From the IMG/VR virus record IMGVR_UViG_2541047719_000008: a stretch of 55,177 bases of DNA. One strand, given 5' to 3'. The notes under the pieces are model-generated. The model searched no databases. It had not been told where the DNA came from and worked only from the letters and a program-made list of their open reading frames with translations. Source of the DNA: a virus (lineage: Duplodnaviria > Heunggongvirae > Uroviricota > Caudoviricetes). Below are positions 1-55,177 of this stretch, piece after piece; the first letter of the stretch is position 1, and the number at the start of each line of letters is the position of its first letter. A program made the position numbers and the translations under genes.

Positions 1-720
1 ATGTCAAAGTTAAAAAATGAACCATTAGTAAGGGTATCAGAAGAAGACGGAATAGAAATAAGGAAGATCCAATATCCAGATAATACGATAGAAAGAGTTT
101 ATAAGCAGAAAGGTGTAATATTACCACGAATACCTTTAAAAGGCCGCTTTGTAGAACAATATGTGGCCTTACAGTTGCTGGATAAAGATCTTCGGAATGT
201 TATTGGTTGGGAGAATATAATAAAAAACATTTGTAATAACATTAATAGAGAACAACACTTTATTTATCCTGATTTAGAAAAGAATCTAATATTAAAGTCT
301 TTATTTATATCAAAAGTTGTTACTTACGGTAAGTGTTTTACAGAGGCGAAAGGGCGTCGATTCACATTGCAGAGAAAGCATGTGCCAGAAAAATACAGAG
401 ATTTACATGATTCTATTATGAATGTTAGACATAACTTTGCTGCCCATAAAGGTGAATTTGAATATGATCAATGCGGCTTGGTTTTAATATTGCCTGGGAC
501 CAAGAAAAAAAGGTGCTATCATATTTTTTCAGAACTCAATCAAATAAATTACGGTAATAATGAGGAAGATGATGAACGTTTTTTTATGTTATATGATTCA
601 CTGCGTAAAGTCATTAAAGAAAAACGAGATAAATTAATTGAAAAAATATACGCTGAAAAGATTCATACTCAAACAATGGAGTATTGGTTGAGCCGAACAG
701 GAAAAGAAACAGAGATTTAA
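1..720 (+). CDS. Hypothetical protein, AT-rich ORF at window edge (may be 5'-truncated)
   Basis: 239-aa ORF starting at base 1; lysine/asparagine-rich, visibly AT-rich compared with the neighbouring phage genes; no recognisable motif. Confidence 0.35.
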   Translation: MSKLKNEPLVRVSEEDGIEIRKIQYPDNTIERVYKQKGVILPRIPLKGRFVEQYVALQLLDKDLRNVIGWENIIKNICNNINREQHFIYPDLEKNLILKSLFISKVVTYGKCFTEAKGRRFTLQRKHVPEKYRDLHDSIMNVRHNFAAHKGEFEYDQCGLVLILPGTKKKRCYHIFSELNQINYGNNEEDDERFFMLYDSLRKVIKEKRDKLIEKIYAEKIHTQTMEYWLSRTGKETEI

Positions 721-996
721 TTTGTTCAGTATATAAAAGCTAATTTTTAAGGAGTAATTTTCAGATGATTAAAGCTGATTACATTGCGATAGGTACTCTA
801 CGACTAACTTTTCAACAAGAGTAAGGGGGTAATCAATTTTATTTGTATCAATACATTTCTTGGCGATAATGTTTTGATCTTATCGATTCATGTCATATGG
901 TCATTGGTAACGTCCGCTCTTGGTAAAGAGTGGACGCTCAGATTAGGTTTGGCATCTAATCATAGATGTGTCAGCTCACATCTAAGCTAATACATA

Positions 997-1191
997 TTAA
1001 TCAATCACTCCCGCAAATCTGTAAATCTTGTGTGATGCCCATTTATTTGGGCAGGATTTAATATCAGGATCTGGAAAGTCAGGCCTGTATTTCTGGCCAG
1101 TTCTCCTGTTTACGCTGTTCCAGCGAAGAACTGTCGATACTGAAACACCACAGAAATCGGCGACTTGTTTAGTTGTCATTAAGTTGTTCAT
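997..1191 (-). CDS. AlpA/excisionase-family helix-turn-helix DNA-binding protein
   Basis: 64 aa; TTKQVADFCGVSVSTVLRW followed by FPDP matches the AlpA/Xis-type HTH pattern; last gene of the minus-strand early-left operon. Confidence 0.55.
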   Translation of the reverse strand: MNNLMTTKQVADFCGVSVSTVLRWNSVNRRTGQKYRPDFPDPDIKSCPNKWASHKIYRFAGVID

Positions 1192-1811
1192 TACTTCACC
1201 TCCTGCGGCGGCTCCGGTAGCGGCATCCAGTGGGTTACTTTCGATGCCGGTTCTTCCCCATTGTCAGTAACTGCCCACCATTTGTTTCTCGAACAATCGT
1301 AATACCCTTCGAAGGTATCGCACTCAGTCCAGCCGTAAGACTTACCCCAACACCAAACATACTGTTTATCGTTCGGCATTCGCTCACTACAGCTTATCCA
1401 ACCATCCGGAGTTACCGGAGAGTTGCCCGACAGCTCGTTCAACTTATAAGTCTGGCTTACAGGTTCGGCACCATTAAGCATGGAGGCGCGGCAGGCGTTC
1501 CAGCCTTCATCAAAGCCGACTATGCCATTATTTAAAGACGGACGAGCATCTGGCACCATCGGCACTGGCTTGGCTATATATAGCGGCTGAACATACCAGC
1601 CCTTTGATAACCAACTGTCAGCAATGTTTTTACTCCTCGTTATTGCCGGAATACCTAAGCCATTTTCTGAATGCAGCCATGCCACCGGCTCCTCTTCTAG
1701 CGATGCCAGAGCAATTTCATAAGCACGGCGCTCAATATCGTCTCGAACCTCTAGGCTGCTGATTCGTTCTTTGATTTCTTTAATCAGTTCTTTATTGGTA
1801 AATGTGGTCAT
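1191..1811 (-). CDS. DUF551-domain phage protein
   Basis: C-terminal Trp-rich segment ending THWMPLPEPP is typical of DUF551; start overlaps the stop of the downstream gene. Confidence 0.55.
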   Translation of the reverse strand: MTTFTNKELIKEIKERISSLEVRDDIERRAYEIALASLEEEPVAWLHSENGLGIPAITRSKNIADSWLSKGWYVQPLYIAKPVPMVPDARPSLNNGIVGFDEGWNACRASMLNGAEPVSQTYKLNELSGNSPVTPDGWISCSERMPNDKQYVWCWGKSYGWTECDTFEGYYDCSRNKWWAVTDNGEEPASKVTHWMPLPEPPQEVK

Positions 1812-2173
1812 TATGCTCCAGCCTCCGGCGCTTTTGGCATTACTGCCCAGTGAGTGATATTGAAGTTTTCAAGGTCCCCGACCTGAAATGTCCACTGCCA
1901 TTCTCCGGTTTCTTTTTGTCCCCAGGTGTACCAGAGAGAACGCCAGCCAATCAGCCAGCCTTCTCCGTTAGCATCAAATAACAGAACACTTTCATTTGCT
2001 GGTGGCAGTTCAGCTGACACTGGTATTATTTTGTTTTCCAGTGCCGCACATTTAGCTTCAAGCGCGTCGAATTTACGTACCAGGTACTCAGCATTTGTTT
2101 CGTTCACTTTCAGATCTCGCGGTACACATTTCCCGCGAAGAAACCCTTCCATTTCGAAAACATTCATGCGCAT
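1811..2173 (-). CDS. DUF551-like small phage protein
   Basis: 120 aa with C-terminal W-rich motif ending ITHWAVMPKAP; translationally coupled to its neighbours. Confidence 0.45.
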   Translation of the reverse strand: MRMNVFEMEGFLRGKCVPRDLKVNETNAEYLVRKFDALEAKCAALENKIIPVSAELPPANESVLLFDANGEGWLIGWRSLWYTWGQKETGEWQWTFQVGDLENFNITHWAVMPKAPEAGA

Positions 2174-2727
2174 TTGCGTAACTCCGATAACTCGTTAAAA
2201 CGTTCCATAAACATCCCGTAGGCATGGCTAGGTGCCAGTGGAATCACGTTGAACATCTCTGTTGCCGGGATGCCTTCCAGTACAGGCCAGAAAGAGCCAT
2301 CATCAAGCCCGAGATCGCGGCGTTCGGTTGCCAGCATGATAAGATCGGCATATTTCACGGGCGTACTCATAACTGGGGGTAACCCGTATTTCTCACGGAT
2401 TACGGCGTCAATTTTTTCTTCCATCCGTTTATAGTCAGGAAGAAGGCGTTTCAGTGGAGCGGGAATATCCTGGCAATACGCTTCTGTTGCATCATGCATT
2501 AACGCTTCAAAAGCAAATTCCTGCGGCACCAGCTGGCTGCAAAGCACCGCATGTTGGGCGACACTGTAGAAGTGAGAAAGATGACCGGCAAAGCGGCAGA
2601 TATTTGAAAGGGAAACCGCGATATCGTTAATCACGATGTCGTCTTTATTTATCTTGTCATAATAAAAATGCTTCCCGGAAAAAGTTTTAATAAATGACAT
2701 TTTGTTCTCCACGTATATGCGCTGCAC
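2164..2727 (-). CDS. HD-domain phosphohydrolase (YfdR-like 5'-deoxynucleotidase)
   Basis: H..H...HD metal-binding pattern (HFYSVAQHAV ... LMHDATEAY); length and context match the CPS-53 yfdR family. Confidence 0.55.
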   Translation of the reverse strand: MQRIYVENKMSFIKTFSGKHFYYDKINKDDIVINDIAVSLSNICRFAGHLSHFYSVAQHAVLCSQLVPQEFAFEALMHDATEAYCQDIPAPLKRLLPDYKRMEEKIDAVIREKYGLPPVMSTPVKYADLIMLATERRDLGLDDGSFWPVLEGIPATEMFNVIPLAPSHAYGMFMERFNELSELRKCA

Positions 2728-2827
2728 CGCGCTGAGTTTGGGTAAAAGGAAGCCCTCACCATCCGGTGATTATTGAGTTAATTACGTTTCCATAAATGCC
2801 CCCGCAGGGGCATTTGCAGTAATGAAA

Positions 2828-3652
2828 TCAGGCGGTGAAAGTACCAATAAAGGTTTCTACTTTGCTGTCTTTGAATTTCTCAACAAGCAGATCACGAAAT
2901 TCGTTAGCCATATCTTCCTGCACCGCTTCCAGCTGAATAATGCGCAGAACCAGTACAGGACGATCGCCAGTGATAATGCTGAGGCGTAATTTAAACGGAC
3001 GTTCTTTCAGACCTTCAAACGGAACGCATTTAAATTCAAATGCCACTGGCATAATGTCTTTGGTCTTCGCTTCGACAGATTCCATCAGGGAGCGTTTGCC
3101 GCTGAAGTCATTATCTTCAAAATCAGCGGTCTGGTTTGCTTCAATCGTGATTTTACGGACTGCCGCAGCCGCTTTTGTTGCCTGAATGGTGTCACCATTA
3201 GCATCAAAGCCCACAAGGTAGTCGGCCCAGTCTTCAATCCATTCTGCCAGTGACTTCTGGGAGTTACGCTCGCCGTTAACAGACAACAGGGCAGAGAACG
3301 GTGCTGTCTTTTTCAGTTTGAGAGTGGCGGTGTTATCTGCGTGACCTGGTTCATCAATAGTACCCAGGTTAAGTACACTGACGGCACGCATATTATCAGC
3401 ATCGATAAAGCAGCGGGTGCCTTCATCTGCAAGATCTTTAGAATAACGGGTAAAGTCATCGATGCTGGCAGTGGAAAGCGCACCACGGAAACGGAAGCGA
3501 TTTAAATTAAATTTTTCCAGATCATGAATGCGGAAATTCTCAGGCAATGCCACAGCATCGGCACCAATATTACTGATAATTTCATTAACACCCTGAGCAG
3601 AAATAAGGGCATGGATTTGATTAATTGCGGTTGCGTCTAAGTTCTGAGACAT
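2828..3652 (-). CDS. DUF2303 (YfdQ-like) prophage protein
   Basis: 274-aa ORF recognised from memory as resembling the YfdQ family of CPS-53; strong RBS-like spacing upstream. Confidence 0.5.
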
Positions 3653-3717
3653 AATAAGTCCTCACTATATAAAGATATTCAGTGATGAGATAAATAATCA
3701 GTTAATTAAGAACGATA

Positions 3718-4080
3718 TTAATGACCTGCTGCGCGTAGTTTTCCGTCAGGTTCACCGGCAAGAGTCAGTAATTGTCCCTGGTCTTCCTGCAGAATAGTCA
3801 GGCGACCACCGCGATTGACATACATCGGCGTTTCGGTGGTGTCTTCTTCGGAAATTTTCCCGCGGTTAGTCGGGCGAACATATGAGAGTTTGTGTTTGAT
3901 TTTCACACGGTTCTCATCAAATGGTTCGATTTCCAGGTTGAGTGAGACCTTACCTTTGGTTTTCGTGTTCATCACACCGGAAGCGACTTCACTGAGAACT
4001 GCGCCGATTTTGGTTTCAAATACGCCGCCGTCCAGCTCCCCGATAAATGCCTGCACATCAGTACTGCGTTCGCTAGCCAT
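3718..4080 (-). CDS. Hypothetical early-left protein (start trimmed to internal Met MASERS)
   Basis: The long ORF to 4311 is GC-rich and low-complexity at its N-terminus; MASERSTDVQ with an upstream purine-rich RBS is the more plausible start. Confidence 0.4.
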   Translation of the reverse strand: MASERSTDVQAFIGELDGGVFETKIGAVLSEVASGVMNTKTKGKVSLNLEIEPFDENRVKIKHKLSYVRPTNRGKISEEDTTETPMYVNRGGRLTILQEDQGQLLTLAGEPDGKLRAAGH

Positions 4081-4710
4081 TTTGCTGCTCCTCATCATAT
4101 CGACCCTGCAAGGTCGGTTGGTTTCTCCACAAAACAGAGAAGAACACCTGCGGTGGCAGCCGCCCGGATGGATTGGGTTATGAGCCTGTCGTCCGGTGAT
4201 GCTCTTCTCTGTTTTGTAAAAAGAGCGGTACCAGCCGGAAGCAAGTGTACAAACTGGTACCGCCAAAGCAGTGGCTGTTGTGGTGGGGTTGTCACTCAGG
4301 CGTATGGTCAACCTGACAATCCGGTGTCCTCAACGGGGAAAGAGTAACCCCGCCATACTTACCGCCGCGCCATTTCGCGGATTACCACAACGCTGAGAGC
4401 ACTTAGCCAGTTACGGCACCACACTTTGTCGCGGCTCCATAAATGCCCTCATCGTTGCACCCTGGTCTCTTCCCAGGCGTCAAACCGGATCGCCACGCTG
4501 GTTAGGCGTCTTATCAGCATCATCATTGACTTGCACATTCCGGCTACCTGGTTTGTTTGCCCGAGCAAGAAGTGGATTGTCCCCTTTAACGTCCCCAGAC
4601 CGCTAACGACGCATGTGCCATACGCCGTGTTACAACCAAATTTTGTTTGAATCTTGCCTGCCTCATGTTTCTTTTGGATACATTATGTATCTCATGGGTA
4701 CATTGTCAAG

Positions 4711-4736
4711 TATAAAAAAACCTGCCGAAGCAGGTT
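4711..4736 (-). terminator. Rho-independent terminator downstream of the repressor gene
   Basis: Hairpin AACCTGC-CGAA-GCAGGTT; on the minus strand it is followed by a T-run (A-run 4714-4720 on plus), immediately 3' of the repressor stop. Confidence 0.55.
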
Positions 4737-4748
4737 CATAAATATTGA

Positions 4749-5423
4749 TTAGGCCTTTATTGTGTATCTTCTTGGTTTTCCCGAGAAAATCACTGTACCA
4801 ATTATAGAGCAATTACCGTTAATCTTAATGTAAGGCTCAGGCCAGTTTGGGTTTAATGCTTTGAGATAACGCTGTGTTCCATCTTCTATCAATCGCTTGA
4901 AGGTGGTTTCGCCTGTATCGTGCATCAATGCAATAACGTCGTCACCGTGGCAGGCAGGGACTTCGGGATCAACAAAAATCATGTCTCCAGGGCGGTACTC
5001 ATCAATCATTGAATCACCAATCACCCGCAAGATATAAGTCATTTCGCCACAGGGTACAGGGCAGGGATACGTTTCTGCTGTGCTCAAATCAACCTCAGAA
5101 TAGCCAACTTCTTTCCATGCTCCGGCCTGTACCCATGATATGACAGGGACTAACGTTATTTGTTTGTTAGTGATTGAAACATCAGGTTTTTTTGTGATGT
5201 TCGTTGTCTGGTGTTCTTGATCAAGCCATCCGACAGGCAGGTCGAAACATTTTTCGATGTGCCGTGCCATGCTGTCACCGATATTTTTAGTAGCGCCATC
5301 CCCCATAAACCTGCTGGTTTGGGTTGGCTCGCGATCAATCATGGTGGCAAAGGATGAATTTCCGCCAACACCATCTCTCAGTTTTCTGGCGTTAGACCGC
5401 CGGATGTCATGGATTGTTTTCAT
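4749..5423 (-). CDS. Prophage repressor, cI/LexA-like (HTH plus S24 peptidase domain)
   Basis: C-terminal VIGDSM ... PGD(M)IFVD matches the LexA/cI S24 self-cleaving domain; divergently arranged to a Cro-like gene. Confidence 0.75.
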   Translation of the reverse strand: MKTIHDIRRSNARKLRDGVGGNSSFATMIDREPTQTSRFMGDGATKNIGDSMARHIEKCFDLPVGWLDQEHQTTNITKKPDVSITNKQITLVPVISWVQAGAWKEVGYSEVDLSTAETYPCPVPCGEMTYILRVIGDSMIDEYRPGDMIFVDPEVPACHGDDVIALMHDTGETTFKRLIEDGTQRYLKALNPNWPEPYIKINGNCSIIGTVIFSGKPRRYTIKA

Positions 5424-5513
5424 AACGAAATTAAAACCTTTGTACCGATAAGGTACAAGTATCTTGAAGGTTCATTTCAATCATGTAATATGTATACCGG
5501 AGGTACATATTGT

Positions 5514-5714
5514 ATGAAAGCGTATTGGGACTCTTTAACCAAAGAACAGCAGGGCGAGTTGGCCGGAAAAGTTGGCTCAACACCTGGCTACTTACGGCTG
5601 GTTTTCAATGGTTATAAAAAAGCCAGTTTTGTGCTGGCGAAAAAACTTGAGCAATGCACGTCAGGTGCAATTACGAAATCTGACTTAAGACCGGATATCT
5701 ATCCGAAAGATTAA
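5514..5714 (+). CDS. Cro/YdaS-like HTH regulator
   Basis: 66 aa starting MKAYWDSL with GGAGG RBS upstream; divergent from the repressor. The tool ORF starts further upstream at 5409. Confidence 0.6.
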   Translation: MKAYWDSLTKEQQGELAGKVGSTPGYLRLVFNGYKKASFVLAKKLEQCTSGAITKSDLRPDIYPKD

Positions 5715-5745
5715 CAGAACACCTTCAATTTTTAACCACAGAACG

Positions 5746-6309
5746 ATGAGGCTAACCGTGGGTAAGTATCACTGGAAAGTAGAAAAACAGCCTGAGTGGT
5801 ACGTGAAAGCTGTCAGAAAAACTATCGCAGCGTTGCCGGGTGGTTACGCTGAAGCAGCTGACTGGCTGGATGTAACAGAGAACGCATTATTTAACCGCCT
5901 TCGTGCCGATGGCGATCAGATTTTCCCGCTGGGATGGGCAATGGTTTTACAGCGCGCGGCTGGCACTCACTACATTGCGGATGCTGTCGCACAGTCTGCT
6001 GGTGGGGTGTTCGTATCGCTTCCTGAAATTGAGGAAGTAGAGAACGCCGATATAAACCAGCGCCTGCTGGAAGTCATCGAACAGATCGGGAATTACTCAA
6101 AGCAGATTCGTTCGGCAATCGAAGATGGGGTCGTGGAGCCACACGAGCAGACAGCAATTAATGATGAGTTGTATCTGTCAATTTCGAAGCTCCAAGAGCA
6201 TGCAGCACTGGTCTACAAAATCTTTTGCGCTCCAGAAAAGAGTGACGCCCGCGAGTGTGCAGCTCCGGGCGTCGTGGCGTTTTGTGTCTGTGGAGAAACT
6301 AACGCATGA
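5746..6309 (+). CDS. Hypothetical regulator in CII/YdaT position
   Basis: 187 aa directly after cro; assignment by position only. Confidence 0.4.
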   Translation: MRLTVGKYHWKVEKQPEWYVKAVRKTIAALPGGYAEAADWLDVTENALFNRLRADGDQIFPLGWAMVLQRAAGTHYIADAVAQSAGGVFVSLPEIEEVENADINQRLLEVIEQIGNYSKQIRSAIEDGVVEPHEQTAINDELYLSISKLQEHAALVYKIFCAPEKSDARECAAPGVVAFCVCGETNA

Positions 6310-7142
6310 ACAGTTTAACGGCAAATAACCGTTTGTCGCAACAGCTGGTGGTCAGTGTCGCTGAACACCTGTTGTTACGGCATGAATGCAGATTACCAAA
6401 TTACCTGGCTGTAAGTAACCACAGAGAACTTTACCTGACTGTGGGGGGCGAGTTGTGCGGGAACTTAACCGCTGGTTTCGTGACGGAAGAGGGCTTTATG
6501 TCCATGTTATTCGTTGGGAACCAGAAACACAGCGCGTTATCTATCTTCGCAAAGACTACCCGCATGAGTGCTTTAGTCCTTTGTGGAAATTCAGGCGTGA
6601 TTTTGTTGAGTGTGAAGGACCACCAGCACATTGATTCTGCCATTCCGGGACGTTACACTGTTCAGGCACCTTATAAAGCGGGTGACGGGATTGGCGTCCT
6701 GGAAATGTTATCGGCGATATATGACGCGCCAGCGTCTTTTTTATCGTCTGCGTCTGTGCACACCCAAATTATGGTGGGCTGGACGGGGGCACCGAAAGGT
6801 GCGCCGGTTTCCGATAACGCCGGTTACGCCAACCCCGTTCAGTTCACCACCAGCGAAATTGGCGTTTCCGGTGGTGAAGGTAATTCACTGTTATCGGAGG
6901 CTGCCATCATGGCTACTGTCCCAGCCCTCACTCGTCTGAATGATGAAGACTTACATAAACTCAGTTATGTAACAACTGCACTACGTGCTCTGCGCAAGGT
7001 AACTCTTTCGGATCCGCAGGCGCATCAGGTTTTGGTAGAAACCCTTCTTAACTTGCAGGCTGAACGTATTCGTCTGGCGGATAAGGCTAATTTTCATATT
7101 CACCGTCTCCTGAATATCAGCGGAGGGCATCGTCATGCTTAA
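6306..7142 (+). CDS. Hypothetical protein of the replication region
   Basis: 278-aa ORF overlapping the stop of the upstream gene; no motif recognised. Confidence 0.35.
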   Translation: MNSLTANNRLSQQLVVSVAEHLLLRHECRLPNYLAVSNHRELYLTVGGELCGNLTAGFVTEEGFMSMLFVGNQKHSALSIFAKTTRMSALVLCGNSGVILLSVKDHQHIDSAIPGRYTVQAPYKAGDGIGVLEMLSAIYDAPASFLSSASVHTQIMVGWTGAPKGAPVSDNAGYANPVQFTTSEIGVSGGEGNSLLSEAAIMATVPALTRLNDEDLHKLSYVTTALRALRKVTLSDPQAHQVLVETLLNLQAERIRLADKANFHIHRLLNISGGHRHA

Positions 7143-7328
7143 TCCGTTGATCCTCAATATTTGCCGTTTGCTTCAGCGTAAAAAAACATCAATTCCTACA
7201 GTTGGGCAGTGGTACACCACGCCTGCAGGGCATGTTCTACGTGTTAGCCTGGTTGACCGTGAATGTCAGAAGGTGATTTGTGAACCGCTGGGCCGTAATT
7301 ACCGCATCAGTATGCCGCTTATAGCCTT

Positions 7329-8186
7329 TTGCTCCGGAAAAAACATGAAGCATCTCGGAGGTGCAGCATGAGTATGGAGCTGATGGTTAAAGCGATGAAA
7401 ATTCGAGTGGGTAATCCATTGCGAAAACTGGTTCTGATCAAGCTGGCTGATAATGCCAGCGATCAGGGTGAGTGCTGGCCCAGCTACCAGCATATTGCTG
7501 ACCAGTGCGAGATTAGCAAACGTTCTGTGATGAATCATATTGCGGCCCTTTGTGATTCCGGGCTGGTAAAAAAAGTCACCCGGAAAGGTGAAAAAGGTAA
7601 CTCAAGTAATATCTATCTCCTTCATCTTGATGGTGCAGGAGATTCACTAGGGGGTAGTGCAAATAATTCACTATCTGGTGCAGCAAATTCACCAGGTAGT
7701 GCAGGAGTTGCACCAGGGGGTGGTGCAGGAGATTCACCCAGAACCAGTCACTCTTTTGAACCAGTCAAAGAACCAGTCAATGAACCAATAGCTGTTGGTG
7801 CATCTGCTGATGAGTCTGTGCGAGTTCGTTCAAACCGACCGGAATACTCTCCGGAGTTTGAGCAGGCATGGCTGGCATACCCCAAACGTGCTGGTGGCAA
7901 TTCAAAATCTGCAGCCTTCAAAGCCTGGAAAGCCCGTTTGAATGAGGGGGTAAAACCCGAAACCATGCTGGAAGGTGTGAAACGCTACGCGGGCTGGGTA
8001 TCTGCGATGGGTAACAGCGGCACACAATTTGTGAAACAGGCTGTCACGTTCTTTGGTCCGGATCGTCATTTCGAAGAATCCTGGGAAGTTCCTGCGGTAT
8101 CTGCAGCCAGACGCGAGGACCCGTACTTCAAAGCCAGTTACGACAACGTGGACTACAGCCAGATCCCGGCAGGATTCAGGGGATAA
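7329..8186 (+). CDS. Putative replication initiation protein with N-terminal winged-helix domain
   Basis: N-terminal CWPSYQHIADQCEISKRSVMNHIAALCDSGLV is typical of phage replisome-organiser HTH domains; followed by a Gly/Ser-rich linker. Confidence 0.5.
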   Translation: MLRKKHEASRRCSMSMELMVKAMKIRVGNPLRKLVLIKLADNASDQGECWPSYQHIADQCEISKRSVMNHIAALCDSGLVKKVTRKGEKGNSSNIYLLHLDGAGDSLGGSANNSLSGAANSPGSAGVAPGGGAGDSPRTSHSFEPVKEPVNEPIAVGASADESVRVRSNRPEYSPEFEQAWLAYPKRAGGNSKSAAFKAWKARLNEGVKPETMLEGVKRYAGWVSAMGNSGTQFVKQAVTFFGPDRHFEESWEVPAVSAARREDPYFKASYDNVDYSQIPAGFRG

Positions 8187-8188
8187 TC

Positions 8189-8677
8189 ATGAGTCTTTTG
8201 AATGAAGTTCAGAAATTCATTGAAGCCCATCCGGGGTGTACTTCCGGAGACATTGCGGATGCTTTTGCAGGTTACTCACGGCAGCGCGTTCTGCAGTCTG
8301 CAAGCAAGTTACGTCAGAGTGGGCGTGTGGCTCACCGTTGTGAAGGATATACACGCAGACATTTCCCGCGCCTGACTGAGAGAGCGCAGGAGCCGGAACC
8401 ACAACCAGTTCGTGAAACCAGACCTGTGCGCAATTTCTATGTCGGCACTAACGATCCCCGGGTGATTTTGTGCCTGACCCACCAGGCTGAAGAACTGGAG
8501 TCCAGGGGCTTATACCGTCGTGCTGCAACCGTGTGGATGGCGGCATTCCGTGAAAGCCACTCCCAGCCAGAACGAAACAATTTTCTGGCACGTCGTGAGC
8601 GGTGCTTACGGAAAAGCAGCAAGCGCGCTGTATCGGGTGATGAGTGGTATCTGTCAGGGAATTACGTGGGGGCTTAA
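8189..8677 (+). CDS. PerC-like transcriptional activator domain protein
   Basis: AEELESRGLYRRAATVWMAAF matches the PerC-family signature seen in prophage nin regions. Confidence 0.45.
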   Translation: MSLLNEVQKFIEAHPGCTSGDIADAFAGYSRQRVLQSASKLRQSGRVAHRCEGYTRRHFPRLTERAQEPEPQPVRETRPVRNFYVGTNDPRVILCLTHQAEELESRGLYRRAATVWMAAFRESHSQPERNNFLARRERCLRKSSKRAVSGDEWYLSGNYVGA

Positions 8678-9330
8678 TGAGTAATAAATATTGCCAGGAG
8701 CTGGTGGAGCTGCGGAACAAACCAGCCCATGAACTGAAGGAAGTGGGCGATCAGTGGCGCACGCCGGATAACATTTTCTGGGGAATTAACACCCTGTTTG
8801 GCCCGTTTGTCCTGGATCTGTTTACTGACGGTGATAACGCCAAATGTACCGCGTATTACACGGCGGAAGACAACGCGCTGGCGCATGACTGGTCAGAACG
8901 TCTTGCGGAGCTTAAAGGTGCTGCCTTTGGTAATCCCCCATACAGCCGCGCCAGTCAGCATGAGGGGCAATACATCACCGGCATGCGTTACATCATGAAA
9001 CATGCCAGTGCCATGCGTGATAAAGGCGGGCGCTATGTTTTCCTGATCAAAGCTGCCACCAGCGAAGTGTGGTGGCCGGAAGATGCAGATCATATTGCTT
9101 TTATTCGCGGGCGTATTGGTTTTGAACTGCCTGCCTGGTTTATCCCGAAAGATGAGAAGCAGGTGCCGACAGGCGCTTTCTTCGCTGGTGCTATTGCTGT
9201 TTTCGACAAGACCTGGAAGGGACCGGCAATCAGCTACATCGGGCGCGATGAACTTGAGGCATGTGGTGAGGCGTTTCTGGCGCAGGTTCGCCAGCAGGCG
9301 GAAAAACTGGTCAGGGAGATGGCGGCATGA
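8644..9330 (+). CDS. Phage DNA N6-adenine methyltransferase (Dam family)
   Basis: GNPPYSR catalytic motif (NPPY/DPPY class). Alternative start at 8677 overlaps the upstream stop (TAATG). Confidence 0.8.
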   Translation: MVSVRELRGGLMSNKYCQELVELRNKPAHELKEVGDQWRTPDNIFWGINTLFGPFVLDLFTDGDNAKCTAYYTAEDNALAHDWSERLAELKGAAFGNPPYSRASQHEGQYITGMRYIMKHASAMRDKGGRYVFLIKAATSEVWWPEDADHIAFIRGRIGFELPAWFIPKDEKQVPTGAFFAGAIAVFDKTWKGPAISYIGRDELEACGEAFLAQVRQQAEKLVREMAA

Positions 9331-9653
9331 CGACTTTAACTCAATGCCAGCAGCAGGTGCTGGATATGCTGATTTCTTATCAGAAAGAACGTGGCTTCCC
9401 GCCAACCAATCAGGAGGTGGCAACCATGCTGGGATACCGTTCAGTGAATGCAGCGGTGGAGCATCTTCGCGCACTGGAGAAAAAAGGCGTCATCACGATA
9501 AAGCGTGGTGTGGCCCGGGGGATCACGCTTCATACCGTGGTGAAGGACGACGACAGCGAGGCGGTCGGGATTATCCGCTCACTGCTTGCCGGTGAGGAAA
9601 ACGCCAGGCTGCGTGCAGCCCACTGGTTACATGAGAGGGGCCTGAAAGTATGA
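9327..9653 (+). CDS. LexA-type winged-helix DNA-binding protein (N-domain only)
   Basis: LTQCQQQVLDMLISYQKERGFPPTNQEVATMLGYRSVNAAVEHLRALEKKG matches the LexA DNA-binding domain; no peptidase domain present. Confidence 0.6.
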   Translation: MTTLTQCQQQVLDMLISYQKERGFPPTNQEVATMLGYRSVNAAVEHLRALEKKGVITIKRGVARGITLHTVVKDDDSEAVGIIRSLLAGEENARLRAAHWLHERGLKV

Positions 9654-10045
9654 AGCTGATCCTGCCTTTTCCGCCCAGCGTGAACACGTACTGGCGACAC
9701 CCCAACAAAGGGGCGTTTGCTGGTAAGAGCCTGATAAGCGCGGCGGGGCGAAAATTCCAGAGCGCGGCGTGTGCAGCAATAGTTGAGCAGTTACGTCGTC
9801 TGCCAAAACCAACGTCGGCACCTGCTTCAGTGGAGATCGTGTTGTTTCCTCCGGATAACCGGATCCGCGATCTGGACAACTATAACAAGGCGCTGTTTGA
9901 CGCCCTGACCCACGCGGGTGTGTGGGAAGACGACAGTCAGGTGAAAAGAATGCTGGTGGAGTGGGGACCGGTTATCCCGGAGGGGAAGGTCGAGATCACT
10001 ATCAGTAAGTACGAAAAAGCGAGTTGCAAATTAGCAACTCGGTAA
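9650..10045 (+). CDS. rusA: Holliday junction resolvase RusA
   Basis: 131 aa with PPSVNTYWR ... RDLDNYNKALFDALT, closely matching RusA. Confidence 0.85.
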   Translation: MKLILPFPPSVNTYWRHPNKGAFAGKSLISAAGRKFQSAACAAIVEQLRRLPKPTSAPASVEIVLFPPDNRIRDLDNYNKALFDALTHAGVWEDDSQVKRMLVEWGPVIPEGKVEITISKYEKASCKLATR

Positions 10046-10195
10046 CGGAATTGAGCAACACCCTAAATTTGGGTATTACCTCGTTAAAGATACTGTATTT
10101 ATGAACAGTGTATCCTTGATAACTATTAAAAATCGCAGTAAGTTCATCCTGCATCAACGAAAAGGGAGTGCAGTCCCGCTCGTGGATAAAAATTT

Positions 10196-11023
10196 GTGGA
10201 GAAACCAATGAATCAGTTGCTTGTAATTGATGGCGTTTCTGTGCGCCAGTACTTCGAATCTAACTACTGTCTTAACGACCTTCAGAAAGCTGCTCTTCTT
10301 GCCGCTGGTGAGAATCGCTCCTCCCGTTCGCTGGAAGTTCACGAGTTTATGCGTCGTCCTGAAACGAAGGCTCTTGTGGAATTATTGGAAGAAGAAACTA
10401 CGGGAGATTCCCGTAGTATTCCTGTCATCACCATTCAGGGGCGCAATGGTGGGACGTATGTCTGTAAAGAGCTGGTCTATGCATATGCAATGTGGATCAG
10501 CCCGGCATTCAGCTTAAAAGTGATACGTACTTTTGATGCGCTTCATAATTCATCACCAGAAGAAACCACATCCGACAAAATTAAATCCGGGGTCATTCTG
10601 CTTGAATCAGCAGCAAAGACTCTAAATCTGTCAAACTCCTCGAAACTTGGTGCATACCAGAAATTATCAAAGGTAGCTGGTCTTCCTGAACTTATGCCGA
10701 TCTATGCCATTGATGCACCTGCTGATGCGCCAGATGGTTCAAGCCGCCCTACGCTGTCGCTGAGTGCACTGCTGAAGCAGTATGGTATCCGCCTGACGGC
10801 TAATCAGGCATATCACCAGATGGCGAAGCTGGGGATCGTTGAACAACGCGAACGATACAGTCGTACCGCGATTAACAACATCAAAAAATTCTGGTCGCTG
10901 ACCGCGAAAGGCTGCATGTTCGGCAAGAACATCACCAGTCCTGCAAATCCGCGCGAGACGCAGCCGCATTTCTTCGAATCCCGATTCCCTGAGCTGTTAA
11001 AGCTGCTCGATACCGTTCATTGA
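10196..11023 (+). CDS. KilA-N domain antirepressor-like protein
   Basis: N-terminal LVIDGVSVRQYFESNYCLNDLQKAA resembles KilA-N; typical nin-region gene. Confidence 0.45.
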   Translation: MEKPMNQLLVIDGVSVRQYFESNYCLNDLQKAALLAAGENRSSRSLEVHEFMRRPETKALVELLEEETTGDSRSIPVITIQGRNGGTYVCKELVYAYAMWISPAFSLKVIRTFDALHNSSPEETTSDKIKSGVILLESAAKTLNLSNSSKLGAYQKLSKVAGLPELMPIYAIDAPADAPDGSSRPTLSLSALLKQYGIRLTANQAYHQMAKLGIVEQRERYSRTAINNIKKFWSLTAKGCMFGKNITSPANPRETQPHFFESRFPELLKLLDTVH

Positions 11024-11024
11024 G

Positions 11025-12020
11025 GTGACCGTGAGAGCACTACTGACCCCTGAAATTGCCCCGCGTATGGGGATCGTATTGTTCAGACCAGGTTCAGAGC
11101 TGATGCCCTTGTTTATGCAGGGGCGTGTCCTGCTGGAGCCTGAGCCGGAACGTTATTCATCTTTCGCCAGTGGTGCCGTTCCGGCGGCATCACAACCGCT
11201 GGCGGATGATCCTGCCGTTCGGGCCGTGTTCCGCAATGAGGCAGTGATCCGTCGTGCTGGTGGCGTGGAATGTCTTGAAAGCTGGTTACTTCGTGAAAAA
11301 GGCTGCCAGTGGCCTCATTCCGACTGGCACAGCGAGAATATGACAACAATGCGACACGCTCCGGGCGCAATCCGTCTGTGCTGGCACTGCGATAACCAGC
11401 TGCGCGATCAGTTCACGGAACGGCTGGAATCAATGGCAACGGATAACTGTGCCCGCTGGGTGTTGTCTGTTGTGCGTCGGGATCTCGGTTTTGATGACAG
11501 TCATGTTGTGACAATGCAGGAACTGTGCTGGTGGCTGATTCGTAATGATCTGGCGGATGCCTTACCGGAAAGTGCAGCCCGTAAGGCACTGAGATTACCG
11601 AAGCCTGTTGTGCCGTCTGTTACCCGGGAAAGTGACCTTGTGCCTTCGGTTCCTGCCACCAGCATCATCCAGGATAAGGCGAAAAAGGTGCTGGCGCTGA
11701 AAGTGGATCCGGAGTCGCCGGAGTCTTTTATGTTACGCCCAAAACGTCACCGCTGGGTTAATGAAAAGTACACGCGCTGGGTTAAGACGCAGCCGTGCGC
11801 ATGTTGTGGAAAACCTGCTGATGATCCCCACCACCTGATAGGCCACGGTCAGGGGGGAATGGGTACAAAAGCGCATGACCTTTTTGTGTTGCCTTTGTGC
11901 AGAAAGCATCACGACGAGCTGCATGCGGATACCGTGGCATTTGAAGAGAAGTATGGCTCCCAGCTGGAGCTGATATTTCGTTTTATCGATCGTGCGCTGG
12001 CAATAGGCGTACTGGCGTAA
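11025..12020 (+). CDS. DUF968 (YdfU-like) protein with HNH-like Cys/His cluster
   Basis: C-terminal CACCGKP..DPHHL...H...C.KHH arrangement; sits immediately upstream of Q as in Qin-type prophages. Confidence 0.55.
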   Translation: MTVRALLTPEIAPRMGIVLFRPGSELMPLFMQGRVLLEPEPERYSSFASGAVPAASQPLADDPAVRAVFRNEAVIRRAGGVECLESWLLREKGCQWPHSDWHSENMTTMRHAPGAIRLCWHCDNQLRDQFTERLESMATDNCARWVLSVVRRDLGFDDSHVVTMQELCWWLIRNDLADALPESAARKALRLPKPVVPSVTRESDLVPSVPATSIIQDKAKKVLALKVDPESPESFMLRPKRHRWVNEKYTRWVKTQPCACCGKPADDPHHLIGHGQGGMGTKAHDLFVLPLCRKHHDELHADTVAFEEKYGSQLELIFRFIDRALAIGVLA

Positions 12021-12033
12021 GTGGAGAACGAGC

Positions 12034-12786
12034 ATGAACCTTGAAGCCTTACCAAAATATTACTCCCCAAAATCTCCAAAATTGAGTGATGACGCACCGG
12101 CGACAGGCTCTGGTGGTTTAACGATTACGGATGTGATGGCTGCGCAGGGGATGGTGCAATCGAAAGCACCGCTTGGGTTTGCCTTATTCCTGGCAAAAGT
12201 TGGTGTTCAGGATCCTCAGTTTGCGATTGAAGGTCTGCTCAATTACGCGATGGCACTGGATAACCCGACATTGAATAAATTGAGTGAAGAAACCCGGCTA
12301 CAGATTATTCCTTACCTTGTGAATTTTGCCTTTGCTGATTATTCCAGGTCTGCGGCAAGTAAGGCTCGTTGTGAGCATTGTGCTGGTACTGGATTTCATA
12401 ATGTATTGCGCGAAGTGGTGAAACACTCCAGAAGCGGGGAATCTGTTATCAAAGAAGAGTGGGTGAAGGAACTATGTCAGCATTGCCATGGTAAGGGAGA
12501 AGTCAGCACAGCGTGCAGAGGGTGTAAGGGTAAAGGTATTGTCCTGGATGAAAAAAGGACCCGGCTTCATGGCACACCTGTTTATAAGATTTGTGGGCGT
12601 TGCAATGGAAAACGGTTTAGTCGTTTACCAACCACACTGGCGCGGCATCATGTCCAGAAGCTGGTACCGGACCTGAGTGATTATCAGTGGTATAAAGGAT
12701 ATGCAAATGTCATTGATAAACTGGTTACAAAGTGCTGGCAGGAGGAATCTTACGCTGAAGCACAATTGAGAAAGGTGACGAGATAA
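12034..12786 (+). CDS. Late-gene antitermination protein Q (Qin/phage-21 type)
   Basis: 250 aa with Cys-rich zinc-binding region (CEHCAGTG ... CQHCHGKG ... CRGCKGKG ... CGRCNG); located before the lysis module. Confidence 0.75.
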   Translation: MNLEALPKYYSPKSPKLSDDAPATGSGGLTITDVMAAQGMVQSKAPLGFALFLAKVGVQDPQFAIEGLLNYAMALDNPTLNKLSEETRLQIIPYLVNFAFADYSRSAASKARCEHCAGTGFHNVLREVVKHSRSGESVIKEEWVKELCQHCHGKGEVSTACRGCKGKGIVLDEKRTRLHGTPVYKICGRCNGKRFSRLPTTLARHHVQKLVPDLSDYQWYKGYANVIDKLVTKCWQEESYAEAQLRKVTR

Positions 12787-12893
12787 GTGATTTTCGCCGA
12801 AGATGGCGACGTGATGCTTGCATTTTTCAAAAAATATGGATAAAATTTTTTCAACGATGGGCTTTGTATACCCGAAGTTAAGAAAAAGTAGAA

Positions 12894-12920
12894 AACCCGC
12901 TGATGAGCGGGTTTTTGTGC
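12894..12920 (+). terminator. Rho-independent terminator downstream of Q (tR'-like position)
   Basis: Hairpin AACCCGC-TGATGA-GCGGGTT followed by T-rich tract. Confidence 0.55.
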
Positions 12921-13208
12921 TTTAAATAGGGTAATAGAGATGTTGAATCTCATTACGGGATTCATGTTAGTTTACTTATTATTTATCGGGTGACTTTGTT
13001 TTTTGCCTGATGTTTAAAATGTTTTCTTCCAGTACAATGTCCATAGATACAATGAGTTTGCTTATTACATTATTAGCAGAGCTATTAAGGTCAAAGTACA
13101 GCATAAGCTTTTAAAGCCAATCAACCAGTCATCAAGACAGACGGGTTTATTCATGAAAACTCTCCATGTTTGATTCGATGGGGCTTGAAGTTAAAGCTTT
13201 AATATAGC

Positions 13209-13421
13209 TCATGAAAGGTAAACATTGGCAGCTGATGGTCCACGCAGGCCATTTATCCGGCAAAATTCCACGCGTAATCCGGTGGTAATTTCTTCTGCAT
13301 CGCGGAGATTGAGCGCTGAAACATGAAGCTGGACATCGATACGACCATTGGATGGGGTTATAAGACCTTTGCCGCTTTTGCCGTCAAAGGTTTTGAGAAT
13401 TCCTGTCATTTTACGGGACAA
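13209..13421 (-). CDS. cspF: Cold-shock-domain protein, CspF/CspH family
   Basis: 70 aa [36 protein letters not shown]...; CSD fold with the divergent RNP motifs typical of CspF/CspH. Confidence 0.75.
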
Positions 13422-13720
13422 AAAATTCCTTAATACTGATAACTTGGCGCACTATACACACGTTCCTGAAGAAAGCTATAGTTTTTTGATGGGGTTGAAG
13501 ATGGCTGGATGTCTAAAATAAACATTGCTTCATATGTTCAACTATGCGTTAATGATTGCGTCGGTTTGAAGAACAGACGATATACGAAGTAGTTTACTAA
13601 AGCAGTTCTCATTTCAGGTGTTATTCACTTATTCCTTCTTTGAGTCTCTCCAATTAAGTACGAAGTCGTTTCTGTTATACAAGCCATTTATGCCGAAAGG
13701 CTCAAGTTAAGGAATGTAGA

Positions 13721-13936
13721 ATGTCAAATAAAATGACTGGTTTAGTAAAATGGTTTAACGCTGATAAAGGTTTTGGCTTTATTTCTCCTGTTGATGGTAG
13801 TAAAGATGTGTTTGTGCATTTTTCTGCGATTCAGAATGATAATTATCGAACCTTATTTGAAGGTCAAAAGGTTACCTTCTCTGTAGAGAGTGGTGCTAAA
13901 GGTCCTGCAGCAGCAAATGTCATAATTACTGATTAA
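13721..13936 (+). CDS. cspB: Cold shock protein CspB-like
   Basis: 71 aa [38 protein letters not shown]...; canonical RNP1/RNP2 motifs; long AT-rich leader upstream. Confidence 0.8.
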
Positions 13937-14217
13937 AATTCATAGTTTGTCTGTATACGATAACGAAGAAGGCTGATGCCTGAGTGGAGATACAGACAGA
14001 GTGGTGAATATTGGATCTCTTTAATAAATAGTAAGGAGGTCCAATACATGAAACAATGGCCAGCATATTTGGCAATAACTTAATCAGGAAAAGTATGCTA
14101 ACCATTGTGGTGAAGTGCAGGTTTGCTGCATGAATAGTTTTACAGCAGAAGCTAACTGCTGGCATAGCAAAACAAAGTGCGTAAGTGGATGACTCCCACA
14201 AAAAGTACCACAATATT

Positions 14218-14243
14218 AAACCCGCTCAGGCGGGTTTTTTATT
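14218..14243. terminator. Hairpin terminator, possibly bidirectional
   Basis: AAACCCGC-TCAG-GCGGGTTTTTT; A-run before and T-run after the stem, so usable on either strand. Confidence 0.5.
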
Positions 14244-14299
14244 ATCTGCTTTAAATATGTTATTAAAATATAAAAAATACTTGTTACGAATAAAATCAA

Positions 14300-14521
14300 T
14301 CAAGCTACAGCTTTAAGATTTGTCTGGAATACTTTGTTGCAATGAGGGCAGATCAAAAGGGCACCTTTTTGTATTCTTGAAAAACTGTGTTCTGACTCTT
14401 GGGTGCAGTTTGGGCAGGAACATTTAACGAGATAATTACGGCGTGATTTTGAGTCTTTACGTTCTGACATAGGCTTTTCCTGTATAAATGGCCGTATACA
14501 GTACACTAAATATGAAAACAT
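14300..14521 (-). CDS. Small zinc-ribbon protein (YdfK/YnaE-like)
   Basis: Two CxxC pairs (CPNC ... CPHC); small moron between the csp genes and the holin. Confidence 0.4.
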   Translation of the reverse strand: MFSYLVYCIRPFIQEKPMSERKDSKSRRNYLVKCSCPNCTQESEHSFSRIQKGALLICPHCNKVFQTNLKAVA

Positions 14522-14688
14522 ATCTCGTATTATTATTTAACATATGATTTTCTTTTAAAATAATTACCCACATTTTTAATGTGTCTGTTTTTTAGCGCCG
14601 TTGAGAACAACGTTTGCTATAAAAACTACCCCATAGACTCCGATCTTTTCAAACATATTGCACCATCTGTGTACATCGGGGTGAGGAT

Positions 14689-14904
14689 ATGAAATCAATG
14701 GATAAGTTAACAACAGGTATCGCCTATGGCACATCGGCTGGTAATGCTGGTTTCTGGGCATTGCAGTTACTCGATAAAGTAACTCCGTCACAGTGGGCTG
14801 CAATCGGTGTGCTGGGTAGTCTGGTATTTGGCTTGCTGACGTACCTGACAAACCTTTATTTCAAGATTAAAGAAGACAAGCGTAAGGTTGCACGGGGAGA
14901 GTAA
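14689..14904 (+). CDS. Class II holin/pinholin (phage-21 S-like)
   Basis: 71 aa [26 protein letters not shown]... with two transmembrane segments and a charged C-terminus; near-identical to S21/EssQ-type holins. Confidence 0.8.
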
Positions 14905-15460
14905 TTCAATGACACAAAACTATGAACTGATTGTGAAAGGGATCCGCAATTTTGAGAATAAAGTTGCGGTAACTGTAGCATTAAGGGACAAAAAACGCTT
15001 TGACGGTGAAATTTTTGACCTGGACATCTCGCTGGACCGTGTTGAAGGTGCCGCGCTGGAGTTTTATGAGGCAGCAGCCAGAAGGAGCATCAGACAGGTC
15101 TTCCTGGAAGTTGCAGCCGGGTTATGTGAAGGGGATGAGCAGTCGCCGGAAAAGCGCCCCATAATTTTAGAGGCGCAGAATGTGTGGATAACCTACAAAG
15201 GAAAGCTACCGGGAAGAATTACTGGTTCTCTGAAGACGCCACCGACGGCATTGCGGTCAGAAAAAGATGATATTGAATCGCCCATTGAAAAACTGGAGGG
15301 CAGCGTCGCTGATCTGAATAAAAAATTGTCGGTGCTGATTCCTTCTGAAGATGAAAAAAAACGCCGCGATGAGCAGTTTGCGGCGTTTTACGATTATTGC
15401 ATTGAAGTTACTCGCAGGAATTTTGTGAAGATTTTTGAGGAGGGTAAATCTCTTCAGTAA
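14888..15460 (+). CDS. Hypothetical protein inserted between holin and endolysin
   Basis: 190-aa ORF with no recognised motif; overlaps the holin stop; occupies the position of a lysis-cassette moron. Confidence 0.4.
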
Positions 15461-15674
15461 GCTTAATGGCGGACGCTGCAATTAATTCAGGAAGGTCCGC
15501 AAGGTCATCTGTCAGTGGATATGATGAAAAATCGGCGGCAGTTCTGTTAAGAAGCGCTTTAACTAATTCCTTTTCCTTCTCCGGCAACAAGTTGATTAGG
15601 GCTACGACTGCTTGCCTGAGTGCGATTAAATCAGCAAAAGTTTGTTTTGGTAGATTTGTGTAATCCATAGTCAC
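15408..15674 (-). CDS. Hypothetical small protein (convergent, overlapping the previous ORF)
   Basis: 88-aa ORF on the opposite strand overlapping the 3' end of 14888-15460; could be spurious. Confidence 0.25.
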   Translation of the reverse strand: MTMDYTNLPKQTFADLIALRQAVVALINLLPEKEKELVKALLNRTAADFSSYPLTDDLADLPELIAASAIKLTEEIYPPQKSSQNSCE

Positions 15675-15781
15675 CTCTGTGTTTATCAGATTGACATCCT
15701 CCTCCCGCCAGTGCCCATCACTGGTGAGGTAAGATTTAACATATCCAGGGATTTGAAGCCGATAAATCCTGATAAATATCC

Positions 15782-16809
<1,028 letters not shown>

Positions 16810-17172
16810 ATTAATATTAAATCGGATTATTTTTAGCGCTGAATGTGAAATTTAAATAAAAAGGACTCTTCCATGAGTCAAAATCCTTGAAATCTTAAGG
16901 GTAAGATAAAAGGTCATTAGACAGAATGACACGTTTTATTAATAAATAAAGCTATTGTTTCATTCGTGTGTTTTTCTTTACAAAAGTAATCCTTGCTATG
17001 GTTGGTTAATCATGCGTTAATGGTGTTCTGGTTTGTTACAAAATTATCTGAAGCAGTCATTGTTATAAATTTATTATTTGTACCTCTTGAGATTTCCTTG
17101 TTGGTTTTTCTCTCTGATATTTTTTTTCGGACCATTCTGCCCAAGGGCTAACTTCTTCAAAAGGTAATAATG

Positions 17173-17385
17173 ATGTCTAACAAAATGACTGGTTTAGTGA
17201 AATGGTTTAACCCTGAAAAAGGTTTTGGTTTCATCACGCCGAAAGATGGTAGCAAAGATGTGTTTGTCCATTTCTCAGCTATTCAGAGCAACGATTTCAA
17301 AACGTTAACTGAGAATCAGGAAGTCGAATTTGGTATTGAGAACGGACCTAAAGGCCCCGCGGCTGTTCATGTAGTGGCACTTTGA
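17173..17385 (+). CDS. cspI: Cold shock protein CspI-like
   Basis: [45 protein letters not shown]...; near-identical to CspI by eye. Confidence 0.85.
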
Positions 17386-17590
17386 GGTAGAAAATATTAC
17401 AAACCATATTCACTTTAGATGCCCGTGTTGCCATGGTTCTCAGTATAGAACATCATCTTTTGATGTTTCTGACAGGAATCCTTTCGGGGCAAAATGTATC
17501 TTTTGTAAATCAATGATGATTACATTTGATAATATTTCACAATACTTAAATGTTAGCCGTCTGTCGTTAGATTTAAGAAAGTGAAAATGA

Positions 17591-17612
17591 AGGCTCCTTC
17601 GGGAGCTTTTTT
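17591..17612 (+). terminator. Rho-independent terminator
   Basis: GGCTCC-TTCG-GGAGCT followed by TTTTTTGC. Confidence 0.5.
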
Positions 17613-17617
17613 GCTTA

Positions 17618-17887
17618 GTGTCTAGTCGATGGATACTCACATATTACGGTAACATTATGAAAAAAATAATAGTTTTTTTTAACTCTGAACCAGCAATGGT
17701 AGTGCCAGTGATGACCGGAGTTAACACCATCATGCGTGAATATCCAAATGGCGAAACAACACACCTCACTGTAATGGCTGCAGGGTTTCCATCTCTGACC
17801 GGAGATCATAAAGTCATTTATGTAGCAGCGGATCGACATGTAACTTCAGAAGAAATTCTGGAAGCAGCAATGAGACTCTTGAATTGA
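17618..17887 (+). CDS. Hypothetical small protein
   Basis: ORF with likely internal start MKKIIVFF; position corresponds to small morons next to cspI in Qin-type prophages. Confidence 0.35.
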   Translation: MSSRWILTYYGNIMKKIIVFFNSEPAMVVPVMTGVNTIMREYPNGETTHLTVMAAGFPSLTGDHKVIYVAADRHVTSEEILEAAMRLLN

Positions 17888-18057
17888 TTTGATTCTAATG
17901 CATTGATAATAAATGATAATCATCTTTATCTGTTTGTGTGAAATTTAGACCGTCGTATGTTGATTATTGCGATGTTTCATCTTATCTTTTATACGTTTGC
18001 TCCATATAATTGACACTACTGTGTACCAGGAAAGTCATAACAGACTAAAAGAGGAAA

Positions 18058-18233
18058 TGATGAACATTGAAGAGTTAAAAACAAAAACAGAAGCAGATAT
18101 TTCTGAATATATAACAAAAAAAATCATTGAGCTTAAGAAAAAGACCGGGAAAGAAGTTACCAGTATCCAGTTTACTGCACGGGAAAAAATGACTGGTCTT
18201 GAAAGCTATGATATCAAGATTGATTTAATCTAG
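18058..18233 (+). CDS. gnsB: GnsA/GnsB-family protein
   Basis: MMNIEELKTKTEADISEYITKKIIELKKKTGKEVTSIQFTAREKMTGLESYDIKI matches the GnsB family. Confidence 0.7.
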
Positions 18234-18528
18234 TATGTTTATAGTATTAGCATCAATTTCTCATCAGATGCTATTCAACAATACAAATTACCCATAAACC
18301 TCGTTTTTACGGGGTTTTGTTATATTTAAACATTACCGAATAGATATAAATCTCGATTGTCGATGGTATTGGTTGTGTGACAATACCTAGTCTTTCCGGT
18401 ATGCCTGAAGAGAATACAAATGACAGATTATGTAAGGGAAACGCGCTGAAACTTTCACTCTTTCATGCTGAGTGATTTGACGTTATATTTTTAGCCGCAA
18501 GTGAAGAGCAAACGCATGGAGCGACAAA

Positions 18529-18735
18529 ATGCATAAAGATCAATACACTGATGCCCCCTCCCAGGAGCAGGTTCGTGTAAAAACTATGCTTAATAGCACC
18601 ATTTCGATGGGTTACCCGGATGTTGTAATTGCATGTATAGAACATCAAGTGTCTCTGGAAGCATTCAGGGCAATTGAGGCAGCGTTGGTGAAGCACGATA
18701 AGAATTCGAAGGATTATTCCTTGGTGGTTGACTGA
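18529..18735 (+). CDS. Hypothetical small protein
   Basis: 68-aa ORF, no motif recognised. Confidence 0.3.
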
Positions 18736-18985
18736 TCACCATAACTGCTAACCATTCAAACTATTTCACCTGTGACAGAGTCAATATCGCATTCTGTCAC
18801 TGTCAGGCTAATACAGAACTACAATTCAACTACTGCAATGCCTCGTAATTAGGTGAATTTACAATATCGTCCTGTTCGGATGCCAACTGCATTTCTGAGG
18901 ATAAGGCGTTTATGACTCACATATTTGTCCCACACGCTCGCCAGTCCTGTGCGGGGTGGGAGGGGAGGTAAAGAAACCGGGATAT

Positions 18986-19180
18986 TCATTCTTCATCACT
19001 TTTGATTGATGTATATGCTCTCTTTTCTGACGTTAGTCTCCGACGGCAGGCTTCAATGACCCAGGCTGAGAAATTCCCGGACCCTTTTTGATCAAGAGCG
19101 ATGTTAATTTGTTCAATCATTTGGTTAGGAAAGCGGATGTTGCGGGTTGTTGTTCTGCGGGTTCTGTTCTTCGTTGACAT
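18986..19180 (-). CDS. YlcI/YnfO-family (DUF3950) protein
   Basis: MSTKNRTRRTTTRNIRFPNQMIEQINIALDQKGSGNFSAWVIEACRRRL matches the YlcI/YnfO family; start trimmed to the internal Met. Confidence 0.6.
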   Translation of the reverse strand: MSTKNRTRRTTTRNIRFPNQMIEQINIALDQKGSGNFSAWVIEACRRRLTSEKRAYTSIKSDEE

Positions 19181-19349
19181 GAGGTTGTCCCGTATTCTGT
19201 GTTGCTGATTTGTATTGTCTGAAGTTGTTTTTACGTTAAGTTGATGCGGATCAATTAATACGATACCTGCGTCATAATTGATTATTTGACGTGGTTTGAT
19301 GGCGTACACGCACGTTGTGATATGTAGATGATAATTATTATCATTTTTC

Positions 19350-19416
19350 GGGTCCTTTCCGGCGATCCGACAGGTTACGGGGCGGCGACCTCGCGGTTTT
19401 TCGCTATTTATGAGAT
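19350..19416. other. Prophage cos site (cosQ-cosN-cosB), cosN = GGGCGGCGACCT
   Basis: GGGTCCTTTCCGGCGATCCGACAGGTTACG + GGGCGGCGACCT + CGCGGTTTTTCGCTATTTATGAG is the lambda cos sequence almost base for base, just upstream of Nu1. Confidence 0.85.
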
Positions 19417-19607
19417 TTTTTGAGGGGGTGGTTGTTGTTTAATTGTTTGGTATATCTAATTGATAAGTAAGGTGAAAATAAAATAAATACAACAACCTTA
19501 CGATGTGCTTTGATGTCATTAATGTGAAAAAATTAAATGATATCAAATGGTTTTGTAAAAACACATGGTTGTTGTATCGCTTTTTATCGATGACTTATGG
19601 AGAGGAG

Positions 19608-20114
19608 ATGGCCTTTTTATTGAATAAAAGTGATATGGCCTCCTCCATCGGTATCTCTGTTCAGGCATTTGATAAATGGGGCGTTCCTCCTGTCGAGCGT
19701 CGGGGGAGGGAAGTTTTTTATGACGTTAAAACTGTACTGGAGATAGATCGCGAGCGGCGACAACACAATCATAGAACACCTGATGACGGGGGCGATCTGG
19801 AGGAAAGGCTGCTTCGGGCCAGAGCTGAACTGACAGAAGAACAGGCCGTAGCTCAAAAACTTAAAAATCAGGTAACCGAAGGTAAGCTCATCGATTCAGA
19901 CTTCTGCGTTTTCGCCCTCAGCAAGCTGGCGATGGCATTGTCCAGTACGCTTGATTCTATTCCGTTATCCATGCAGCGACAGTTCCCGGATTTAACGCCA
20001 CGTCATCTTGACCATCTGAAAACCCTTATTGCGAAGGGCGCAAATCAGTGTGCGCGGGCAGGGGATAAATTACCGGATTTGCTGGATGAATATATCAGAG
20101 CAACAACTGAATAA
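19608..20114 (+). CDS. nu1: Terminase small subunit Nu1
   Basis: N-terminal winged HTH plus LSKLAMALSSTLDSIPLSMQRQFPDL; clear lambda Nu1 homolog; start chosen at MAFLLNK with GGAGAGGAG RBS. Confidence 0.85.
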   Translation: MAFLLNKSDMASSIGISVQAFDKWGVPPVERRGREVFYDVKTVLEIDRERRQHNHRTPDDGGDLEERLLRARAELTEEQAVAQKLKNQVTEGKLIDSDFCVFALSKLAMALSSTLDSIPLSMQRQFPDLTPRHLDHLKTLIAKGANQCARAGDKLPDLLDEYIRATTE

Positions 20115-22014
20115 TCTGATGGCTGCCGTTTCGGTTGCGCTGCAGCCTCTGGTCAGGGTTGTACCGATGACGGCAGTTGAATGGGCTGACCAGTATTATT
20201 ATCTGCCGAAAGAATCCTCATACGGTGACGGCGAATGGAAAACGCTGCCGTTCCAGATCGCCATCATGAACAGTATGGGGAATGATCAGGTCCGCACTGT
20301 TAATCTGATTAAATCTGCCCGTGTTGGCTATACAAAGATGTTGCTGGGGGTGGTCGGGTATTTTATTGAGCATAAATCCCGAAACAGTCTGCTTTTTCAG
20401 CCCACGGATTCTGCCGCTGAAGATTTTATGAAGTCTCACGTGGAGACGACGATTAGGGACGTGCCATGCCTGAAAGACCTTTCCCCATGGCTGGGTCGTA
20501 AACATCGTGATAATACCCTCACGCTGAAACGCTTTTCATCGGGCGTCGGTTTCTGGTGCCTGGGCGGCGCTGCCGCCAAAAACTACCGTGAAAAATCCGT
20601 GGATGTGGTCTGCTATGACGAACTTTCCTCGTTCGAACCGGATGTTGAAAAAGAGGGTTCGCCAACCCTGCTGGGGGATAAACGTATTGAGGGCTCTGTA
20701 TGGCCAAAATCCATTCGCGGCTCGACGCCTAAAATCAAAGGCTCCTGCCAGATCGAAAAAGCCGCTAACGAGTCGGCACATTTCATGCGTTTTTATGTGC
20801 CCTGCCCGCACTGTGGGGAGGCGCAGTATCTGAAATTTGGCGATGAATCCACGCCTTTTGGCCTTAAATGGGAGAAGGACAGCCCCGAAAGCGTTTTCTA
20901 CCTCTGTGAACATCATGGCTGCGTGATCCATCAGTCTGAGCTTGACCAGAGCAACGGGCGGTGGATCTGTGAAAACACGGGCATGTGGACCCGTGACGGC
21001 CTGATGTTTTTCAGCGCCCGGGGTGATGAAATTCCGCCGCCGCGCTCCATCACTTTCCATATCTGGACGGCGTACAGTCCGTTCACCACCTGGGTACAGA
21101 TAGTCTATGACTGGCTGGATGCACTGAAAGATCCCAACGGCCTGAAAACCTTTGTGAACACCACGCTGGGCGAGACCTACGAAGAGGCCGTGGGCGAAAA
21201 ACTCGATCACCAGGTACTGATTGATAAGGTCGTGCATTACACGGCGGCGGTGCCAGCCCGGGTGGTTTATCTGACGGCGGGCATTGACTCGCAGCGAAAC
21301 CGTTTTGAGATGTATGTCTGGGGATGGGCTCCGGGAGAGGAAGCCTTTCTGGTGGATAAAATCATCATTATGGGACGTCCCGATGAGGAAGAGACGCTGT
21401 TACGTGTGGATGCGGCGATCAACAAAAAATACCGCCATGCAGACGGAACCGAAATGACCATTTCCCGTGTCTGCTGGGACATCGGGGGTATCGATGGCGA
21501 AATCGTTTATCAGAGGTCAAAAAAACACGGTGTTTTCCGGGTGCTGCCGGTAAAAGGCGCATCTGTCTATGGCAAGCCGGTGATCACCATGCCAAAAACC
21601 CGCAATCAGCGGGGCGTGTATCTGTGTGAAGTGGGGACAGACACCGCAAAAGAAATTCTCTATGCCCGTATGAAAGCCGAGCCCACGCCTGCGGATGAAT
21701 CCACGTCGTATGCCATCCGTTTTCCTGATGATCCGGAGATTTTTTCGCAGACAGAGGCGCAGCAACTGGTCGCGGAAGAGCTTGTGGAGAAGTGGGAAAA
21801 AGGAAAGATGCGTCTGCTGTGGGATAACAAAAAGCGGCGTAACGAAGCGCTGGACTGCTTGGTGTATGCCTACGCGGCATTACGTGTGTCCGTGCAACGC
21901 TGGCAGCTTGATCTGGCTGTACTGGCAAAATCCCGGGAAGAAGAGACGACCCGGCCAACCCTTAAAGAACTGGCAGCGAAGCTGTCCGGAGGAGTGAATG
22001 GTTACAGTCGCTGA
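20086..22014 (+). CDS. A: Terminase large subunit A
   Basis: MNISEQQ ... TAVEWADQYYYLPKESSYGDGEWKTLPFQ ... KRIEGSVWPKSIRGSTPK; lambda gpA homolog along its whole length; overlaps the Nu1 3' end as in lambda. Confidence 0.9.
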   Translation: MNISEQQLNNLMAAVSVALQPLVRVVPMTAVEWADQYYYLPKESSYGDGEWKTLPFQIAIMNSMGNDQVRTVNLIKSARVGYTKMLLGVVGYFIEHKSRNSLLFQPTDSAAEDFMKSHVETTIRDVPCLKDLSPWLGRKHRDNTLTLKRFSSGVGFWCLGGAAAKNYREKSVDVVCYDELSSFEPDVEKEGSPTLLGDKRIEGSVWPKSIRGSTPKIKGSCQIEKAANESAHFMRFYVPCPHCGEAQYLKFGDESTPFGLKWEKDSPESVFYLCEHHGCVIHQSELDQSNGRWICENTGMWTRDGLMFFSARGDEIPPPRSITFHIWTAYSPFTTWVQIVYDWLDALKDPNGLKTFVNTTLGETYEEAVGEKLDHQVLIDKVVHYTAAVPARVVYLTAGIDSQRNRFEMYVWGWAPGEEAFLVDKIIIMGRPDEEETLLRVDAAINKKYRHADGTEMTISRVCWDIGGIDGEIVYQRSKKHGVFRVLPVKGASVYGKPVITMPKTRNQRGVYLCEVGTDTAKEILYARMKAEPTPADESTSYAIRFPDDPEIFSQTEAQQLVAEELVEKWEKGKMRLLWDNKKRRNEALDCLVYAYAALRVSVQRWQLDLAVLAKSREEETTRPTLKELAAKLSGGVNGYSR

Positions 22015-22204
22015 ACTGCAGGCGCTGCGTCAGGCGCGCCTTGATTTATTAACCGGTAAACGGGTGGTGTCTGTCCAGAAAGATGGTCGCAGAATTGAAT
22101 ATACGGCGGCTTCTCTGGATGAGCTTAACCGGGCTATCAATGATGCGGAGTCGGTACTGGGGACAACCCGACGTCGCCGTCGTCCGCTGGGAGTGAGGTT
22201 ATGA
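21998..22204 (+). CDS. W: Head-tail joining protein W
   Basis: 68 aa with LLTGKRVVSVQKDGRRIEYTAASL, matching lambda gpW. Confidence 0.8.
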   Translation: MVTVAELQALRQARLDLLTGKRVVSVQKDGRRIEYTAASLDELNRAINDAESVLGTTRRRRRPLGVRL

Positions 22205-23793
22205 AACGAACGCCTGTCCTGATTGATGTGAACGGTGTTCCGCTTCGTGAGAGTCTCAGCTACAACGGGGGCGGCGCAGGATTTGGCGGGCAAATGGCGG
22301 AGTGGTTGCCACCTGCGCAGAGTGCCGATGCGGCCCTGCTGCCCGCGTTGCGTCTGGGGAATGCCCGGGCAGATGATCTAGTGCGCAATAACGGAATAGC
22401 GGCTAATGCGGTTGCCCTGCATAAGGATCACATTGTCGGGCATATGTTTCTGATCAGCTACCGTCCGAACTGGCGCTGGCTGGGGATGCGGGAGACCGCA
22501 GCAAAAAGCTTTGTCGATGAGGTGGAGGCGGCCTGGTCGGAATACGCCGAAGGGATGTTTGGCGAGATCGACGTGGAAGGAAAACGCACGTTCACGGAAT
22601 TTATCCGTGAAGGTGTGGGCGTTCATGCGTTTAACGGCGAAATCTTTGTGCAGCCGGTCTGGGATACGGAAACCACGCAGTTATTCCGTACGCGTTTTAA
22701 AGCTGTGAGTCCGAAACGGGTGGACACGCCTGGACACGGTATGGGGAACCGTTTTCTGCGGGCCGGTGTGGAGGTCGATCGATATGGCCGTGCCGTCGCG
22801 TACCATATCTGTGAGGATGATTTTCCGTTCTCTGGTAGTGGACGATGGGAACGGATCCCGCGTGAACTTCCCACCGGGCGTCCGGCCATGCTGCATATTT
22901 TCGAGCCGGTGGAGGACGGGCAGACCCGTGGGGCTAATCAGTTTTACAGCGTCATGGAACGGCTGAAGATGCTCGATTCCCTGCAGGCAACACAGCTTCA
23001 GTCGGCCATAGTGAAGGCGATGTATGCAGCGACGATTGAAAGTGAACTTGATACCGAAAAGGCCTTTGAATATATCGCCGGCGCGCCACAGGAGCAGAAG
23101 GATAATCCGCTTATTAATATTCTGGAGAAGTTCTCCAGCTGGTATGACACGAATAACGTGACACTGGGCGGAGTCAAAATTCCGCACCTTTTCCCTGGTG
23201 ATGATCTGAAACTACAGACTGCGCAGGATTCAGACAATGGATTTTCTGCACTTGAACAGGCGCTGCTGCGGTATATCGCCGCCGGTCTTGGCGTTTCCTA
23301 CGAACAGTTGTCCCGTGATTACTCGAAGGTCAGTTACTCAAGTGCCCGCGCCTCCGCCAATGAGTCGTGGCGCTATTTTATGGGGCGGCGAAAATTTATT
23401 GCGGCCCGGCTGGCCACGCAGATGTTTTCCTGCTGGCTGGAAGAGGCACTTCTTCGGGGGATTATTCGTCCGCCACGGGCACGTTTTGATTTTTATCAGG
23501 CGCGATCAGCCTGGTCACGGGCAGAGTGGATTGGTGCCGGAAGAATGGCCATTGACGGGCTCAAGGAAGTCCAGGAATCAGTGATGCGCATTGAGGCCGG
23601 ACTGAGCACGTATGAGAAAGAGCTGGCGCTGATGGGCGAGGATTATCAGGACATTTTCCGCCAGCAGGTCAGGGAATCTGCAGAGCGGCAAAAAGCCGGA
23701 CTCTCACGTCCGGTGTGGATATCGCAGGCGTATCAGCAGCAGATAGCGGAGAGTCGCAGGCCGGAAGAGGAGACAACACCACGTGAGACGTAA
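22201..23793 (+). CDS. B: Portal protein B
   Basis: 530 aa at the lambda B position and of the right size; start overlaps the W stop. Confidence 0.85.
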   Translation: MKRTPVLIDVNGVPLRESLSYNGGGAGFGGQMAEWLPPAQSADAALLPALRLGNARADDLVRNNGIAANAVALHKDHIVGHMFLISYRPNWRWLGMRETAAKSFVDEVEAAWSEYAEGMFGEIDVEGKRTFTEFIREGVGVHAFNGEIFVQPVWDTETTQLFRTRFKAVSPKRVDTPGHGMGNRFLRAGVEVDRYGRAVAYHICEDDFPFSGSGRWERIPRELPTGRPAMLHIFEPVEDGQTRGANQFYSVMERLKMLDSLQATQLQSAIVKAMYAATIESELDTEKAFEYIAGAPQEQKDNPLINILEKFSSWYDTNNVTLGGVKIPHLFPGDDLKLQTAQDSDNGFSALEQALLRYIAAGLGVSYEQLSRDYSKVSYSSARASANESWRYFMGRRKFIAARLATQMFSCWLEEALLRGIIRPPRARFDFYQARSAWSRAEWIGAGRMAIDGLKEVQESVMRIEAGLSTYEKELALMGEDYQDIFRQQVRESAERQKAGLSRPVWISQAYQQQIAESRRPEEETTPRET

Positions 23794-25288
23794 TCTTTCA
23801 CACATTATTGCCGCAGCATTCAATGAACCGCTGCTTCTGGAGCCCGCCTATGCGCGGGTTTTCTTTTGCGCGCTCGGGCGCGAGATGGGGGCAGCAAGTC
23901 TTTCGGTACCACAACAACAGGTACAGCTTGATGCTCCCGGAATGCTGGCTGAAACGGACGAGTATATGGCCGGAGGTAAACGACCGGCCCGTGTTTACCG
24001 GGTGGTGAACGGTATTGCTGTACTGCCGGTGACCGGCACGCTGGTGCACCGGCTGGGTGGTATGCGGCCATTTTCCGGAATGACAGGCTATGACGGCATT
24101 GTCGCCTGTCTTCAGCAGGCAATGGCGGATAGCCAGGTGCGGGGCGTACTGCTGGACATTGACAGTCCGGGCGGGCAGGCCGCCGGCGCGTTTGACTGCG
24201 CTGACATGATTTACCGCCTCCGTCAGCAGAAGCCGGTCTGGGCACTGTGCAATGACACGGCCTGTTCTGCAGCCATGCTGCTGGCGTCGGCCTGCTCCCG
24301 ACGGCTGGTTACCCAGACATCCCGTATCGGCTCCATTGGCGTGATGATGAGCCATGTCAGCTATGCCGGTCATCTGGCGCAGGCCGGTGTGGATATCACG
24401 CTGATTTACTCAGGTGCGCACAAGGTGGATGGCAATCAGTTTGAAGCGTTGCCGGCAGAGGTTCGCCAGGACATGCAGCAGCGGATTGATGCGGCGCGCC
24501 GGATGTTTGCCGAAAAAGTGGCGATGTATACCGGTCTGTCTGTTGATGCCGTCACGGGAACAGAGGCTGCCGTTTTTGAAGGTCAGTCCGGCATTGAGGC
24601 CGGGCTGGCGGATGAATTAATCAATGCGTCGGATGCCATCAGTGTGATGGCCACGGCGCTGAACAGTAATGTCAGAGGAGGCACTATGCCGCAATTAACT
24701 GCAACGGAAGCCGCCGCGCAGGAGAACCAGCGAGTGATGGGGATCCTGACATGCCAGGAAGCGAAAGGACGTGAACAGCTTGCCACGATGCTGGCAGGAC
24801 AACAGGGCATGAGCGTTGAACAGGCCCGGGCGATTCTGGCCGCGGCGGCACCGCAGCAGCCGGTGGCATCCACGCAGAGTGAAGCCGATCGCATTATGGC
24901 GTGTGAAGAAGCGAACGGTCGTGAACAACTGGCGGCAACGCTGGCGGCGATGCCGGAGATGACGGTGGAAAAAGCCCGCCCGATCCTGGCTGCTTCACCG
25001 CAGGCGGATGCCGGACCATCACTCCGTGATCAGATCATGGCACTGGATGAGGCAAAAGGGGCTGAGGCGCAGGCTGAACAGCTGGCTGCCTGCCCGGGAA
25101 TGACAGTGGAGAGCGCCCGGGCTGTGCTGGCTGCGGGATCAGGTAAGGCAGAACCGGTCTCTGCATCCACAACCGCCATGTTTGAACATTTCATGGCGAA
25201 CCATTCACCGGCAGCGGTACAGGGTGGCGTGCCACAGACGTCAGCAGACGGTGATGCGGACGTGAAAATGCTCATGGCCATGCCATGA
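23783..25288 (+). CDS. C: Capsid assembly protease C with in-frame Nu3-like scaffold region
   Basis: S49/ClpP-like N-terminal domain; C-terminal part contains three tandem ~45-aa repeats, as expected for the nested scaffold. Confidence 0.85.
   Translation: MRRNLSHIIAAAFNEPLLLEPAYARVFFCALGREMGAASLSVPQQQVQLDAPGMLAETDEYMAGGKRPARVYRVVNGIAVLPVTGTLVHRLGGMRPFSGMTGYDGIVACLQQAMADSQVRGVLLDIDSPGGQAAGAFDCADMIYRLRQQKPVWALCNDTACSAAMLLASACSRRLVTQTSRIGSIGVMMSHVSYAGHLAQAGVDITLIYSGAHKVDGNQFEALPAEVRQDMQQRIDAARRMFAEKVAMYTGLSVDAVTGTEAAVFEGQSGIEAGLADELINASDAISVMATALNSNVRGGTMPQLTATEAAAQENQRVMGILTCQEAKGREQLATMLAGQQGMSVEQARAILAAAAPQQPVASTQSEADRIMACEEANGREQLAATLAAMPEMTVEKARPILAASPQADAGPSLRDQIMALDEAKGAEAQAEQLAACPGMTVESARAVLAAGSGKAEPVSASTTAMFEHFMANHSPAAVQGGVPQTSADGDADVKMLMAMP
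24720..25140. repeat. Three tandem in-frame ~135-bp repeats within C/Nu3
   Basis: Protein repeats CQEAKGREQLATMLAGQQGMSVEQARAILAAAAPQ / CEEANGREQLAATLAAMPEMTVEKARPILAASPQ / LDEAKGAEAQAEQLAACPGMTVESARAVLAAG. Confidence 0.5.
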
Positions 25289-25324
25289 AGTCAGTGCTGA
25301 CCATCAATAGGAGGTTTTTACAAT

Positions 25325-25672
25325 ATGGTGACGAAAACCATCACTGAACAGCGTGCGGAAGTACGTATTTTTGCCGGTAATGATCCGGCTCATACCGCCA
25401 CAGGCAGCAGCGGGATTTCCTCGCCAACACCGGCACTGACGCCCCTGATGCTGGATGAAGCCACCGGGAAACTGGTGGTCTGGGACGGACAGAAAGCCGG
25501 TAGTGCGGTTGGCATACTGGTACTGCCGCTTGAAGGTACAGAGACGGCGCTGACGTATTACAAGTCGGGAACCTTTGCGACGGAGGCAATCCACTGGCCT
25601 GAAAGTGTGGATGAACACAAAAAGGCCAACGCCTTTGCCGGCAGTGCCCTGAGTCACGCGGCGCTGCCGTAA
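25325..25672 (+). CDS. D: Head decoration protein D
   Basis: 115 aa with DPAHTAT ... TPLMLD ... VVWDG ... YKSGTF ... HWPESV, matching lambda gpD. Confidence 0.85.
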   Translation: MVTKTITEQRAEVRIFAGNDPAHTATGSSGISSPTPALTPLMLDEATGKLVVWDGQKAGSAVGILVLPLEGTETALTYYKSGTFATEAIHWPESVDEHKKANAFAGSALSHAALP

Positions 25673-25729
25673 CACGTTATCAGGCCACCGCGGTGGCCTG
25701 ACTGATTTCTGAATGAAAGGAACTGATTT

Positions 25730-25975
25730 ATGGGATTGTTTACGACCCGCCAGTTACTCGGTTATACCGAACAAAAAGTTAAATTTCGTGCGCTGTTTCT
25801 GGAGCTGTTTTTCCGCCGTACGGTGAATTTCCATACCGAAGAGGTGATGCTGGACAAAATTACCGGAAAAACGCCGGTGGCGGCCTATGTCTCCCCGGTT
25901 GTTGAAGGAAAAGTGCTGCGTCATCGTGGTGGTGAAACCCGCGTGTTGCGTCCGGGCTACGTCAAGCCGAAGCAC
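25730..25975 (+). pseudogene. E: Major capsid protein E, N-terminal fragment (interrupted by the inserted element)
   Basis: First ~82 codons match lambda gpE up to RPGYVKPKH, then the frame runs into unrelated sequence and stops at 26005. Confidence 0.85.
25965..25975. other. Left junction core repeat (attL-like) AGCCGAAGCAC
   Basis: 11-bp sequence at the point where E homology ends; an imperfect copy AGCCGAAACAC lies where E homology resumes (36698-36708). Confidence 0.55.
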
Positions 25976-26137
25976 TTAGCATGGCTTTCTGAGGCTTTCG
26001 TGTAGTTGCTGGTTTTTACACTTAATCTTTTGATAATAAAGAGTAAGTTTATCTGGCGCTTTCACTGGATTTTCCTCGTTATCTGTGTGTTGCAATCATC
26101 TCTGTATTGCAGCTTGTATTGCTTTTTGGGGCTAAAA

Positions 26138-27373
26138 ATGGCTGGCGAGAACAAACTGAGCGACAAAGCACTTAAAGGATATCTGGGGAAACCTAGAGAA
26201 AAGCAGATCACCATTGCTGATGGAAAGGGGCTTTCTATTCGTGTGAGTACCAAGGGGGCTGTGAGCTTTGTTTTCTTCTACAGGTTAGCAGGTGGCCGGG
26301 CTGCTCCGGTCTGGCTAACGTTGGGTAAATATCCTGATATGTCACTCAAACAGGCAAGGGAAAAGCGCGACGAGTGCCGTGGTTGGTTGGCTGACAAACG
26401 TGATCCGCGTATTCAGATTAAGATTCAGGCTGAAGAACGCTTAAAGCCGGTCACAGTGGAGGATGCACTAAATTACTGGTATGAAAATTACTGTAAGGTG
26501 CGTCGTAAAACTCATGCTGTAACGCTTGGCAGATTTCGAAAGCATATCTTTCCCTATATCGGTCATTTGCCCGTAAATGACACTCACCTATATGAATGGC
26601 TGGACTGTTTTGACCGAATTAAACGTAATGCACCAGTTATGGCGGCGTATGTTTTTTCTGACACTAAATTAGCTCTTCGTTTTTGTCGGGTACGCCAGTA
26701 CGCGACGTGTGATGCTTTAAAGGATTTGCGCATGAGTGATGTGGGGCAGATTGCAGGTAAGCGGGATCGGGTTCTGGATGAAGCCGAACTGGGCCAGCTC
26801 TGGAAGGCAATTTTTGTCGAGCCTGATTTAAAACTAATGTCTGAATACACGCGAAAAATGTTTGTGCTTTGTACAGTATTTGGATGTCGAATGAGTGAAG
26901 CCCGATTATCAGAATGGAGCGAATGGGATCTAGAAAGTTGGGTTTGGACTGTACCGAAAGATCACTCAAAAACTGGTGTTGAAATTGTCAGGCCAGTACC
27001 TGAAATTCTACGGCAGTGGGTAACGGATGTTCACGAAGAGACAAAACATACTGGTTATGTGCTGGGAAGTCTGCGAATTAGAGAAAGCGTAAGCAAGATT
27101 GGGGGGAAAATCGGTAAACGTTTGGGCCATGAAAAACAATGGTCACTACACGACCTTAGAAGAACGCTATCTACTCATCTAAGTGATCTCGGTGTTGAAT
27201 TTTATGTAGTAGAACAACTGTTAGGCCATGCGCTACCTGGCGTGGCAGGTGTTTACAACCGGAGTAAGTTTATGGCTAAAAAACTGGATGCTCTGGAACT
27301 CTGGACTACATATCTCAATAGCATCGCAGCTGCTGATTCAAAAGTGACAATCCTCAAACAAAAGGCTGGTTAG
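26138..27373 (+). CDS. int: Tyrosine integrase, P4-type
   Basis: N-terminal LSDKALKGYLGKP...GKGLSIRVS (P4-integrase N-domain) and C-terminal catalytic HDLRRT ... GH...Y motifs; start taken at MAGENK rather than the upstream ORF start at 26006. Confidence 0.85.
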   Translation: MAGENKLSDKALKGYLGKPREKQITIADGKGLSIRVSTKGAVSFVFFYRLAGGRAAPVWLTLGKYPDMSLKQAREKRDECRGWLADKRDPRIQIKIQAEERLKPVTVEDALNYWYENYCKVRRKTHAVTLGRFRKHIFPYIGHLPVNDTHLYEWLDCFDRIKRNAPVMAAYVFSDTKLALRFCRVRQYATCDALKDLRMSDVGQIAGKRDRVLDEAELGQLWKAIFVEPDLKLMSEYTRKMFVLCTVFGCRMSEARLSEWSEWDLESWVWTVPKDHSKTGVEIVRPVPEILRQWVTDVHEETKHTGYVLGSLRIRESVSKIGGKIGKRLGHEKQWSLHDLRRTLSTHLSDLGVEFYVVEQLLGHALPGVAGVYNRSKFMAKKLDALELWTTYLNSIAAADSKVTILKQKAG

Positions 27374-27374
27374 C

Positions 27375-27596
27375 ATGAAAAAAATGGCAATTGTTGATAA
27401 AAAGGGGCTGGAGTACATTCCTAACATTGACCGAATGATCCGTGAGAAAGAATGTCGGGAGCTAACCACTCTTGCGAACAGCACACGCTGGAAGCTTGAA
27501 AAGGAGGGGAAATTCCCCAAGCGAATCAAAATCGGATCTACGGCGGTGGCTTATAGACTCTCTGAGATTCAAGCTTGGATAAGAGGTGAATGGTAA
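27375..27596 (+). CDS. alpA: AlpA-family transcriptional regulator/excisionase
   Basis: 73 aa; REKECRELTTLANSTRWKLEKEGKFPKRIKIG...AYRLSEIQAWI matches the AlpA pattern; directly follows int. Confidence 0.75.
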   Translation: MKKMAIVDKKGLEYIPNIDRMIREKECRELTTLANSTRWKLEKEGKFPKRIKIGSTAVAYRLSEIQAWIRGEW

Positions 27597-27622
27597 GTTA
27601 GGGAGGTATTCCTCCCTATATC

Positions 27623-28306
27623 TTACAGGAAATTTTTTAAATCAGGGTTTTTTCCAAATGCGCTCTTATAATATACTGTTGCAATCTCGTTAAAAATAGT
27701 TTTTATATCATCGGTAACCACTATTGTTGCTACGCGCAAATCTTTTTGATATTCATTTAAATCTGGAGGGGTATAGTCCAATAGCGTTGATTTATCCAAG
27801 ATTAAATGTTCTAACATGGCATAGCGCTCAATCAATGTTTTATAAAAATGATATTGATTTTCACTGTTAGCATGTGCACAGTTTATTGCAAGTAAATACG
27901 TTATTTCATTATCTAGATGTGCACGGACAAGGCTTGTATAGGTTTTTTTACGATCTAGATCAAAGGGATGGTATCCAGCATTTTCATCAATGAACTTCAA
28001 TAGATGATATAATATTCTGAAGTAGCTTCCAAAAACAGCATCATGATTGTGCATCAGTGTATTAGTGTCTTTTAAAGAAACCAATCCATTCATCATTTTA
28101 TTAATTAACTCTGAGTAATTTGATTTTTTTCTAAGATCATTTAGAGCATTGTTATGTTGAGATAACATGAGAGAAAATGTTGATTCAAAAGATGATTGCT
28201 TTTTAGCAATTAATGCAACTAACACTGCTGTGCAAGTCCCGAGTGCCACGAAGAAATTTATAATGTTTGATGCAGTGAATACAGCATCGTCAGGAGTTGG
28301 AGTCAT
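27623..28306 (-). CDS. AT-rich cargo gene: hypothetical membrane-anchored protein, candidate abortive-infection/defence factor
   Basis: 227 aa on the opposite strand to int-alpA; one N-terminal hydrophobic helix; markedly AT-rich compared with its neighbours; no confident family assignment. Confidence 0.5.
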   Translation of the reverse strand: MTPTPDDAVFTASNIINFFVALGTCTAVLVALIAKKQSSFESTFSLMLSQHNNALNDLRKKSNYSELINKMMNGLVSLKDTNTLMHNHDAVFGSYFRILYHLLKFIDENAGYHPFDLDRKKTYTSLVRAHLDNEITYLLAINCAHANSENQYHFYKTLIERYAMLEHLILDKSTLLDYTPPDLNEYQKDLRVATIVVTDDIKTIFNEIATVYYKSAFGKNPDLKNFL

Positions 28307-28338
28307 TTGAATATCCTATTCAATAAAAATTAAAAAAA

Positions 28339-28533
28339 TTAGCCTTTAGGTTCTATACCTTTACGGCGAAGCTCAGCACGAACTAATTCTTTAATCCAAT
28401 TGGCCAAGCTCATTCCTTCCTGAGCTGCTGATTCAGCCATCTGTTCTTTGAGTTCAGGATTGATTCGGATCTGAAACGCAGGGGCTTTGCCGGCTCCTTT
28501 TGGCTGCTTATCTCTTTGAATTGTAGTTGACAT
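28339..28533 (-). CDS. Ribbon-helix-helix (CopG/Arc-type) DNA-binding protein
   Basis: 64 aa; APAFQIRINPELKEQMAESAAQEGMSLANWIKELVRAEL is a classic RHH beta-strand plus two helices. Confidence 0.65.
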   Translation of the reverse strand: MSTTIQRDKQPKGAGKAPAFQIRINPELKEQMAESAAQEGMSLANWIKELVRAELRRKGIEPKG

Positions 28534-28578
28534 GTGTGTACCTATTGCTTAGCATCAGTGTTGAATAGGTACACACAT
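28532..28578. promoter_or_regulatory. Perfect 15-bp inverted repeat (candidate operator) at the RHH gene start
   Basis: ATGTGTGTACCTATT ... 17 bp ... AATAGGTACACACAT, overlapping the RHH start codon, in the divergent intergenic region. Confidence 0.5.
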
Positions 28579-28669
28579 TAACATGATGTTATACCTATAA
28601 ACAACGCCCTAGGGTGCTCGCAACACACCTAGGGCGTCTAACCACAAACCGTTAACTGGAGTAACGACT

Positions 28670-29035
28670 ATGGCTGGAACACAGCATACCCAAACTCACC
28701 CTAAATTTATATACATCTTTCTGGCGCTACATCGCGATCGCATAGCAGATGGAGCAACTACGGTACATGTAGCCGCTGACACGCTGGTTGATGCGCGCAA
28801 GATGGTTAAGGAGATGGGCTATACTGCGGCTTTCTGGAAAGGGCGGGAAGAAAACACGCTGTTTATTCAGAAATGTGAAAACAATTTCATCTGGCGTTTT
28901 ATCGCCCTGAGTACGGCACAACCGCGCGTGATTACCATCGAGGCCACCAGCGAACAGGAAGCCCGCCAGCAATCCCCAACTGGCTGCGTGATGATATTCG
29001 CCGCCCGTATTCGTCAGGAGGTGTGCCATGAATGA
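28670..29035 (+). CDS. Hypothetical protein (first gene of the rightward operon of the element)
   Basis: 121-aa ORF; no motif recognised; true start may be internal. Confidence 0.4.
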   Translation: MAGTQHTQTHPKFIYIFLALHRDRIADGATTVHVAADTLVDARKMVKEMGYTAAFWKGREENTLFIQKCENNFIWRFIALSTAQPRVITIEATSEQEARQQSPTGCVMIFAARIRQEVCHE

Positions 29036-29252
29036 TCTTTATTTTAAAGTGCTGACACATGCTGAAAACGCGCTCGTTTGTGGCAAAAATATGCGAGAAA
29101 TCTTATCAACCTGGCTTGATGGGACAACAAATGCGGAACACGATGAACGGGATGCTAATTTAGCTGGAGCGTTAATTACGTTACTTGATCCTGTCATCAA
29201 AGAGCTGGATGAAGCTATAAAAATACACGACCAGAGCTATACCGGAGAATAA
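29028..29252 (+). CDS. Hypothetical protein
   Basis: 74-aa ORF overlapping the upstream stop. Confidence 0.4.
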   Translation: MNDLYFKVLTHAENALVCGKNMREILSTWLDGTTNAEHDERDANLAGALITLLDPVIKELDEAIKIHDQSYTGE

Positions 29253-29255
29253 AAA

Positions 29256-29543
29256 ATGAAAAATAAATTTTCTGGCTTTATTGCCAGCGGTCAAACTCAT
29301 TCAAAAATCAGCCTTGGGGATATTTTCAAAGATAGCTATGGCTATCGGGTAAAGATTATTTCGGTTGATGATCGTCGTGTCTCTTATTTGCGTGATGGTT
29401 ATGATTTTGAATGTGTTATGCCGCGTCAGCAGTTCGAAAGAGATTTCATTCTGGTAAAAAATTGCAAGACAGATAATCAGAGGCGTGCCGCAGGCTATAT
29501 CCGTAAAATTCGGGCAATGTTAGTTGCCGGAGGTAACAAATGA
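29256..29543 (+). CDS. Hypothetical protein
   Basis: 95-aa ORF immediately preceding and overlapping the primase start. Confidence 0.4.
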   Translation: MKNKFSGFIASGQTHSKISLGDIFKDSYGYRVKIISVDDRRVSYLRDGYDFECVMPRQQFERDFILVKNCKTDNQRRAAGYIRKIRAMLVAGGNK

Positions 29544-31360
29544 AACGTGCTCCGAACTTAAAATACCAACCGCGCGACAAAATGACGGAAGTCATCATTT
29601 TTGCTGGCAGTGATGCCTGGAGCCATGCAAAAGAATGGAATGAATGGGCAGGTAAGCATATTGCAGCAGATGATACACCACCAGTCATTCTGGGTACGGA
29701 ACAACTGGAAAACCTGGATGATATGCAAATTATCGATGAAGGCCGTCATTATGTGCGTGTTTATCGTGCCGGAAAGATTGCAGAGAAAAGTCTGACGAAG
29801 GTTGCGACATTACTTGCTATTGCAGGCGTAAAGGAAGCACGTTGTTACCGTAGCTTTGTTGATCGAGAGCCTGAAGACTGGACTCCGCGCCTTGTCGGCC
29901 TAAAAGCTGAAGCGGAGCATGGGGAAAGTCTGGTGATTGAACTGCCAGTGAAGAAGGCAGAGCGCAAAAATGACGAGCGTGCTTCATCTTTGGCGTTGAA
30001 TCAGATGGGGGCCAGCCAGCGCGGTGAAGTTCTCCTTGCACATTACGGCGGCGAACTGGCAATCAATGCCGACTCTGACACCGTTCATCATTACAACGGC
30101 GTTGTATGGGAGCCGGTTCAGGATAAAGAGTTACAGCGTGCTATGGCGCAGATTTTCATTGATGCGGAGATCAGCTATTCGCAGAACGCCATTAAATCGG
30201 CGGTAGATACCATGAAGTTAAGTTTGCCTGTAATGGGGAATACAGCCCGTAACCTGATTGGATTCAGTAACGGGGTATTTGATACCAGAACTGGTAATTT
30301 TCGGGAGCATAACAAAAACGACTGGTTGTTAATTGCCAGTGAATTACCTTTCAGCCCACCAGCAGAGGGGGAAACGCTGGCAACACATGCGCCGAATTTC
30401 TGGAAGTGGTTGCGCCGTTCGGTGGCTGAGAATGACCGCAAGGCAGATCGCGTACTGGCGGCATTATTCATGGTGCTGGCGAACCGGTACGACTGGCAGT
30501 TATTCATTGAGGTAACAGGGCCGGGGGGAAGTGGTAAAAGTGTGATGGCGGAGATTTGCACCATGCTGGCGGGTAAGGCGAATACAGTATCAGCAAGCAT
30601 GAAGGCGCTGGAAGATGCAAGGGAACGTGCGTTAGTGGTTGGCTTTTCGCTGATTATCATGCCGGATATGACCCGCTACGCTGGTGATGGGGCAGGGATT
30701 AAGGCCATTACAGGCGGTGACAAGGTGGCAATTGACCCGAAACACAAAGCCCCCTATTCAACGCGTATTCCGGCAGTAGTGCTGGCGGTTAACAATAACG
30801 CCATGTCATTCAGTGACCGCAGCGGGGGGATCTCACGTCGTCGGGTGATATTCAATTTTTCGGAAGTTGTACCGGAGAACGAACGCGATTCGATGCTGGC
30901 GGAAAAAATAGAAGGTGAGCTGGCGGTAGTGATTCGCCATCTGCTTACACGGTTTGCTGATCAGGACGAAGCCAGACGCCTGTTATATGAGCAGCAGAAA
31001 TCTGAAGAAGCACTGGCGATAAAGCGAGAGGGGGATTCGCTGGTGGACTTCTGCGGCTATCTCATGGCATCGGTAATGTGTGATGGCCTGTTAGTGGGTA
31101 ATGCTGAAATTGTGCCATTCAGCCCACGCAGGTATCTCTATCATGCCTATCTGGCTTATATGAGGGCACATGGGTTTGGTAAACCTGTAACACTGACGCG
31201 CTTCGGTAAAGATATGCCGGGGGCAATGGCGGAATATGGCAGGGAGTATATGAAACGGAAAACGAAGCACGGTTTGCGTTCAAACGTGACACTGACGGAG
31301 GAATCAGAAGACTGGATGCCATCATGTGTATCGGTCACTAATGACGATAGCAAAAATTAA
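29540..31360 (+). CDS. Primase/helicase replication initiator (P4-alpha / PICI Pri-Rep type)
   Basis: 606 aa with Walker A GPGGSGKS in the C-terminal half (D5/P4-primase-type NTPase); followed directly by an iteron array. Confidence 0.8.
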   Translation: MKRAPNLKYQPRDKMTEVIIFAGSDAWSHAKEWNEWAGKHIAADDTPPVILGTEQLENLDDMQIIDEGRHYVRVYRAGKIAEKSLTKVATLLAIAGVKEARCYRSFVDREPEDWTPRLVGLKAEAEHGESLVIELPVKKAERKNDERASSLALNQMGASQRGEVLLAHYGGELAINADSDTVHHYNGVVWEPVQDKELQRAMAQIFIDAEISYSQNAIKSAVDTMKLSLPVMGNTARNLIGFSNGVFDTRTGNFREHNKNDWLLIASELPFSPPAEGETLATHAPNFWKWLRRSVAENDRKADRVLAALFMVLANRYDWQLFIEVTGPGGSGKSVMAEICTMLAGKANTVSASMKALEDARERALVVGFSLIIMPDMTRYAGDGAGIKAITGGDKVAIDPKHKAPYSTRIPAVVLAVNNNAMSFSDRSGGISRRRVIFNFSEVVPENERDSMLAEKIEGELAVVIRHLLTRFADQDEARRLLYEQQKSEEALAIKREGDSLVDFCGYLMASVMCDGLLVGNAEIVPFSPRRYLYHAYLAYMRAHGFGKPVTLTRFGKDMPGAMAEYGREYMKRKTKHGLRSNVTLTEESEDWMPSCVSVTNDDSKN

Positions 31361-31373
31361 ACTTATGGAATAA

Positions 31374-31596
31374 CTGTTCACCACTGTTCACCCTGTCATA
31401 AATATCTTTTATATCAGTATATTATAGGGTGAACAGTTATTTATGAACTGTTCACCAAACTATTCACTGTTCACCTTTTTGATTGTTTATTGAGCTTCAA
31501 GGGTGAACAGTGGTGAACAGTTGGTGAATAGTTTTTGTGAAACTGTTCACCCATTAACATTATGAATTAAAAGAGAAAATATCAAAAGGTGAACAG
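31374..31596. repeat. Iteron array, candidate replication origin of the element
   Basis: At least nine copies of the 9-mer CTGTTCACC/GGTGAACAG in both orientations (e.g. 31374, 31384, 31428, 31448, 31467, 31502, 31512, 31543, 31588) in AT-rich non-coding DNA. Confidence 0.7.
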
Positions 31597-31647
31597 GTGA
31601 AGGGTTAAAACGCAAAAATTTTAATTTACTGCTGTGAGATAAAGCCT

Positions 31648-31893
31648 ATGACAGCGAAGCACACAAAAAAATCACAATCGCACGCCCTTGATTTGACGGA
31701 ACACTGGTTAAGGGTGTCGATAAAAATCATCGACCGCAACGCCGGGGAAGGATACGCGAAAGCACATCCCGAACTGATTAGCGCATTCATGACAACGGCG
31801 GCTGCAAACTTTGCCACTCTGACCGAACGGGAGATTGCTGAAGCGGAGGAAGTGGCAACAATCAATATTAAGTCCGGAGAGCAGGCAGCATGA
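31648..31893 (+). CDS. Hypothetical protein
   Basis: 81-aa ORF between the origin and ssb. Confidence 0.4.
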   Translation: MTAKHTKKSQSHALDLTEHWLRVSIKIIDRNAGEGYAKAHPELISAFMTTAAANFATLTEREIAEAEEVATINIKSGEQAA

Positions 31894-32339
31894 CGGCGCA
31901 AATATCAGTTTACGGGCGGTTGGTGGACGACCCGCAGACAAAACAGACCAGCAAGGGCACCCCCATGACGCTGGCGCGTATGGCGGTATCACTGCCCTGC
32001 AGTCAGTCGGATGACGGTCAGGCGACGATGTGGTTATCTGTCCTGGCGTTTGGCAGACAAGCCGACGCGCTGGCAAAGCATCACAAAGGCGAACTCCTGA
32101 GCGTGGCGGGTAATATGCAGGTGAGCCAGTGGACTGGACAGAACGGTGAAACGCGGCAGGGCTGGCAGGTTATCGCAGACAGCGTAATCAGTGCGCGAAC
32201 GGTGCGACCGGGCGGCAAAAAAGGTCAACAGGGTCAGGCTACTGACGCACTGAACAGAGCAAAACAACAGGCAGATCAGCAAGGAAGCCATCCACCAGTG
32301 GGAGATAATGAACAATGGGGAGATGATATTCCGTTTTAA
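31890..32339 (+). CDS. ssb: Single-stranded DNA-binding protein
   Basis: OB-fold-like N-terminus, Gly/Gln-rich linker and the canonical acidic tip DDIPF at the C-terminus. Confidence 0.75.
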   Translation: MTAQISVYGRLVDDPQTKQTSKGTPMTLARMAVSLPCSQSDDGQATMWLSVLAFGRQADALAKHHKGELLSVAGNMQVSQWTGQNGETRQGWQVIADSVISARTVRPGGKKGQQGQATDALNRAKQQADQQGSHPPVGDNEQWGDDIPF

Positions 32340-32550
32340 ATATTGCCAATAAAAAAGGCCGGAAAAAAATAAATTTTCCGGCATGCTACATAAATCCCGA
32401 CCAAAGGGAGTGAAGATATTAACACTAATTATCCGCGCTGAAGTTGTTATCCCAAAACTTTATACAACATTGCACTCGGTTGCATGTATTCGCATGACAA
32501 ATATCGGTGATAGCATATATCCACAATTATTTTTAATGAATGCAAAGAGG

Positions 32551-33597
32551 ATGCGTATGGTTGATTTATATTCGCCTACCCAGCTTGTACAGGTGGTTAA
32601 TGCTGTAGATGTACAAAAACAACTAAATGCGTTGTTTACCAGTTTGTTTTTTACTCGCTCGGTAATGTTTGAATCGCGCGATATTATTCTTGATACAATC
32701 GACGATCCAAATATCCCAATTGCAGCGTTTTGTTCTCCTATGGTGGGTAGTAAAGTTTCACGTGACGAAGGGTACGAATCAAAAACAATTCGTCCAGGCT
32801 ATATGAAGCCGAAAAGCAGCATTGATCCAAATAAGTTAGCTGTGCGCCCTGTTGGTGTATCACCTGAGCAATACAATGCTTTTGGAGCGCGTAATATTAA
32901 AGTTAAACAGGCGATTGTAAATCAGGCTAAAGCTATTCGTGCACGTATTGAATGGCTTGCCGTTCAGGCAATCACAACGGGGAAAAATATCATTGAGGGC
33001 GATGGTATTGAACGTTATGAGCTGGACTGGAATATTAAACCACAAAATATCATCACTCAGTCTGGCGGTGCTGAGTGGTCAGGTAAGGATAAAGAAACTT
33101 TTGATCCAAATGATGATATTGAGAGCTACGCAGAATTTAGTGAGGGCGTCACTAATATTATCATTATGGGCGGTAATGTATGGAAGAAATACCGTTCATT
33201 CAGAGCGATAAAAGAGGCTCTGGATACCCGTCGTGGTTCTAATTCCGAACTGGAAACGGCCCTTAAAGACCTTGGTGATTCGGTGAGTTTTAAAGGGTAT
33301 ATGGGCGATGTTGCGATTGTTGTTTACAGCGGGCGTTATACCGACGAGGACGGAACAGAAAAACATTTCCTTGATCCTGATTTGATGGTGCTTGGCAATA
33401 CGGCTCTTCAGGGGATTGTCGCCTATGGCGGTATTCAGGATCCGGAGCTAATCCGAATGGGGCTGACTAAAGCCGAACTTGCACCGAAAAACTATATTGT
33501 GCCTGGTGATCCGGCTATTGAATATGTGCAGACACATTCAGCACCACAGCCAATACCGGCCCGCATCAATCGTTTTGTTACCGTTCGCATTGGCTAA
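32551..33597 (+). CDS. Major capsid protein, lambda E-like paralog encoded by the inserted element
   Basis: Full-length homology to the split prophage E gene (RPGYMKPKS vs RPGYVKPKH; LDTRRGSNSELETALKDLG; YSGRYTDEDG; GDPAIEY). Start at MRMVDLY with AAAGAGG RBS; the tool ORF starts at 32383. Confidence 0.8.
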   Translation: MRMVDLYSPTQLVQVVNAVDVQKQLNALFTSLFFTRSVMFESRDIILDTIDDPNIPIAAFCSPMVGSKVSRDEGYESKTIRPGYMKPKSSIDPNKLAVRPVGVSPEQYNAFGARNIKVKQAIVNQAKAIRARIEWLAVQAITTGKNIIEGDGIERYELDWNIKPQNIITQSGGAEWSGKDKETFDPNDDIESYAEFSEGVTNIIIMGGNVWKKYRSFRAIKEALDTRRGSNSELETALKDLGDSVSFKGYMGDVAIVVYSGRYTDEDGTEKHFLDPDLMVLGNTALQGIVAYGGIQDPELIRMGLTKAELAPKNYIVPGDPAIEYVQTHSAPQPIPARINRFVTVRIG

Positions 33598-33606
33598 GGG
33601 GGAGCA

Positions 33607-33948
33607 ATGGCTACTCATTACACTGAACTCATGGCTGGCACTGAAGCACTGGTGACTACGCTGGGGATATTTTCAGCTAATAAAGGGGTAATTCCTGCAT
33701 TTACGCCACTGATGCAGGAAGATGCAACAGGTGCACTGGTAGTATGGGATGGTTCGAGCGTAGGTAAAGCGGTTTATGTTTCCGCTGTACAAATCGACAC
33801 CGCGAAAAAAACACAGGCTCAGGTCTATAAGACAGGTGTCTTAAATGTTGATGCTCTGAACTGGCCTGAGTCTGTTAAAGAACTGTCAGTAAAGGTTGCA
33901 GCGTTTGTTGGCTCAGGTATTTCTGTTCAGCCGCTGGCTCGTGTGTAA
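33607..33948 (+). CDS. Head decoration protein, lambda D-like paralog encoded by the inserted element
   Basis: 113 aa sharing TPLM, VVWDG, YK(T/S)G, NWPESV and AF(V/A)GS blocks with the prophage D protein. Confidence 0.75.
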   Translation: MATHYTELMAGTEALVTTLGIFSANKGVIPAFTPLMQEDATGALVVWDGSSVGKAVYVSAVQIDTAKKTQAQVYKTGVLNVDALNWPESVKELSVKVAAFVGSGISVQPLARV

Positions 33949-33959
33949 AGGGGGATACA

Positions 33960-34343
33960 ATGCAGAATGATTACAATGACCTTAAGCCAATTGCCGAAAT
34001 GATGTACCCGAATCAAGCTGTAGAGGAATTAAAAGCTATCGCTGACAAAATGTGTTTAAGCGAGCGCCTTGTTGATATGAATCAGGTGATGGAAATTACA
34101 ACCCTGAGTCGTCGTACACTGCTAAACCTTGAGGCTAGTGGAGAGTTCCCGGAGCGTGTGCAGGTTACGGAAGGGCGTAAGGCCTGGTATTTAAGTGAAG
34201 TGATCGACTGGATAAATAATATTCCTCGCGCTTCTGAATATTGCCGCGTACCTGTCCCAAAAAAGCCAGATGCGGCGCTATGCCTCAAGATTGAGCGTGT
34301 ACGCCGCAATGCACGGGATGGTCGCTATAAGCTGATTGGTTGA
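33960..34343 (+). CDS. AlpA-like HTH DNA-binding protein
   Basis: MEITTLSRRTLLNLEASGEFPERVQVTEGRKAWYLSEVIDWI matches the AlpA-type HTH; precedes the element's cos site. Confidence 0.5.
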   Translation: MQNDYNDLKPIAEMMYPNQAVEELKAIADKMCLSERLVDMNQVMEITTLSRRTLLNLEASGEFPERVQVTEGRKAWYLSEVIDWINNIPRASEYCRVPVPKKPDAALCLKIERVRRNARDGRYKLIG

Positions 34344-34369
34344 TGAAATTAGGGCCTGCTCTGGCTGGC

Positions 34370-34434
34370 GGGTCCTTTCCGGCGATCTGACAGGCTACGG
34401 GGCGTCAGGCGCGCGGGTTTTCGCTATTTATGAG
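34370..34434. other. Second, element-borne cos site with variant cosN (GGGCGTCAGGCG)
   Basis: GGGTCCTTTCCGGCGATCTGACAGGCTACG + GGGCGTCAGGCG + CGCGGGTTTTCGCTATTTATGAG aligns to the prophage cos at 19350-19416, with five substitutions in the 12-nt cohesive-end segment. Confidence 0.7.
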
Positions 34435-34535
34435 CATTTTAAGGGGACTGGTGGTGGTTTTGTTGTTCGCTATATCTGTATGAATAATAAGAGAAAAATA
34501 CAATCAATACACCAACCTGAAACAGTAATTAAGTT

Positions 34536-35087
34536 GTGGTATCAATGAAATTACACCTGATGAACAAAAAAAACATGGCAAAAAGTTGCCGTGTAAGCGC
34601 CACTGCGTTCGATAAGTGGGGAGTGATTCCCGTCGAGCGTAAGGGCCGTGAGGCGTTCTATGATGTTGCCAGTGTAATAGATAATCGGGTTAACAATGCA
34701 ATCAGCCAGATTACAAACGAAACGGGCGATATTGATGACGATGAACTTTTACGCGTCAGGATCAGATTACTGACAGCACAGGCAGAGGCGCAGGAGCTTA
34801 AAAACGAGCGCGAACGCGGCGACGTTATTGATACAGAGTTTTGTATGTATGTTCTTTCCAAACTGGCGAGTCAGATTTCATCTATCATGGACAGCCTGCC
34901 GCTTACCATGCAAAGGCGCTTCCCACAGATGACTCCGGCTATGCTGGATGGACTTAAAAAGGAAGTGGCTAAAGCCTGTAATGCCAGTGCCGGCGTTGCT
35001 GACAACCTCCCACAGATACTGGCTGATTATCTGATGGAAAGTACAGGAAACGTACCGGATAAGTTGCAGCTGAATAAGGATAAGTAA
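34536..35087 (+). CDS. Terminase small subunit, Nu1-like paralog encoded by the inserted element
   Basis: SATAFDKWGVIPVERKGREAFYDV ... YVLSKLASQISSIMDSLPLTMQRRFPQMTP parallels the prophage Nu1 (SVQAFDKWGVPPVERRGREVFYDV ... ALSKLAMALSSTLDSIPLSMQRQFPDLTP). Confidence 0.8.
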   Translation: MVSMKLHLMNKKNMAKSCRVSATAFDKWGVIPVERKGREAFYDVASVIDNRVNNAISQITNETGDIDDDELLRVRIRLLTAQAEAQELKNERERGDVIDTEFCMYVLSKLASQISSIMDSLPLTMQRRFPQMTPAMLDGLKKEVAKACNASAGVADNLPQILADYLMESTGNVPDKLQLNKDK

Positions 35088-35098
35088 CGTAGTACGCT

Positions 35099-35374
35099 AT
35101 GACTGAATCCGAACTACTGAAAGTAATCTGCCATGCTGGTGGAGTCAGCCACCAGCATGACGAACAGGCCACGCAGCCGGGCAGTGTCACCGCTGAAAAT
35201 TACGCTCGTGTGGTTGCTGAGGTTATGTGGCGTGACGGTATAGAACTGAACGGACAGGATTGCTTAGTCATCCGCACCAAAGTGCTGGCTATACTGGCAG
35301 CTAGGCGGAGGCAGGGACAACGCCAGAACGTTGCATCGTACCAGTGGAAGAAGCCTGACAGACTGCGGCGATAA
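35099..35374 (+). CDS. Hypothetical protein
   Basis: 91-aa ORF after the Nu1-like gene; no motif recognised. Confidence 0.35.
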   Translation: MTESELLKVICHAGGVSHQHDEQATQPGSVTAENYARVVAEVMWRDGIELNGQDCLVIRTKVLAILAARRRQGQRQNVASYQWKKPDRLRR

Positions 35375-35776
35375 CTCTTTGATTTTCTCGACGGCCCCAA
35401 AATGGGCCTTACCATAGCCAGCTAATAAATGAGCAAGCCTCAAAAGTGAGGTTTGTGGCCGTTTGGCCTATTCATATGCTAACTCGTTGATATTCCTGAC
35501 GACGCAAATTTACGCCTTGTGGCTGGTAGTCGAATTGCAAATTTGCAACTCGACTATGAAACTACAGGTAGTTTGGGTAGTAAAAGCAACACACTGATTT
35601 TGGGGCTTCTTCGCGATACCTAATATTATGGTATCGGTGGAAGAGATATCGTTTCTCATAGGTTAGCACCGAGGGCGGAGTTCCGCCCTCATCGAAAAAT
35701 TGCTTACGAGTCGTCAAAATAAATTAATCGACTGAGTATAATGATTAACTAATTGCTCGTGTTACTTCATTATACG

Positions 35777-36538
35777 TTATTTCCCATCTTTAAGGTTTAA
35801 CCAAGTGTTAATTAAAAAAAGAGCCATTGAGCCTGATAAATTTACTGCAAGTTCGGCATGCCTTGGGGATGGCTTAATTGATGAGCTGTTCGTTCCATGT
35901 GCATCACCGAGTTTATTACGAAGAGTACCTAACCCATTTACAACTGCAGAACAACCGCCGAGAATTTGTTTGAAGATATTTTCAGTATGTTGGTCGGCAG
36001 ATAGGTTAAGTTCTTTTGAAAGAGTTTTATAAAGCTCTGACATTTCAATATTTTTATTATTATACTGAATGCCCATATCATCAAGAATGTGTTTGCAAAC
36101 TGTTTCAAGAAGTGTTCTTGCGGAGGTTATCGCACCATCCGGATCTGTATGGCGCCGTTCAAGTGCTTTTATCCAAACGGCGTGGACTCCATCCTCGTTA
36201 AACTTTCTTAATACATCAGATATGTCTTCATCCGCTGGAGCTTTATTTTTCCCTTCTAGATAGTCCAGCATCGGCTGAAATGCCTTATAAATCAAATCTC
36301 TCCGGGGGGCATACTTTTCAGTCTTTTTTATAAATCCCCAAAATTCTTTTAGTGAGCGATTAGTTCTCACAAACTCTGGTAATAGCTGATGTAAAGGAGG
36401 ATTTTGTAAGAAATATGTTCTTAGAAGCAAATAATCATTATTAGCTTCATCCTGGGCTCCTGTAGCTCTTGCAATTAGTATGTTTTGAAGCGCTACTGCG
36501 CGCTCTAGGTCATTTTGAAGGGTATCTATAATATTCAT
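35777..36538 (-). CDS. AT-rich cargo gene: Abi_C-like (abortive infection C-terminal domain) protein
   Basis: 253 aa; C-terminal GTLRNKLGDAHG resembles the conserved R-N-x-x-G-x-A-H-G signature of Abi_C domains; opposite strand and AT-rich. Confidence 0.5.
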   Translation of the reverse strand: MNIIDTLQNDLERAVALQNILIARATGAQDEANNDYLLLRTYFLQNPPLHQLLPEFVRTNRSLKEFWGFIKKTEKYAPRRDLIYKAFQPMLDYLEGKNKAPADEDISDVLRKFNEDGVHAVWIKALERRHTDPDGAITSARTLLETVCKHILDDMGIQYNNKNIEMSELYKTLSKELNLSADQHTENIFKQILGGCSAVVNGLGTLRNKLGDAHGTNSSSIKPSPRHAELAVNLSGSMALFLINTWLNLKDGK

Positions 36539-36697
36539 AACAAATCTTTATTCACTTCATTTGTGGGTTGATAATTGAATGGTTTGTACATTGATTTCTG
36601 TGTATTGCAGTGTGTATTGCAACATAGCCATTCAGGTAGAGATTATGCTCTATTTTTCCTCTTATATCATTCACATACTTACACCATTGACTCATGT

Positions 36698-36708
36698 AGC
36701 CGAAACAC
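36698..36708. other. Right junction core repeat (attR-like) AGCCGAAACAC
   Basis: Imperfect copy of the left junction 11-mer, at the exact point where the E reading frame resumes. Confidence 0.55.
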
Positions 36709-37491
36709 GAATTTAATTACCAGCAGGCGGTTGAGCGCCTTCCTGGTGAAGATCCATCTCAACTGAACGATCCGGCTTACCGCCGTCTGCGTATCATTAC
36801 CGATAACCTCAAACAGGAAGAGCACGCGATTGTCCAGGTGGAAGAAATGCAGGCGGTAAATGCTGTGTTGTATGGCAAATACACCATGGAAGGAGACCAG
36901 TTCGAGAAAATTGAGGTCGATTTTGGCAGGTCGACGAAGAATAACATCACACAGGGTAGCGGTAAGGAATGGTCAAAACAGGATCGTGACACGTTCGATC
37001 CTACACATGATATTGACCTTTACTGCGACCAGGCCAGCGGTCTTGTGAATATTGCCATCATGGACGGTACCGTCTGGCGTCTGCTGAATGGTTTTAAGCT
37101 GTTTCGCGAAAAACTGGATACCCGTCGCGGTTCAAATTCACAACTCGAAACGGCAGTGAAAGATCTGGGCGCAGTGGTGTCCTTCAAGGGGTATTACGGC
37201 GATCTGGCTATTGTTGTGGCGAAAACGTCTTATATAGCAGAAGACGGTATCGAAAAACGTTATCTTCCAGATGGCATGCTGGTCCTGGGGAATACTGCTG
37301 CAGATGGGATCCGTTGTTACGGAGCCATTCAGGATGCGCAGGCGTTTTCCGAAGGTGTGGTGGCTTCTTCCCGTTATCCGAAACACTGGCTGACGGTGGG
37401 GGATCCTGCCCGTGAATTTACCATGACGCAGTCCGCACCGCTGATGGTGTTGCCGGACCCGGATGAGTTTGTGGTGGTACAGGTGAAATAA
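36700..37491 (+). pseudogene. E: Major capsid protein E, C-terminal fragment
   Basis: Frame opens after a TAG at 36697-36699 and reads PKHEFNYQQAVERLPGEDP ... DPAREFTMTQSAPLMVLPDPDEFVVVQVK, matching lambda gpE from about residue 80 to the end. Confidence 0.85.
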
Positions 37492-37542
37492 TCCGTGAGC
37501 GGGGGCGAAATGCCCCCGTGTCTTTTTTCACAGGGGGCTGAT

Positions 37543-37917
37543 ATGGCAACGAAAGAGCAAAATCTGAAACGGCTTGATGAACTGGCCCTGATTCTGGGGC
37601 GTGAGCCGGATATATCCGGGAGTGCCGCAGAGATAGCGCAGCGGGTGGCGGAATGGGAAGAGGAAATGCAGTCATCCGGCGATGATGTACAGGTTATGAA
37701 TATGGATATCCGGGAGCAGGAAACCGCGGCTCATGATGTTCGTGAGGAAACATCCGGCGCGTTAACGCGCATCAGAGTTCTGACCTGCCTCCATCTCTGT
37801 GGCATTGATGGTGAAACGGGGGAATCCGTTGAGCTTGCGGATGTTGGTCGGGTGATTCTGATTATGTCCTCAGATGCAAAAACACACGTTGATGGCGGAA
37901 TGGCTGTTTATGCGTGA
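37543..37917 (+). CDS. DNA packaging protein FI-like
   Basis: Acidic ~125-aa protein between E and FII; assigned mainly by position. Confidence 0.5.
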   Translation: MATKEQNLKRLDELALILGREPDISGSAAEIAQRVAEWEEEMQSSGDDVQVMNMDIREQETAAHDVREETSGALTRIRVLTCLHLCGIDGETGESVELADVGRVILIMSSDAKTHVDGGMAVYA

Positions 37918-38263
37918 TTTTCAGAATGCCTTTGATGCCGCCCTTGCCGGGGTGGACAGTACGATTGTTGAAGTGATGGGCATCAGTGCGCAGTTCACCT
38001 CCGGTGCACAGCGTGGCGGCGAGGTTCATGGCGTTTTTGACGATCCGGAGTCGCTGGGTTTTGCCAGTAGTGGGATCCGTATTGAAGGAAGCAACCCGTC
38101 ATTATTTGTGCTTACGGATACGGTTTGTGCTGTACGGCGTGGTGACACGCTGACCATTAACGGCGAGATATTCTGGGTGGATCGTGTTTCTCCGGATGAC
38201 GGAGGGAGTTGTTATCTCTGGCTCAACCGGGGGCAACCACCTGCCGTTAACCGTCGCCGCTGA
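37910..38263 (+). CDS. Head-tail joining protein FII
   Basis: GVFDDPES ... RGDTLTI ... FWVDRVSPDDGGSCYLWL ... PPAVNRRR, near-identical to lambda FII over the C-terminal half. Confidence 0.8.
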   Translation: MRDFQNAFDAALAGVDSTIVEVMGISAQFTSGAQRGGEVHGVFDDPESLGFASSGIRIEGSNPSLFVLTDTVCAVRRGDTLTINGEIFWVDRVSPDDGGSCYLWLNRGQPPAVNRRR

Positions 38264-38273
38264 AAGGGGATGT

Positions 38274-38852
38274 ATGGCCATAAAAGGTCTTGAGCAGGCC
38301 GTTGAAAACCTCAGTCGTATCAGCAAAACGGCGGTGCCGGGTGCCGCCGCAATGGCCATTAACCGCGTTGCTTCATCCGCGATATCGCAGTCGGCGTCAC
38401 AGGTTGCCCGTGAGACAAAGGTACGCCGGAAACTGGTAAAGGAAAGGGCCAGGCTGAAAAGGGCCACGGTCAAAAATCCGCAGGCCAGAATCAAAGTTAA
38501 CCGGGGGGATTTGCCCGTAATCAAGCTGGGTAATGCGCGGGTTGTCCTGTCCCGACGCAGGCGTCGTAAAAAGGGGCAGCGTTCAGCCCTGAAAGGTGGC
38601 GGCAGTGTGCTTGTGGTGGGAAACCGTCGTATTCCCGGCGCGTTTATTCAGCAACTGAAAAATGGCCGCTGGCATGTCATGCAGCGTGTGGCGGGGAAAA
38701 ACCGTTACCCCATTGATGTGGTGAAAATCCCGATGGCGGTGCCGCTTACCACGGCGTTTAAACAGAATATTGAGCGGATACGGCGTGAGCGTCTTCCGAA
38801 AGAGCTGGGCTATGCGCTGCAGCATCAACTGAGGATGGTAATAAAGCGATGA
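38274..38852 (+). CDS. Z: Tail completion protein Z
   Basis: MAIKGLEQAVENLSRISKTAVPGAAAMAINRVASS..., essentially lambda gpZ. Confidence 0.9.
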   Translation: MAIKGLEQAVENLSRISKTAVPGAAAMAINRVASSAISQSASQVARETKVRRKLVKERARLKRATVKNPQARIKVNRGDLPVIKLGNARVVLSRRRRRKKGQRSALKGGGSVLVVGNRRIPGAFIQQLKNGRWHVMQRVAGKNRYPIDVVKIPMAVPLTTAFKQNIERIRRERLPKELGYALQHQLRMVIKR

Positions 38853-39244
38853 AACATACTGAACTCCGAGCAGCCGTACTGGATGCACTGGAGAAGCATG
38901 ACACCGGGGCGACGCTTTTTGATGGTCGCCCCGCTGTTTTTGATGAGGAAGATTTTCCGGCAATTGCCGTTTATCTCACCAGCGCTGAATACACGGGCGA
39001 AGAGCTGGACAGCGATACCTGGCAGGCGGAGCTGCATATTGAAGTTTCCCTGCCTGCTCAGGTGCCGGATTCAGAGCTGGATTCGTGGATGGAGTCCCGG
39101 ATTTATCCGGTGATGAGCGATATCCCGGCACTGTCAGATTTGATCACCAGTATGGTGGCCAGTGGCTATGACTACCGACGCGACGATGATGCGGGCCTGT
39201 GGAGTTCAGCCGATCTGACTTATGTCATTACCTATGAAATGTGA
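38849..39244 (+). CDS. U: Tail terminator protein U
   Basis: 131 aa [17 protein letters not shown]..., matching lambda gpU. Confidence 0.85.
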
Positions 39245-39251
39245 GGACGAT

Positions 39252-39992
39252 ATGCCTGTACCAAATCCTACAATGCCGGTGAAAGGTGCCGGGACCACAC
39301 TGTGGGTTTATAAGGGGAACGGTGACCCTTATGCGAACCCGCTTTCAGACGTTGACTGGTCGCGTCTGGCAAAAGTTAAAGACCTGACACCCGGCGAACT
39401 GACCGCTGAGTCCTATGACGACAGCTATCTCGATGATGAAGATGCGGACTGGACTGCGACCGGGCAGGGGCAGAAATCAGCCGGAGATACCAGCTTCACG
39501 CTGGCGTGGATGCCCGGAGAGCAGGGGCAGCAGGCGCTGCTGGCGTGGTTTAATGAAGGTGATACCCGTGCCTATAAAATCCGCTTCCCGAACGGCACGG
39601 TCGATGTGTTCCGTGGCTGGGTCAGCAGTATCGGTAAAGCGGTGACGGCGAAGGAAGTGATCACCCGCACGGTGAAGGTCACCAATGTTGGACGCCCGTC
39701 GATGGCTGAAGATCGCAGTACGGTGACGGCAGCAACCGGCATGACGGTAACGCCAGCCAGTGCTTCCGTAGTGAAAGGGCAGAGCACCACGCTGACCGTG
39801 GCATTCCAGCCGGAAGGTGTAACCGACAAGAGCTTCCGTGCGGTGTCTGCGGATAAAACAAAAGCCACCGTGTCGGTCAGTGGTATGACCATCACCGTGA
39901 ACGGCGTTGCTGCAGGCAAGGTCAACATTCCGGTTGTATCCGGTAATGGTGAGTTTGCTGCGGTTGCAGAAATCACCGTCACCGCCAGTTAA
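39252..39992 (+). CDS. V: Major tail protein V
   Basis: [22 protein letters not shown]..., matching lambda gpV including the C-terminal Ig-like domain. Confidence 0.9.
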
Positions 39993-40007
39993 TCCGGAGA
40001 GTCAGCG

Positions 40008-40421
40008 ATGTTCCTGAAAACCGAATCATTTGAATATAACGGCGTGACCGTCACGCTTTCTGAACTGTCAGCCCTGCAGCGTATTGAGCATCTCGCCCTG
40101 ATGAAACAGCAGGCAGAATCCGACAGTAACCGGAAGTTTACTGTGGAAGACGTCATCAGAACCGGCGCTTTTGTGGTGGCGATGTCTCTGTGGCATAACC
40201 ATCCGAAGAAGACGCAGATGCCGTCCATGAATGAAGCCGTTAAACAGATTGAGCAGGAAGTGCTTACCACCTGGCCCACAGAGGCAATTTCTCATGCTGA
40301 AAACGTGGTGTACCGGCTGTCCGGTATGTATGAGTTTGTGGTGAATAATGCCCCTGAACAGGCAGAGGACGCCGGGCCTGCAGAGCCTGTTTCTGCGGGA
40401 AAGTGTTCGACGGTGAGCTGA
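40008..40421 (+). CDS. G: Tail assembly chaperone G
   Basis: Lambda gpG homolog ending just after the slippery heptamer. Confidence 0.85.
   Translation: MFLKTESFEYNGVTVTLSELSALQRIEHLALMKQQAESDSNRKFTVEDVIRTGAFVVAMSLWHNHPKKTQMPSMNEAVKQIEQEVLTTWPTEAISHAENVVYRLSGMYEFVVNNAPEQAEDAGPAEPVSAGKCSTVS
40397..40403 (+). promoter_or_regulatory. Programmed -1 ribosomal frameshift site (G GGA AAG) for the G-T fusion
   Basis: Heptamer GGGAAAG located at the G/T overlap exactly as in lambda. Confidence 0.7.
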
Positions 40422-40837
40422 GTTTTGCCCTGAAACTGGCGCGTGAGATGGGGCGACCCGACTGGCGCGCCATGCTTGCCGGGATGTCATCCACGGAGTA
40501 TGCCGACTGGCACCGTTTTTACAGTACCCATTATTTTCATGATGTTCTGCTGGATATGCACTTTTCCGGGCTGACGTACACCGTGCTCAGCCTGTTTTTC
40601 AGCGATCCGGATATGCATCCGCTGGATTTCAGTCTGCTGAACCGGCGCGAGGCTGACGAAGAGCCTGAAGATGATGTGCTGATGCAGAAAGCGGCAGGGC
40701 TTGCCGGAGGTGTCCGCTTTGGCCCGGACGGGAATGAAGTTATCCCTACTTCCCCGGATGTGGCGGACATGACGGAGGATGACGTAATGCTGATGACAGT
40801 ATCAGAAGGGATCGCAGGAGGAGTCCGGTATGGCTGA
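40403..40837 (+). CDS. T: Tail assembly protein T (expressed as G-T fusion by -1 frameshift)
   Basis: -1 frame ORF continuing from G; lambda gpT homolog. Confidence 0.8.
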   Translation: MFDGELSFALKLAREMGRPDWRAMLAGMSSTEYADWHRFYSTHYFHDVLLDMHFSGLTYTVLSLFFSDPDMHPLDFSLLNRREADEEPEDDVLMQKAAGLAGGVRFGPDGNEVIPTSPDVADMTEDDVMLMTVSEGIAGGVRYG

Positions 40838-43391
40838 ACCGGTAGGCGATCTGGTCGTTGATTTGAGTCTGGATGCGGCCAGATTTGACGAGCAGATGGC
40901 CAGAGTCAGGCGTCATTTTTCCGGTACGGAAAGTGATGCGAAAAAAACAGCGGCAGTCGTTGAACAGTCGCTGAGCCGACAGGCGCTGGCTGCACAGAAA
41001 GCGGGGATTTCCGTCGGGCAGTATAAAGCTGCCATGCGTATGCTGCCTGCGCAGTTCACTGACGTGGCCACGCAGCTTGCAGGCGGGCAAAGTCCGTGGC
41101 TGATCCTGCTGCAACAGGGTGGTCAGGTGAAGGACTCCTTCGGCGGGATGATCCCCATGTTCAGGGGGCTTGCCGGTGCGCTCACCCTGCCGATGGTCGG
41201 GGCCACCTCGCTGGCGGTGGCGACCGGTGCGCTGGCGTATGCCTGGTATCAGGGCAACTCAACCCTGTCCGATTTCAACAAAACGCTGGTCCTTTCCGGC
41301 AATCAGTCGGGGCTGACGGCAGATCGCATGCTGGTCCTGTCCAGAGCCGGGCAGGCGGCAGGGCTGACGTTTGACCAGACCAGCGAGTCACTCAGCGCAC
41401 TGGTTAAGGCGGGGGTAAGCGGTGAGGCTCAGATTGCGTCCATCAGCCAGAGTGTGGCGCGTTTCTCCTCTGCATCCAGCGTGGAGGTGGACAAGGTCGC
41501 TGAAGCCTTCGGGAAGCTGACCACAGACCCGACGTCGGGGCTGACGGCGATGGCACGCCAGTTCCATAACGTGACGGCGGAGCAGATTGCGTATGTTGCT
41601 CAGTTGCAGCGTTCCGGCGATGAAGCCGGGGCATTGCAGGCGGCGAACGAGGCCGCAACGAAAGGGTTTGATGACCAGACCCGCCGCCTGAAAGAGAACA
41701 TGGGCACGCTGGAGACCTGGGCAGACAGGACTGCGCGGGCCTTCAAATCCATGTGGGATGCGGTGCTGGATATTGGTCGTCCTGATACCGCGCAGGAGAT
41801 GCTGATTAAGGCAGAGGCTGCGTTTAAGAAAGCAGACGACATCTGGAATCTGCGCAAGGATGATTATTTTGTTAACGATGAAGCGCGGGCGCGTTACTGG
41901 GATGATCGTGAAAAGGCCCGTCTTGCGCTTGAAGCCGCCCGAAAGAAGGCTGAGCAGCAGACTCAACAGGACAAAAATGCGCAGCAGCAGAGCGATACCG
42001 AAGCGTCACGGCTGAAATATACCGAAGAGGCGCAGAAGGCTTACAAACGGCTGCAGACGCCGCTGGAGAAATATACCGCCCGTCAGGAAGAACTGAACAA
42101 GGCACTGAAAGACGGGAAAATCCTGCAGGCAGATTACAACACGCTGATGGCGGCGGCGAAAAAGGATTATGAAGCGACGCTGAAAAAGCCGAAACAGTCC
42201 GGCGTGAAGGTGTCTGTGGGCGATCGTCAGGAAGACAGTGCTCATGCTGCTCTGCTGACGCTTCAGGCAGAACTCCGGACGCTGGAGAAGCATGCCGGAG
42301 CAAATGAGAAAATCAGCCAGCAGCGCCGGGATTTGTGGAAGGCAGAAAGTCAGTTCGCGGTACTGGAGGAGGCGGCACAACGTCGCCAGCTGTCCGCACA
42401 GGAGAAATCCCTGCTGGCGCATAAAGATGAGACGCTGGAGTACAAACGCCAGCTGGCTGCACTTGGCGACAAGGTTACGTATCAGGAGCGCCTGAACGCG
42501 CTGGCGCAGCAGGCGGATAAATTCGCACAGCAGCAACGGGCAAAACGGGCCGCCATTGATGCGAAAAGCCGGGGGCTGACTGACCGGCAGGCAGAACGGG
42601 AAGCCACGGAACAGCGCCTGAAGGAACAGTATGGCGATAATCCGCTGGCGCTGAATAACGTCATGTCAGAGCAGAAAAAGACCTGGGCGGCTGAAGACCA
42701 GCTTCGCGGGAGCTGGATGGCAGGCCTGAAGTCCGGCTGGAGTGAGTGGGAAGAGAGCGCCACGGACAGTATGTCGCAGGTAAAAAGTGCAGCCACGCAG
42801 ACCTTTGATGGTATTGCACAGAATATGGCAGCGATGCTGACCGGCAGTGAGCAGAACTGGCGCAGCTTCACCCGTTCCGTGCTGTCCATGATGACAGAAA
42901 TTCTGCTTAAGCAGGCAATGGTGGGGATTGTCGGGAGTATCGGCAGCGCCATTGGCGGGGCTGTTGGTGGCGGCGCATCCGCGTCAGGCGGTACAGCCAT
43001 TCAGGCCGCTGCGGCGAAATTCCATTTTGCAACCGGAGGATTCACAGGAACCGGCGGCAAATATGAGCCAGCGGGGATTGTTCACCGTGGTGAATTTGTC
43101 TTCACGAAGGAGGCAACCAGCCGGATTGGCGTGGGGAATCTCTACCGGCTGATGCGCGGCTATGCCACCGGTGGTTATGTCGGTACACCGGGCAGTCTGG
43201 CTGACAGCCGGTCGCAGGCGTCCGGGACGTTTGAGCAGAATAACCATGTGGTGATTAACAACGACGGCACGAACGGGCAGATAGGTCCGGCTGCTCTGAA
43301 GGCGGTGTATGACATGGCCCGCAAGGGTGCCCGTGATGAAATTCAGACACAGATGCGTGATGGTGGCCTGTTCTCCGGAGGTGGACGATGA
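40830..43391 (+). CDS. H: Tail tape measure protein H
   Basis: 853 aa, lambda gpH-like throughout, including the C-terminal Gly-rich segment. Confidence 0.9.
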   Translation: MAEPVGDLVVDLSLDAARFDEQMARVRRHFSGTESDAKKTAAVVEQSLSRQALAAQKAGISVGQYKAAMRMLPAQFTDVATQLAGGQSPWLILLQQGGQVKDSFGGMIPMFRGLAGALTLPMVGATSLAVATGALAYAWYQGNSTLSDFNKTLVLSGNQSGLTADRMLVLSRAGQAAGLTFDQTSESLSALVKAGVSGEAQIASISQSVARFSSASSVEVDKVAEAFGKLTTDPTSGLTAMARQFHNVTAEQIAYVAQLQRSGDEAGALQAANEAATKGFDDQTRRLKENMGTLETWADRTARAFKSMWDAVLDIGRPDTAQEMLIKAEAAFKKADDIWNLRKDDYFVNDEARARYWDDREKARLALEAARKKAEQQTQQDKNAQQQSDTEASRLKYTEEAQKAYKRLQTPLEKYTARQEELNKALKDGKILQADYNTLMAAAKKDYEATLKKPKQSGVKVSVGDRQEDSAHAALLTLQAELRTLEKHAGANEKISQQRRDLWKAESQFAVLEEAAQRRQLSAQEKSLLAHKDETLEYKRQLAALGDKVTYQERLNALAQQADKFAQQQRAKRAAIDAKSRGLTDRQAEREATEQRLKEQYGDNPLALNNVMSEQKKTWAAEDQLRGSWMAGLKSGWSEWEESATDSMSQVKSAATQTFDGIAQNMAAMLTGSEQNWRSFTRSVLSMMTEILLKQAMVGIVGSIGSAIGGAVGGGASASGGTAIQAAAAKFHFATGGFTGTGGKYEPAGIVHRGEFVFTKEATSRIGVGNLYRLMRGYATGGYVGTPGSLADSRSQASGTFEQNNHVVINNDGTNGQIGPAALKAVYDMARKGARDEIQTQMRDGGLFSGGGR

Positions 43392-43717
43392 AGACCTTCC
43401 GCTGGAAAGTGAAACCCGGTATGGATGTGACATCGGCTCCTTCCGTCAGGGAGGTGCGCTTTGGTGATGGCTATTCCCAGCGTGCGCCTGCCGGGCTGAA
43501 CGCTGACCTGAAAACGTACAGCGTGACGCTGTCTGTCTCCCGTGAGGAGGCCACGGCGCTGGAGTCGTTTCTGGCTGAGCACGGGGGCTGGAAGGCCTTT
43601 CTGTGGACGCCGCCTTATGGTTACAGGCAGATAAAGGTGACCTGCGCAAAATGGTCGTCGCAGGTCAGTATGTTGCGTGTTGAGTTCAGCGCAGAGTTTA
43701 AACAGGTGGTGAACTGA
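43388..43717 (+). CDS. M: Tail tip protein M
   Basis: 109 aa matching lambda gpM. Confidence 0.9.
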   Translation: MKTFRWKVKPGMDVTSAPSVREVRFGDGYSQRAPAGLNADLKTYSVTLSVSREEATALESFLAEHGGWKAFLWTPPYGYRQIKVTCAKWSSQVSMLRVEFSAEFKQVVN

Positions 43718-44415
43718 TGCAGGATATCCGGCAGGAAACACTGAATGAATGCACCCGTGCGGAGCAGTCGGCCAGCGTGGTGCTCTGGGAAATCGACCTG
43801 ACCGAGGTAGGCGGGGATCGCTACTTTTTCTGCAATGAGCAGAACGAGAAAGGAGAGTCTGTCACCTGGCAGAGTCGGCAGTATCAGGCCTATCCCATTC
43901 AGGGGAGTGGATTTGAGATGAACGGCAAGGGCAGTGCTGCCCGTCCGACACTGACGGTTTCTAACCTGCACGGCATGGTCACGGGGATGGCGGAAGACCT
44001 GCAGAGTCTGGTCGGCGGAACGGTGGTCAGGCGTAAGGTTTACGCCCGTTTTCTGGATGCGGTGAACTTCGTCAACGGAAACAGCGACGCCGATCCGGAG
44101 CAGGAGGTGATCAGCCGCTGGCGCATCGAGCAGTGCAGCGAACTGAGTGCGGTCAGTGCCTCCTTTGTGTTGTCCACACCGACGGAAACGGACGGCGCTG
44201 TTTTTCCGGGACGTATCATGCTGGCCAACACCTGCACCTGGACCTATCGCGGCGATGAGTGCGGTTATCACGGTCCGGCGGTCGCGGATGAATATGACCA
44301 GCCAACGTCCGATATCACGAAGGATAAATGCAGCAAATGCCTGAGCGGTTGTAAGTTCCGCAATAACGTCGGCAACTTTGGCGGCTTCCTTTCCATTAAC
44401 AAACTTTCGCAGTAA
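43717..44415 (+). CDS. L: Tail tip protein L
   Basis: 232 aa matching lambda gpL, including the C-terminal Cys cluster. Confidence 0.9.
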   Translation: MQDIRQETLNECTRAEQSASVVLWEIDLTEVGGDRYFFCNEQNEKGESVTWQSRQYQAYPIQGSGFEMNGKGSAARPTLTVSNLHGMVTGMAEDLQSLVGGTVVRRKVYARFLDAVNFVNGNSDADPEQEVISRWRIEQCSELSAVSASFVLSTPTETDGAVFPGRIMLANTCTWTYRGDECGYHGPAVADEYDQPTSDITKDKCSKCLSGCKFRNNVGNFGGFLSINKLSQ

Positions 44416-44419
44416 TCCC

Positions 44420-45163
44420 ATGACAGAGACAGAATCAGCGATTCTGGCGCACGCCCGGCGATGTGCGCCAGCGGAGTCGTGCGGCTTCGTGGTAAGCACG
44501 CCGGAGGGGGAAAGATATTTCCCCTGCGTGAATATCTCCGGTGAGCCGGAGGAGTATTTCCGGATGGCTCCGGAGGACTGGCTGCAGGCAGAAATGCAGG
44601 GTGAGATTGTGGCGCTGGTCCACAGCCACCCCGGTGGTCTGCCCTGGCTGAGTGAGGCTGACCGGCGGCTGCAGGTGCAGAGTGATTTGCCGTGGTGGCT
44701 GGTTTGCCGGGGGGCGATTCATAAGTTCCGCTGTGTGCCGCATCTCACCGGGCGGCGCTTTGAGCACGGGGTGACGGACTGTTACACGCTGTTCCGGGAT
44801 GCTTATCATCTGGCGGGGATTGAGATGCCGGATTTTCATCGCGGGGATGACTGGTGGCGTCACGGTCAGAATCTCTATCTGGATAATCTGGAGGCCACAG
44901 GGCTGTATCAGGTGCCGTTGTCAGCGGCGCAGCCGGGCGATGTGCTGCTGTGCTGTTTTGGTTCATCGGTGCCGAATCATGCCGCCATTTACTGTGGTGA
45001 CGGCGAGCTGCTGCACCATATTCCTGAACAACTGAGCAAACGAGAGAGGTATACCGACAAATGGCAGCGACGCACACACTCCCTCTGGCGTCACCGGGCA
45101 TGGCACGCATCTGCCTTTACGGGGATTTACAACGATTTGGCCGCCGCATCGACCTTCGTGTGA
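44420..45163 (+). CDS. K: Tail tip assembly protein K (NlpC/P60-like)
   Basis: MTETESAILAHARRCAPAESCGFV ... HSHP matches lambda gpK; start trimmed to the internal Met. Confidence 0.85.
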   Translation: MTETESAILAHARRCAPAESCGFVVSTPEGERYFPCVNISGEPEEYFRMAPEDWLQAEMQGEIVALVHSHPGGLPWLSEADRRLQVQSDLPWWLVCRGAIHKFRCVPHLTGRRFEHGVTDCYTLFRDAYHLAGIEMPDFHRGDDWWRHGQNLYLDNLEATGLYQVPLSAAQPGDVLLCCFGSSVPNHAAIYCGDGELLHHIPEQLSKRERYTDKWQRRTHSLWRHRAWHASAFTGIYNDLAAASTFV

Positions 45164-45702
45164 AAACGGGGGCTGAAGCCATCCGGGCGCTGGCCACACA
45201 GCTCCCGGCGTTTCGTCAGAAACTGAATGAGGGCTGGTATCAGATACGGATTGCCGGGCGTGATGCAGGTGAAACCGAATTATCAGCTCGTCTTAATGAA
45301 CCGCTGGCGAATGGAGCAGTGATCCACATCGTGCCGCGTCTGGCAGGAGCCAAAAGTGGCGGTGTGTTTCAGGTAGTGCTGGGAGCTGCTGTTATGGCGG
45401 TTGCTATATGGATGCCGGGGGTAGGAATAATGGCGAGTAATCTGCTGTTTTCTCTCGGTGCCAGTATGACACTGGGTGGTGTTGCACAGATGCTGGCACC
45501 GAAAGCCAGAACTCCCCGTACGCAGGCAACGGATAACGGTAAGCAGAACACGTATTTCTCCTCACTGGATAACATGGTTGCCCAGGGCAATGTCCTGCCC
45601 GTTCTGTACGGTGAAATGCGCGTGGGGTCGCGGGTGATTTCGCAGGAAATCAGCACGGCAGATGAGGGGGATGGTGGTCAGGTTGTGGTGATTGGCCGCT
45701 GA
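45061..45702 (+). CDS. I: Tail tip assembly protein I
   Basis: MAATHTLPLASPGMARICLYGDLQRFGRRIDL..., lambda gpI homolog overlapping the K 3' end. Confidence 0.85.
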   Translation: MAATHTLPLASPGMARICLYGDLQRFGRRIDLRVKTGAEAIRALATQLPAFRQKLNEGWYQIRIAGRDAGETELSARLNEPLANGAVIHIVPRLAGAKSGGVFQVVLGAAVMAVAIWMPGVGIMASNLLFSLGASMTLGGVAQMLAPKARTPRTQATDNGKQNTYFSSLDNMVAQGNVLPVLYGEMRVGSRVISQEISTADEGDGGQVVVIGR

Positions 45703-45759
45703 TGCAAAATGTTTTATGTGAAACCGCCTGCGGGCGGTTTTGTCGTTTATGGAGTGTGA

Positions 45760-49161
<3,402 letters not shown>

Positions 49162-49179
49162 ATTTTATAACCCAGAACG

Positions 49180-49206
49180 GGCGTCAGAAATGACGCCTTT
49201 TTTATT
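49180..49206 (+). terminator. Rho-independent terminator after J
   Basis: GGCGTCA-GAAA-TGACGCC followed by TTTTTTATT. Confidence 0.6.
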
Positions 49207-49227
49207 GCAGAAAAGCGAGAGGTAATT

Positions 49228-49827
49228 ATGCGTAAATTATGTGCTGTTATTCTGTCTGCAGTAGTCTGGCTGGTCGCCGCTGGTACGCCAGCGAGTGCAG
49301 CAGAGCATCAGTCCACACTAAGCGGCGGGTATCTTCAGTCCCATACTGATATGCCCGGCAACGATGACCTGAAGGGCATTAACGTGAAATACCGTTATGA
49401 ATTTACGGACACGCTGGGGCTGGTGACGTCATTCAGCTATGCAGGAGACAAGAATCGCCAGATTACCCGTTACAGCGATACCCGCTGGCATGAAGATTCA
49501 GTGCGTAACCGCTGGTTCAGCGTGATGGCGGGGCCGTCTGTACGCGTGAATGAATGGTTCAGTGCTTATGCGATGACGGGTGTGGCTTACAGCCGTGTTT
49601 CGACGTTCTCCGGGGATTATCTCCGCGTAACTGACAACAAGGGGAAAACGCACGATGTGCTGACCGGAAGTGATGGCGGTCGCCACAGCAACACGTCTCT
49701 GGCGTGGGGGGCTGGCGTGCAGTTTAACCCGACCGAATCCGTGGCCATTGACCTTGCTTATGAAGGTTCCGGCAGTGGCGACTGGCGCACTGACGGTTTC
49801 ATCGTGGGTGTCGGTTATAAATTCTGA
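49228..49827 (+). CDS. lom: Outer membrane protein Lom (Ail/Lom family)
   Basis: Signal peptide then beta-barrel ending in YKF; matches lambda Lom. Confidence 0.85.
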
Positions 49828-49853
49828 TTAGCCAGGTAACACAGTGTTATGAC

Positions 49854-49882
49854 AGCCCGTCGGTTCAGGCGGGCTTTTTTGT
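49854..49882 (+). terminator. Rho-independent terminator after lom
   Basis: AGCCCG-TCGGTTCAGG-CGGGCT followed by TTTTTTG. Confidence 0.55.
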
Positions 49883-49885
49883 GGA

Positions 49886-52078
49886 GTGGATATGGCAGCA
49901 GTAAAAATCTCAGGTGTGCTGAAAGATGGTGCGGGAAAACCAATACAGAACTGCACTATTCAACTGAAGGCAAAGCGTAACAGCACCACGGTACTGGTGA
50001 ACACGGTGGCCTCTGAAAATCCGGATGAAGCCGGGCGTTACAGCATGGACGTTGAGTATGGCCAGTACAGCGTTATCCTGCTGGTTGAAGGTTTTCCGCC
50101 TTCACATGCCGGAACCATTACCGTCTATGAAGGTTCCAGACCAGGTACGCTGAATGATTTTCTCGGTGCCATGACGGAAGATGATGTCATGCCGGAGGCA
50201 TTGCGTCGTTTTGAGGAAATGGTGGAAGAAGCGGCACGCAACGCTGAAGCCGCCTCTCAGAGCGCAGCGGCGGCAAAGAAATCCGAAACTGCAGCGGCAT
50301 CATCGAAGAACGCGGCGAAAACCTCAGAAACGAATGCAGCTAACAGCGCACAGGCGGCAGCGGCCTCGCAGACTGCATCGGCAAACTCCGCAACAGCAGC
50401 TAAAAAATCAGAAACCAACGCGAAAAATAGCGAGACAGCCGCAAAGACGAGCGAAACCAACGCAAAGTCCAGCCAGACGGCAGCGAAGACCAGCGAAACG
50501 AATGCCAAAGCCAGTGAAACTGCGGCGAAAAGCAGTCAGGATGCAGCGGCCCAAAGCGAGAGTGCCGCAGCCAGTTCTGCAAGCGCGGCGGCTGCTTCTG
50601 CTACTGCATCAGCTAACAGTCAAAAAGCAGCAAAAACCAGTGAAACCAACGCAAAGGTGAGCGAAACAGCGGCTGCGAGCTCAGCGAAAGCATCGGCAGC
50701 AAGCCAGACGGCAGCTAAAGCAAGCGAAGATGCAGCCAGAGAGTACGCAAGCCAGGCTGCGGAGCCGTATAAATATGTCTTACAGCCGCTGCCTGATGTG
50801 TGGATACCATTTAACGATTCGCTGGATATGATTACGGGCTTTTCGCCATCATATAAAAAAATTGTTATTGGTGACGATGAAATAACGATGCCTGGCGACA
50901 AGATTGTTAAGTTTAAACGTGCATCGAAAGCAACCTATATTAACAAATCTGGTGTGCTGACAGAGGCTGCCATTGACGAGCCACGATTTGAACGTGATGG
51001 CCTGCTTATTGAGGGGCAAAGAACAAACTACATGCTCAATTCGGAAAGCCCTGCCAGTTGGGGGCGATCGTCAAATATGGATGTGCCCGAAACAGGGACG
51101 GATAATTTTGGTTTTACCTATGGAAAGTTTGTCTGCAACGATTCTCTGATTGGGCAAACCTCAGCCATTAATATGGCATCAATTGCTGCAACAAAGTCAG
51201 TTGATGTCTCAGGCGATAATAAACACGTGACAACCTCATGTCGTTTTAAAACAGAACTGCAGGTAAGGTTGCGTATCCGGTTTGATAAATATGACGGTAG
51301 CGCAACAACTTTTCTTGGTGATGCGTATATTGATACACAAACGCTTGAAATTAATATGACAGGCGGTGCTGCCTCAAGAATTACAGCGAGAGTCAGAAAG
51401 GACGAAGCTACCGGATGGATTTTTGCAGAGGCAACAATTCAGGCAATTGATGGGGAGTTAAAAATAGGCTCTCAGATACAGTATTCTCCTAAGCAGAGCG
51501 GGGCAACCGTATCTGGTGACTATATTTATCTGGCCACCCCACAAGTAGAAGATGGGCCTTGTGTATCATCTTTTATTATATCAGGAGCGACGGCGGCGAC
51601 CCGCGCAAGCGATATAGTTACAGTTCCAATTAAGAATAATCTTTATAATCTTCCTTTTACGGTTCTTTGTGAGGTACATAAGAACTGGTATAAAACGCCA
51701 AATGCAGCGCCACGTGTTTTTGATACCGGCGGTCATCAAACCGGAGCGGCTATTATTCTTGGCTTCGGTCGTTCAACAGATTACGACGGATTTCCTTATT
51801 GCGATATTGGAGGAGCTAACAGACGGGTAAACGAAAACGCATTGCTTGAAAAAATGGTTATGGGGATGCGTGTAAAGTCAGATCAGTCTACGTGCTCAGT
51901 AAGTAACGGGCGTATATCCAGCCAAACAAAAACCACATGGTCCTATATTCAGAACACCGCAATTATCCGTATTGGAGGCCAAACTACAGCCGGGTTACGT
52001 CATTTATTTGGTCATGTCAGGAATTTCAGAATATGGCACAAGGCATTGACTGATGCTCAGGTGGGGGAGTCAATCTAA
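49886..52078 (+). CDS. stf: Side tail fibre protein with divergent C-terminal receptor-binding region
   Basis: N-terminus MAAVKISGVLKDGAGKPIQNCTIQLKAKRNSTT... matches lambda Stf; central Ala/Ser/Thr-rich repeats; C-terminus is more AT-rich and ends ...RNFRIWHKALTDAQV, reminiscent of LamG-like lectin domains. Confidence 0.8.
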   Translation: MDMAAVKISGVLKDGAGKPIQNCTIQLKAKRNSTTVLVNTVASENPDEAGRYSMDVEYGQYSVILLVEGFPPSHAGTITVYEGSRPGTLNDFLGAMTEDDVMPEALRRFEEMVEEAARNAEAASQSAAAAKKSETAAASSKNAAKTSETNAANSAQAAAASQTASANSATAAKKSETNAKNSETAAKTSETNAKSSQTAAKTSETNAKASETAAKSSQDAAAQSESAAASSASAAAASATASANSQKAAKTSETNAKVSETAAASSAKASAASQTAAKASEDAAREYASQAAEPYKYVLQPLPDVWIPFNDSLDMITGFSPSYKKIVIGDDEITMPGDKIVKFKRASKATYINKSGVLTEAAIDEPRFERDGLLIEGQRTNYMLNSESPASWGRSSNMDVPETGTDNFGFTYGKFVCNDSLIGQTSAINMASIAATKSVDVSGDNKHVTTSCRFKTELQVRLRIRFDKYDGSATTFLGDAYIDTQTLEINMTGGAASRITARVRKDEATGWIFAEATIQAIDGELKIGSQIQYSPKQSGATVSGDYIYLATPQVEDGPCVSSFIISGATAATRASDIVTVPIKNNLYNLPFTVLCEVHKNWYKTPNAAPRVFDTGGHQTGAAIILGFGRSTDYDGFPYCDIGGANRRVNENALLEKMVMGMRVKSDQSTCSVSNGRISSQTKTTWSYIQNTAIIRIGGQTTAGLRHLFGHVRNFRIWHKALTDAQVGESI
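50250..50750. repeat. Low-complexity repeat region within stf (AAKTSETNAK-type repeats)
   Basis: Repeated KTSETNAK / KSSQTAAK / KASETAAK units in the protein; the ORFs called on other frames and on the opposite strand here are artefacts. Confidence 0.5.
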
Positions 52079-52359
52079 TGAAAGATTTAACACTCAAATT
52101 TCCCGACAGGGCCGACTTTTCGGCCTTTATGGAGAGCATTGGCTATTATGATGACGAGTTGATGCAGGATGATATTCTTATTGACGTGATAGGTAACGTG
52201 TACAAAGAAACCGGAGAACTGACTGAAGATGGCGAACCGGTATGTGTTAAGGAAGACGGATATTTTGTAAACGTGCGCATCATTAATGATTCGCAAATAT
52301 CGTCATTATTCGATGAATACGTGGTTGCTGTTGAGCATCAACTTCGTGGCTGGATGTGA
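52078..52359 (+). CDS. Hypothetical protein, possible tail fibre assembly factor
   Basis: 93-aa ORF translationally coupled to stf (start overlaps the stf stop); function inferred from position only. Confidence 0.35.
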   Translation: MKDLTLKFPDRADFSAFMESIGYYDDELMQDDILIDVIGNVYKETGELTEDGEPVCVKEDGYFVNVRIINDSQISSLFDEYVVAVEHQLRGWM

Positions 52360-52368
52360 GGAAGAAAA

Positions 52369-53409
52369 ATGGCTACATCGACAGTAATTCCTGATGACAT
52401 CAAAACGCTAAAATCCGACGTTAGCAAATTAAAAAACGATCAAGGAAGCTACGCAACAAAATTATATGTAGACAGCAAAGATGAAATCGTTGGTGACTGG
52501 TCTGCTTCATGGTATCAGCAGGTATTGCCAACTAGCGGAGCTATATTTGGGAGAAAACTCCGCTCAACTCACAGGACGGCAGGTGTTGAGGATGCGTATT
52601 GCGAACTATACCTCAAAAAATGGATAGACAGTCCAGGTAACGCAATGGCGCGCCTTAACCTGAACGATAACGGGACAAACATTTGCTGGGACTTTACCAA
52701 CCTTTATGGCGGTACGATGATTTTTCCCGGTGACAGCGGATACCTCAAAATGGGTAACTGCCTTATGTCATACAGCAAGCGTGGAAGTAACGCGCTTATT
52801 AAATTTGATTACACCGACACATTACAGATCAAATATGCCAATCATGGGTCAACCATGACATTAAACACACAGGGAACCGCTTATGCTGGTGTTACTGCTC
52901 AATTGTGGGGCAACTCCAGCCGTCCTGTTGTTTATGAAGTCGGTGTTGATGGTGGCGCTTATATGTTCTATGCGCAAAAAAATACCGATAACACCTATAT
53001 GTTAAGCGTTAATGGTGCATGTCATGCCACCGCATTTAACCAGCATTCCGACCGGGATCTGAAAGACAACATTCAGGTGATCGATAATGCAACCGACCGC
53101 ATCCGTAAAATGAACGGCTATACATACACGCTTAAAGAAAACGGTATGCCCTATGCTGGTGTCATTGCACAGGAAGCTCTGGAAGCAATCCCAGAAGTTG
53201 TAGGTTCCGCAATGAAATATCAGGACGGTGCAAGCGGATCGGAAGGTGAAGAAGGTGAACGTTATTACACAGTAGATTATTCTGGTGTTACTGGCTTGCT
53301 TGTTCAGGTAGCCAGAGAGTCAGACGACAGAATAACAGCACTGGAAGAAGAAAACGCAGAATTAAGACAAAGATTATTTGCAATTGAGGCGGCGCTTGCG
53401 TCTAAATAA
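52369..53409 (+). CDS. Second tail fibre/spike protein with C-terminal S74-type intramolecular chaperone domain
   Basis: C-terminal SDRDLKDNIQVIDNATDRIRKMNGYTYTL ... YAGVIAQE followed by a coiled-coil tail, characteristic of self-cleaving chaperone domains of phage fibres. Confidence 0.6.
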   Translation: MATSTVIPDDIKTLKSDVSKLKNDQGSYATKLYVDSKDEIVGDWSASWYQQVLPTSGAIFGRKLRSTHRTAGVEDAYCELYLKKWIDSPGNAMARLNLNDNGTNICWDFTNLYGGTMIFPGDSGYLKMGNCLMSYSKRGSNALIKFDYTDTLQIKYANHGSTMTLNTQGTAYAGVTAQLWGNSSRPVVYEVGVDGGAYMFYAQKNTDNTYMLSVNGACHATAFNQHSDRDLKDNIQVIDNATDRIRKMNGYTYTLKENGMPYAGVIAQEALEAIPEVVGSAMKYQDGASGSEGEEGERYYTVDYSGVTGLLVQVARESDDRITALEEENAELRQRLFAIEAALASK

Positions 53410-53415
53410 TATCAA

Positions 53416-53438
53416 GGGGCCGAGCGCCCCGTTTTATT
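53416..53438 (+). terminator. Hairpin terminator after the second fibre gene
   Basis: GGGGC-CGAGC-GCCCC followed by GTTTTATT. Confidence 0.45.
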
Positions 53439-53745
53439 GGGTAGGATGAAAATGGATATAACACCTTTCCTTCATGCGCTTTGTGCTGTGGCTGCGCAGC
53501 TACTGGTTGGTCTTTTTACCGGGAACTGGGCTTACGGGGCGATAGCCGGTTGTACGTTCTTCATTGCGCGTGAACACACCCAGGCGGAATATCGCTGGAT
53601 TGAAATGTTTGGGCATGGCAAGAGGATTAACATGCCGTGGTGGGGCGGTTTTGATCCGCGCGTGTGGGATGTGGCAAGCCTGATGGATTTTGCTGTGCCG
53701 GTGGTGGCGTGTCTGCTGGTCTGGCTGTTGGTTAATCGTGGGTGA
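53437..53745 (+). CDS. Hypothetical small membrane protein
   Basis: 102 aa with two hydrophobic helices; function unknown. Confidence 0.4.
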   Translation: MGRMKMDITPFLHALCAVAAQLLVGLFTGNWAYGAIAGCTFFIAREHTQAEYRWIEMFGHGKRINMPWWGGFDPRVWDVASLMDFAVPVVACLLVWLLVNRG

Positions 53746-53972
53746 AAAAAGGTGAGCTGTATATGCAACGGAGGAAGAAACCCCGTTGCTGGAAGCCTGG
53801 AAAAAGTATCGGGTGTTGCTGAACCGTGTTGATACGTCAACTGCACAGGATATTGAATGGCCAGCACTGCCGTAGGGTAAAACATATAAATTCTATAATT
53901 AGATGTATCTTTCCATTTACGGCAAGGAAGGGGGCTTGGAAGACGTAAAGCATCTCACACCGAGATTATTTT

Positions 53973-54563
53973 TTATATGTCAGGTGTCTGAAGTTTTGCT
54001 TTGGCTCTTAAAATGGTTTGCCGCGAGGTTTTGAATTCCCGGGCAATGGCACTTATACTTACACCTGACTTAATTCGTTCGAATACCACCTGTTTCTGTT
54101 CTTCATTTAACACAGGTGGTCGACCAAAACGTTTCCCTGCGCCCCGGGCTCTTACTATCCCGGAATGAGTGCGTTCAAGTAAAAGGTCTCGTTCAAATTC
54201 AGCGACTGCTGAAATTACTTGCATCATCATTTTTCCTGTTGGACTGGTCAGGTCAATGCCCCCCAATGCTAAGCAATGCACTCTGATACCTGTTTCGGTC
54301 AGTTGTTCCACTGTTTTCCTGATATCCATTGCATTACAACCAAGGCGATCCAGTTTTGTCACAATCAATTGATCACCACATTTCAGGCGAGCAAGCAACC
54401 GGTTAAAACCAGGACGCTCACTGGTTGCTGCTGAGCCGCTAATGTGTTCTTCGATTATTTGCTGAGGTTTGATTTTAAAGCCTGCACTTTCGATTTCCCG
54501 GCGTTGATTTTCGGTGGTCTGATCCAGAGTTGATATCCGACAGTAAGCAAAAATTCGAGACAT
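53973..54563 (-). CDS. pin: Serine recombinase, DNA invertase (Pin/Hin/Gin family)
   Basis: 196 aa starting [20 protein letters not shown] with catalytic Ser near the N-terminus and a C-terminal HTH; matches the Pin-type invertases of E. coli cryptic prophages. Confidence 0.85.
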
Positions 54564-54943
54564 AGTGAGACTCTATACGAAATTGGTGTACATATCATAA
54601 TGCATATCCAAAAATTATTTCGCTTATTATTGCACATATTTGTATGTATACGTTCGAAAATAAACAAATTCGGATGCAGTCCCGTAATTTTGGTGTAACC
54701 TAAAATCGATTTTTTGAAAAATGGCTTTAACTCGGTTTGTTTTTCGAACTCCGGGCGGACTCGAGAAAGACGAATAATAGTGTTGTATGTTGTTTTAGCC
54801 AGATTTCAATTTGTTTGGTCTTGGAAAAGTGGAGCAAAAAGTTGTTAAAGTGGAAAAATGGTAAAAAAAGTAGGTTGTTGCGGAATAACGTAGTTGTTGA
54901 TATTTTTTAATGCATTGAAAAATTATTTTTCAGGGGGTGTTTA

Positions 54944-55177
54944 TTACACTTTACCATTTAAATTTTGGTTGTCTTTAAGAACTGATATCGCTGTTTGTAA
55001 TAATTCTTTGTTATCCAGCCATGACTTTTTCTTTATGTTTCCTTCAATGTAATCAAGCAATGTTCTGGTATTGATAGGTCTTCCCTGTTTTGCCACTTCC
55101 ACGACAGCATCTCCCAGGATAATTCTGACTTCAGGAAGCTGCGCGGGGAACCACTTTAGGGTGTCATTTGATTTCAT
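54944..55177 (-). CDS. Hypothetical protein (start codon at the last three bases of the window)
   Basis: 77-aa ORF; AT-rich; no motif recognised. Confidence 0.3.
   Translation of the reverse strand: MKSNDTLKWFPAQLPEVRIILGDAVVEVAKQGRPINTRTLLDYIEGNIKKKSWLDNKELLQTAISVLKDNQNLNGKV

Follow-up and report, generated by a model that had tools for sequence, protein, structure and literature searches.

A mosaic tail-fibre cassette beside an orphan PinR-type recombinase in a lambda-like Escherichia coli prophage

The 55,177-nucleotide stretch of viral DNA analysed here, referred to as the window, carries tail-fibre genes with a small serine recombinase gene beside them, the arrangement known from Mu, P1 and e14, which raises the question of whether the recombinase flips a fibre-coding segment or host range is varied at this locus in another way. 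All genes listed in the first-pass annotation were recovered by an ORF check, and the module that they form is an ordinary, known host-range module of a lambda-like E. coli prophage, one that has been sequenced before. We consider it very probable that the locus as a whole is explained by a mosaic cassette replaced by homologous recombination, at which the PinR recombinase of the backbone is an orphan.

The fibre genes and the cassette boundaries

The stf gene (49886-52078, plus strand) encodes a side tail fibre of 730 aa when read from the GTG at 49886, whereas in RefSeq relatives the ATG at 49892 is used. It is 97-99% identical in phages PhiR63_1, Tritos and HannyBb and in 68 E. coli genomes, and phrog_1419 ('tail protein') matches the product from aa 185 to its C-terminus at aa 730. 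The N-terminal virion-anchor domain (49898-50287, plus strand) is of the lambda Stf type, as had been claimed: aa 5-134 match Pfam PF08400 ('prophage tail fibre N-terminal', E 5e-67), the solved tail-fibre N-terminal fragment of PDB 9e7m matches aa 5-97 (E 1e-49), and nucleotide identity to K-12 stfR is about 90% as far as 50244. The shaft that follows (50288-50770, plus strand) is rich in Ala, Ser and Thr and carries SETNAK-type 21/42-nt repeats, with tandem repeats of this period at 50411-50529; the closest relatives carry an array about 189 bp longer.

The C-terminal part of Stf had been described as AT-rich, LamG-like and horizontally exchanged, and our data agree on each point. GC content is 0.44 over 50751-52078 compared with 0.54 over 49886-50750, and it falls where homology to phage 21 (50757) and to the Nonagvirus ESCO3 (50783) begins. 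The likeness to LamG lies at the level of the fold. The domain search gave no Pfam match to Laminin_G in Stf at E<0.01, but it did match NF048003 (GTA_spike_fiber) at aa 374-574, and the AlphaFold2 model of aa 296-730 (pLDDT 92.3, pTM 0.88) retrieved laminin LG4-5, neurexin LNS, pentraxins and CBM40 in Foldseek, as well as the phage baseplate-fibre proteins Pa193/E217. This confident model points to a receptor-binding module (50771-52075, plus strand) of tandem LamG/ConA-like beta-sandwich domains, that is, to a lectin fold. The LamG-like motif noticed earlier is probably GHVRNFRIWHKALTDAQV, which is conserved across homologues. That the module was exchanged is supported by the break in homology to K-12 Rac, which ends at 50244/50421 and restarts only at 53764, by the match of 50783-53345 to the virulent ESCO3 at 94% nucleotide identity, and by the occurrence of the same C-terminal domain elsewhere joined to other N-terminal anchor types (PF03406/PF12571). 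We propose that Stf would form a trimer, anchored to the tail tip by its N-terminal domain and displaying lectin-like heads that probably bind a surface glycan.

Downstream of stf lies orf93 (52078-52359, plus strand; phrog_1361, E 1e-45), a small acidic protein with 21 D/E against 7 K/R residues. It comes after Stf of this type in every context read, phage 21, ESCO3 and IAI39 among them, and it may act in fibre assembly, or as an accessory factor, in place of Tfa. The second fibre gene (52369-53409, plus strand) encodes a short tail fibre of 346 aa (phrog_4563, E 4e-220), and the S74-type chaperone domain that had been noted at its C-terminus is confirmed by PF13884 (Peptidase_S74) at aa 227-278 (E 5e-14; core at 53047-53202, plus strand) and by the SDRDLK motif, in which S227, D228, R229, D230, L231 and K232 are each conserved in at least 90% of 37 homologues. 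With the help of this intramolecular chaperone the fibre would trimerise, after which the domain would cleave itself at Ser227, with Lys232 as the predicted partner, to leave a mature fibre of about 226 aa; the AlphaFold2 model of the protein (pLDDT 59) was too poor for use. An alternative allele of the gene has only its first 44 nt in common with the one found here. A terminator-like GC hairpin at 53416-53430 (plus strand), picked up by a consensus scan, is a putative terminator that would end the stf-orf93-fibre transcription unit. It is followed by orf102 (53437-53745, plus strand, or 97 aa from the ATG at 53452; phrog_1443, E 1e-58), which has two hydrophobic segments by hydropathy, is annotated in phage 21 as a 2-TMD membrane protein and gave no match in PADLOC. 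The parts that orf93, orf102 and the second fibre play in the virion are putative.

The right-hand boundary of the cassette replacement is marked by a 3' remnant of tfa (53765-53875, plus strand), whose 36-residue translation is 94% identical to aa 156-191 of TfaR and which is labelled a partial tfa pseudogene in RefSeq relatives. The 93-aa ORF, the hairpin, the small membrane-protein ORF and the 36-codon tfa remnant had all been overlooked in the first-pass annotation. At the far right, a ydfK/ynaE-family gene (54944-55177, minus strand; annotated ydfK in relatives) is a context marker of a Rac/Qin-type right arm, the order in K-12 being likewise pinR-ynaE and pinQ-ydfK.

We propose that this is where the late operon (J-lom-stf...) of a lambda-like E. 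coli prophage has its right end, and that the Stf anchor and repeat shaft derive from a Rac/lambda-type backbone. A self-contained host-range cassette of lower GC, spanning about 50757-50783 to 53763 and coding for the tandem LamG-like heads of Stf, orf93, the S74-chaperone short fibre and the small membrane protein, would have displaced the ancestral distal part of Stf and most of tfa, leaving only the 36-codon stub. Whole cassettes or alleles would be swapped by homologous recombination, not by site-specific inversion, at conserved junctions, namely the shaft of Stf, the opening 44 nt of the second fibre gene and the 3' end of tfa. The cassette is found in about 512 E. coli genomes, in only about 170 of them beside a PinR-type recombinase, and also in a virulent Nonagvirus, and so host range seems to be varied by homologous cassette replacement. 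Among phage records it is 97-99% identical in PhiR63_1, Tritos and HannyBb, and 2G7b covers 76% of the query. In the contexts read its gene order is constant, and what comes next is pinR in some and sitDCBA or N15-type partition genes in others. Among small siphoviruses, lateral-fibre loci may encode a single protein or several, which are thought to bind O-antigen, and they diverge beyond the 5' end of their first gene, which is conserved (PMC8594841).

Search for an invertible segment

In an invertible host-range switch PinR would flip a fibre-coding segment between crossover sites too degenerate, or too unlike gix and pix, to be recognised. This reading, to which the position of the recombinase beside the fibre genes lends itself, is already largely refuted and we regard it as extremely improbable. 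The Mu-, P1- or e14-style segment that had been suggested was not upheld: neither crossover sites nor a credible flanking repeat nor an opposite-strand fibre was found, and the genomes are collinear. The search for repeats of about 26 bp resembling gix, hix or pix gave a best score of 12/18 in 49000-55177, equal to the shuffle median, and of 13/18 anywhere in the window, while real gix and pix sites, with D108 and e14 as positive controls, score 15-17/18; PinR is distant from the Hin family, so that these scores speak for sites of those types and its native site may differ. A scan for the transposon site-I core found nothing in the locus.

One candidate pair is a perfect 16-nt inverted repeat (49241-49256 and 53326-53341), which brackets the DNA from lom to the fibre gene; the pix sites of e14 carry a perfect repeat of equal length. 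It is the longest inverted repeat observed and lies within the shuffle range, repeats of at least 16 nt arising in 26 of 300 Markov-1 shuffles. Its arms occur independently, the right one being present in PhiR63_1, which has no lom, and the left one absent from other lom alleles; they are not dyad-symmetric and do not contain the AAACC..GGTTT core. Moreover, flipping between them would disrupt lom and the second fibre gene and yield no new ORF, and the minus strand holds no alternative fibre C-terminus and no tfa copy.

The comparison of genomes leads to the same end. Every whole-locus match (68 genomes and three phages), together with nine further contexts, shows one gene order and one orientation, and the matches from the fibre to pinR are collinear in 170 of 170 cases. 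The whole-locus count applies a threshold of 80% coverage, below which genomes with an inverted sub-segment would fall, and these are assessed through the nine sampled contexts; the assemblies are finished ones, in which a low-frequency inversion in the population would collapse to one orientation. A published BLAST survey likewise reported no inversions in Rac or Qin (PMC12529663). Finally, the cassette and PinR mostly occur apart, about two thirds of the cassette carriers having no adjacent pinR, which also argues against a switch.

Ancestry and possible activity of PinR

PinR belongs to the backbone and is an orphan relative to the fibre locus, with neither crossover sites in cis nor alternative inverted coding segments; what follows on the protein is a modest side observation. 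A Pin-family invertase had been placed 560 bp downstream of the fibre gene. A small serine recombinase is indeed encoded there (53973-54563, minus strand; 196 aa, Resolvase and HTH_7 domains), convergent with the fibre gene and with 563 bp between the two stop codons, but it is PinR, which is 100% identical to K-12 PinR, 99% to PinQ and only 39% to PinE and about 36% to Gin/Cin.

The nearest relatives of PinR are Tn3-family transposon resolvases, and those that are 60-78% identical adjoin Tn3 DDE transposases within elements bounded by 33-nt terminal inverted repeats. Homology to these elements spans pinR and about 80-115 nt upstream of it, which aligns with their res. This res-like region (54574-54676, minus strand) aligns to the Tn3-family tnpA-tnpR intergenic res with 78-83 matches over 118-121 columns, compared with about 65 on average in shuffles (sd 3.4), and blastn homology reaches 54642. 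Only one half-site with at most one mismatch is found here, against 3-8 in the transposons, and from the sequence most half-sites appear eroded; no second res-like copy is present within the 55-kb window. In addition, Cys76 of PinR aligns with the catalytic R71 of Tn3 resolvase, a position occupied by Arg in 113 of 120 relatives (77% identity or more); R71A/K abolish recombination by Tn3 resolvase, and R71 mutants bind DNA without recombining (PMC2794168). It is conceivable, and we put it forward tentatively as something short of probable, that a resolvase module of Tn3-family type (tnpR and res) was captured and that PinR, having lost recombination, is kept as a DNA-binding autoregulator or a modulator of other invertases, or is simply a recent relic. 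Against this reading, PinR scores slightly higher with Gin invertase (105 bits) than with gamma-delta resolvase (83 bits) in a PDB sequence search. In addition, pinR is intact and nearly invariant among the 14 intact copies compared, parts of the locus that include it match most E. coli genomes, a phenotype of pinQ deletion and over-production has been published (PMC12529663), and we found no published measurement of the effect of Cys at the R71 position for any serine recombinase.

The published phenotype suggests another role, namely that PinR is an active invertase acting in trans on the P segment of an e14-type element at another place in the host chromosome, in the way that has been reported for K-12 PinQ/PinR. 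Over-production of PinQ, to which PinR is stated to be equivalent and is nearly identical, raised inversion of the e14 P segment from about 30% to 88% and protected against T2 (PMC12529663), and the pix core (CGAAAACCTTGGTTT) is similar to that of transposon site I (CGAAACC..GGTTTCG), which makes cross-recognition conceivable. If so, and if the host carries e14, chimeric Stf proteins would block adsorption of other phages and the adjacent cassette would be unrelated. We nevertheless think this role rather unlikely for PinR: deletion of pinE locks the P segment, so PinE is required (PMC12529663), and PinR has Cys at the very position at which Tn3 resolvase cannot tolerate Ala or Lys.

Comparison with known systems

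The closest counterparts are Tritos (OV696610), HannyBb (PP925841), PhiR63_1 (PV340573), 2G7b (NC_049954) and E. coli prophages, which are 97-99% identical in nucleotide sequence over 49875-55177. Their common order is stf, orf93, the S74 fibre, the small membrane protein, the tfa stub, a PinR-type recombinase and a ynaE family gene, except that 2G7b lacks the recombinase end, and the shorter Stf repeat shaft is the sole difference that we saw. The backbone is that of K-12 Rac (stfR-tfaR-pinR-ynaE) and Qin (stfQ-tfaQ-pinQ-ydfK), with which the locus shares the Stf N-terminus, the last 111 bp of tfa, the convergent pinR and ydfK/ynaE; in place of their Stf distal part and Tfa it carries the LamG-head Stf module, orf93, the S74 fibre and orf102. 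In phage 21 a Stf of like C-terminal type is followed by homologues of orf93 and orf97, but there is no second fibre and sitDCBA comes next. The lateral-fibre locus of ESCO3 (vB_EcoS_ESCO3), a virulent 60-kb phage without orf102 or PinR, shares the Stf C-terminus, orf93 and the S74 fibre. As in endosialidase and T5 pb1-type fibres, the S74 domain here has a Ser-x4-Lys dyad at its start, although what would remain after cleavage is a very short protein in which no anchor domain can be recognised.

For the recombinase, the Tn3-family tnpR and res of Shewanella glacialipiscicola (contig NZ_JAKILU010000017) are a parallel, with a protein 77% identical to PinR, a homologous upstream res and a conserved HTH recognition helix; here tnpA and the terminal inverted repeats are absent, the half-sites are decayed and the catalytic Arg is Cys. 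The G segment of Mu/D108 (Gin), the C segment of P1 (Cin) and the P segment of e14 (PinE) resemble the locus in layout and, in function, in varying host range. These systems carry two 26-bp crossover sites in inverted orientation and a second fibre-C-terminus and tfa set on the opposite strand, both absent here, and their recombinases form the tight Hin/Gin/Cin/PinE clade, outside which the recombinase of this locus falls.

A mosaic Stf and its companion genes

The tail-fibre module recognised in the first-pass annotation is confirmed and its interpretation is supported in part: Stf is mosaic, its C-terminus is LamG-like in fold and the second fibre carries an S74 domain, but the invertible segment does not hold. 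The stf gene (49886-52078, plus strand) encodes 730 residues from a GTG, six bases before the ATG that is the start in RefSeq relatives. Its N-terminus had been called lambda-like, and residues 5-134 indeed carry the N-terminal anchor PF08400 of the lambda/Rac type (Pfam, E 5e-67), with residues 5-97 matching PDB 9e7m, a solved tail-fibre N-terminal fragment, at E 1e-49. The anchor is followed by an Ala/Ser/Thr shaft that is repeat-rich with a period of 21/42 nt, and the GC content falls from 0.54 at 49886-50750 to 0.44 at 50751-52078, in agreement with the more AT-rich C-terminus described earlier, and stays at ~0.42-0.44 across the next two genes. The shaft (50288-50770) is ~189 bp (63 aa) shorter than that of the closest relatives, the Stf of K56-43 having 791 aa; this is a length polymorphism of SETNAK-type repeats.

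The end of Stf had been described as LamG-like, a remark that fails as a Pfam assignment, there being no match to Laminin_G in the C-terminus at E<0.01, and that holds at the level of fold because of the structural matches of the model. The AlphaFold2 model of residues 296-730 (pLDDT 92.3, pTM 0.88) was matched by Foldseek against the PDB to baseplate-fibre proteins of the Pseudomonas phages Pa193 and E217, and also to a tandem laminin LG4-5 pair, a neurexin LNS domain, pentraxins, CBM40 and the lectin-like halves of clostridial toxin Hc. The probability was 1.0 for laminin LG4-5, the pentraxins, CBM40 and the toxin Hc lectin domains, and single-domain TM-scores to the pentraxin and CBM40 matches were 0.5-0.59 (target-normalised). 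On this model the Stf C-terminus is predicted to be formed by two beta-sandwiches of the ConA/LamG type. Residues 374-574 fall within the NCBIfam 'GTA head spike fibre' domain, and the homologues end in the conserved motif GH(V/I)RN(F)RIWHxALTDxQ; the alignment of the C-terminus comprised 50 sequences taken from an exhaustive representative search (2023 matches at E≤0.001). We propose that Stf would be a trimer, held by its N-terminal domain, that presents lectin-like heads to surface glycans.

The second fibre (346 aa; 52369-53409, plus strand) has the S74-type chaperone domain that was expected of it, with Peptidase_S74 (PF13884) at residues 227-278 (Pfam, E 5e-14) and a Ser-x4-Lys dyad, S227/K232, that is ≥90% conserved among 37 homologues. 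It would be predicted to fold by means of the S74 chaperone, which would then cut itself off at Ser227. The AlphaFold2 model of this protein was set aside (pLDDT 59, pTM 0.28), a poor result that is to be expected as a monomer was modelled of what is an intertwined trimer, and a search of the PDB by sequence matched the second fibre to 6f45 alone, and weakly (E 0.0015).

Two small genes that are absent from the first-pass annotation flank the second fibre. Upstream lies orf93 (52078-52359, plus strand; phrog_1361), which, as it always accompanies this type of Stf, may be an accessory or assembly factor that takes the role of Tfa. Downstream, preceded by a terminator-like hairpin, lies orf102 (53437/53452-53745, plus strand; phrog_1443), whose product of 97/102 aa has two hydrophobic segments and is a putative moron-like membrane protein. 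A PADLOC search with orf93, orf102, the recombinase PinR, YdfK and the fibre gave 0 matches.

Boundaries and exchange of the fibre cassette

Homology to the Rac prophage of K-12 (stfR-tfaR-pinR-ynaE) covers 49638-50244 and, weakly, 50290-50421, and is next found only at 53764-55177, the flank being 91% identical in nucleotides to K-12 from 53764 onward. The region in between is shared with other phages: phage 21 has 50757-51725 and 53443-53821 in common with the window, and the virulent Nonagvirus vB_EcoS_ESCO3 has 50783-53345 at 94%. In addition, the anchor to which homologues of the Stf C-terminal module are joined is in some cases PF08400 and in others of the P2 type (PF03406/PF12571), while others have no anchor. 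Based on these homology blocks and on the fusion to varied anchors, the earlier suggestion of an exchanged Stf C-terminus is upheld, and a cassette took the place of most of tfa and of the distal part of Stf in a backbone of the Rac type. The right-hand scar of this replacement is a 3' remnant of tfa that had previously been overlooked (53765-53875, plus strand), 36 codons that are 94% identical to TfaR residues 156-191; a full Tfa chaperone gene was not found directly downstream of stf, this C-terminal stub being all that is present. In A10 and TUM9803, where sitDCBA and not pinR comes next, the stub still accompanies the cassette, and it is a relic of past recombination with no link to PinR.

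Within the cassette the slot of the second fibre is allelic. In E. coli IAI39 a different fibre of 234 aa (4501-5205 of the locus compared) lies between the homologues of orf93 and orf102, and has only its first 44 nt in common with the window allele (window 52369-52412); phage 21 has no second fibre. The 44 nt common to the two alleles suggest a conserved N-terminal docking peptide and a replaceable distal part, and the docking element of the second fibre may be its conserved N-terminal 15 residues. Host range would change by homologous replacement of cassettes or alleles at the conserved junctions.

The module represents standard tail-fibre mosaicism with little at stake, and it is already known, being annotated in several phage genomes and in hundreds of E. 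coli genomes. What is delimited here is a portable cassette, consisting of the Stf with LamG heads, orf93 and the short S74 fibre and bounded by conserved junctions, that occurs in a virulent Nonagvirus and an N15-like plasmid prophage as well as in temperate lambdoids. As the cassette is portable and widely shared, it is relevant to the engineering of lambda-based particles for new host ranges. The plasmid prophage, pPEC1013-3, is linear and N15-like (protelomerase, sopA/parB), and carries the same cassette without PinR.

Search for an invertible segment

The serine recombinase gene pinR (196 aa; 53973-54563, minus strand) lies 563 bp past the stop of the second fibre. The first-pass annotation had placed a Pin-family invertase ~560 bp downstream of the fibres and had suspected an invertible segment of the Mu/P1/e14 kind; the gene and its distance stand, whereas its identity to PinE is 39% and the anatomy of an inversion system is lacking. 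Each of the four features that the anatomy of a Mu/P1/e14 system requires was tested, with D108 and e14 as positive controls. The lambdoid phage HK225, which has a Gin-like invertase, was considered as an example and rejected because no inverted fibre genes are annotated in it, and the two controls were chosen instead.

Crossover sites were sought as two 26-bp sites in inverted orientation with the consensus TTNTCNNAAACC-NN-GGTTTNNGANAA, scored out of 18. The scan recovered the controls, the gix sites of D108 at 15-16/18 and the pix sites of e14 at 17/18. Inverted repeats resembling gix, hix or pix, the search that had been recommended earlier, were not found: the top score in 49000-55177 was 12/18, which equals the median of shuffled sequence, and the whole window reached 13/18. 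The pix-like pattern gave 0 matches, and AAACCNNGGTTT at ≤2 mismatches did not occur past position 47152.

The longest inverted repeat is a perfect 16-mer whose arms lie in lom (49241-49256) and in the second fibre gene (53326-53341). It was considered as a crossover pair since the perfect repeat of e14 pix is also 16 nt, and was judged coincidental because it lies within the range of shuffled sequence, its arms are independent of each other, it is not dyad-symmetric and two genes would be broken if the stretch between its arms were inverted. Inverted repeats of ≥16 nt arose in 26 of 300 Markov-1 shuffles; the right arm is kept in PhiR63_1, which is without lom, and 14/16 of it in ESCO3, and the left arm is missing from other lom alleles. 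An imperfect repeat of 18 nt (51155-51172 and, within pinR, 54454-54471; 16/18 complementary) was likewise attributed to chance, as its CAAACC (AAACC) has no paired GGTTT half and there is no dyad. A near-perfect AT-rich palindrome of 22 bp, ATTTTTTAATGCATTGAAAAAT, lies at 54902-54923 just 3' of the ydfK stop and, being unique in the window, has no partner site.

Alternative exons on the opposite strand were looked for by tblastn with StfR, TfaR, the e14 proteins StfE, StfP, TfaE and TfaP, the S and U proteins of D108 and the window's own fibres, and plus-strand copies only were recovered, apart from one chance-level match (E 0.009). Nor does the minus strand hold a sizeable ORF with the features of a fibre gene. 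Among assembled genomes the whole locus is collinear in 68 E. coli genomes and three phages, and the stretch from the 3' end of the fibre through pinR is collinear in 170 genomes. The non-collinear class was sampled in nine contexts, including EC190759, A10, TUM9803, pPEC1013-3, IAI39, phage 21 and ESCO3, and these show a single gene order that is unchanged whether the locus continues with pinR, sitDCBA or N15-type sopA/parB. The second-fibre gene occurs in ~512 genomes, and since 170 of these extend from fibre to pinR, an adjacent pinR is present in only about one-third of the carriers. A published BLAST survey reported inversions in e14 and none in Rac or Qin (PMC12529663).

With no crossover sites of the gix/pix type, repeats at chance level, no opposite-strand exons and collinear assemblies, the invertible segment is not supported, and PinR, whether catalytically competent or not, is without a substrate at this locus. 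Where a recombinase gene neighbours fibre genes, an inversion switch should be proposed only if there are also crossover sites and alternative exons on the opposite strand. Elsewhere in the prophage Rfam recognised two cspA-type thermoregulator leaders (13560-13999, 17026-17431) and an isrK / C4-antisense RNA pair (6666-6854).

Ancestry and active site of PinR

The recombinase is identical to K-12 PinR at 196/196 residues and to PinQ at 194/196, and is 39% identical to PinE and ~36% to Gin of D108 and Cin of P1 by tblastn. Members of the Hin/Gin/Cin/PinE clade are roughly 60-70% identical among themselves, and by sequence identity PinR would fall outside it. In a PDB sequence search PinR scored 105 bits with Gin and 83 bits with gamma-delta or Tn3 resolvase. 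When one genome per species was scanned, relatives at 60-78% identity turned up in Shewanella, Photorhabdus, Erwinia, Budvicia, Mycoavidus and others. The closest relatives outside Escherichia are resolvases of Tn3-family transposons (comparison loci L024, L026, L028 and L033). The Shewanella recombinase, 77% identical to PinR, lies head-to-head with the Tn3-family DDE transposase tnpA (PF01526, E 1e-148), the two being enclosed by 33-nt terminal inverted repeats, and the same repeat is found at the Photorhabdus and Budvicia loci. In Erwinia oleae (L028) two PinR-like genes lie head-to-head (1299-1916 and 1991-2618) with several TGTACGAAA half-sites between them. A protein with 99-100% identity to PinR of E. 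coli is encoded on contigs assigned to metagenome bins of Alistipes, Draconibacterium and Caldithrix (L016, L019 and L020); these contigs are probably mis-binned fragments of E. coli prophages.

The catalytic set of Tn3-family resolvases, in Tn3 numbering, is Y6, R8, S10, D36, R68 and R71. PinR has Y7, R9, S11, E39 and R73, and its set is incomplete, with Cys76 (codon at 54336-54338, minus strand) in the motif KLDRLGC taking the place of R71. All transposon relatives have Arg at this position, as do 113/120 cluster representatives (≥77% identical); five have Cys, including the large PinR/PinQ clusters, and Cys76 is present in 14/14 intact copies compared from E. coli, Shigella and phage genomes. 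The substitutions R71A and R71K in Tn3 resolvase abolish recombination and lower cleavage ~1000-fold, and do not prevent binding (PMC2794168). A dN/dS analysis of pinR was uninformative because the copies differ by at most 5 nt.

Upstream of pinR, ~115 nt (54564-54678, minus strand) align with the tnpA-tnpR intergenic res of the Tn3-family relatives, the res-like region itself spanning 54574-54676. The alignment has 78-83 matches in 118-121 columns, compared with a shuffle mean of ~65 (sd 3.4; z ~4-5), and blastn homology upstream of pinR reaches 54642. The half-site TGTACGAAA at ≤1 mismatch occurs once upstream of pinR versus 3-8 times in the transposons, and the window holds no second res-like copy. 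The alignment thus points to a region homologous to transposon res in which most TGTACGAAA half-sites have eroded.

The one experimental report on these recombinases credits PinQ/PinR with inverting the P segment of e14 in trans, and in the same work deletion of pinE locked the P segment (PMC12529663). A Cys at the R71 position sits uneasily with the claim that PinQ itself inverts e14 DNA. We tentatively raise a reading that we hold to be possible, though somewhat doubtful, namely that the PinR/PinQ clade is a captured resolvase of the Tn3-family type, with an eroded res and a lineage-specific Arg-to-Cys change, and not an autonomous invertase of the Hin type. If so, PinR itself would recombine DNA neither at this locus nor at e14, and the effect of PinQ on the P segment would be indirect via PinE, for example through hetero-oligomers or competition for sites. 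The ancestry of PinR, Cys76 and the decayed res are modest, testable side observations that bear on this 2025 report.

Among known systems, PinR resembles the TnpR module of the Tn3 family in its high identity to recombinases that lie beside a Tn3 DDE transposase within inverted repeats. Tn3-family elements have a transposase gene and terminal inverted repeats, whereas the window has neither, as no remnant of tnpA was found in it by tblastn and no sequence like a Tn3-type terminal inverted repeat within 10 mismatches. In sequence and gene order PinR here agrees with PinR/PinQ of the Rac/Qin-type lambdoid prophages, which occupy the same convergent place between the fibre genes and ynaE/ydfK. 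The lateral-fibre loci of small siphoviruses have a conserved 5' end and are variable beyond it, encode a single protein or more than one, and are believed to act in binding O-antigen (PMC8594841), and the fibre locus of the window agrees with these published loci.
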